DNA of 64,000 nt from the NCBI RefSeq assembly GCF_009914755.1, contig NC_060930.1; one strand, written 5' to 3'. A program made the position numbers and the translations under genes. How positions within the stretch are numbered: position 1 is the stretch's first letter; the number at the start of each line of letters is the position of its first letter. The stretch is from the human T2T-CHM13v2.0 reference genome, Homo sapiens. Of the stretch, positions 1 to 64,000 are shown one piece after another. Under the pieces are notes generated by a model that saw nothing but the letters and a program-made list of their open reading frames with translations, searched no databases and was not told the DNA's origin.

Positions 1-1553
1 TCTAGGAATTTCATAAAATTTCTGGAACATATATTAATAACACATCCATACAAATACAACTTAAAGAAGGTTTAACATTACTTATTATTTGACAATGCTT
101 TCCATATTATTTATCAAATAGGCCCAATTACTTTAACATCTCTCTTTTTGTAAGGACGGATATCCTTTTGAGATGTCCCAAAGGCCCATCTGCAAAGCCC
201 CAAAATTAATTTGAGGTCAATAAAAATACTTGATTTAGAATTTGATTTTTTGGAAGCTTGCCAAAAATATCAAAGGTTTAAAATACTTGATCAAAATAGG
301 ATCACAGATCACTTGGAAATAATAGTCATCCATTTTAATCAGAGTGATAATTTAAAGACTTTAAAGGCAAATGCAGAAAAATTACATAGTTATAGAAAAA
401 CCTTCGATCTTTTATAGAGAGGACTCAGTTGTTTAAATGATCAAAAAACCTAATGAAGACAACATGAAGCACAGGAAATTATCTTAGTAAAATGTGGAAT
501 CTTTGTTTTGTAGGACAATTACTTCAAGGGTAAAGAAAAACTTTTCACAGTGTCATACTAAGAACAGACTAATACTCCAAGAAAACCTTGGCTTAACACA
601 GGGAAACAAATTCTAGTTTTGCATCAGTGTACCTTTGATATTAATGCTTGATTTTTAGAAAAACGTATAAATAATTCTCTTCTAATTTTAGCCAACTTGA
701 TCAACACAAAATTTTTTTTCACAAGATTTATCTTTCACACACCTTTTATAACTTTCTTATACATTCAGTTTTTGTCCTATACTTCCTCTCTTCTCATTTT
801 GGAACAACCTGTCATTCCATACCCGGATAAAATTTGCTCTTCTGTTTCTTGAACAAAACGAAATATCCTCATATATTATAGCTTTTCTTACCAAAAGCAC
901 ATTTTACCTGTCTACTTGCATATAGCTTTGTTTTCCTTATTTCTAGTGATTTCAATTATATATAATTAAGAATCTTAACTCATATTAACCTAAATTTCCA
1001 GTGAACACTAGGAAACAAGCAATTGTGAACTGTTGTGCCAGTAATCTGTAGACTGATAAATCTATGAATTATACTTTCTAGAAGCACGTGTTTTCTCATG
1101 GTAAATTTGTCAGTGTGGCACAAAATATGTTTATTAACAGTCCCAAAAAGCAAAGGAAAAGTCAGGCACACAGACTTTCAGTCAGGCACACTGACAGGAA
1201 AAGTCAGGCACACAGACGCTTCGAAGGGTGAGGGGAATGGAATTTATGGGGCAAAAAGGAAAAAGGAAAAATAATTCTCAGCAAACCAAGAGAGTCCTGC
1301 TAGCAGGTTTCCTACCTCACAGTTTGAACAACAGGCCACCACTCGAGCTGAAGAGAGCAGGCTCCTCCCCTGTGTAAGGTGCAAATTCCCTGTGGCTCCA
1401 CCCCATGCTGCCAGTGAGCATGCGGGCATGCTCAGACAAGGCCCTGGGCATGTTTCCTCATCTGCACAAAAGCATCTGAGGTAAACACTTGTGGGGAAGG
1501 TTGGAGGATCTCTGGGGACCCCTTTTTATCTGCCTAGGCATTTGGCTGTCTCA
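1..1553 (-). mobile_element. ERV1 (MER4-group) internal remnant plus MER61/MER83-like LTR (about 1196-1553), in a LEG1 intron
   Basis: The minus strand starts TGAGACAGCCAAATGCCTAGGCAGATAAAAAGGGGTCCCC. The LTR body resembles 7800-8166, and bases 1-80 resemble the ERV-internal stretch near 16770-16840. Confidence 0.65.
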
Positions 1554-2569
1554 ACACTATGGTTCCAATAACTTCAAGTCTTTTCTCTTGAGCTCACCCA
1601 GTTTCCAGAAGAGACTCTTTCAGTCACCTGCTTCAGAAGTGAAGGCCTGGCTGTTAGTATTATTGAAGTCAAGAGAGAAGGAAGAAGCAAGGGGAGAGTG
1701 TCTTTGCATTCAGTATATCATTTACACTTATATCCTGTTTCCAAGGTGGTGTTCCTACCTTCAACCATGTTTAGTTCACACAGTTCAAGGACCCTCTGTT
1801 CTACCCTTTCCAGGGCAAGGAGTGGCAGTTACCTACTATTTGAAATCTGGAAGGAAATCTTTGTATATGATTGCTTCTTTAAAGTCTTTTAATCTCCCTG
1901 ATTTTAGCAATCTCCTTTTACCCAGAAGGTATTACTAAGACTTAAATCGAGGAGAATTCTACAAATTATATCAGCATTATTTTTCTATTTTCCTCTCTGT
2001 TTACTTAGAATTTAATTTTCTTGATTCTATTAAATCTTTTCAACTAGTTCTTTTCAATTTTCAGCTTCCAAAATCTTGTTGTTCCCCACGTGTTCTGATT
2101 TTATTTCTTGTGTCATTTTTATGGAGATTTGTTAGGTTGCAAAAGTACAAGTATTTGTTAAAAACAGCATTTTTACTAAAAAACTCTTTTACCTAAAAAT
2201 TCCCTTCTATTGTCTCTTTAATTGGGATCAGTTCAGAATATAATAAAATATTGTGTTATGGATAAATTTATATATAGGTGCACTATTAAGAAAGCTAAAA
2301 ATACATGTTTTCTATTAATTCACCTCACTGAAAGTTTAATAATAGTTCCTCAGGCAATTTGAATATTTTCAAAGGCTTATATTGGCAAAAGGTAAATCTT
2401 TTAATATGATTATTTTGGAAGATTTCAAATACCTGCTTATGTGCTCTGATTTGTTAATCTACCTGTTTATGAGGTCTCTGCTTTGTCAAGGTCTATGAAT
2501 TCATATTACAAGATTCAAGGCTAATGATTGTTCCTTGAAATGAAGTAATAATGTACAAATTAAGATGTT

Positions 2570-2800
2570 TTGCTTTGAAGTTCCACAGACCTGAGTTTTA
2601 AATCCTGGCTCATTTGACCTAGGAGTTCAAACAAGGAGAAACTCAATTTTCTTATTTTTAAAATAGCAATAACAATAGTACATGCCACATAGGGCAATTT
2701 TGAGGATTAATTAAGAAATCCATAGGTTATGCTTAACGTACTGCTGGCATATGAGAAATATTCAATATAAAGTAACTATTATCACCATGACAAAAAGCAG
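2570..2800 (+). mobile_element. MIR-like SINE remnant
   Basis: cagacctgagttttaaatcctggctc...caattttcttattttta aaatag...gaggattaa resembles the MIR core. Confidence 0.5.
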
Positions 2801-5012
2801 TAGTAAAGAACATGGATTTTAAAGGCAAATTGACAGGGTTTAAAACAGGGCCCTGCAATTTACTATGTGTGAGGCTCTGAGTTAAGTTAGCTTTGTTTGA
2901 AAGAAAGCAGCCCAATCAACAATCACTAAACCTCAGTGTTGTACAACTGTGTTTATTGCTCAGATGTCTGGGGTTTAGATATGCTGCTCTGCTGATCTTT
3001 CCTGGGTTCACTCTCATGTTGGCTGATTTTGATTGGCTCCAGCAGGGATGACTGGGGAAGCTCAGCTCTGTTCCCCGTCTCATTCTACATCAGACAAGCC
3101 TGGTTGTTTTCCATAATGATGGCAGAATTGCAAGAAAGAATAACCAAATTGTGAAAATGTATTTCAAGTTTATGCTATGTCAAAATCGTTAATATTGTAT
3201 TTTTTAAGTCAAGTTACATGACTGAGTCAGGAGTGGGAATTTCTGCCTATCACTTAATTTAGGAAGAACTGGTAATGAAAGTTACATAGCAGAAGACAGA
3301 ATTGTAGGGATTGGAGAACAACTGGGGCCATGGTTACAATCTATTGCATGCTGTGAAACAACCCTAAAAGCTCATCAAGTTACTTTCTTTAGGCAAATAT
3401 ATATTAAGGAGTATTTACTTGAGACAGTACTGTATATTTTGTAGCTTGCATATACTCAAATAAAACTCTGTGGCTCTGTATCCTCAGATTGGCTGACTTA
3501 CGTATGCCTGTGTTTCAACTTTATGTGAATCATTTCAAGTGTACTTTAATTCTTTCTTCGGTGACCACATTCTATCTGATCATTAGGTGAACTGACCAAC
3601 AAATCATTCAACTGATGCATTTGAAGAGTTTATTATTGAATTTCTTCACTGCTCTTGTGATTTCTGTGTATTGAACTGGTGCACTCATCTCTTCTCTCCC
3701 AGTGATTCTGACTTACTTCCAATTTGTTTAGTACATTGTTACTAGACCTCTGTGGCCATTGCTCAAAATCTTTATGACTTCATATTTCCTTTCATCTTTG
3801 CTTGGTAGGTGACTGTAATGTATTAAGGGGCATTGAATCCCGACCAAACACTTCTGTCATCGACAATCCAACTCTGCCCACCCTACCACTTCCAAGTATA
3901 GGGCAGGGAGGATCCCACAAGCATAGGAATCAAACAGATAACAGGTATTATCTGGGTTATGTTATAGTTTATTTAATCTCAACAAGCATAATGCAAGTAC
4001 CTTCTGTTTAATGTATCTTTTCTATGTTGCTGTCAAAATAAAATCAGATAATCGAATTTCTAGACATGATAATAGAATATAACTAGAGAAAAAAATCCTT
4101 CAAATATGTGGATGATATAGTGTTATGGGAATATAGAAGAGAAGAAAGTGGTAGATTCCACCTCAGGTGGGCTGGAATGCCCTTCACCCTTGTGAAGAAG
4201 GTAATATCTATGATGAGACTTGAAACAGAATGTACCTGCTGAACCACATGGTGAGTACACAATGTCTCAGGGAGAACAAGTCTGTTTGCAAAACTACAAG
4301 TTGTTTAGCATGCTTAGACAGCTCATAGAAGCAGAAGACATGACTTTTATAGTTCTAAAACTACTGAATATAACTTTAATCTTTCCATTGTAATTATTTG
4401 TCCCCATTTCTTAGGAGAAACTAAACTTTCTCACCTATTATGGGGACAAATAGTTACAGAGGCTTTTCTAATAATTACAGAGTCTTTTCTAACAATTACA
4501 GAGGCTTTTTTTCTACCTGAGGCTTCCTGTGGTAGAAGAATGCCAATTATTTACAATTTAGATCTAGATATTATTTTTCTAGAAATCTCAATGTTTCTGG
4601 GATCCCTGGCTTTAAGAAATCAACAGTTTCACAAAGGATATTTGAGTCTAGCAAAAATTTTGCTTTAGACCTTTGATATTTATCTCTACATTGGCAAAGA
4701 GTATGATTTAAAAATGCCTTACTTTTGGTTATTAGGTGGTATTCAAGTATAATGTGCTGAATTAAAGAAGATAAAATGCAATGTAAAATGTAAACAATTA
4801 GTGAGATGATTCTTCCTAGATTTAGAATTTTAATGAGCCAACTTCACACCTCCTGAGGGATGGAATAAAGTCATCACAATATCAAGCCTATTTTCTAAAT
4901 TATAAAATTATGAATTTAGTTTGTTGGCAAGAACCAATATTTTCTGAAGGCAATGAGCTTGAACTTCTGAGGTGACTAATTATAATTAAATACTTTTCCG
5001 TTTGTCTTTTAG

Positions 5013-5251
5013 ATATGATTATTATTCTAAAGCAGAAGCGCATTTTGAGAGAAGTTGGGTACTGGCTGTGGATCATTTAGCTGCAGTCCTCTTTCCTACA
5101 ACCTTGATTAGATCATATAAGTTCCAGAAGGGCATGCCACCACGAATTCTTCTTAATACTGATGTAGCCCCTTTCATCAGTGACTTTACTGCTTTTCAGA
5201 ATGTAGTCCTGGTTCTTCTAAATATGCTTGACAATGTGGATAAATCTATAG
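5013..5251 (+). CDS. LEG1: LEG1/C6orf58 penultimate coding exon (exon 5, 239 nt, phase 2 to phase 1)
   Basis: Acceptor tttgtcttttAG at 5011-5012 and donor GTAAGA at 5252. Reads (R)YDYYSKAEAHFERSWVLAVDHLAAVLFPTTLIRSYKFQKGMPPRILLNTDVAPFISDFTAFQNVVLVLLNMLDNVDKSI(G), which I recognise as human LEG1 homolog (C6orf58). Branch-point-like TGACTAAT at 4973-4980. Confidence 0.95.
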
Positions 5252-6468
5252 GTAAGAACCTTAAAAGGATACTTTTAAAAATCAGTATTATGTTGAACAA
5301 ATAGAGGAAGAAATAATAATTAAATCAGTGATATAAACATTACAGCACTCCAAAAATAAAGATTTCCCTGTGGGTATCCATTCTATTTCTTTAGCAATAA
5401 TCACTCTTGATATATAGAACCATTTAATGAGCACACATTTTAATCTTCTTACTCATGGTCTGTCCTTTCATCTGGAGACCATGTTGAAACTTGAAGTTGG
5501 CAAACCAACTGAAACACTTTTGTTTTGTTCTACATACCGATATATATTCCTTATTTTGCTCATCAGATCATTTAAAAAAAAAAACTTTCTACTTTGCTCT
5601 TATATTTAAAGAAAATGAAGACATTTCAAAAGAAAACCTGCCATGATTAATGAAATTACTAGCAATTTGGCTTACTTGAGTTCCCTTGATCCAATACTAT
5701 TAGTCATGGAAGAAGGGTTTTATTCTAGCCCTTCAAATGCTGGATCTTCTAGTGAGGTAAAAAAAACAGAGGGTTCTTTATCTACCAGTTTGAAAGTGAC
5801 TATATCATTCCCATTTGCCATACATGAACTGAAGCATTGAGCCAAATTTAAAACGTTTTTCAAAGCAAAAACATCAAGTCTGAAAGATAAAAATGGAGTA
5901 AATTAAACATGAATAAATTAAACCTATGTTTAAAAAAAACCTCTGCATCAGTTAGAGTAACAAAAACATCCAAACACTTTATAGACTTCATACAATTGAA
6001 GTTTTTCCTTTGGTTCTAGTGCAGCATTCTCTGTCAGTAGGCAGCTTCCCTTCACACAATCAGTAGCAGACCAAGTCTTCTTCATTCTGTGAAAATTTTT
6101 CTTGGAGCTTTTTCCCAAAAATGAGTTGATCCAATTTATTCTGTTTAATAGATATATAGTGTTATTATTAGTTATTGCCAATAATATAACAATGACATTT
6201 TATATATATTTTTCTTGCATAATTTATTATTTTATCACCAAATTCATAGAAAGAACGTGAAGTAAAGTTGGTAAGTCAGGTATTGCCAAATGGTATTGCC
6301 AATAATTCTATGAATGACATGCCATGCTTACTTTTCTTTGTATAATTTATGATTTTACCATTAAATTAGTAGAAAGGAAATGAAATAAAATTATGAGCCA
6401 TATATTGCCAAAAGGTACTTTAAAAAATTTGCAAGAGTTTACATGTAATCATTTTGTATCTTTTACAG

Positions 6469-6548
6469 GTTATCTTTGTACAGAAAAATCTAATGTATAT
6501 AGAGATCATTCGGAATCTAGCTCTAGAAGTTATGGAAATAACTCCTGA
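6469..6548 (+). CDS. LEG1: LEG1/C6orf58 terminal coding exon (exon 6)
   Basis: Acceptor tcttttacAG at 6467-6468. In phase with exon 5 it reads GYLCTEKSNVYRDHSESSSRSYGNNS-TGA (6546-6548), matching the human C6orf58 C-terminus as I recall it. Confidence 0.92.
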
Positions 6549-6708
6549 AACATTTAACTTCAAACTTCAGGAAATGATTAATGAATTAAAAATGAAAAAC
6601 TCGAACTTGACAATCAGTAATTTCAAAAAATTAATGTCATCATGACCATGTAGTTTATTCTTTCTGATATTTTTGATTTATGCTTATTTGTTAAGATCTT
6701 GTACATGT

Positions 6709-6727
6709 ATTAAAAACTTAAATTAAA
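6709..6727 (+). promoter_or_regulatory. Candidate LEG1 polyadenylation signals (ATTAAA x2)
   Basis: ATTAAA at 6709-6714 and 6722-6727, about 160-180 nt after the stop codon; no AATAAA occurs closer to the stop. Confidence 0.5.
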
Positions 6728-7306
6728 TGCATTCAAGTTAAAATAATGATTATTTTGCTCATGATTTTAAAATTCATTAATGATTAAAATGTTTAAGATA
6801 AAAGGATATTGCATTATGCTACCAAAAAATAACTGAGAAATTAACAAACATATTAAACTTGTGTAGCTCTTTTGTTGTTATCCTATCATCAAATTTCATG
6901 ACATTTAGACTAATATATATTGCTGATTTATAACCAAAATCCAGATCATTTTGAAATAAAATACTGACAGGCAGTTCAAATTTTTAAAATTCATAAAACT
7001 GACCTGGAAAGTAGAATACACTAACTCATGTGTCAGTTTTCTCTGTGTTTTTGCTGACCACAAGTTTACAGCAATTACATGATAGAGTTCCCCTCCTTTC
7101 ACCCACACTTGATAATGAATTCATTATATATAAAATATATAATTAATAAGTGAGAATACACTGGCCAGGAGGTGGTGATTTCTAGAGCTGACACGAAGCT
7201 TTCATATGAAAGTTTTCCCGGGTCCTCATTCACATACTAAATCTACCCACTAACTGTTGGAAAATGAAATTGGACAAATTGGTTTGAATATATGGGTACT
7301 GGATTA

Positions 7307-7706
<400 letters not shown>

Positions 7707-9109
7707 TCAGTTTACTTATTGTTAGAGTTAAGATTATAAAACCTACATTGCTAGATTATTTTGGGGAGTCAATAAAAACATAAATACAATGGTGGCTCGA
7801 GTTGCAGAAAAAAACCGTGTTCCTGTCACATGACCAGGAAAGATTAAGCTTGCAGACACTTTGAAGGGGGAGGGGGAATGGAATTTACTGGGTGAAAAGG
7901 AAAAAACTCAGCAAAACAGAGGGGTTCCTGTTAACAGACCCCCATCTCACAGATTGAATCCCAGGTTACCACACAGGAAAAGGAGAGGCCAGGCTCCTAC
8001 CCCTGCAAACAGCATGAACTTCCCAAGGCTCCACCCTGTCACCCTAGAGCTCAGGACGATTGGAGATTCTCCGGGACCAGCAGTCTGGTTTTTCAGCCTT
8101 TGAGCTGTTTTAGGCTTGAGGGTGGGGCTTCACTAGGGAAACCTTTGGCTGCTTCCATCTGTATCATTCCCCCTTCTAACTGCCCTTAGAATAAGGATAA
8201 GGGTAAGGATAAGGATAGAAGATGGCCGAATAGGAACAGCTCTGGTCTACAGCTCCCAGCGTGAGCGACGCAGAAGACGGGTGATTTCTGCATTTCCATC
8301 TGAGGTACCGGGTTCATCTCACTAGGGAGTGCCAGACAGTGGGCGCAGGTCAGTGGGTGCATGCACCGTGCGCGAGCCGAAGCAGGGCGAGGCATTGCCT
8401 CACTCGGGAAGCGCAAGGGGTCAGGGAGTTCCCTTTCCTAGTCAAAGAAAGGGGTGACGGAGGCACCCGGAAAATCGGGTCACTCCCACCCGAATATTGC
8501 GCTTTTCCGACTGGCTTAAAAACCGGTGCACCACGAGATTCTATCCCGCACGTGGCTCGGAGGCTCCTACGCCCACGGAGTCTCACTGATTGCTAGCACA
8601 GCAGTCTGAGATCAAACTGCAAGGCGGCAGCGAGGCTGGGGGAGGGGCGCCCGCCATTGCCCAGGCTTGCTTAGGTAAACAAAGCAGCTGGGAAGCTCGA
8701 ACTGGGTGGAGCCCACCACAGCTCAAGGAGGCCTGCCTGCCTCTGTAGGCTCCACCTCTGGGGGCAGGGCACAGACAAACAAAAAGACAGCAGTAACCTC
8801 TGCAGACTTAAATGTCCCTATCTGACAGCTTTGAAGAGAGCAGTGGTTCTCCCAGCACGCAGCTGGAGATCTGAGAACAGGCAGACTGCCTCCTCAAGTG
8901 GGTCCCTGACCCCTGACCCCCGAGCAGCCTAACTGGGAGGCACCCCCCCAGCAGGGGCACACTGACACCTCTCACGGCAGGGTATTGCAACAGACCTGCA
9001 GCTGAGGGTCCTGTCTGTTAGAAGGAAAACTAACAGAAAGGACATCCACACCAAAAACACATCTGTACATCACCATCATCAAAGACCAAAAGTAGATAAA
9101 ACTACAAAG

Positions 9110-10124
9110 ATGGGGAAAAAACAGAACAGAAAAACTGGAAACTCTAAAAAGCAGAGCGCCTCTCCTTCTCCAAAGGAACACAGTTCCTCACCAGCAACGG
9201 AACAAAGCTGGATGGAGAATGACTTTGACGAGCTGAGAGAAGAAGGCTTCAGACGATCAAATTACTCTGAGCTACGGGAGGACATTCAAACCAAAGGCAA
9301 AGAAGTTGAAAACTTTGAAAAAATTTGGAAAATGTATAACTAGAATAACCAATACAGAGAAGTGCTTAAAGGAGCTGATGGAGCTGAAAACCAAGGCTCG
9401 AGAACTACGTGAAGAATGCAGAAGCCTCAGGAGCCGATGCAATCAACTGGAAGAAAGGATATCAGCAATGGAAGATGAAATGAATGAAATGAAGCGAGAA
9501 GGGAAGTTTAGAGAAAAAAGAATAAAAAGAAATGAGCAAAGCCTCCAAGAAATATGGGACTATGTGAAAAGACCAAATCTACGTCTGATTGGTGTACCTG
9601 AAAGTGATGGGGAGAATGGAACCAAGTTGGAAAACACTCTGCAGGATATTATCCAGGAGCACTTCCCCAATCTAGCAAGGCAGGCCAACGTTCAGATTCA
9701 GGAAATACAGAGAACGCCACAAAGATACTCCTCGAGAAGAGCAACTCCAAGACACATAATTATCAGATTCACCAAAGTTGCAATGAAGGAAAAAATGTTA
9801 AGGGCAGCCAGAGAGAAAGGTCGGGTTACCCTCAAAGGGAAGCCCATCAAACTAACAGCGGATCTCTCGGCAGAAACCCTACAAGCCAGAAGAGAGTGGG
9901 GGCCAATATTCAACATTCTTCAAGAAAAGAATTTTCAACCCAGAATTTCATATCCAGCCAAACTAAGCTTCATAAGTGAAGGAGAAATAAAATACTTTAC
10001 AGACAAGCAAATGCTGAGAGATTTTGTCACCACCAGGCCTGCCCTAAAAGAGCTCCTGAAGGAAGCGCTAAACATGGAAAGGAACAACCGGTACCAGCTG
10101 CTACAAAATCATGCCAAAATGTAA
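9110..10124 (+). pseudogene. L1 ORF1p, frameshifted near 9320-9330
   Basis: MGKKQNRKTG... start and ...QNHAKM end are split over two ORF-track frames (9110-9343 and 9306-10124). Confidence 0.93.
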
Positions 10125-10172
10125 AGACCATCGAGACTAGGAAGAAACTGCATCAACTAACGAGCAAAATAA

Positions 10173-14010
<3,838 letters not shown>

Positions 14011-17000
14011 ACAATGAGATCACATGGACACAGGAAGGGGAATATCACACTCTGGGGACTGTTGTGGGGTGGGGGGAGGGGAGAGGGATAGCATTGGGAG
14101 ATATACCTAATGCTAGATGACGAGTTAGTGGGTGCAGCACACCAGCATGGCACATGTATACATATGTGACTAACCTGCACAATGAGCACATGTACCCTAA
14201 AACTTAAAGTATAATAAAAAATTAAATTAAATTAAATTAAATTAAAAAAACAAGGATAAGGATAAAGACAGATCCTCACTGCTTCCTGCTGACAGGGGGC
14301 GCTATTTTAGGGAAATGGCAGTCAGAGCTTCCTCAGAGGCCTACCTAAGGGTTTCTGGCAAAAGGAGCCATAGACAAAGGCTTTGGTTGCATGATGGTTT
14401 GGAGTTTGATGGCCTGAAGGTGAGAAGAGACAAAGTGGGTTATTAGAAAACATATATAGAAATGGAATAAGGGAGGGGTAAGGACAGCTCAAAAATCCGG
14501 AGGCCTTTTAACCAGTTTGCACAATGAGAGGGGATGCCAAAAGCCTGACCAGTAAAAAAAACTTTTACCCTTTTGTCAGCATGTTAGGCTTCTGGGTTCT
14601 CTTCCCTGGAGCCCAATTCTAAGCCAACCAGTTTAAGGTTTGGGAAATTAACTCTTCCCATTTTGGAGGATGCATCTGAGGGGAGTGTCCTGTAGTTTGG
14701 AGACATGATTATCTATCGGTGAAAGGGATAGATGAAAATAAAGGAAAGAAGAAGGAATTTTTTCAGAGGAGTCCCAGGGGTTCAGGATGTATTCAAAAGG
14801 GGTACAGACTAAAGATTAATGGCTACTCTCTAGAAAGAGGGGAGCAGGTGTCCCTGGTTCCTTTCTTTTCCTAGCACATACCCAGGGCACATGGAGAGGG
14901 AAAATGAGACTTTCCTCTTTCTTTCCTCTGTCCTTATGTTCTCGAGTCTTGGTGACCACAACAGGGTGCCACCCATGGGTGTTAAAGTGGCTTTCAACCA
15001 TGTTAACAGGGGGGCCTAGGGGATGGGAGTATCTGCTCTTACCCATGTATGCGCTATCATCCCTGCTGTCAGTAGCCTTGAATTCCCTAGACCTCATTTA
15101 TGCCATGGATATTAGCGTGACCTTTATCCATGGAATGAGAAGCTAGGCTTAATTGGAGGGAATCAGTCATGCTCACCTGTGTTGTGCCTTTTAACCTCTG
15201 TTATCATCTGTTTCCGGATCCCTTAGATCCAGTTTTCTATTCTAGGGCTTTGATCCAAAGCTTGGAATTGAGTTTGGTACAAAAATCTGTCTTGTGGGGG
15301 TTGCAAGGACTCCTTATCATAAGCCAAATGCTAAAGTGAAGCTGTGGAATTGAGTCTTCCTCCAGCAAGGGAGAGAAAAGGATATCTTATGACATGCCCA
15401 GATAACTGGTGGCTATAGTTATGCTTGCTAAGATTTCAGTGCATTGTGCTTGGCTTTGATTAGCTCCCTTTGTTTTACTTTCCCAAAAAGGAATCCTCTG
15501 GGTTATGGGCACCCTATTCATTCCCATCACCTGGCAGAATTTGCAGGATAATTGCTCATAACTAGAATATTGATCCAGATTTTTATATTACCCATTCCCT
15601 TTTGTTTCTTCTGAGCTGCAGCTGGAGATCACTGGTTGGTTCACAAGAACAAGCAGGGTTAGTCTAAAATGTAGGCAAAAACTTAAAAAAACTAATGAGC
15701 TAATGAGTTTAGAATTTAATGACAAATATATGATAAGTTTCAAAACATAATTTCTGTCTCTCCAGTCCTCAGTTTTGTTAAAAAAAATCATGAAAGGACT
15801 GAGTTGTTTGCAAAATAGTCTTTAGTCTTATACTTGGCCTGACTATTTGCACAAAGTGCAGCAAGAATAATTATCTCTAAATAGGCATTTTAGATTGGCT
15901 TTGATGGGACTCTGTTCCACAAAGAATGTCAGATAAGACCTTTTAAAGTGAAGCACAGCCATGGATTTGTATCTTCAAATACCTGTGATTTGGGTGATCC
16001 TCTTCCCTTAAGGTCCCAAGATAAACTTGGAACTCCTGGGTCTGTTAGAAAGTGACATTCTTTACTGACTGCAGGTCAGGAACCCTATACAGGGACTGTG
16101 TAGAGAAGAGTATGAGGCCAGTTTTTCCCAAGGGGCTTTTATCAGCTCTGCAAGTTAAGCTTGACTCTTTAAAGGGAAGCAAACCCTTCCAGTCAAAACC
16201 TTAGTAAAACAACCAGTTTCTCCAATTGCATCCTGTTGCAAAAGAAAATGAATTCTTATTGCACTGATGCAAACAACTATATTGCTGTGAGTTAAGAATA
16301 TTCACAACTAATTTCCAGACTATAGAGGAAAAAGGCAGAGAGAAACAAACACGTTCCAAGTTTTGTTCACAGGAGTATACTGGACTCTGAAAAACAAAAC
16401 AAGGATCAGCAGTATTACAAGCAAATGTCAAAGAGATTGCTTCAGTTTTCTGAGTTCAGTCCATTCAGTTAGCTTATTTTGCTTGATGTTCATGAGTCCT
16501 GTACATCTTTCCTTTATTCCAATGTCACAATTTCCAAAGTTATCAGAAACCTATATTTGAGAGCACCTGTCAAATTTCTATAGCTTGTTATAAACCATCT
16601 TTTAAAAAGGATTAAAATATGGCAACAATTGTCTGTGAATAACAAAATGTCCAAGGTAGTTACAGTTAGAAACACATTTGACAATGAAGTTTGGTTATCT
16701 CTGTGATTTACAATAATTTAACATAACTACCTTAATTATGATTGATAGCATGTATTTTAGACATTAGAATTTTTGAAATCCCATACAATTTTGGAGCATA
16801 TATTAGTATTATTCACAAAAAAAGAAGATTGAACACCTTTTTGGCAATCCCATTTACCTAAATATGTACCTCCCTTTTGGATACTCCAGGGGCACTGTGA
16901 AGCCTCCAAAAGCCAGACATTAGGAAAGACAATTTTGAAACCAAAGTTTCATTTTGGGAAGCCTGCTAAATATGTTAGAGATTTAAAGCACAATGTTATG

Positions 17001-19047
17001 ATTCTCTGGACCAACAGGCTGGTTTTTTTCAGCCTTCAGGCTGTTTTAGGCTTGAGGGTGGGGTTTCACCGGGGGACCCTTAGCTGCCTCCTGTCTCTAT
17101 CAGTATTGATTCTCCCCACATGTAGTAGGCATCCACAAAAAGCAGAAATTGTCACAATAATTGTGTTTAGATATGGATACCTGTTCTATTGGTAGAGCAG
17201 GAAAAGTATCTTTGATGAGCCAGGACCATGAATAAATTTTGTTGAATTCACAAACATACAGATGATTTTTTATTATCTGTAGATAATAGAGGCAGTGTAA
17301 TAAACACTCTCCAAATGTTCCCAACCCATGTGAAATGTCTATACACAACTAAACCTTCATTATTACTTGAAGACAGACAATGCTGAAACAGCTAATAACT
17401 TGGATTAAAAGGAGAAAAATCAACAGATACCAGTGCCCCAGTCCCACTGACTTTCACTTCATCTTAACAAGCAAGGGGGGACTGAGAAAAACTGCAGATG
17501 AGGACTCAGGAGAGAGAGACACTTGCAAAGGGGTCTGAGTGTGGGATGGAGTGAAAGATTAAATCCACCAGAAAGATTATTTCTAAACCACCAGAAATCC
17601 ATTCTAAACATGCTAACATATAATAGGCAGATCAGAGCACATCAGAGCACAATTGTAGAAGACAGATTTCAAAGTAGAGCATCTTAAAGGGCCAGACCTG
17701 TGACTTAAAGGGAAGAACTTTATTTAAAAGGACAAGTTTTATTTAAAGGGAAAGGCAATTTTAAGTGACGGTTTTCCAAAAGCATAACTTCTATGAGAGG
17801 AGAAAGGCAAAAAGGAAGGGATGTAAGTGTACAAAACAGAAAACAAAAAGCACAATATAAAAGTACTTGGAGAAAGCATGGGTGAATTCCTCTTTAACTT
17901 TCGTTGGAGCACAGGCCTTCTGAGGTTAAGTCAAAACCTATAGGCAGTAAAAAATAATTGATTTGATCACATAACAATGAAAAACTTTGCATCACAAAAA
18001 CAGCATAAACAAAGACAGAATATAATTTATCTGGGATAAAATATTCAGAATATTCCAAACACAGACCATGTTTAAATGGCAAATATTTCTAATATATAAA
18101 GAACTCTGAAAGCTTGAAGAATAAGGCTGGGAGCAGCGGCTCATGCCAGTAATCTTGGCACTTTGGGAGACCAGAATGGGTAGATTGCTTTATCATGTTG
18201 GGGTATGTTTCTTTTATACCTAATTTGTTGAGAGATTTTTATAATGAAGAGATATTGACTTTTGTCAGATGCTTTTTCTGCATCTTTTGAGATGATTATG
18301 TGTTTTGAATCCTTTGTTCTGTTAATGTAATATATCACATTTATTGACTTGTGTATATTAAAGCATCAATATATTTATTGGATGAATCCCACTGGATCAT
18401 GGTAAATAATCTTTTTAATGTGGAGTTGAATCCTGATTTCTAGTATTTTATCAAGGATTTTTTGCAGCTATGTTTATCAGGAATATTGGTCTGTAGTTTT
18501 ATCTTTTTGTTGTGTCCTGGTCTAGTTTTGGAATCAGGGCCATACTGGCCCCTTAGAATGAATTAGGAGAGTTTACTCTTTTTCACTTATTTTGGAATCA
18601 TTGCTGAAGTATTGATATTAGTTCTTCTTACACATTTTGCAGAATTCAACAGTGAAGCCATCACATCCCGAACTTTTCTTTGATGGGGAGACTTTTTATT
18701 ATTGCTTCAATCTTGTAACTTCTTATTTGTCTGTTCAGATTTTCTATTTCTTTTTGATTCAGTCTTGATAGGTTTTACGTGTCCAGGAGTTTATTCCTTT
18801 CTTCCAGTTTTTTTTTCAAATTTCTGATGTATAATTATTCATAGTAGGTTCTTATGATCTTTTGTATTTTTGTGGTATCAGTTGTAATGCTTTATTTTTC
18901 ATCTCTAATTTTATCTATTTGAGACGTCTTTCATTTTTTCTTAGACTGGCTAAAGATTTGTTGATTTTTTATCTTTTCAAAAAAACAAATCTTTGTTTCA
19001 TTGATATTTTATACTATTTGTCTCTATTTTACTTATCTGTGCTTTGA

Positions 19048-19344
<297 letters not shown>

Positions 19345-20993
19345 TGTGCTTTGATCTTTATTATTTTTTTCCTCTACTAAATTTGGGCTTAGTTTGTTCT
19401 TGCTTTTTTAGTTTCTTGAGGTGTTCTGTTAGTTTATTTGAGACATTTCTTCTTTTTGGATGTAGATGTTTATTACTATAATTTTCCCTCTAAAAACTAA
19501 TTTTGCTATTTCCCTTAAGTTTTAGTATACTGTATTTCCATTTTCATTTATCTCAATAATATTTTAGAATTCTCCTTTAATTTCTTCATTGACCTGTTGT
19601 TTTTTAGGAGCATGTTTAATTTCCATGTATTTGTACAGTTTTCAAAGAATTTCCTGTTGTTAATTTCTAGTTTTATACCACTATTGTCAGAAAAGGTAAA
19701 TTGATACGATTTTGATTTTTTTTTAATTTGTAAAAACTTGTTTTACCATGGCATAACATGTGGTCTGTCCTAGAGAATGTTCCCTTTGCAGCTGAGAAGA
19801 ATGTGAATTTCTATAGCTGTTGGATGTTCTGTAAATGTCTGGTAGGTCCATTTGATCTTGAGTGCAGTTTGAATCTGATATTCCTTTGTTGATTATCTGT
19901 CTAGACGATCTGTTTACTGCTAAAAGTTGGATACTGAAGTTCCCTACTGTTACTGTATTGCTGTCTATCTCCCTCTTTAGATCTATTAATGTTTGCTTTA
20001 TATATTTAGGTGCCCCAATGTTAAGTGCATATATATAGTTATGATTGTTATATCTTCTTATTTGTATTGACCTCTTTATAATTATATAATGGCCTTGTTT
20101 GTCTCTTCTTATAGTTTTAACTTGAGGTCTATTTTATCTGATATAGGTATAGCTACTCCTGCTTTCTTTTGATTTCCATTTGCATGGAATATTTTTCTCC
20201 ATCCGTTCGTTTTCAGTCTGTGCATTCACTTACAGGTAAAGTGCATCTCTGTAGGCAGCATGAAGTTGGGTCTTATTTTTTAATCCATTGAGCAATTATA
20301 TGTCTTTTAATTAGATAATTTAATTCATCTATATTAAGCATCATTATTGATGGGTGACGGCTTGCTTTTGCTATGTTGTTATGTGTTTTCTGTGTTATGT
20401 GTTTTGTAGAATCTTTGTTTCTTTTTCTCTTACTGTATTCCTTTGTGATTAAGTGATTTTCTCTATTAGCATGTTTTGATCTGGCTATTTTTAATGTATC
20501 TATTAAATGCTTTTGTTTTTTGATTAATACAAGGCTTACTAAAAACATGGCTATAACAGGTTATTTTGAATTGATAGCAATTTAATTTTGATCATAAGAA
20601 GAAATCCACTTTACTTTTTAGTTCCATTACCTCCCCACATTTTGCATTTTTGATGTCTTAATTTATATCTTTTTATATTTCTTATCTCTTAGCAAAGTTT
20701 TGTAATTATTATTTTCATTTGTTTTGTCTTTCAGCCTTCCTATGATGGATGTAAATGGTTCATGTTCCACGATTGTCTTGTTAGAATATTCTGAATTTGC
20801 TTTATATCTTCAGATGTTATTGTGCTAAACATTAGCATTTTTTGGTTTCAGTGTGAAGAACTTCATTTAGTATTTCTTATAAGGCAGGCCTGGTTGCAAT
20901 AAATTTCCTCGGCTTTTTTGTTTGGGAATTTTTTTTATTTCTCTTACTTTTCCGAAATATACTTTTGCTAAGCACAGTATTCTTGGTTGTATG

Positions 20994-20996
<3 letters not shown>

Positions 20997-21033
<37 letters not shown>
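20997..21033. repeat. (TG)n microsatellite
   Basis: About 18 uninterrupted TG units. Confidence 0.97.
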
Positions 21034-21036
<3 letters not shown>

Positions 21037-22105
21037 GTCAGCACTTTTTCTTCATCTAGTTTTCAATGTCTGAATTTGTGACCTTACTATTTCAGTGGGC
21101 TTGTTGAGAAATTCTGAGCAAACTGGCTATTGTATTCTATTTAAGCACTAGAGGGCACCTGATGACCAGGTTAGAAACAAAACTCACAATGACTCCACCA
21201 CTAAAGCTGTTCCAGCTGGATGGGCTGATAGATTTATGGAGGGCTCTCAGGGCCATGTGGGAGAGCCAGTCAGCCTCTAGATTCCAGAGCATCTGTGGAC
21301 TGTGCTTCCCACAGTGTGGCACCCATAAACAGCCTCTCTGGTGTGGGGTCTCTTCTGGCAGGGATGGTGAGCCACTGCCAAGTTCCACTGCTGGCTGCCC
21401 CTAGCCCCACCCCTCCCTTTGACGCGAACTGACTTCTGGTGGTTCAGCCCTGCATCAGTACTTGTGATTCTCCCTGCGGGCTGATGCAGAGTGAATCTCT
21501 CACTGAGGAACCCAGGATAGTGAGGAAGCCTACTGTTCACCTCCATCCAGCTCACTTTTTCACTGTAGAAACTGTGAGTCCAGGGGGATTTTCTGCATGT
21601 GTTTCCATAATGGCTTGTGGAGGACAAGCATCATGATCACAGAGAACCAATTTACTATCCCACCACAATTTTATTCATTTTTGCAGTCCAGGGGGCTTCA
21701 TAATCTCACTCACATGTTCAGGTTCCCTTACCTCTTGTGAAGGTTCTTGTGGATAGTGGTTCAAATTGATGTTCCTGTGGGAGTAAGATGGCTGGAGAGA
21801 TCTACTCTGCCATTTTGCTTTGCCTGCCAGCCAGAAATAGCATTTTTGAAAAGAAAATAATTTGTGCAAAAGTGTGGCAATACAAAAGATAATAAATTAT
21901 AAGAAGTATTTTGACATGTCTAAGTCTATGTGCAGAAATTGTTATAAATAAGACTGTTAAGGTGGTTGTTAACCAGATCATGAAAGCTGACATATAACTT
22001 GATGAGGAAAAGGGAAAAAGAGTAAGAGTTTTAATGATGGGGCTGATATGAGCCAATAAAAGTATATGTTATACTTGGCCAATATATTGTAAATTTTATC
22101 TAGAT

Positions 22106-22335
22106 CAGGGGATGGCAATCTATGGCCCTGGGCCAAATCCAGTCCACCACCTGTTCTCAAAAATAAAATTTTACTGAACCATACCATGCGCATTCACTAA
22201 CATATTGTCTATTGCTTTTTGCCCTACAAAAGCTGGGTAGATTAGTTGATAGAAACCTAATGGGCTACAAAACTTAAAATATTACTTAACTTGTAATTTT
22301 ACTTAAACATTACAAAAAGTTGGATGCTCCCCAGT
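22106..22335. mobile_element. MER58-like hAT/Charlie MITE
   Basis: CAGGGGATGGCAATCTATGGCCCTGGGCCAAATCC...AAATAAAATTTTACTGAACCA resembles MER58A. A related copy in the opposite orientation lies near 24265-24450. Confidence 0.7.
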
Positions 22336-25300
22336 GTAGATTAATAAGCCTATAAGAAAACCCAGGAGTTTTTCTCTTAAAAAAACCCCCCAAACCAGGA
22401 TGGGGCTTCTCTAAACAGATACTAAAATTTGTCATATAGCCACAATCTTTAGACATGCGAGCACTGAGTGATGCACAAGATGGACAGATTACTAGCTCAT
22501 TGGAGTAGAATTTGAAAAACAGTATTTCTGGATGAAAAAATAATCTAGAGATAGATTTTTTGTTTTTTAAAAATAGTATATGATAAATGTACTTTGGAAC
22601 AATGGGGGGAAAGGATTATTACATTTATGTAATTGGGTTCATTGACTAAATATTAGGAAAAAGAAAGAAAGGTGTATCTTTTTCTCAGCTTTATACCAAA
22701 ATAAATTTCGTAAACTCTATTCAGTCATTCCACTTTTAATAACACAATTTAAAGATGTAAAAAGACCCATCGTATTATAGCTTACACAGGAAAGATATTT
22801 TGCAGCAACTTTACTGAATGTTCATTAATGAATTAATGGTTAAATAAATAATGACGTATTTATGTGATGGAGCTTTATACAACTATTTTTAAAATGAAAT
22901 AAATTACAGATAAGTAGGTGATGATACATAGACAGTTGATGGATAGTTAATAGATAGTTGATAGATCTAAAAAGGGAAGATCACGTTTATAATAAATCTC
23001 TTGGAAGCCTTCCAGACCTGGGAAGTAACTGCACCTTCCAGGGCTAGCGAATTTCCAAGAGTGTTAGACAGCTAGCCTGAAATGTGGCTTTCAAATGCAG
23101 ACAGGCCATTTCAAGGCCATCCCCACTTATGTTCTGATGTGACTCTCAAGCACCAAGCCAATGTTTTCCTCCTTCTAAGGCCAGGTACCAGGCAACAAGA
23201 GAACATCCTTATAGTTCTGAGCTTGCCAGAATTGTTCAAACTGGCCAATCCTACACTGTTCGCTCTGCCTTCTTTGTGGAAATCTCACATAAAGGCTCTG
23301 GCCTTTGCCTTCTCCTTGCTCCTGTCATCTGCCTCTTGACCATCCTCACATTTCCTTTGTGGCCCTGTTCCCTTCTCTCAGGTGTGGCATGATCCCTTCT
23401 CTCAGGAAATGTAAGTAATAAATTATTCTTCTAGTGCAACTGGACTTTCTGTATCATCACACAGATATACCTCTCTAAATTAAATACTAGGTGTAATTTC
23501 AGATCAGAGGTGTCTGTGTAGAACCTATCCAGCCATTCTGGTTGGACAAGCCTGAATACCAAACAGATTCTAGCAGATGCCTGACAGAGCAACAGAGGCA
23601 TACATACCCAGGGAAGTAGGTAAGAGGTATAACGAGTGACTGAAATTAAACTGTCAAGTTGCACCTGCAGGAAGCAGGCCAAAAGCCTGTTTAAATTAGT
23701 CATAGCACAGTGAGGCCCAGAGGATTTAGGCTTGATGCAGAGGAGATGGTTAATTCAGAACCTCTGCACTACAACCTGATTTGTGGGCCCAGCCCTTCCC
23801 TGGATGCCTGTGCTTTGTTTTTGTTCTAGTCACAATGAGTTTTCAGAAAACTCTGTCCAAGCCTCACACCTAATTCAACAGATATTTTTTGAGCAGTGAC
23901 CTCATTCCTGGTGCTGTATCAGTACTGTCCTACGATAATGAACAAGGTGGAAAAGAGCTCTGTCTTTGAGATGTTTAACAAAGGATGACTATAAAAATTT
24001 AATCTCTAATGAAAGCAAGTAATTTGAATATGTAATAGAAGAATTTTGTCCTCAAGTTGACTTCTTATTGTAATTTTAAAAATAATTACATAGAGAAGAA
24101 CCAAACACATAAGCAATGCTAGAAACCACTAAAGAAGAATACACTATTTTAATGTCAGTAAACCCCGTCATTGGCATAAGAAGGGTTATGTTATATTAGC
24201 AGGGCAGTGAAAAATTTGTTGTTTTTATCATCAATTATCACGTTTTTACTAACACTGACTTACAGCAGAAGTGGCAAACCTTTTTTGTAAAGGGCCAGAT
24301 AGTAAATATTCTGCTTTTTGGTGGGCAACTCTATTATTGTATCCCAAAACCAGAAATAGACAAGATGTAAACTTATGGATGTGGCCAAGTTCCAATAAAA
24401 CTTTATTTACAAGTGGACAAGATTAGGCCCATAGCTTGCTGACCTGTGCCTTTGAAGTCTTTTAGACAATAGTGACAACACTGATATTTAGAACTCAGCT
24501 TGGCCTATCTAAGAACACGTTATCCTATCATTCTGAATTCAACAGAAAGCTTCATTTTATTGTTCACTGCTCTTGGAAATGATACATTGTATAACTTTTC
24601 ATTTTTTAAAAAAACTGTTTACTGAATATCTGTTAAGCATAAAACTTATGTAATTATCATGAATAAATAAAAATTTTCATTTTTAGGCAGATATTTTTAG
24701 AAAATATCTTAATATTCTTAGGGATATTTCCTTAAGAAAAGTATAGGTTACAAATTATCAAAGTTTGGATAAGACAGTGATATCTCTAGGTTTGGCATAG
24801 CAGCAGAATTAAGGGAAGATTTTATGAAGGATGTGGCATAAAGGTTGGAGCACATTTTTTATTTATACATACAGCTGGTCCTTCCATATAACTTGTTCTA
24901 TCCCAAATACTGGTATGCAAGAGGCACTTGGAAATGTATTGAAGGAAGACAACTGAAGCAATAGACACAGTTAGAGGCTCTAAAGTAATTGTTCCACAGA
25001 AAACAACTACTTCCAGCTCTTCTTATTGTCCTTTGAGCTCATTAATTTTATTTTTCCTATTTAAGTTTCACATTTCTGAGTTTTACATACCTAAAATAAA
25101 AGTTAATTTGTGTGGTATTTTTATTGAGTGAAGAAGTGCTTAGAAAATAATTCTCCATGAATATTTTTGTTTCTTCACAGTCCAGAGGCAGTTGGTGTAT
25201 CTATTAAAGGATGACTTAAAGACAAACATGACTTGGATGTTAGGTAGCACACTGCTCCAGAGAGTAGTTCAACTCTTATCCCTACTGGAATCACTTGTTT

Positions 25301-27269
25301 ACAGTACAGAGTAGCGATCACTCACCCCACCCTCTAGAGTAAAGGTAAGAAGGATGAGATGTCTCTCATTTTGTTTCTCTCTCTCTCCCACCTTTGTCTC
25401 TCGCATGCACCCATGCAGAATAGAATGATACACCAGCTGCTCCATATATGTTCCAAGTCTTACTTTAGGGTTCATCTGCTGTGAGGCAATGCTACTGCAT
25501 GCGAGAGTGAACATCATTTATTGCATTAACCCATGAAAACTGAAGCATGGGAAACGGATGCTAAGGCAATCTGTCAGTAATAAATGGTCTGTTCTCTGAT
25601 CCAGAGGCATCTTCTTTCCTGCTAGAAATTACATATATATGAAATAATGATACTTGAAATTACATATATATATACATACATAAGTATGAAATAATTTTTG
25701 TACATTATGAAGAAATTCTGTAAGAGGACAGAGGGCTGATGGGAATAGATAGCAGACAGATTGTCCAAACTGTATGGTCAATTGGGCAATATATGGGACT
25801 TTGTTTCCTTTTCAGTGTTTCAAGGGATACAATCACAGCTGCCAGGAGGTTATAAATCTTTTATGAAAGTACAAAGTTTGAGTTCATTCACCCTTCTCTA
25901 AATCATTGTAATAGAGTATTGTGGTTCCAAAATAATTAAAAAGCACAAATAAAAACCTATCAATAAATCACAGGTGCACACTTAAATCCTCATACACAAC
26001 AATGTTATCTCTCCTAAATGAGCTTTAACCTGTCAACTTCTCCCTTTCTGAGAGTGGTCCAGCATTTCCAAGTTTTCTAAAGGAATATCTATGGAATCCA
26101 GGACAAACATAGTGTTACCTTTGACCATAGAAGAAATGGTGATGAGTGGTTGTATTCTGGATATTTGAATGTAGTACCAACATAGTTTCTTTATGGATCA
26201 GGTATAGGGTATAACAGGAAGAAGGATGTTATAAGTGATTCCATGATAATTCTTTTTCTTCACTTCCCACTTCCCACTTCTTCACTACTTTTTCTGAACA
26301 ATTCAGTGAAAAATTTATTTGGTAGACAAAAGTAAAAAATTGTGGGAAGGGAGTCATGGTGACAAAACATGGAGATCCAGAGCCTAAGCAGGGTGAAGAA
26401 GTTGTGCTCACAAAAGGGGAGGCCATGTAGGAAAACAGAGTATAAACCTGGACCGGAAGGCATTGCCAGAGAGGGGAGGCCCAGCATGGGGAGTCAGAGG
26501 GCAAGCAGAGTGAAGAGGAAATTCAGCGATAGAGGCCATGTACTACAAGATATTGGAGCCCAAAAAGATGGGTGAGAAGGCATCCATACAGATGAGGAGG
26601 TTATGGCACAGATGATGGATGGAATTATATACAGAAAAATTAAACAAGTACATATTCAAAGCAAATGGAAGCCACATTCTTTCACTGTTAGAGAAGGAAG
26701 ATTCAAACATTGAAAAGTGTGATAACTAAAGTAATTGCTGTGCTATTGGATTGGAATTAGCAATATTGGTGTGAACTCATAATTTGCAATATACATAAAT
26801 TAGATAGATGATGTGTTCTAAATAGATAATGGTAGACACATAGATAGATGGATATAGAGGTGAGTAGATGCATCTACTGAGAGGGATGCATGAATATGAG
26901 CAGGAATATCCCAAAAGTCATAAACAAATCTACCACTCAGGCCTTGACTTCTTCAAAATATTATTTTTCAATAAATGAAACAAAAGTGCCTTAGAGAAAT
27001 GGATAATTCTAGGGATAAGAGAGGTAAAGGATAAAATAAGCTTAAGATACATTCTTGTGCCTGAAAGCAATGAAGTGTTCAAAAATAGATGGATATATTG
27101 TCAAAGGGAGCTTCCACTGGCCAAGACTGAAACAATGGAGTATCAAAATAAATAATAAAGCATGGAAATCCACTGAATAAAATGAAAAACATGAATAGAG
27201 AGATATAAATAAATAAATGAATGTTTTAAATTTTGATGAGAAACAGGATAGATTCAAAGTATCTTCCAC

Positions 27270-27510
27270 ATATACATCTACAATACATATTTATGCTATA
27301 TAATATATAAATACACATGCAAATACATCTATAATACATATACATAATATATAGAATATAACAATACATGTATAACATATAAACATATTAAATATAAAGA
27401 AATATAACAAATATAAGTAACAAATATGGGACATAAGCGATAACAAATAATAATATACAATATTAATACAGATATAAATAAAACATACAGTATAACTGTA
27501 GTTAAAATAT
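27270..27510. repeat. AT-rich low-complexity tract
   Basis: Degenerate TA/TATAA/ACAT repeats. Confidence 0.75.
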
Positions 27511-28584
27511 TGTTCTGCTATTACCTCTATAGTTCAGTCTCAACAGAGAAGCTGGATTTGGTCACTCCTCTGCTCAAAAGCCTTCTCTATGTTCTCCATT
27601 CTATTCCAAGGTTGAAAAAAATGTTCTTACAATGGATTACAAGGGCCTACCCAAACCTATTGCTCTCATTACATCTCCTATTTATTTTTGCCTTGTTCAA
27701 TCATCTTGCTGAAGAAGCCAGATCAACTCCTAATTTCCAACTGCTGTGCTTCCTCTTCCTCTTTGCCTCAAATAATCTTACTCCAGTTATCTTCCTGGCT
27801 CCTTCCCTCTCTTCCTTCACATCTCTGCTGAAATAACTATCCCCAGCAAGACCTCACTAACAAACCTTTTAAAATTGAAGGTGTTCAATATCTTCTAGTA
27901 TTTCTTGTTGCTTTTCTTTAAATTGTTTTTCCCTTAGCATCGCATATTTACTAAGTCTTTCATGGGAGTATAACCTCAATGAGGTCACAGATTTCTAACT
28001 TTTTTTTTTTCCTGGTACAATATAACTAGGGCCTAAGACAGTGTGTCTCACAAAGGAAGTACAAACTAGTATTTATTGAATAAAGAATATTTTCCAGATT
28101 AAATGGGATAAAGTTTCTTATGTGTAAAATATATTCAAAATATTAAAAACAGCTTTCTGTCTAATCTCCCTTCTTTATTAAACTATAAACCAAGGGATCA
28201 TGTATTATTCATTTGTTTTCCCCACAAAACCATTGTCATTAGAGTCACATTGTAGCATTCAATGAATGTGTATTTTAATTGATTGATCAATCAATCAATA
28301 AATTCCTAAATTAATGACTTGATGAAAGACAAGTCTGAATTCTGTAACATTTAATAAGTTTGCCTAGCTGTGTTTTCTTATTTAGTTCTTATCTCCCTGA
28401 TACATATGGTATCAGTGAGTGTCCAGAGATTTTTCCTGCAATTGACAGTTAATAATAATTTCATTGATACAAAAAATAAATCATTCTTTTTGCTTCCTTC
28501 CTTACTTCTTTCTTCCTTGCTTCTTTTTTAGTTACTTTCTCTCTGCCTTATTTAATTTTCAGTCCCTTAGATCCCTTTCTTAGA

Positions 28585-29092
28585 CAGATCGTCTTCAACT
28601 TATGATGGCTTGATTTAAGATTTTTCAACTTTACGATGGTGCAAAAGAGATACATGTTCAATAGAAACCATACTTTGAATTTTGATATTTTCTTGGGCTA
28701 GTGATATATGGTGCTATAGTCTTGCCTGATGGGGGTCAGTGGCAGCGAGCCTCAGTTCCCAGTCAGTCACACAATCACAAGGGTAAACAGCTGACATTCT
28801 ACCGTGTACTATGTTACCAGTATTCAGTTTATTAAATATTGTATTCTGTTTTTGCATCCCATAATGTCTAGAAAATGCCCATCTGTGTATAGTATTCAAT
28901 ACTTTATTATCAAATAAACTTTGTGTTAGATGATTTTGCCCAGCTGTATGCTAATGTAAGTGTTCTGAGCATGTTTAAGGTAGGCTAGGCTAAGCTATGT
29001 TGTTAGGTAAGTTCGGTTAAATGCATTTTTGACTTACAGTATTTTCAACTTATAATGGATTTCTTGGGACATAACCCCTCAAGAAGCATCTG
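28585..29092. mobile_element. MER82-like Tigger-derived DNA transposon
   Basis: Degenerate terminal inverted repeats cagatcgtcttcaacttatgatgg ... aagaagcatctg, with an internal ggtaggctaggctaagctatg motif. Confidence 0.7.
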
Positions 29093-29499
29093 TGCTAAGT
29101 GATTTGATTTATAAATTTTATTAATTTTTTTAGTCCGGTTCATTTTGTTTATGAAATAGAATAGGCAAATATGTTTTTATTCAGCCGTATTAAAAATGGA
29201 AAATAAGTTAAAAATTTAAAATTTAAATTCTGAAAACATTTTGAGTTGGGTATTTTGGATTTATATACTGAGATGGAGTTCGGTGCACGATATATTTATA
29301 GAGATTGACACCCTGGAAGGAAGAGGGGGAAAGAAGTAGAATTGGACAAAGGCACAAGTTGAACTGTGGTGCAGCCCTACAAGACCTCAGCCAACTTAGC
29401 AGGGAGCTCTGGAGGGAATACTGCTGAGTGTGAGCTAGCATGAGGAAACAGCATGACAGAGCCACACACATAAAATCACTTCTTAAAATAATAGTAGAA

Positions 29500-31800
29500 T
29501 GTTCCTCTCTGTGGACCTTACTAGATATTTGCTGGAAAGTTCAGAGACATGTGGGGAACTAAAAAAGCTTCCTTCTTGGTGTAGACATGGAGGAAGAGAA
29601 AAAAGCTGAAATGGTGCACCCCACCTAGATAATTCTCCCCACATCTCCTCGATGGTACAAAGTATTTAAGCTGCTCATAATAAGGTAGCAAGTCCAATTG
29701 CCCTACTTCATCTGGGAAAAGGGTACAGGAAAAGAAAAATCCTAACCCTGGTGGAGGGGCAGGAAGCCAAACAGAATTCAGATAATTGGAAATCCTGCAC
29801 CTCCAGAAGGAAACACAGTCACTGATAAAGTCCTGGGTTGGAGAACTAGTGATATATAGAGCCTGACTATGACTGAGGATGAAGTAATAGAACTGAAGAT
29901 GAACAAGAAAACAGAGGATGACCCTGACTACCTACTCCAGGCCAGCAAGCATCAAATAACAAGTAACAACCTTCTAACATTGGGAGAAGAGGAAACACCA
30001 TGGAGAGAGACCCTCACTGAGGCACAGGCTGATGCAGAAAAAATCTGAAGCTGAGGGTGGAAAATGAGTGTTAGAACAATCTTCCAGCAAGCTAGATTTC
30101 ACCCTAAGCATCAAATAACATGAGAGACAGATTAAGCTAGTGAGGCACTGAGAGTAATAATAGCAGCAAAACACAAAGCCAGCTCGAATCTCCACAAGAT
30201 TTTCTCACCCCTTCCAAACTAAAAGCCCATCAGAATAAGACACCTGCCCCTTACAAGCATAAATATTCTTTACCATGGTTTTTACTGTTCTACATGTGTT
30301 GACTGGCTTTCAACCAAAAATTATGTGTCACATAAAAACGTTAAAAAAATTAATAACCTACTGTCAAGAGACAAAAAAAATCAGCAGAATCAAAGTCATA
30401 TATGACCCAGATGTTGAAACTGTCTGGCAGAGAATTGAAATTAGCTATGATTAAAATATTAAAGGTTTTAGTGGAAAAGGTAGATAGCAGGATGAATAAA
30501 TGGAAAATTTCAACAGAGATATAAAAACTATCAGAGAGAATCACAAAGAAATGTCAGAAGTTAATAGTAAGACCCTCAAACAGTAATAGAGGTGAAAAAT
30601 GTCTTTAATGAGCTCATCAGCAGACTTTACATAGCTGAGGAAAGATCATTGAACTCAAAGACAGGTCAATAGAAATTATTCAAAATAAAACCAAAGAGAA
30701 AAAAATAGTACAAAACCAGAACAGAGAACAAAGGATCTGTAAGATAATATCAAACAATTTAACATTTGTATAATTTAAATCTCAGAAGAAGAAAGGAGAT
30801 AAAATAGGGCAGAAATATTAAGAAAAATTGATAAAGATACTTTTCTAAAAATAAGGAAAGATTCTAATCCCCCAGAGCTAGGAACCTTGGAGAACACCCA
30901 TCAGGATAAATATCTTCTCCCAACATAACTAGGTATATCATACTCAAACTGACATCATCTAAAGATAAAAAGAAAGCATTAAAGGTTAACAAAAGACAAA
31001 TTACACAAAATAAGTGATAGTGTTTCAACAGATATCTCATCAGAAACTATAGACAGCACTAGACTATAGAGTAAAACCTGTGTACTAAAAAAAGAAGAAA
31101 AATTTAATGAGAAATACTTTTTCAGTAAAAAAACAATGCAAACACCACCACAACTGCTACCATGAACATCATCAATATCAAAAACAAAACGAATAATTTG
31201 CTTCTTGCATAAACATGTTACAAGAAAATGTTAGAATTTCTTCAGGAAAAAGAAATTTAGTACCAGACAAAAACTGAAAAAACTGAAGAATGCTAGATAT
31301 AATAAAAAGCAAAGTAAATATAAAGCTCACATACTTATAATTTTAAAGGCCATTGACTATGTAAAGCAAATATGATAGCAATATGTTTATTTCCTATGCA
31401 AAAGTAAAAGTAAAATGTTCCATATATAAAAGTAAAATGCTGCAATCCATAGACAACCAATATGTGTTTTTAAAGTGACCGGAATGACAGCAAGCTATTT
31501 AGATAAAAGGAAATAATAAAAAGTACTCATTGCAAAACAAGGCAAAAAGAGAGAAGGCGATAATAAAGGGACATACCTCTTTGTTGTTGTTAGATTCAAT
31601 CTAAACATATAAAATTAGATTAAACATAAATGAGTTAAACATACAAGTTAAAGTCTGTGATTGTTTGGATAAAAAAATTAAGACTCAATTATATACTGTA
31701 AGCATAAGATAGCTGTAAACATAAAGACAGGATAATTAGGAGATTAATTTTGTGAGAATTCCAGTCTCTAAAATTTTCTACTTAGAAATTTAATTTTCTG
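29500..31800 (+). mobile_element. Ancient L1M 5'UTR/ORF1 remnant
   Basis: A-rich, with L1M ORF1-like motifs (atgacccagatgttgaaactg...; ctcatcagcagactttacatagctgagg; aaagacaggtcaatagaaattatt). Boundaries are approximate. Confidence 0.6.
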
Positions 31801-31859
31801 AAAATAATAGTTCAAATATCAGAATACAAGACACATAAAAAGCATTTTTAAAAAACTCA

Positions 31860-33499
<1,640 letters not shown>

Positions 33500-34335
33500 A
33501 AAAAACTCATCTTTCATGGATTTTTAGGCTATATGTCCTATAAATGTAACTCTCATTATAAAGTTTAAAAAATAATTTGTCCAAACAAATAATTCACTTC
33601 ATAATTTTTCATTATTTGATTTGAACCTCAGGTGTGGATGGGCATCTGTGAACAGTTTGGACATAATTATTCAGTTTGCATATTCCTCCTGAAAACAGTC
33701 CATAGATTCTCTGAATAAAGTGGGGCATTACGGTCGATTTTTCTAGTCTGTGACTATATGAGTGTTAGTTCTTCTCCACAGCTCATTGGAGCCAGTGTGG
33801 TGTGCACACCAAACATAGGGAAACTAATTCAGAGGCTACATTCTACCAGAACAAACGTATCTCCAGGGCATTTGTGTTTTGAAAATGATGCGTCATTTTT
33901 GGGCTGTGAGCCCATAACTCATAAACTGATGTGGACTCTAGAACTTTGGGCAGAAATGATGAACCACATGCACATATATATATCAGGGGAAGAATAAACA
34001 CAATGCACAGAGAGAAGTGAAAATGAATTTTCATGAAGCTCGAGAAATATAAAGAGTATTTTATTTTGGTTCCTGATGATTTTTCAGCTTTTGGTTATAA
34101 TATCCAGTGAAAACTATTTGCTCTTTCATCCTGTTGTTTCCATGCAATATTATTGTAATCTTCGCATAAATTCTCTCCTTTTGTTTCCTAATTTGCTTTA
34201 CTTATTCACTTCATGAAACTAAATTACTGTAATCTTTAATTTAATTTAATTACTAATTTAGATACTGCCAACTACCATTTCCAATACAAAAAGAACAATT
34301 CCTATTGTCTTAAAGCCATAAGTAGAAAACACATA

Positions 34336-34775
34336 CTGTTGACCTTGAACAACATGGGGTCAGGGTTGCTAGACCCCCTGCAGTCAAAACCTATGTGTAA
34401 CTTTTGACTCCCCCAAGCTTAATACTATAGCCTATTGTTGACCAGAAGCCTTATCAATAACATGAACGGTTGATTAACACATATTTTGTATCTTATATGT
34501 GTATGTTTTATATGGTGTATTTTTATAATAAAGTAAGCTGAAGAAAAAAATGTTATTAAGAAAATCACAAAGAAGAGAAAATATATTTGCTATTCGTTAA
34601 GTGGAAGCGGATCATCTTAAGGTCTTCTTCCTCATCGTCTTCATGTTGAGTAGGTTGAGGAGAAAGAGGAAGAAGAGGTATTAGTCTTTCTGTCTCAGAG
34701 ATGACTAAGGTGGAAGAAAATCTGCATACAAGTGAACCCATGCAGTTCAAACCTGTGTTGTTTAAGACTCAACTG
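34336..34775. mobile_element. Tigger2a/MER8-like DNA transposon
   Basis: TIRs ctgttgaccttgaacaacatggg ... cctgtgttgtttaagactcaactg. Confidence 0.75.
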
Positions 34776-34899
34776 AATATTACTTTGTAATGAGACACAC
34801 TGAAATTTATCATATGTTTATTACAGTGCAAGTACTAAAGTACCATTTATTTTCTTATATCTATCCTTGAATATACACCAAGCAGAGATAATCTTACGA

Positions 34900-35382
34900 A
34901 TAGTTTGGCAGCAGCAATAATGGTCCCCAAAAGATATCTATGCCTAAATACCCAGAACACATGGTATGTTAACTTACATAGCGAAAAAAACTTTGCAGAT
35001 GTGATTAAGTTAAATATTGTAGGGGGAGATTATCCTGGATAATTTGGGTTGGCCAATTATAATCATGGTAGTCCTTATAAGTGAAAAATGAGAGGCAATA
35101 AAGTCAGAATTAGAGAAAAATCTGAAGATGTTTTCTACTGGCTTTGAGGAAAGAAATCATAAGCCAAAGAATGATCATGGCCTCTAGAGGCCACAGAAAG
35201 CAAGAGAATTGATTCTTCTCTCAAGCCTCCAGCAGTATCTTAACCTCATCAACTTTTTGATTTTCATCCACTGAACCCATTTTAGACTTAGGATCTCCAG
35301 AACTGTAATATATTGAATGTGTGTTGTTTTAAGCTTCCAAGTGAGTGTTAAGTTGTTATAGCAGCGAAAGGAAACTAATACA
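34900..35382 (+). mobile_element. MLT1 (MaLR) solo LTR
   Basis: ctttgcagatgtgattaagttaa, gagattatcctggat, ctccagaactgtaa and terminal ggaaactaataca. Confidence 0.8.
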
Positions 35383-36080
35383 AATGTTTAAAAGTCATTA
35401 GGTTTCTATTAACAGTGAAGTTGCTATAATTTGATATGAGTGTTTCATGTTCTTTGATTCCTAGAGTTGAACGCTATAGTAATAACTGATTTTTGATTCA
35501 ACACAGTTATCTTATTGGTATTTTGTTCATCAAACGTGTACTCTGTGTAACAATTACTATATGGTATGTGTTACATTGGATGCTCACTACCTTCTGATTA
35601 TTGAACTAGTAATTTTTTATAATCAAAATCTTGTGGACTCTTCAATAATGTTTTTTCAATAAGTATGTTGAACTACAGGCAAATTTTCTAAGTTGCTTAG
35701 GTTTAACCAGCTGACACCACGTGGAAAATGGCAGAACATTAATGCAAACTCGTCTTTCTGACATCAACACTTGTATTATTTTACCACACTATTTACTGTC
35801 AGGCTCAATTTACCCTTTTATTTTTTCCAAATAGTTTGTTAGCATATTTTGCCTGTGCTTAGGGCTCTCTGTAAACCTGTGTAAACAAGCTTTGTAATAG
35901 CTATTGAAAGAAAGTTACCAAGAAGACAAGCAAGAGGAAGAGCTACCTTTTTGTCAGTGGACACTGTCTCTTCCTAATGGAGAGAAATTTTGCCCTCTGT
36001 GACTCTGAAGTACTCCAAAAAAATATGTGTTAAAAAAGCAGATATTCATAACATAATTTTTAGAACTTTGAGATAACTGA

Positions 36081-36500
36081 TGATACAGGCAGAAGGCAGC
36101 CAAATGCCGCCCAGGTCATTGTGCACAAGGGACTCGCCTAACATACCCATGGTGAAAAATTCCATCCCTTAACTTATGCTCAGTAAGGGAAATAAATCAA
36201 TGTGGAGTGGCTTAGACTAAGGGCCCGCATATGCACTGGGAGAATAAGTGGAGCCACCAGGAATTCTTGCTTTATGTTGGGGAGGAGCTGGGCCTTTTCA
36301 GCTTGTGTGTGGTGTTCCGGTATTCAGTTTTGTGAGGTGGAAAACCTGCGGGCAGGACCCCTCTCTTTTTTGAGAGTTTTCTTTTCACCTAATAAATCCA
36401 CTCTCCTAACCCTTCAATGTGTCTGCATGCCTAACTCTTCCTGGTCGTGAGACAAGAACCCAGATTTTAGCTGAACTAAGGTGCAAAAAATCCTGCATCA
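36081..36500 (+). mobile_element. ERV1 solo LTR (LTR9/MER61-like), 420 bp
   Basis: TG...CA termini (tgatacagg...cctgcatca), AATAAA at 36391 and 4-bp TSD CTGA at 36077-36080 and 36501-36504. Confidence 0.85.
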
Positions 36501-36931
36501 CTGACCATCTCTCAAAATATTGATAAATCAGTAGTATGTTCTAAACTAACAGTTCATTTTTAAGTTTTAGAAGCCAAGTTCATCATACAAATTTTTATTT
36601 AAAATGTGCCTTTTGACTCATGACCATAAAATCTATTCCTCCAAATTTCATGAAATTAATTTAGGCAGAATAACACCCCAAGGCCCAATTAGGTTTTACG
36701 ACTTTATTAATTTATCAGCACTTGTGAGTTATCCAATTGAATCAACATTGGATAGTAAGCATTTTACTTATTATTGATGTTAACTCAATAATTATTAATT
36801 GTGCAAATTAACAGCAACATCAGTTTTAATTTTAAAATACAGGCATAAATAATGACAAAATTACCTAGACATGAAAAGCCAAGGACAAATTTTTGTGAGT
36901 ATTGTTCCTCAATAAATTACCTTTGTGGAGT

Positions 36932-36937
36932 TTTATT
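36932..36937 (-). promoter_or_regulatory. AATAAA polyadenylation signal of the LEG1 paralog
   Basis: tttatt on the + strand at 36932-36937, 23 nt past the restored-frame stop codon. Confidence 0.6.
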
Positions 36938-36960
36938 TCATTATAGATTTCTAGAAGTGT

Positions 36961-37060
36961 TTAATTTGAAAAGTGAAGGATAAATTCCAAAATTGCTAGA
37001 AAAAGTTTTCTTGCAACTGTTAACTTCATTAAAGTTTTCCATATGGTGAGAACAATGTTT
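36961..37060 (-). pseudogene. LEG1 paralog terminal exon 6 coding remnant (1-nt frameshift)
   Basis: Acceptor ccatttttctAG. The spliced frame gives ETLFSPYGKL*. With one base restored after ETL it reads LTIWKTLMKLTVARKLFLAILEFILHFSN-TAA (36963-36961), a LEG1-family-like C-terminal helix. Confidence 0.8.
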
Positions 37061-39195
37061 CTAGAAAAATGGTAAATTTATTTAAATGTTGTAGGAAAAA
37101 TTTCTATTTTGATCCCAAATGTTGAAATTGTTTACAACAAAATTCAACGTAATTAGTATCAAATTAATATATATTCATATACATTCTGTAATAAAACATA
37201 AAGTGTTTTGCTCTTTTAAATTATATATTATGCCTTAAAATTCAAATTGATGAGATTCATACGTAACTAAAAGGAACAAAAGATGATAAATACAGTGATG
37301 ATTAAATAAAAGAAAACCTGTAAACAATGAAGTGCCCTTTTTTCACATTTTAGATTGTTGCAAATTAAGATAACTGTGTGCAAGTTAGTTTGCTAATACT
37401 ATTTTTTGATATCTATGTAGATGTATAAATCTTAATATACAGTTTGCATTGTTTTGTCATTTGTTTTTGTTTTGTCAAGCACATAAACTATAGCATAGTC
37501 TTTAATTGCCACTTGGCAATACCTGATCCATGAACTCATTTTTAGTATTTTACTGTGTCATTATTCCAACAAGTTAAGCTAACAAAAGTACACATTAAAT
37601 GACAATTTCCATTGCCTCAAAGTGGAAAAATATAAGTCCATTCAATAGAAAGTTATGTATCATTTATGAGAATGATATGTGTAAATATTTGCCAACTTAC
37701 TAATATCTCAAAGATACATGGTTAATGAAAAAATTATAGCACAGAGCAGTGCCATATATATAATTTATTTTATGCAAACACAAAAGTTTTTATCAAATTA
37801 TTTATCCTCTTATTTACGTTCATTAATGCATATAAGATTTTTTGTAAGAGTGAGCCCAAAACATAAAAAATATTTATTAGTCAAGAATCAACGTATGAAG
37901 GTTAGGAGGTGATGACGGAGATGGTAAGTTTTATTTGCATTTAATAACTTTCTGTAGCAATTAAATTTGTGGTATCATATATAGAATATATTTTTGAAAT
38001 AAGTAAACTTATAGTCATAAAATGAAATGTTATTAAAATACGGGGAAAAAGTATTTAGTAATGGTATGAATTTTGAGTAGAAGAAGTGAGGGTGGATTGA
38101 TCCGTCAATCTGTAAGAAGGAAAGATACAGAATTCTCGAGCACTTCTGGTCCTGGGGCCTTTAAAAGATGGGCTCCCTCCTTCAACCGCTCTAACTCCAT
38201 TTATGTTTTGCAGGTGGCATGCAATAGTGAAGCTGTGAAGACTGGTGGAACCACAAATAGAAGGGTCCTAAGTCCCAGAATTACCATGGAAGAAAGTCTC
38301 CTGCAAATTGGGTAAACATCATGCATAATTATGTGAGCCAGGAAAAGAATCCTAATGAGTTATGCCATTAACATTTGAAGGTTTATTTATTAAAACAGCA
38401 AATTTTGCGCTAAGTAATACACACAACTGTTAAATTTAATGTACAATATATTCATTTTAATTTTGACTCATACCTTATTTCTAAATTTTGCTTTAGGGAA
38501 TAGAAATTATACACATGCACACATACCACATACACACACATATTTTATTCCCTCAATAGAGAAAGGAGTGAATGATATCTGGAGAATCTAATGAAAGTAA
38601 CTTTCAAGTTTATTATTATGTTCTTTCTTTTGTGTTTTCTATAAATAATTTGTAAATTTTGGAGAAATGTAACCTTTTCTAAGACCAGAATTTTGAGGGT
38701 TTTTTATTTTTGTTTTTATGCGTGCAATCAGGAGAACTGGATGAGGAAAGTCACAAAACAGAATTTATTGTGTGGTTCTGTTAGTCATGGGGAGTGTCAT
38801 TGTTTTGCTTATTATATTTTTCATTTAAAAATAAGGAATGAAGTAGAATAAAATAAAATAAAACTTGTCCAGGAAAGAAGTAAAAATTCCCATTATCTCT
38901 TTGCCAGATTAACATGCTGTGATATTGATCAGCTGTATTTGCACAAGAACCCTGTAGAAAAGTACATGCCAAGTCAGGAAGGGTCTATACTATAAGCCCA
39001 TTATATGAAACCTATCATAAACCCGCAAGAATTATTGTTAAAACCTTGAAACAGATAACTATAGGAACTTAACATTTCCTTCTTTAAACAGCCTATCATA
39101 ATAATTTATAATTCTGATTCCAAGGCTATCCCGTCAGCTAAGATATCAACACAACATATAGAATTTACAGAAAATAAATTATCTGTGTCTCTTAC

Positions 39196-39434
39196 CTGTA
39201 TGCTTATGCACTTTGTGCAGGAAATTTACAGCAAGCAAGACTATGTTCTGAAAGTTGGAAAAGTCACCGATGAAGTGGGCTTTATCTCCACTAACAAGTA
39301 TTCGTGGTGCCAGGTCCTTCTGGAATTCATTCATTCTAATCAAAGTTGTAGGAAAGCGTGTTGGAGCTAAATAATCCACAGATAAAACCCAGTTTCTTTT
39401 ACGATCTGCTTCTTGCTTAAAATAATATTTTAAC
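39196..39434 (-). pseudogene. LEG1 paralog exon 5 (239 nt, open frame)
   Basis: catttctattAG/ ... /GTAAGA. Reads LKYYFKQEADRKRNWVLSVDYLAPTRFPTTLIRMNEFQKDLAPRILVSGDKAHFIGDFSNFQNIVLLAVNFLHKVHKHT and aligns without gaps to 5013-5251. Confidence 0.95.
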
Positions 39435-40429
39435 CTAATAGAAATGTAGGGTAAAAGTATGCATTTAAAATTAGTCTACTCAGAGTTTTGCCAATTCAAT
39501 TTTCAAAACGGATAATCTGTCCAAAAGCTACCTTATTCTACTTTTTAGAATACAAATTGTATAAACTTGCTGTTGATTTTAGCCCCTAGGTTTGAAAATG
39601 TGAAGAGACATTACTAGAATTTTAAACTTGGAAATTACCATCCCAGAAATTTTGTAATTTTTAGCCAAATGTTTTTCCCTTTTCAAGCATGTTATCCTTG
39701 CATGTACTCTGAAATGTGACCAAATACTATTTTAAAATGTGAAGATGAAGATCAAAGGTGATGAGGCAAAACTTCTGCTGGATTTGGACATCTCTTGAAG
39801 AAGAGATGATTTTTATGTCAGGTGACCACTGAAAATGAAATAAATTAGAATAGCTTTTCTTGATTTTTAGGTGGTTTGGTATTTTTTTCCTCATGAATTA
39901 TGCTAGAAAGCCAGCTCCTCTCATCTTATTGAGGAATAAATTTTAATTTTATGTTTGTAGTGAACAGTTTTACATCTATACAATCTGCACCACCTGTTCC
40001 AATCAATCTTCTGAGCATGTAAACAGCTTGCTGTTTTGCAGCATGCTTGTTCCCTCCAAAATGATTTCCATCTCTCATTTTGCTCATTATGTCCTATGTC
40101 CTTCAAGGCCTATTATGGAAATTATATGGTTTGTTAGACTTCCCTTGGTGTTACTCTACGTATTACAGACATAGGGGGCTAGTTGTTATTGATTCAAAAA
40201 GCAATTAGAACATATCCTCTGGTCAACACTGTGAAAGAAACACACTTGTATATATGTGGTTCCCATGGAGTTATGGGAGTACAGAGTATGAAATTATGAA
40301 GCCTGTCCTGGATTACAGAAAAATTGGTTAGAACTTCACACTCTTATCAAAGCATCATAACCAATTCTTAGGTTTAAGAAAGAGAAGATTTGAGGAACAA
40401 AATATAAAAAATAAAAACAGTTGTTACTG

Positions 40430-43400
40430 TCTTTTAAACTTTAGCCATTCTAGTGGTTGTAAAGTAGTAGCTCATTGTGGTTTTGATTTATATGTCCTTA
40501 ATGACTAATGATTTCGACCAATGATTTTGAATATCTATGTACTTACTGGCCATTTGCATATCTTCTTTGGAGAAATACTTGTTCAAATCTCCTTTTTCTA
40601 TTTAAATTTTTTTATATCACTGAGTTGTAAGAGTTTTAAAATATATTTTAAATACAAGTCCCTTATCAGATATATGATTTGTAAATATTTTCTCCCATCC
40701 TGTGTACTATCCTTAACTTTTTCAATAGTAACTTTTGCAGCACCAAATTTTTAAACACTTCATGAAGTTCATTCTATTTTTTTGTCCTTTGTGCTTTTAG
40801 TGTCACATCTTAGAAAAAACATGTCTAACCCTAAGTCAAAAAATTTTTTCTAAAAGTTTTATAGTTCTAGCTCTAACATTTAGGTTTATAATGCATTTTA
40901 AGTTAATTTTGTTGTGTCGTAGAAGACAAACTTCATTCATTAGCATATGGATTTTTAGAAGACTAATCCATTTCCATTAAAGACTAATCTTACCCACTGA
41001 ATTGTCTTGCCCCCTTGTTAAAAATCAAGTGACCACAAATCTAAGCGTTTATATCTGGTCTCTCAATTTTATTCCATTAATCTATGTCTCTATTATTATG
41101 CCCTTACCACAGTTGATTACTTGTATGTCTTGATTACTGTAGTTTTGTACTAAGAGATTAATAGGGATTGCATAGAATCTGTGGATCAATTTAGGGAGAA
41201 TTTCCAACTTAACAATATTAAGTCTTCCAATCCATGAACACAGAAAGTCTTCCACTTTAAATGGATCTGTAATTTCTTTCAACAATATCTCATATTTTTT
41301 CAGGGTATCTAAGTTTTGAATTTCTTTCTGTTAAATTTATTCCTGTGATTTTTTTCCTCTTGATACTGTTAAAAATGTATCCGTTTTCTTAGTTTTATTT
41401 TAGAATTTTTTTTTCATTGTAGTGTATAGAAATACAATTGATTTCTGTATGTTGATCTTTCATTCTGCTGGGTCAATGAACTCATTTATTAACTCCAATA
41501 GTTTTTTAGTGGATTTCTTTGAGAAACAGAGAAAGTATTATTTTATCTTTTCCAACTTGGATGCTTTTTTATCTTTTCTTACCTAATCTCCCTCAGTAGA
41601 CCCTTCCATACAATGCTGAGTGGCAACAGTGGAGAATCTTGTCTTGTTTCTCATCTTACAGGGGAAAAATTCAGTGTTGCACCCTTATCATTGTTAGCTG
41701 GGGCTTTCTACATGCCCTTTATCAAGGTGAGACACTGCTCTATTCCTACGTTTTTGAGTGTTTTTGTTTTTTAATCATAAAAATGTGTTGGGTTTTGTCA
41801 AAGGCTTTTGCCGTGTCTACGTGATGATCATGTGGTTTTCGTGCTTTATTCTTTTAATATGTATACTATACATATTGATTATCAGATGCTAAACCAACAT
41901 GCATTCTTGGAATGAATCCTATTGGTGATGGTTTATAATCATTTTTATATATAGTTTGATTCTGTTTACCAATATTGTGTTGAGAGTTTTTACATCTATA
42001 TTCACAAGAAATGTAGGTCTGTAGAATTTTTTTCTTGTGATGCCTTTGTCTTATTTTGATATGATATTTGGTATAATGTTACCATTTTGCTATTTGTTCT
42101 TTTGTCTTATGTCTTTGCTTCTATTTTCCTTTGTTACTGCCTTCTTTTGTGGTAAACAAATACTTTCTAGTGTAACTTTTTAATTACCTTGTGGTTTATT
42201 TTACTATATACATTTTAGTCTGCTTTGCTATTGCTCTTAGCTGATGGGATTACAACTACCACCTCAACTTGAAACAACGTATTTCAGATTAATACCAACT
42301 TCTTTCAATAGTTTACATAAACCTTGCTACAATATAGTACCACTCCTGTTTCTCTCTCGTGCTATTATAGTCATGCTAATTACATCGTTCTACATTATAA
42401 ACCCATCAGAACAATTTTATAATTATTGCTTTATGCAGTTGTATTTCAAATAAAATAGAGAAGAAAAGTGACATGATACTATATATTTACAATCTATTTT
42501 ATATTTACCTATGTAACTCCTTTGTTAGTAGTTTATTTCATCATGTGAATTTGAGTTACCATTTAGCGTTCTTTCATTTCAGCCTGAAAAACATCTTTTA
42601 TTATTTCTTGAAAGTATGTCTGCTAATAAATTCTTTCAGTATTTGTTCATCTGCAAATATCTTAATTTCTCCATTTTTAAAGAATAGTTTTACAGGATAT
42701 ATAATTCTTCATTGACAGTCTTTTCCTTACAGCACTTCCAGTAGGTCTCCTGGCTTCCATGGTTTCTGATGAGAAATCAACTCCTAAACTTACTGAGGAT
42801 TCCTTGTACATGAGGGTCATTTTTCTCTTTCTGCTTATCAGATTCTCTCTTTGTCTTTGGACACTTTGACTACAATTTGTCTAAGTGTGGCTCTTGTTGA
42901 GTTTATCTTATTTAGAGTTCACTGAGCTTCTTGGATATATAGATTAATGTTTCTAAATTAAGTTTGAAAAGTTTCTTGCTATTTTTTTTCAAATATTATT
43001 TCTTCCCTTTTTTCTCTACCCTTACTTCTGGGAATCTCATTATGTATATCTCATATGCTTGATGATTTCTTATGGATCTGTGAAACTCTGTTTATTTTTC
43101 GTCATTCTTTTTTTCTTTCTGTGTCTCTAACTGTATAATCTCAATTTACCTTTATTCAAGTTCAGTGATTCTTTTCTCCTGCTAGCTTAAATCTGCTTTT
43201 GCGTATCACCCCCTTGGATTATTCATTTAGCTATTACACTTTTCAATTTCTGAATTTCTATTTTTTTCTATAGATTATATCTGTTTAATGATATTCTCTA
43301 TCTGGTAAGATGTTGTAAGTTTTCATGCTTTTTTTCTAATTCCTTAGACATGGTTTCTTTTCTTTCTTTCTTTTTTTTAAAAGCATTTTTAGTCATGGTA

Positions 43401-43598
43401 TCTTGTTATATTGCCCAGGTTGGCCTCAAACTCCTAGGCTCATGTGATTCTCCTGCCTCAGGTTCCTGAGGCAGGGATTACAGGCATGAACTATTACACC
43501 CAAGCTATTTCTATATGTATGTTCATATTAGCAAATTTAAAAATTTTATCTAGTAAGTCCATCATCTGGTCCCACTCAGGAAAACTTTCAATTGACTA

Positions 43599-43629
<31 letters not shown>

Positions 43630-44620
43630 CTCGCGCGCGCGCACGCGCACACACACACATACACGTGTGCAAAATAGTTTTCCAGTTCTTCACGTTTCTT
43701 TTATCTTTTTCCTAACACTTCCCATTTCATTTCATTTCAGAAAATATAAAGTAGCAACTCTGAAAATCAGATACTCCCTCTCACCAGGATTTGTTGCTTG
43801 GTTCATTTGTCATTGTTTGCTTAGTAACTTAGTAACTTGCCTGGACTACTTCTACATATGCACTGTATATGGCCTTCAAGGCCTTTTGCATCCTTGCCTT
43901 AGCCTTTACTTTTCACTTGTTCAGGGCCTCAAGGTCAGCCAGAGGTGGGAGATTTGAGCTTTCTCAGTTCTTGCCTAGCTTTGTCCACAGTCCTGCTCAT
44001 GTGAGTGGCCTAATAGATCCCCAGGAATATTTCAGAGCTTTCCAAGTTCTCTATGGACATATTATATCACAGATTGCCCTTTTAAGCTTTTAGCTCATCT
44101 CTTGTTTCCCCCAGCCGCTATGGCAGTCTCAGGTAGCTGAGGTTTAAAAAAAATTGATGCTAATTGTATCTTTTTACAAATACCTTGGGTATAAGGGTTT
44201 TCCCACAGAATGAGTAGTTCAAATAACTACCACATCCTGAGAAGGGAATTCTTCTGGGTAGCTGTAAGACAGGTTAAAAAGTGACTCTAAATTGCTTACA
44301 GATAGGGCTTTTAAAGAAGCTCCAAACACAAATATGCCCTTTTGATGGCTGCAAAGCTACAGGAGTTGCAAGGAGCTGGTTTTCAAGGCTATTGCAGAGC
44401 TGGGTAAAGTGGAGTGAGATAAGCCAACTTAAAATACCACAGACCATGTTCTTACCTACATTCATCATTTCTTTGAATAAACGTTTTTGACAGTTTTTGA
44501 TTGATATAAACCATTGGCTAATTCCAATAATTATTAAAATGTTTATTTTGATAATTTTTGTTAGTGCTTTGTTGCTTTTATGGAAGAGTGAATTTAGGGA
44601 TATCCCCACTCTGCTATTAT
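40430..44620 (-). mobile_element. Fragmented ancient L1M elements within paralog intron 4
   Basis: T-rich, with an ORF2-like peptide on the minus strand (CSWIGRLNIVKLEILPKLIHRFYAIPI, 41082-41285). Includes an Alu monomer remnant at about 43360-43505. Confidence 0.7.
43599..43670. repeat. Compound (GT)n(GC)n(AC)n microsatellite
   Basis: Near-continuous purine/pyrimidine alternation, self-complementary. Confidence 0.95.
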
Positions 44621-46177
44621 GGAAGCACCAACCAGATTAAAAAAATATATTAATAGATGAAGAAATGGAATCACAAGAAACAATTATCCAATTTTCTATA
44701 ATATGCCAATCCAGGATCTAAGACTAGATGTTCTGGTTCCAGAGTCTTATACTTAACTGCTACCTTATTTCCTCTTAAAATAATAGAAGCTATTTTGTAT
44801 TGATTTCTTATTATACTGTAGGTGTTATGTTATAAATGCTATATATATTGCTCAAAACAACCTCACAAGTTAGGTGCTGCTAGTATTCCCATTTTACAAC
44901 TGGAAAACTAATAAGAGATTTCACATGTCCGATAATTCAAGATTCATTATGCAGATTTGCCTGACCCTTAATGGAAATAATCTTAAATTCTATAAAATTA
45001 TTTTATATCAAAGAATGATTAATATTTTAATAAATATCCATATAAGGCCTTCTAAGATTATAAACCACAATACTCATTATCAGGATTTTGATATTTTTAT
45101 AGTATTAACATGCAAAATACCTTCCTTCCATTAAGGGATACCTTTGGAAGGATTCTCCTTGTCAGGACAACTGTTTTTCAGTGAAGTAAAATTCTGGTGA
45201 TATTTTAAGCAAAACTAATACTAAATAACTTCATACACTTATTCATATTTCAAAAATATTACTATTACATAAATTTTAGTATATATTCTTAAGTATGAAA
45301 ATGACAGAGGATCTTTCATGTAAAGTTGGGCATTTGAATACACGCATTTCTTTTTTCCCCCTTACCATATCAGAAGCAATAATACTGTGAGTACATTTGG
45401 AGAGGCAGCTATAACATTTTGGAAATCAAACGGATGAGTAGCAAAGGATTTAGCAGATCCAAGAAGTCTGAATCCTAAACTAGCAATGGGGAAAGCTAAC
45501 ACTGTATACTGTGTAGAATTCTCCCAACAATTGTGTGTTTGATTACAAGCACTTCTGGAAATTGGAGTGAAAGGTTTATTCCTGAAAACGGGAACTGTTG
45601 CTTGAAAGGCTGATAAAGAAATAGGCAGATTCAAAGATTACCTCTGATCCTTCACACAGTGATGAGTTAATTATCGACAAGACAAAGGAGAGAGTTTCTG
45701 AACTCTAGTAAACTGAGCGCAAATGAAGGCAACAGTACACCATGCTGAAAACAGAGATCTTAAGTGAAGACCTGCATACTGGATACTCAGACCTCCAATA
45801 TTCTTCTCTCACTAGACTCTTAAAATGCTGCAAGCCACGCCTTCTCTCTTGAAGCATAACATGGAAAATTTCTGGTAAATTCAACCAGCTTGAGAAGATA
45901 GGCATACACTTAATAAAACAGGAATTAACCAATTAAATTGCCCAGTCATGTGCTCTGCTGTACAGCAGTAAGCAAGCATTAGTCATATCCACAGAGTTTC
46001 AAATTAGCTCCTTACTGCCCCAATTTTAAATACCTATATATGACAAAGATTACAAGGTAGTTAAGAATGGTATCTTGAATAAGAGATACCATGAATAAGA
46101 CAAATTACACAAAGCAAATGAAAAAGCCACTTAGAATATACTGTAGGATAAGCAACCGTGTTTAATATTATAATATT

Positions 46178-46368
46178 GGCCGTGTGCAGTGGCTCATGCC
46201 TGTAATCCCAGCACTTTGGGAGGCCGAGGTGGGTGGATCACGAGGTCAGGAGTTCAAGACAAGCCTGGCCAAGATGGTGAAACCCCGTCTCTACTAAAAA
46301 TACAAAAATTACACTGCACTCCAGCCTGGGTGACAGAGCGAGACTCCGTCTCAAAAAAAAAAAAAAAA
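46178..46368 (+). mobile_element. AluS with most of the right monomer deleted
   Basis: Left monomer and linker join directly at 46311/46312 to cactgcactccagcctggg...polyA. Confidence 0.9.
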
Positions 46369-47887
46369 TTCTAATATTCGCAGAGAGGTGAGAAAATTTA
46401 TTGCAAAGAAAAAGCAGTGAGAAGATACAATAAGAGGATTCATTGAAGATCAACTTCGTTTATCTTAACTCAATGAAATCATAGAAATAGTATAGTAAGT
46501 AACCCTCAGCAAAGAGATTAGAAGACAAAGTGGAGGAAATTAGATAGGAAGTGCAAAAAGCAAAAATGTGGAAAATAAGATAAATAAAAACTATAAAAAT
46601 TAGATCTATTGTGCAGGAGATTCAACATAGAAATAATAGGAATTCCAATAATGAAACAGAGATAATGGAGTTTTAGATAGACTATGTGCTCCACAAAATG
46701 AATGAAAAATAACATAGCAAGTCACAACTGCTTGAAATTTAAGAAACTTTGTGGAAAAAAGCACCTTACAATATTTCAGAAAGATAAAAATTATACCCAA
46801 ACATTATGATCAACATACAGAATAATTCAGACTTTGGAGCTCAAAGAGACTGTCTCTGACCCTTTTGGTAGGAAGCAATAAATTCAGTGTTGACTTTTTA
46901 TTTTATAAAACTAAAACAGTTTTATTATGGAAAAGTTGCTATTTTCTAAAGAAGTTTAGTTTTGTATGTGACTGGGAAAATCCACAAATGAAAAAACAGT
47001 ATTTTTGAAACTATTTTCTATGATTCTAATGACTTGCTCTCAGTTGCCATCTTGATGTTGACAATTCTCACTCTACCAATAAGTTGTTATGATGGTTATG
47101 ATCCTAATTTATCAGACAGATATACCAAGGGGATGAACTCTTCCATCATCTCATAAAAATATCAGGCCGTGAAGCAACATAAAGAGAGAAAACATGCAAG
47201 GCAATGTGTCTCCCGTCTCTGATTTATTCATCTCAATTGGATATGAGGTCAGTGGGAAATATAACAGTAGATATTTAACAAGAACTCTTCAAAAATATAT
47301 GCCTCTGTTTATATATGTTTTTAAACGAGTCACCCATTCTTTCTTTCTTTCTACCCCATGTCTCACTCTGGATGGCAGAGTTGTATTTACTACATTCATT
47401 ATAAAACACAGAGTATTTTGACATTGTTTTTATCTATCTGGTGTAATAAAAAAGATGTGTCCTAAATATTTTCTTCCAAATATGTGGTAAACAAACCGTA
47501 TTCTTTGATAAAAATGATGTAGAGATCCTGTATTACTTGTCACTACATCCTTTTGGTTTACGGACATGCCAGTTCATGTTAAGACATATCTTTAAAAAAA
47601 AAACCCTCTCCTTCTTCTTCTGGTTAAATTTTGTTTGATTGTTTTTAATTTTTCTACGCTTCATGGTACAAACCTATTTTTCACATTTTTACCTGCCTAC
47701 TTAAAAAATATGTTTTGAACTTTATCCAGTAAAACGTTTTCTTGTCAGTTTTCCTTTTATCATAGTACTGCCCATGGTTGACATCTTGGTAAATAAGTAA
47801 ATTGAAAAAGATTTCAATAGAAAACATAGCATATGATGGAAAGATTGTTACCACATTGAAACAAAATCACTTTGGGCTTATTCTTAC

Positions 47888-47988
47888 CTATTGTGAAAAA
47901 TTTTATGAGCAGCCTTCAGGGTTGAGACATGTGCAGTCCCTAAGTACTTCAACAGGTCATCAGAGCTACTAGATGGTGACTTTACATG
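47888..47988 (-). pseudogene. LEG1 paralog exon 4 (101 nt, phase 0 to phase 2)
   Basis: ccttcttggatAG/ ... /GTAAGA. Open frame HVKSPSSSSDDLLKYLGTAHVSTLKAAHKIFHN(R) versus recalled LEG1 YLQSPFSKFDDLLKYLWAAHTSTLADNIKSFED(R). Confidence 0.9.
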
Positions 47989-48933
47989 CTATCCAAGAAG
48001 GAAAATGTTATTAATATTAAACAATTATTACCATCTCTCTTCCTGAAAATCAATTGTTTATAAATATAAATTTTTCAACATTCTAAATGAGAGGAGAAAA
48101 TTGTTTGTAAGAGTTAGGATATGAAGAATATAATGCCTAATGCTTCGTGGAGAGCTTAATATTAGTTATACTAATTACAAGCAACACTGAATGCATTTGA
48201 AAGGAATAAACCAAGTAAGGGTTGGTTTTTGAAATACTCATAATTTTATATTGTTCAGAACTAGAGCTTTAGTATTCCATTTGTTTATTTGTTTTTCTCC
48301 TATCATGCAATGAGCTTTCTATAAAGCAGTAAGAGTCAGAAATGGGGACAGGAGTGGGAAAAGTAACAAAATTTGATCTAACCACATACAATATAATGCG
48401 TAAGTTCTCTAAAGGGAAACTTTATCTTTGGTCATTTACTCTTCCACCCATGACATTTGACTTTGAACATCAATATTTGATTCTGATTGTCAAATGATCA
48501 TTTCAAGCAACTCATATGTAATTGCCTATGAAGACAGTTGAAATAAGTTGATCAAATTCATCACAATCTATTCCATAATTATATTTCTATATAAGTTATT
48601 AATCCATTGACCCAAAGTTAGGATTAACCAGAACATTTTCTACAACATTAAGCCATAATTTCTCTGTGTTCACATGTCTGTGTATAATTTATTTGATGTG
48701 AGAAGAGTGCATAGGACTGCCTCAATACATATTGGAAACAAAGGTGCTAATAAGATACGATGTCATGTGGCAATCTACTCATATTAATACTGCTAGCATC
48801 ATAATACACATTTTCATATTAGGAATTATTTTTTGGGAACATATTGTTCAATGCTTTAAAATTATACATAAAGTATTATACAAAATTATCTGGCTACCTT
48901 CAAAGGTTATTAATAAAAATATTAGAGAAAAAC

Positions 48934-49113
48934 TTGGTAAAATTCATGCCACATTTGTATTGTTTCTGGAAAGGATGAATTACAGCTAGAAACATTATAA
49001 CAAAAATTCATCTGATCCTTAGATGGTGGTAGAAGGACGACATTGTCTGATGATATCCCCATTATGCCAGAGTCGATCACAGCAAGATACAGCAGAAAGA
49101 TAATAATTAAAGT
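48934..49113 (-). pseudogene. LEG1 paralog exon 3 (180 nt, 5-nt frameshifting deletion)
   Basis: tttgtttatacAG/ ... caa/GTTTTT. Reads DFNYYLSAV, then shifts frame near 49088 to LAVIDSGIMGISSDNVVLLPPSKDQMNFCYNVSSCNSSFPETIQMWHEFYQ. Recalled LEG1 is DLNYFLSSLPFLAAVDSGVMGISSDQVRLLPPPK..FCYDVSSCRSSFPETMNKWNTFYQ (185 nt expected). Confidence 0.9.
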
Positions 49114-49249
49114 CTGTATAAACAAAGTTATTCTTCATATTATTACTATAGAAAAGAGGTTGTTTTTGAAGTAAAGAAATCTATCACAAAAGTAAACTCC
49201 ACAGATTTAGAAACATGTAGTAAAACTTAAGCAATAGCTCTGGGCACTT

Positions 49250-49540
49250 ATCCTTAACAAATTAACACAGGAAGAGAAAACCAAATACCACATGTCCTCA
49301 CTTATAAGTGTAACCTAAATGATGAGAACACGTGGACACAGAGAGAGGAACAACACAACACACCCTGGGGCCTTTCAGAGGATGGGAGGGGAGGAGAGAG
49401 AAGATTGGGAAAAGTAATTAATGGATGCTAGGCTTGATACCTGGGTGATGAAATGGTCTGTACAACAAATTCCTATGCACAAGTTCACCTATGTAACAAA
49501 CCTGCACTTGTACCCCTAAGGTAAAATAGAAGTTAAAAAG
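49250..49540 (+). mobile_element. Old L1PA 3'-end fragment
   Basis: aaaaccaaataccacatgtcctcacttataagtg...gtaacaaacctgcacttgtacccct. Confidence 0.8.
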
Positions 49541-50164
49541 AAGATTTTGTTAGAAATTTCCTTGAGGATCATTTGGAACTCAAATATGCTTTCCTTAAAA
49601 ACCCAACTTTCATAAAGCAAAATTGATTTATGTTGTAGATATATTATTTTAAAACATAGATAACAACTGCACTGAAAATTTAAATACTAATTAAATTCCA
49701 AAGCACAAAATGTAAAAAGGAAAAAAAATTAGTAACTCTATAGAGTGCTATACTTTTCTTTTATCAGAAGGTATTTTTTCCAAATTTGAAAGTCTGATAT
49801 GTCTTTAAAATATTTCTGCTATTTATCTAGATGTTTTTCTTGTAAACAAAGTTTTATTTTATAACATGAGATAAATTCCTACTTCGGTCTTAAGCATCTA
49901 AAGCAAGGTTTGAGGTTACTAGTTTCTTTCAAATGGCATTTCAATAATTGGATACACTGATTAGTAGATTTTAAAAATATGCATCTAATAACATTTCAAA
50001 ACATTTAGGTTTTAGGGTCAGAAGATTTAGGTCAAACAGATTGCTTTTGTAAAAGAACTAATTCTGGTTTTTGTTTTGGTTTCGAAAAATGGCATTTTAG
50101 ATTGATTTAGTCATTTGTGAAAAGGTAATCAATTCAAAGTTTATTATTAAAGCATTAATCTCAC

Positions 50165-50251
50165 CAGTCCCCCAACTGTTCATGGAGATGCACAGATGAT
50201 CCCCAGAGTCATGGCCACCATCTGTCGTTTGGGTGAGACCAGCTAATCTGC
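50165..50251 (-). pseudogene. LEG1 paralog exon 2 (87 nt, phase 1 to phase 1)
   Basis: ctctctactAG/ ... /GTGAGA. Reads GRLAGLTQTTDGGHDSGDHLCISMNSWGT(D) versus recalled LEG1 GRLADPTRRTNCGYESGDHMCISVDSWWA(D). Confidence 0.9.
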
Positions 50252-50509
50252 CTAGTAGAGAGAATATGCAGACTCATAGTTATTAGGCCATTTCTAACCT
50301 GAATACACAAAAACTTAACTAGATGCTTTTTTTTTTCAAAAATAAGGAAATTCGTATTCTCTGAAAAATTGTTATTTCTCATCACTTTCTTTCCTTCGTG
50401 ACTTTGACTTCCCATCTGCCATTCTTATTCTTTCATTTCTTATAACATTCCTACTCTCTACTCCCTCTTCTCGGTCTTAATTTGCTTAACCTCTGTAGCT
50501 GTTCTCTCT

Positions 50510-50775
50510 TTTTTTATTATTATTATACTTTAAGTTCTGGGGTACATGTGCAGAACGTGCAGTTTTGTTATGTAGGTATACACGTGCCATGGTGGTTTGC
50601 TGCACCCATCAACCCGTCACCTACATTAGGTATTTAAACTCATGCTATTCCTCCCCTAGCCCCCCACCCCCTGACAGGCCCTGGTGTGTGATATTCCCCT
50701 CCCTGTGTTCATGTGTTATCATTGTTAAACTCCCACTTATGAGTAAGAACATGAGGTGTTTGGTTTTCTGTTCAC
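50510..50775 (-). mobile_element. L1PA 3'-end fragment
   Basis: ttattatactttaagttctggggtacatgtgcagaacgtgcag...cccacttatgagtaagaacatg. Confidence 0.85.
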
Positions 50776-52654
50776 TAACTTTTCCTCTCTTCACTGACTC
50801 AGAGTTAGGAGTCAATATTCATGCACATTAAACAGGATCTATACTTTGCCTAAAATCAAATCCCTATTCATTACTTATCTATTGTGTGATGCTGGATAAG
50901 TAACTTCTGTAAGCTTCAATTTTTTAATCTACGTACAAGGAATACTAAAAATAATTAACTCATGAAGATCGGGAAGTGTTAAATGATGATAAACATGGAA
51001 AGTAGTCAGTGCAGTGAACACATACTCCATAAATATTAGTCATTATTCTATCTTATCCCCCTTTCTTTCTGAAATTCTCTCTTACCTCCTAGTTTCAAAA
51101 CTTCCCTTCCTGGTTCATTCCATATTTAACTCTGGTAACTTCTATGTACACTTCCCACATAGTATGTCCCTTCAGCTATCTTATGACCCTGTGCCCATCT
51201 CTCTCTCTCTCTCTCTGTCAACCATTTTCATACCTGGCACATTCTCTCTGCTCTTGCTACCCTCCTCTTTTCTCCAGCTCCCTGTAGTGTTTTGACTCTT
51301 CCTTTGCCCCTCCAGCCTCTCCTGTCTAGTCCTTATGCACTGACTGGGGACATTCCCTTCTTTTCTCCAAACCACCTTTTTCTGCAATATTCAAGCTTTC
51401 TTCCTTCTCATTCCCCTCCCTTACACTCAATGTTTCCTTTCTTTTCACCAGTCCACCTGTCTGTTCCTCATAATTCTATTTTGTTTCCCTTTTACTTTCT
51501 TACTTGAATTTCTCACTTGGTTACTCTTGGTGGCCAACAGTAAAGATATGGAGAAGTCTGTTAAAAGATTTACATTTCCCAAAATCAATATTCCTTTTTA
51601 AAGCTGTCATCATATTCAGTTATGTAAAGCATCCCTCTTTTAGTTCTTAGGTTTTGTCTCATTGGGAGTGTTTTATATCTGCTTCTGAGACTCTCTCCTT
51701 TTAAAGCCACTCATGCTCTGAGAATGTTCGCCCATTATACTCATCTAAGAACTGCTGTATGTCGCTGACTTCTGTATCTTATGCCTTGAGTCCTCACTGT
51801 ACTCCAGTTCCATTTTTGTTAAATTCCCACAGAGCTCTTCTATTGGTGATTCCAAGCCATCTCCAACTGAGCATGCCTGAGACTGAGCTCTTGATATTGA
51901 TAGCCAAGCAAGGCTGCTTTATACACTTTCTGGTGTCTTTTCTTTTCTTGTTTCTTTGGTGAAATAGTTTTATTACTCTTTTTGATATCTTCCGCACTTC
52001 TCCTTTATAGCTAACATGAACCTATCTCCTGTTGTCTTATTCTCAGAAGATATTTTCTTGTCTTCCCATGGAAAACAATACATCTATCTCAATAAACTGT
52101 ATCAAAAGCTGTATATTGTCCTACTATTTTTGTCAAGAACACAATTTATGCTATATTTATTGCTATTAAAACCTAAATTCTTGCCTTGAGTTTAACTTAT
52201 TTTTTAATTATATTATTCCCTGGCATAAGTTACTTGTGACCCATACCCCCAACATTTCTTTCTCTCTTCCTGTCTTTTTCTCTCACATATGCCTTCTCAA
52301 TTTCAAACTCTTCCCTTTAGTTCATTCTGTTTATTTCTTTATGGGTTACTTTTATTTTAAAAAACTTTTCTGCTAAGCAATAAAAGGGAATGAACTATTG
52401 ACATATGCAATCAGATGGATGAATCTCAAAATAATTATGGTTACTGAAATAAACCAGAAAAAAAAGAGTATGTAGCTGTTGATATGAAAATTCTAGTTAA
52501 TGCAGTCTAATTTGCAGTGATTAAAAATCAGATATATGGTTGCCTGTGAAGCTAGGAAGTGGGGTGTGGCGAGTGGTCGGAGCAGTGTGGGAATGGTGGG
52601 GACAGGGGAAAATAGACAGAGGAGGTAGGGAAGTTCCTGAAGATGAGAATATAA

Positions 52655-52723
52655 AGAGAAAAAGAATACAAAGAGGAAGAGAAAAAGAATACAAAGAGGA
52701 AGAGAAAAAGAATACAAACAGGA
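52655..52723 (+). repeat. 23-bp tandem repeat x3 (AGAGAAAAAGAATACAAAGAGGA) inside an old L1 3' fragment
   Basis: Read directly; the third copy has one mismatch. Confidence 0.9.
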
Positions 52724-55700
52724 AGAGAGAAATTTTTTAATGTGTATATGGTTGTTACTGAGGTGATGTGTTCCAGGCCATATATATAATTAAAACGTAC
52801 CAAATAATACGTTTTAAAATGTGCAGTTTATTATATGTTTATGATACATTAATAAAGCTTAAAAAAAAACCTCTTCTAAGGAGGCAAGAAGCAAACATTT
52901 AAGTTGCTTAAGTATTGTGCAAGCAGCAGGCCCTTGCTGCTAAACCAAACCATATTGCCTAAGCACCCAGTCAAAACTCCTCAGTCTAACTTTGAAGATA
53001 TCTCTTAAACTGGCCCTAACTGACTTTTTTTTTCAAATTCACCACTCATTACTGTTTCACATTTTAATTCTCCTGCCAGCCTGGCAACTTGTTCCCAATA
53101 TACCCTGTTGCTATCGCCATCTTTGTAAATATTATTCTAGCAATACACCCAGCAAGCTCTTTGGCCCCACTCCCTTCCACGATTATCTCAGCCCATGGTT
53201 GTCACTCTTTTTTCTCAGCTATCTTTGTACTTATGGTCTTTATCTTGTCTTTGAGTGTTAACACAGTGTTGAAAAATATTTTTGTGGACGATTTTCCTAA
53301 TTTTTAATGCTGTTTTGATTTTCTGTTTATGCCATAGAGCTCAACTCAGTTAAATATGAAGTAAAATCAACCACTTAAAAAAGGGAAGCCCATGTATTGT
53401 GCTGTTGAATGATAATGAAATTTTGAAAATGTCCAAACTAACATTCCACCTTCCCATTTGCTCACCCCTGGGCCCAGGGTCAAAAACTCTCCTAGGAGTA
53501 GGCAAGTGTCCTCTTTAGGGGAGTTGTTTATTGTTCAAAGTGGACCTTATGTTTCGGCTTCTCCGGAATCATATCTAAGAAGTTCAGATATTCCTCTTCT
53601 CCATGCCAAGACAGCCTACAAATGGGAATTATACTGGGTGTCAGAGCATTCCCTTGACAGGCCCAGATGCAATGACAGCTCAGGTGTCCTCACAGGATCT
53701 CCTCCTCTATCTTTTCCACAGAAGAACTCATTTTATCATTGGTTTCTTTCTTCCGATACTGTTTTCTGGGGGGTGGTGGTGAAGGTCCCTTATTTCATGA
53801 ATGCCATTTTTAGCTTTAGATTTATGATGTTTTTGTTCCAAAACAAATCTCTACTAATTCTAAAGTGTAGACACTATTTTCAAAAAGAGAAGACTTGAAA
53901 GAAATGTTCTCCCACAGAGGTTTTTTTTTCTCCTGTATTATTCCAAGCTACTTAATTATCTAATCACATTTAGAACTGTAGATATGTAAGTTAATCTTAT
54001 ACAACCTTGTATATTTAATGCATGTTACCTAAACTGTAATTTTCAGTTCTAAGTTAATTGTTTTATAGAAAATGGCTACATTCAGACTTTCCAAAATAGG
54101 CCTTTATGTTCATTAGGTCTCCTTGTTACATACCAGTTCCATAATTCTTAAAATAAAACTTTATTTCCTTGGCACTTGTATTGGGTAAAGACATTAGCCT
54201 TGGAAGGACTGGCTAATATTTATTGACCAATTCAATATATTTCTCAATATATTGAATTTACCTCAGAAAATAAAGTCAATGCTTTGTAAAATTGTATGAA
54301 ATAATGATGTTATTGAATTATACTGACACTGAAGCAGAAGTAGCCAAATAATTATTTAAGGATATCACTGTACTCTTCCAGAACATGAAATGGTTGAGCA
54401 TGTCATACAATGCAGGCACAAAGCTTCTTTCACTTTGGTTGTAATGTCTGCTATAAAATCAAATAAAGATAATATAAACACAGTAATGAAACTACTACTA
54501 ATTGTGAAATCTTCCATCAAAGGCAATCTCAATTTTTGGCTTTTTAACCTATTTTTATATAATTACATTTTTAATGTAAAATATTAGCATTTCAAATGCA
54601 AAGTTATATGAAAAAATATGCCGTTTCATTCCTTTCGCTGTCCCTTCCCAACCCATTTTCACTCACACCGATGGGCAACTAATTAAATAGTTTCTCGTTA
54701 ATCCATCCTGCATTTTCTGTTTGTTGGCTTGTTGTGTGTGCTTTTTAAAAATAAGTATATCTACATTTATATTTACTCTACCTGATTCTCCATATTTATT
54801 TATCCCTTATTTGTTCCTAATTTCTTCCAGAAAAGTTAGAATACTATATATATTCCTTGGTACCCAGATTTTTTTCACTTATTTTTTTTCCTGGGAAATT
54901 ACTATGTATGTCCTCTTAGAGATATTTGTCATCTTTAAATTTTTGTTTGTTTGTTTGTTTGTTTTTACTAACTACATAGCATTCCTCTGTGTGGATATTC
55001 AGTAGTTAATTCAACCAATACCCTATATGTGGCGATTCAAAATTATCCAACACATTTCAAATACAAGTAATATCACAATGAATAACCACCCCCCCCCCCA
55101 TATTTCATAGCAGATGTATTTTTAAGGTGAATTCCCAGATGAGAGATTGCTGGTTCAAAAGATGATTGCATAGGATGTGTAGTTCTGAAATAAAATGGTC
55201 TAGACTCACATTTCTCTGCTTTTCCCCTTTAAATGCAACTACATTCCCTAGAGACTATTCTACAGTGATGACAGGACTCTGAATGAGGAGAAATAGATAC
55301 ATAAAGACTGGCTAGAGACCTTGAGACTTTATAAATGTCATCATAAATGGTTCTCTGGGTTTTCTTTTATCTCTAATATAATCCTTGATTGGGCACCAGA
55401 GAGGTCTGCAACCTGGAACTGTCAATAGGAATACACAAGAACACCAAGAAAAATTGCCCTTTCTGGCCAAAGGACAGAAAAGTGGAAGATCAGCAGAGAA
55501 CTAGTAGGGAACCCAGCTCCCATTCCACAACCTGAGCACCTGTAGGCAGTCTAATGCATTGGCAGGAGTGGCAGCAGCACAGAAGGAAACCCTAGGCCAT
55601 TCTAGCTTCCACTCTACAACCTAGGCATCAGAGAGTCGTGTCATCTGCCTACAGGTCAGCAGTGTAGGTGACCTTCATTCCCTGCCCTCCATACCTGCAA

Positions 55701-57703
55701 ATTTCACCCCACTAGAAGGTCAACAGGTGGCCCAGAGAAGTGATTTCTGCCCACATAGATGGTTCCAGCAGACATTGAGTGAGAGCTCAATAACATCAGA
55801 AGAACCAGAACAGAATAACATTGTAAGCGCTGAGAAAACTAAACTGCCATTGGAACTGAGTCCCGCAAAAGTATACCAGAACCTATATGCTAAACAAGGC
55901 TACCGTGTACTATGATAGAAAATTTATATAGGATCCAGGGATTTACACAGGATCAAGCATAATAACCAAAATGTCCAAGATACAATCAAAATCATTTGGC
56001 ATACTAAAAGTGAGACAAATCACAATTTGAATGAGAGATGACATTCAACAGATGTCAATATGCAGATGAATCAGATGTTGAAATTATCCGCTAAGGATTT
56101 TAAAACAGCCATCTTAAAAATGCTTCAATATCTAATGGACATTTATAGAGCACTTCACCCAAAAGCAGCTGAATACAAAATTGTTTTAAGTGTCCGTAGA
56201 ACACTCACAAAGATAGAGTATATCCTGAACAATAAGACATACCTTAACAAACCTAAAAAATTAAAATCATAAAGAGTATGTTCTCTGACCATAATGAAGT
56301 AAGCCAGAAATCAATAAGAAAATTCCTCAGGATACAGAATGAAAAAACATTAATTGCATTTCTATACGCTGACAAATGGATATTAAAATTTTAAAAATAG
56401 GACTATTTTTAGTAACTTTAAAGAAACTGAAATACTTAGATTTAAATCTTATAAAACAGGAGTGATGTCACCAAAATGGCAGAGTAGAAGCAAGCTGGCT
56501 TCACTTTCCCTTGACAGAAAACCTAAAAAAAAATACGGCACTAAGATTATCATCAGCAATATTCCAGAACTCAAATATGAAAATGAGACAGTTCCTGGGT
56601 CGACAGAGAAATGAAAAAAAACTCTGTGCAGAGGGTGAAAAAAAAATCAGACATTTACATTTGAGATCCCTGTTCCTTGGTCTGCCAGGCACAAAACCCA
56701 AGGAAAATTTCTCCCTGACTCATGATTACTATACAGGAAAACGTGAGATCAAGGGGGACAACCAGCTTCCCCACCATCTTGGGTTCCTTGGCAGAAGACC
56801 CGTCCCTCCTCAAACCGTTGGAAACATCACAAATGCCCAAAGGGAGAAAAATTCCTGAGGACAGCTAGAGACAAAGCGGAGAGATGGGACTAGCATCCAC
56901 AGGTGAAAAACACTGCTCTGTATCGAGGCCAAAGGAGATGCCAAATCAGAGTAGCTGTTCAGCAGCACAGTGCTTTAGCGGGTACACGTGGGTCTCCTGA
57001 GCATGAACTTTTAGTCAGCCTTCCTACACTGCCAGGATGCCAGGGTATTCTCTTTGGGACCTTCCCCATCCAGGACAGGCAGCACTCTGAACTTCGTTAG
57101 TGCCGAAAAGGCAAATCTGGGCTAAAATGCCATCTAGTGCTGGAAAGGAGGTAGTGACCCAGCAAAAAGATACTGAACAGCTACATCGCAAATAAATATC
57201 TAAGCAAACATACTCAATAAAAACCCAAACAAGCCAGATAGAGTAGAATTAATAACTAATTCTTCAATGCAAAGACATATATATATATATATATATCCAC
57301 AAGAAACAACACTAGCAAATGGTGAACCATGACCTCCTCAAACAGACAAAGAAAGGAGCCAGTGATCAACCCCAACAAGAAGGCAATAGATAAACTCTCC
57401 AATCAGGAATTCAAAATAGCAGTTTTTAAGGAAACTCAGAAATCTCCAAAATAACACAAATAAGCAATTCAAAAATTTATCAGAGAAATTCAATGAAGAA
57501 TTTGAAATAATTTTTAAAAATCAAACAGAAATCCTAGAACTTAGAGGTATATTTGCTTAACTAAAAAGTTCATTAGGGGCTTTTAACAGTAGAATAAATC
57601 ATGCAGAGAAAAGAATCAGTGAAGTCAAAGACAGGCAATTGGAAAACACACAGTTTGTGAGAGAGAGAGAAAAAAAGAATGAAAAGGAATGAAAAATGCC
57701 CAC

Positions 57704-58284
57704 TGTTAAGAATTAAAGAAAGAGGAAAGAAACAAAAAGTTGCTCCACAGTCAAGGACAGGTTTATTTTAGAGAAAACAAACCTGAGAGGGGCGTCTGGC
57801 TGAGTTAGGTCGTGCCCACTCTCTTACTAAGAGTTTTTAAGGATTTAGGGTAGGAGAGCTTATCAGAGGCTTGGACTGCTTCTGTGTCTCTTTTGTGTCT
57901 TTGTTGTGCTTATCTGGGAGGGAGAGTTGTGTGTCTGTTCCCATACATCCCTGCAGCTGAAGGCATACCTGCAGGGTCTGCTTTTAGCTTCCCTATCTTA
58001 GTGCACCTAAAGGGAAAGGAATGTGATTATTAAGGCCCACTGTTTTACTGGGGCCCGTTGTATGAGGGTGAGGTTTCGCAGTTACCCAAGAGACATTCCC
58101 CACACCTCCCTTCGTGCCCAAGCAGCCTCATCTGTGTTTTACTGTCTGCTCTTTCTGGCTGCTTGTAGTTGGAAGAGAAGTGATTTCCTTGAAGTGCATG
58201 AGGCTAGAAAGGGAGCTGGAGCTTAAAATGGTGGTGTTTGTCCGAAATGATGGTGTCCGAAATGATGGTGCTCCTGCTCTGTCA
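57704..58284 (-). mobile_element. ERV1 solo LTR (LTR19-like; family tentative)
   Basis: TG...CA termini, 5-bp TSD CCCAC at 57699-57703 and 58285-58289, and a minus-strand AATAAA near 57762. Interrupts L1 ORF1. Confidence 0.8.
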
Positions 58285-61200
58285 CCCACAAGATATAAAA
58301 AAACTACCTTAAAAGAAAATCTAAAAATTATTGATATTTAAGGGGGATCTGAGAAAAAGAAAAAGATAGAAAGCTTATTCAATGAAATAATAATATAAAA
58401 CTTTCCAAAACTTTAGGAAGATATAAATATTCAGGTATGCAAAGGTCAGAGATCACCAAACAGATTAAACCCAAGTAAGACTACTCCAAGTCATGCAATA
58501 AAATTCTCAAAGGTCTAGGGTAAAAGGGGATCCTAAAGACAGCCAAAGGAAATAAGCATAAATGTATAAAGAAGCTCCAATTTGGCAACAGATTTTTCAG
58601 TAAAAATCATATAGGCCAAGAGGGAGGAGGATGACATATTCAAAACAGTAAAAAAAAAAAAAAATGCCTACTGAGAATATTATACCCTGAAAAGTTATCT
58701 TTCAAACATGAAGAAGAAATATAGTTTTTTTCAAAATAAACAAAAACTAAGAAAATTGATCACAACAGACCTGTATTACTAGAAATCATAGAGAGAATTT
58801 TTCAGTTTGAAAGGAAAAAGACTGACATACAAAAATAAAACATAAAAAGGCATAAACCCCCCTCATAAATAAGTACAAAGACAAGCTCAGAATACTGTAA
58901 CAAGATTTTGGTATGTAATCCAATGAACTCTAGTATGAAGACTAAAAGACAAATCTACCAAAACCAATAGGTGCTACAGCAACCTGTTAAGAGATAGTCA
59001 GGATAAAAATATTTCAATTGAAACAACAAAAGTAAAAATGTGGGGGGAATGAAGTTAAAGGGTAGAGTTTGTCATTTTTCCTTTATTTCTATTATTTTCT
59101 TTGTGATAAAAGATAAGTTGCCATCTCTTTAAAATAACTTGTTATAATTATAAGATTTTTGCAAGCCTGATGGCTACCACAAAGCTAAAACCTATAAAAA
59201 ATGCACTAAAAATAAAAACAATAAATTAAAACATACTACCAAAGAAAATCACGTAAGCACAAAGCATGACAGCAAGAAAAGAAAAGAGGAATTACAAAAC
59301 AACCAGAAAACATGCCACAAATGGCGGCAGTAAGTCCTTACTTATCAATATTAACATTGATATAAAAGAAATAAATTCTCCAATGAAAAGATATAGAATA
59401 AATGAATGCATAAAGAAACAAAATCCAATTATATGCTGCTTATAAGAAGCCCACTTCACCTGTAAAAACACACATAGACTGAACTTGAAGGAATGGAAAA
59501 AGATATCCTATGCAAATGGAAACCAAAAAAGAGCAGGAATAGCTATATTTATATAAGATAAAATAGACAACAAATCAAAGACTGTAAAAACAAACAAACA
59601 ACACTCTTTTAAAAAAGAGGTCAACTCAGCAAGAGGATATAACAACTATAAATATCTATATACCCAACACAGTAACACTCAAGTATATAAAATGAGCATT
59701 AATTGATCTAAAGAGAAAGATGAGTTGCAATACAATAATTGTTGAGACTTCAACACCCCACTTTCATTAATGGACAAATTATCTAAACAGAAAAATCGAC
59801 AAAAAACAGCAGAATTAAACTACATAGTTGACCAAATGGGCCTAACTGACATTTTCAGAACATTTCACTCAATTATTGTAGAATGTGCAGTCTTCTCATC
59901 AGCACATGAAACATGCTTTAGAGCAGGCAGTATATTTGATCACAAAACAAGTCTCAACAAATTCAAAAAAGTCAAAACTATATCAATTATCTTCTCAGAC
60001 AAGAATGGAATAAAACTAGACATCAATAACAAGAGAAGGCTTGTAAACTACACAACATGCTCCTGAAGAAATTAAACAACGTGCTCCTGAAGGACCAAAG
60101 GATAAATGAATAAATTAATTTAAAAATTAAAAAAATTCTTGAAACAAATGAATATAGAAATACAATATACTAAAATCTGTGGGATACAGAATAGGGAAGA
60201 GGGAAGTTTATATCAATATGTGCCTATATAAAATAGTAGTAAGGTTTCAAATAAATTACCTAATGATATATCTCAAGGAACTAGAAAAACAAAAATAAAC
60301 TAACCCCAGTGATACTAGAAGGGAAGAAATAATAAATATTACAGCAGAAATAAATGAAAGCGAGACCAAAAGAACCCCCCAAATCAACAAAACAAAAAGT
60401 TGGGTTTTTGAAAAGATATACAAAATAGACAAACCTTTTTCTAGACTAAGAAAAAAAGAGAAGACTCAAATAAATAAGATCAGGAATAAAAAAGCAAGCA
60501 TAACAACTGATACCACATAAATACAAGGAATCTTTAGAGGCTATTACGAACAACTATACACTAACACTTCGGAAAACCTAGACTCAGTGGATAAATTCTT
60601 GCACACATACAAAATACCAAGATTGAATCAAGAAGAAATAGAAAACAGACCAAATGTGATTTACAAGATTGAATCAGTAAAAAATTTTCTCATCAAAGAT
60701 CAGCTTAGAACCTGATAGTTTCACTGCTGAATTCTGTTAAACACTTAAAAAAGAATTAATATGAATTCTATTGAAACAACTTGAAAAAATTGAAGAAGTG
60801 ACAATACTTTCAAATTCATTCTAAAAGTCAGAATTACCCCAATACCAAAACCAGACAAGGCGACAACCAAAAAAGAAAACTACAGACCAATATCCCAGAT
60901 GAACATAGATGCAACTATTCTCAAAGAAGTACTAGCAAACTGAATTCAACAACACATTAAAAGGATAATTTATCATAATCAAGTGGGATTCATTCCAAGG
61001 ATGCAAGAATGGTTCAATGTATGCAAATTAATAAACATGATATATCACATTAACAGAACCAAGGACAAAAACCATATATTCATTTCAACAGGTGTTGAAA
61101 AACCATTTGATAAAATTCAGCATCTCTTTATGATAAAAAGTACTCAACAAAATGGGTATAGAAGGAATATACTTCAAAACAATAAAGGCATATATGACAA

Positions 61201-62923
61201 CCCCACAGCTAACATCATACTGAATGGGGAATGCCTCTAAGCTCTGGAACAAGATAAGGACATTCACTTTCACCATGTTTATTCAACATAATACTATAAG
61301 TCCTAGTCAGAGCAATCAAGCAACAGAAACAATAAAGGGCATTGAAACTGGAGAAGAAGAAGTTAAAAGATCCTTGTTCACAGATGACACTACATTTAGA
61401 GAACTCTAAATGCATCACCAAACACTGTTAGAGTTGTTAAACAAATTCAGTAAAGTTGGAGGATATAAAATTAACATACAAAAATCAGTAGCATTTATAT
61501 ACACCAGCAACTGAAAAAGAAATTAAGAAAACAATTCCATTTATAATAGCAAAAAAAGTAAAATACTTAGGAATAAATTTAACCAGAGAAATGGAAGATC
61601 TTTACATGGCAACTATAAAACATTGATGAAAGAAATGAAGAGGACACAGGAAAATGGAAAAACATTTCATGCTAATGGATTTTAAGAATTAATATTGTTA
61701 AAATGTCAGTATCAAAGCAAATTCAATGCAATCTCTGTCAAAATACCAATGACGTTCTTCACAGAAATAGAAAAAATAATTCTAAAATTTACACGGAGTC
61801 ACTAAAGCCTCCAAATAGCCTAAGAAATCCTGAAAAAAGACCAAAGTTGGAGGCATCACACTGCCTGACTTTAAAATATACTACAGAGCTACAGTAACCA
61901 AAACACCATGGTACCAGCATAAAAACAGACATAGACCAATGGAACATAATAGAAAACCCAGAACCAAATCCATACATTTAGGATCAAATCATTACTGAGA
62001 AAGCCTTCAAGCATTGTACATTGGAAATAAGACACACTTTTCAATAAATGGTTCTGGGAAAACTGCACATCCATATGCAAAAGAATAAGATTAGACACCT
62101 ATCTGTCACCATACACAAAAATCAAATAAAAATTGATTAAAGACTTAAATCTAAGACTGGAAACGATAAAAGTAGTAAAAGGAAACACTGGGGAAATGCC
62201 CTAGAACATTGGTCTGTGTAAAGGTATTTTCAATAAGACCTCAAAATCACAGGCAACGAAAGCAAAAACAAACAAATAAGATTACATCAAGCTGAAAAGC
62301 ATCTGCACAGCAAAGGAAACAATCAACAAAATGAAGAGGTAACCCACAGAATGGGAGAAAATATTTGCAAATTACCCATATGATAAGGGATAAATTATCA
62401 GAATATAAAAAGAACCCAAACAACTCAGTAGCAAAAGAACCAATAATTCAATTTTAATATGAACGAAAGATCAGTATAGACATTTCTCAGAAGACATGCA
62501 AATGGCAGACGGATATGTGAAAAAGTGCTCAGCATCACTAATAGTCTGAGAAATAAAAATCAAAACCACAATGAAATGTCATCTCACCTCAGTCAAAACT
62601 GCTTTTATCAAAAAGATAGGTAATAACAAATGCTGGCAAGGATGTGGAAAAAAGGGGACCTTTGTATACGATTGGTGGGAATATAAACTAGTACAGCCAT
62701 TATGGAAAACAGTATGGAAATTACTTAAAAAATTAAATATAGAACTACTATAGGATACAACAATTCCACTATCAGGTATATATCTAAAAGAAAAGAAAGA
62801 AATATATCAAAGAGATATATCCACTCCAATGTTTATTGTGACACTATTCAAATAATCAAAATATGGAATCAACCTAGTACCCATAAGTAAGTGAATAGAT
62901 AGAGAAAATGTGGTATATACACA

Positions 62924-63690
62924 TGTATCAGTCTGCTCTCACACTGCTATAAAGAACTACCTGAGACCGGGTAATTTATGAAGAAAAGAAGTTTAGTTGA
63001 CCCACAGTTCCACAGGCTTAACAGAAAGCACAGCTGAGAGTTCTCAGAAACTGATAATCATGATGGAAAGCAAAAGGGAAGCATGCACATCTTACTATGG
63101 TGAAGTTGGAGAGAGAGAGAGAGAGAGAGAGAGAAGGAGAGATAAGTCACACACTTTTACACCATCAGATCTTGTGAGAATGCACTATCATGAGAACAGC
63201 AAGGGAGAAATCCATCCCTGATATGGTTTGGCTGTGTCCCCACACAAGTCTCATCTTGAATTGTAGTTTTCATAATCCCCACATGTCATGGGAGGAACCC
63301 AGTGGGAGGTACTTGAATAATGGGGGGTGGTTTCCCCCATGCTATTCTCATGATAGTGAGTAAATTCTCATGAGATCTGATGGTTTTATGAGGGGCTTCC
63401 CCATTTGCTTGGTTCTCATTCTTCTCTCTCCTGCCACCTTGTGAAGAAGGACGTGTTTGCTTCCCCTTCTGCCATGATTGTAAGTTTCCTGAGGCCTCCC
63501 CAGCCCTGTGGAACTGTGAGTCAGTTAAACCTCTTTCCTTTATAAATTACCTAGTTTCAGGTATGGCCTTATAGCAGTGTGAGAATGGACTAATACAGCT
63601 CCCATGATCCAATCATCTCCCACCAGTACCCTCCCCTGACATGTAGGGATACAAATTGAGATGAGATTTGGACAGTTACACACAACCAAT
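62924..63690 (-). mobile_element. MST (MaLR) LTR split by a THE1 LTR
   Basis: tgtatcagtctgctctcacactgctataaagaactacctgagac... with TSD ACACA at 62919-62923 and 63691-63695. Confidence 0.8.
63219..63597 (+). mobile_element. THE1 (MaLR) solo LTR
   Basis: TGATATGGTTTGGCTGTGTCCC ... GAATGGACTAATACA. Confidence 0.9.
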
Positions 63691-64000
63691 ACATATAAAT
63701 ACACAATAGAATAATATTCAGCTATAAGAAAAGTGAAACCCTATAATTTCCAGCAACATGGATGGAACAGGAGGCACTTTGTTAAGCGAAACAAGCCAGG
63801 AACAGGAAGATGAACATCACATGTTTTCACTCATATGCAAGAGCTTAAAAAGTGAATCACATGAAGTCAGAGGGTAGATTGATGGTTACCATAGGTTAGG
63901 AAGGGTAGGGAATCAGGGGATTGAAAAGAAGTTGATTAATGGGTACAAAAATTCAGTTAGATAGAAGAAATAAGACCTATTATTTGATAAATAAGTAGAG

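What the first reader, a model, noticed from the sequence alone, without database searches (positions are those of the whole stretch)
36932..50251. Hidden five-exon LEG1 paralog on the minus strand, tail-to-tail with LEG1
Seen: five exons in the correct order and phase, each with AG/GT boundaries, and an AATAAA just after the last. Exon 5 is exactly as long as LEG1 exon 5 in this window (239 nt) and is 43/80 aa identical to it. The ORF track shows only parts of two exons. Known (recalled, not verified): LEG1 is a secreted glycoprotein family that includes zebrafish liver-enriched gene 1 and the monotreme lactation protein; several non-primate mammals have tandem LEG1a/b/c copies, whereas human is usually described as single-copy. 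Inference: this is the fossil of a second LEG1 gene lost on the primate or human lineage, i.e. a unitary-type pseudogene.
Basis: partly seen in the sequence, partly recalled or inferred. Interest (0 to 1): 0.85.

Follow-up and report, generated by a model that had tools for sequence, protein, structure and literature searches.

The report
Known dead LEG1b gene copy
This is the decayed remnant of a second LEG1 gene (LEG1b) that lemurs and many other mammals still keep intact; it is real, but it is already annotated and described in print, so it is ordinary.

Summary
On the minus strand lie five LEG1-like exon relics: 50251-50165, 49113-48934, 47988-47888, 39434-39196 and 37060-36961. All have AG/GT boundaries, and an AATAAA sits at 36937-36932. 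They correspond to exons 2-6 of a six-exon LEG1 gene. Exon 1 (start codon, signal peptide, about 100 residues) was not found anywhere in the window.

The gene is dead. A net 5-nt loss in exon 3 and a net 1-nt loss in exon 6 shift the frame, and 6 of 43 near-invariant family positions are replaced.

A tree places the relic with a gelada relic and the lemur LEG1b proteins, inside the eutherian LEG1b clade and apart from C6orf58/LEG1a. An AU test rejects a primate-only duplication (p = 7e-9).

It is not hidden:
- RefSeq LOC100420743 covers exons 3-5.
- Ensembl ENST00000403830 covers exons 2-4.
- Dang et al. 2020 (PMC7060313) already placed "the human pseudogenized Leg1" in the Leg1b clade.

The only increments here are the exon 6 relic with its poly(A) signal, which lies outside both annotated spans, and a list of the lesions. 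Interest is low.

The parts
50165..50251 (-). Exon 2 relic, 87 nt, open. It corresponds to residues about 101-128 of lemur LEG1b (P0003). AG acceptor and GTGAG donor; phase 1 at both ends.
   Evidence: tblastn (49 of 169 queries hit it); DNA read. Its first bases are the first bases of ENST00000403830.2 as printed in the supplement.
48934..49113 (-). Exon 3 relic, 180 nt where 185 are expected. A net 5-nt loss between about 49090 and 49089 shifts the frame. Read as it stands, the first stop falls at 49021-49019.
   Evidence: Pfam PF05612 Leg1 scores 32.3 bits (cut-off 25) on 49089-48934, profile positions 113-163.
47888..47988 (-). Exon 4 relic, 101 nt, open in its own frame. AG acceptor and GTAAG donor.
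39196..39434 (-). Exon 5 relic, 239 nt, open in its own frame. Same length as C6orf58 exon 5.
   Evidence: Pfam PF05612 scores 32.5 bits, profile positions 206-280.
36961..37060 (-). Exon 6 relic (coding part), with the ancestral stop TAA at 36963-36961. A net 1-nt loss near 37051 shifts the frame; read in the exon 5 frame it stops after 10 codons. It lies outside the RefSeq span and outside the Ensembl model printed in 2020.
   Evidence: DNA alignment to C6orf58 exon 6.
36932..36937 (-). AATAAA poly(A) signal relic, 23 nt after the stop.
   Evidence: The homologous place in C6orf58 reads ATTAAA in the alignment.
5013..5251 (+). C6orf58/LEG1a exon 5, the live paralog used as comparator. The two genes are tail to tail.
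   Evidence: Hub table.
6469..6548 (+). C6orf58/LEG1a exon 6, coding part (comparator).
   Evidence: Hub table.

Best explanation
This is the human LEG1b pseudogene. LEG1 duplicated in tandem before the eutherian radiation, giving LEG1a (human C6orf58) and LEG1b. In the lineage leading to monkeys and apes the LEG1b copy was disabled where it stood.

What remains is exons 2-6 with their splice signals, stop codon and poly(A) signal. Exon 1, which holds the start codon and the signal peptide, is not found in the 13.7 kb upstream that the window holds. Exons 3 and 6 carry frameshifting losses, and conserved residues are replaced.

It makes no LEG1 protein and most likely has no function; it is decaying at about the neutral rate.

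Shown here: the anatomy, the lesions, the family and the clade. Inferred: the order of events. Relaxation and probably the loss of the 5' end came before the ape/Old World monkey split, and the two frameshifts came after it.
For: Anatomy and lesions:
- Five collinear exon matches with canonical AG/GT sites.
- Introns of 1051, 945, 8453 and 2135 nt, so it is not a retrocopy.
- The joined exons read as they stand run into stops soon after the exon 3 shift; reading with X at the two breaks gives 236 codons without any other stop.
- No trace of residues 1-100: tblastn with 15 N-termini gave a best E of 0.24 with nothing consistent on the minus strand upstream; hmmsearch of all six frames gave a best E of 2.1.

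Family and identity:
- Pfam Leg1 scores above the cut-off on two exons.
- Identity is 70-76% to five intact LEG1b proteins, 86.4% (178/206) to the gelada relic, and 50-58% to eleven LEG1a proteins.

Trees:
- Careful tree of 31 rows: relic + gelada relic 100/100; + lemur LEG1b 98/88; LEG1b clade 100/98, with a branching order that follows the species tree.
- Quick tree of 49 rows: a LEG1b clade of 19 rows, SH-aLRT 96, including three species that also have a separate LEG1a-type row (Equus asinus, Oryctolagus, Chinchilla) and the gelada relic, whose live LEG1a counterpart is also a row.
- AU test against 'relic + primate LEG1a are one clade': delta lnL 104.5, p = 7e-9.

Relaxed constraint:
- 6 of 43 near-invariant family columns are changed.
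- Of 108 columns invariant in five LEG1b proteins, human differs at 13, gelada at 17, and both at 8.

Print and annotation: PMC7060313 passages and its supplement; hub annotation LOC100420743.
Against: - The absence of exon 1 holds only for the window, which ends 13.7 kb upstream of exon 2. An exon further away, or one decayed beyond recognition, is not excluded.
- The indel sizes are net values inferred from protein alignments, not from DNA of an intact ortholog.
- The gelada protein is an automatic prediction. That it starts at exon 3 may reflect the pipeline rather than the genome.
- The careful search for the 49-row tree did not finish. In the quick tree LEG1a is a grade, not a clade, so the root of the a/b split is not resolved there.
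- The AU group was named after the first tree had been seen, although it is the a priori rival.
- Function of LEG1b in any species is not shown. The paper could not detect pig Leg1b by RT-PCR.
- Transcription of the relic was not testable.
Confidence: 0.95

Rival explanations
1. A recent duplicate of C6orf58, specific to primates or humans, that decayed afterwards: an ordinary duplicated pseudogene with C6orf58 as its parent, as the RefSeq name 'C6orf58 pseudogene' suggests.
For: It lies 30 kb from C6orf58, has the same exon 5 length (239 nt), and is named after C6orf58 in RefSeq (hub table).
Against: Exon 5 is only 70.7% identical in DNA, and the flanking intron sequence does not align beyond the splice sites. 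The relic is 70-76% identical to LEG1b of other orders but 50-58% to LEG1a, human LEG1a's close relatives included. Trees place it in LEG1b. The AU test rejects a clade with primate LEG1a, p = 7e-9.
Confidence: 0.02
2. The relic is no longer coding but is still transcribed and spliced, and acts as a non-coding RNA or as a regulator of C6orf58.
For: All eight internal splice sites and the AATAAA are still canonical. Ensembl holds a transcript model, though a pseudogene model is not evidence of transcription. A predicted lncRNA, LOC105377996, runs antisense through introns 4 and 5 (hub table).
Against: No promoter or first exon was found. Conservation of short signals over this time span is compatible with neutrality. 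No paper names the locus.
Confidence: 0.05
3. A still-functional, merely mis-annotated LEG1 paralog that encodes a protein.
For: With X at the two breaks, 236 codons have no nonsense codon.
Against: Read as it stands, the frame hits a stop at 49021-49019, and many more follow. There is no start codon or signal-peptide exon. Six of 43 near-invariant positions are replaced, two tryptophans among them.
Confidence: 0.005

Closest known systems
LEG1b of other eutherians (Microcebus murinus XP_012591996 = P0004, named leg1b in PMC7060313; Eulemur P0003; pig pLeg1b)
   Same: Same clade, 74-76% identity to the lemur proteins, and the same exon junctions. The paper places Leg1b between Leg1a and Themis.
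   Different: The human copy lacks exon 1, has two frameshifts and encodes no protein. The lemur models are open but end at 307 residues, without the tail encoded by exon 6.
Human C6orf58 / LEG1a, the live neighbour
   Same: Same family (Pfam PF05612), same exon 5 length, 42/79 identical codons in exon 5. Tail-to-tail neighbour, 30 kb away.
   Different: A different paralog clade, split before the eutherian radiation (the paper estimates about 100 Mya). C6orf58 is intact and annotated as coding.
Existing records of this very locus: RefSeq LOC100420743 and Ensembl ENST00000403830.2 ('pseudogene human leg1' in PMC7060313)
   Same: The same object. RefSeq spans 39218-49120 (exon 3, exon 4 and most of exon 5). 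The Ensembl model as printed starts at the first base of exon 2, holds exon 3 up to 16 nt before its donor, and ends with exon 4.
   Different: Neither record holds the exon 6 relic and poly(A) signal (37060-36932). Neither alone holds all five exons. Later Ensembl releases were not seen.
Theropithecus gelada predicted protein A0A8D2EQH7 (P0002)
   Same: Sister of the human relic (100/100), 86.4% identical. It covers exons 3-6 only, and it shares 8 departures from LEG1b-invariant residues.
   Different: It is open across exons 3-6 (209 residues) and lacks both human frameshifts.
Mouse pseudo-Leg1a (ENSMUST00000213962.1, PMC7060313)
   Same: A disabled LEG1 copy next to the live gene.
   Different: Per the paper it clusters with Leg1a, so it is a lineage-specific duplicate and not a lost LEG1b. 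Not tested here.

Membership tests
LEG1 / DUF781 family (Pfam PF05612) | A match to the Pfam Leg1 profile above the gathering score. | tested here: met
   The exon 3 part scores 32.3 bits and exon 5 scores 32.5 bits against a cut-off of 25, at collinear profile positions 113-163 and 206-280. The three shorter exons (28, 33 and 29 residues) gave no Pfam match on their own, but they match LEG1 proteins by tblastn.
LEG1 / DUF781 family (Pfam PF05612) | The six-exon gene structure shared by human, mouse and pig LEG1a/b (PMC7060313). | tested here: inconclusive
   Exons 2-6 are present with matching junction phases, and exon 5 has the identical length. Exon 1 was not found in the window.
LEG1b clade (eutherian paralog of LEG1a) | Groups with the Microcebus leg1b sequence that defines the clade, and apart from the C6orf58 clade. 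| tested here: met
   with lemur LEG1b 98/88; LEG1b clade 100/98; 19-row clade, SH-aLRT 96; the alternative is rejected, p = 7e-9. Agrees with the paper's text on its Fig. S1D; the figure itself was not seen.
Unprocessed (intron-bearing) pseudogene | Retains introns and splice signals, and has a disabled reading frame. | tested here: met
   Four introns of 945-8453 nt with AG/GT sites. Two frameshifts with stops behind them.
Unitary pseudogene (an in-situ loss whose ortholog is active in other species) | An intact ortholog exists in other species. | tested here: met
   Full-length or near full-length open predicted LEG1b proteins are found in lemurs, colugo, elephant, armadillo, carnivore, bats, horse, rhino, pig, rabbit and rodents. 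These are predicted proteins. Activity is not shown, and pig Leg1b was not detectable by RT-PCR in the paper.
Unitary pseudogene (an in-situ loss whose ortholog is active in other species) | Same syntenic place and orientation as the live ortholog. | not testable with these tools
   No mammalian genome collection is on hand. The paper's text gives the order SOGA3-Leg1a-Leg1b-Leg1c-Themis, which fits the hub table. Orientation is shown only in figures that are not held.
Unitary pseudogene (an in-situ loss whose ortholog is active in other species) | No parent gene in the same genome from a lineage-specific duplication. | tested here: met
   The split from LEG1a predates the eutherian orders. 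Annotation pipelines nevertheless name C6orf58 as parent, so the formal label may be 'unprocessed'.
Processed pseudogene (retrocopy) | Intronless, with a poly(A) tail and target-site duplications. | tested here: not met
   The exons are spread over 13.3 kb with introns.

The most novel reading that the evidence does not exclude
LEG1b may have died late and in steps. The Old World monkey copy still keeps exons 3-6 as one open frame, and the human copy has no nonsense codon apart from two frameshifts that the gelada protein lacks. The gene could therefore have been coding until near the ape/monkey split. A truncated product, or a spliced non-coding transcript from the relic, might still be made in some catarrhines.
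Probability: 0.07. Interest if true: 0.25.

Novelty: already known. Interest (0 to 1): 0.1.

Why it matters
It matters little. The locus documents the loss of one of two old LEG1 (secreted glycoprotein) paralogs in monkeys and apes, and that loss is already recorded in RefSeq, in Ensembl and in Dang et al. 2020.

This check adds three things:
- A complete five-exon map, including an exon 6 relic and poly(A) signal outside both annotated spans.
- A list of the disabling lesions.
- A formal rejection of a primate-specific duplication.

These could serve to tidy the annotation (unitary rather than 'C6orf58 pseudogene') and to date the loss once primate genome alignments are consulted.

Tried and rejected
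It was replaced by per-exon references and local tblastn.
- Search for exon 1 (residues 1-100) led nowhere. tblastn with 15 N-termini at E up to 200 and a profile HMM over all six frames gave nothing above noise.
- Search for a third relic (LEG1c) or any further LEG1 piece, with 169 family proteins, found none. The extra matches were an alternative C6orf58 3' exon, repeat-derived matches of a marmoset model, and one read-through of the exon 4 donor.
- The careful bootstrap search for the 49-row tree did not finish in two runs (486 s). The quick tree is reported instead, and the finished careful tree has 31 rows.
- A literature search for LOC100420743, C6orf58P1 and 'C6orf58 pseudogene' returned 0 papers. 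The locus is in print only as 'human pseudogenized Leg1'.
- Rejected readings: retrocopy, recent duplicate, live gene, chance similarity (see rival explanations).
Full report
**What is there**

The window holds the last two exons of C6orf58/LEG1a on the plus strand (5013-5251 and 6469-6548; hub table). A stop-to-stop ORF list of the minus strand shows one long open piece, 39179-39475, whose translation resembles C6orf58 exon 5.

Using that piece as query, the large protein database returned nine LEG1 proteins. Two are lemur LEG1 homologs of 307 residues, and one is a 209-residue 'uncharacterized protein' of Theropithecus gelada that is 89% identical to the query.

Local tblastn of eight of these nine proteins (P0008 left out) against the window gave five collinear minus-strand matches:

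| LEG1b residues (P0003) | Window position |
|---|---|
| about 101-127 | 50252-50172 |
| 140-191 | 49089-48934 |
| 192-225 | 47988-47887 |
| 225-305 | 39436-39194 |
| about 300-337 (in full-length proteins P0006, P0007) | 37077-36964 |

Best E-values ran from 1.5e-8 to 7.8e-45. The plus-strand matches were the two C6orf58 exons.

**Anatomy, read from the DNA**

- Exon 2 relic: 50251-50165, 87 nt.
- Exon 3 relic: 49113-48934, 180 nt.
- Exon 4 relic: 47988-47888, 101 nt.
- Exon 5 relic: 39434-39196, 239 nt.
- Exon 6 relic: 37060-36961, ending in TAA.

Every exon is preceded by AG, and the first four are followed by GT. The junction phases (1, 1, 0, 2, 1) let the homologous codons join. The introns are 1051, 945, 8453 and 2135 nt. 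An AATAAA lies at 36937-36932, 23 nt after the stop.

The numbering follows from three facts. C6orf58 has six exons, and the 239-nt exon is its fifth (hub table). The paper states that human, mouse and pig Leg1a/b have six exons. Exon 5 of the relic and exon 5 of C6orf58 share 169/239 bases and 42/79 codons (BLASTP E = 6e-29).

**Why it is dead**

1. Nothing in the window matches the first 100 residues or so, which exon 1 encodes together with the start codon and the signal peptide. tblastn with 15 N-termini gave only scattered noise, and a profile HMM over all six frames gave a best E of 2.1. The window reaches 13.7 kb upstream of exon 2.
2. Exon 3 is 180 nt where 185 are needed. After the eighth codon the homologous reading continues in another frame, which is a net 5-nt loss. 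Read as it stands, the frame meets a stop at 49021-49019.
3. Exon 6 has a net 1-nt loss near its tenth base, so the exon 5 frame stops after ten codons.
4. Six of 43 columns that are at least 95% conserved in 22 intact family members are replaced, two tryptophans among them.

With X at the two breaks there is no further stop in 236 codons. For a sequence this short that is not remarkable.

**What it is**

Pfam's Leg1 profile (PF05612) matches the exon 3 part and exon 5 above the gathering score, at collinear profile positions.

The X-read is 70-76% identical to five intact LEG1b-type proteins and 86.4% to the gelada protein. It is 50-58% identical to eleven LEG1a-type proteins, including those of gibbon and gelada.

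A careful maximum-likelihood tree of 31 rows gives these supports:
- The relic joins the gelada protein (100/100).
- Both join the two lemur proteins (98/88).
- These join fur seal, mole and elephant (100/98), in the order of the species tree.
- Human C6orf58 exons 5-6 sit with gibbon, gelada, marmoset, tarsier, lorises and Prolemur in the other clade (81/81).

P0004 is the Microcebus protein that Dang et al. used to define Leg1b; the supplement shows the same sequence.

A 49-row tree with more named proteins recovers a LEG1b clade of 19 rows (SH-aLRT 96). It holds the second copies of donkey, rabbit and chinchilla and the gelada relic, and each of these four species also has a LEG1a-type row. 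This is the quick method only; the careful search was unfinished after two runs. In that quick tree LEG1a is a grade rather than a clade.

Forcing the relic and the gelada protein into one clade with primate LEG1a costs 104.5 log-likelihood units (AU p = 7e-9). The group was named after the first tree was seen, although it is the a priori rival. The copy is therefore an ortholog of an old eutherian paralog and not a young duplicate of C6orf58.

**When it died (inference)**

The lemur LEG1b models are open, so the loss follows the split from strepsirrhines.

The branch leading to human + gelada is about three times as long as the lemur stem (0.156 against 0.051). Of 108 columns invariant in five LEG1b proteins, human differs at 13, gelada at 17, and both at 8. 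Constraint thus seems to have been relaxed before apes and Old World monkeys parted, and both tips have kept drifting since.

The gelada model starts at exon 3 and lacks both human frameshifts. That places the two frameshifts on the ape side. It also suggests, but does not prove, that the 5' end was lost first.

**What is already known**

Dang et al. 2020 (PMC7060313) was seen as follows: passages, section 17, supplement passages, and part 1 of supplement file 5. The figures were not seen. The paper writes that:
- only Leg1a could be found as a gene in human;
- the human pseudogenized Leg1 groups in the Leg1b clade (their Fig. S1D);
- Microcebus is the only primate with two predicted functional copies;
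- Leg1b and Leg1c were lost in Euarchonta, and 'debris' remains in human and colugo.

Their supplement prints ENST00000403830.2, 'pseudogene human leg1'. It begins with the first bases of the exon 2 relic, runs through exon 3 up to 16 nt before its donor, and ends with the last bases of exon 4.

The platypus MLP paper (PMC4224336; passages only) discusses C6orf58-like duplicates but not this locus. A search for the RefSeq name and likely symbols found no paper.

**What could not be done**

Orientation and synteny of the live LEG1b in other mammals could not be checked, because no mammalian genome collection is on hand and the figures are not held. Exact indels could not be fixed against ortholog DNA. 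Transcription of the relic could not be tested.

**Verdict**

Noticed in passing
window 6469-6561 (+), C6orf58 exon 6: The annotated frame of human C6orf58 exon 6 gives a tail unlike that of other mammals. The frame starting at the first base of the exon is open and aligns end to end with the C-terminal helix of LEG1b (residues 309-337 of 337; 10/29 identical, E = 2e-4). In the DNA alignment the C6orf58 exon starts 7 nt later than the relic's exon 6. Gibbon, gelada and slow loris LEG1a share the shifted tail, while Prolemur LEG1a keeps the ancestral-type tail. The LEG1a tail of several primates thus seems to be a frame-shifted derivative.
   Followed up: partly
window 33775-33879 (+): Residues 234-268 of a human partial protein (P0011, 'hypothetical LOC389429 isoform CRA_a') match here at 97% identity, E = 6e-18. 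This looks like an alternative terminal exon of a C6orf58 transcript, 27 kb past the annotated gene end and not in the hub table.
   Followed up: no
window 13914-14045 (+) and 33161-33253 (+): An insert in the marmoset C6orf58 model (P0014 residues 225-274) matches two places that lie in or beside stretches masked as repeats. The marmoset model probably contains an exonised repeat.
   Followed up: no
window 47848-47711 (-): One unnamed family representative (P0031, residues 182-230) matches the intron just past the exon 4 relic's donor (47% identity, E = 7e-7). That predicted protein seems to read through the same donor site in its own genome.
   Followed up: no
proteins P0003 and P0004 (lemur LEG1b): Both lemur LEG1b models end at 307 residues, a few codons past the end of exon 5, without the tail encoded by exon 6 that elephant, fur seal, mole and the gelada relic have. 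The lemur copies may also be altered at their 3' end.
   Followed up: no
window 49113-36961 (-), joined exons: The two frameshifts sum to -6. The joined exons read as they stand therefore come back into the ancestral frame in the last 30 codons or so. This is a coincidence of no consequence, because stops intervene.
   Followed up: yes
window about 43600-43700: A CA/TG dinucleotide run lies inside intron 4 of the relic, visible as alternating Cys-Val and His-Thr stretches in the ORF list.
   Followed up: no
window 38214-38311 and 47116-47241 (+): Two exons of the predicted lncRNA LOC105377996 (hub table) lie antisense inside introns 5 and 4 of the relic. They overlap none of its exons.
   Followed up: no
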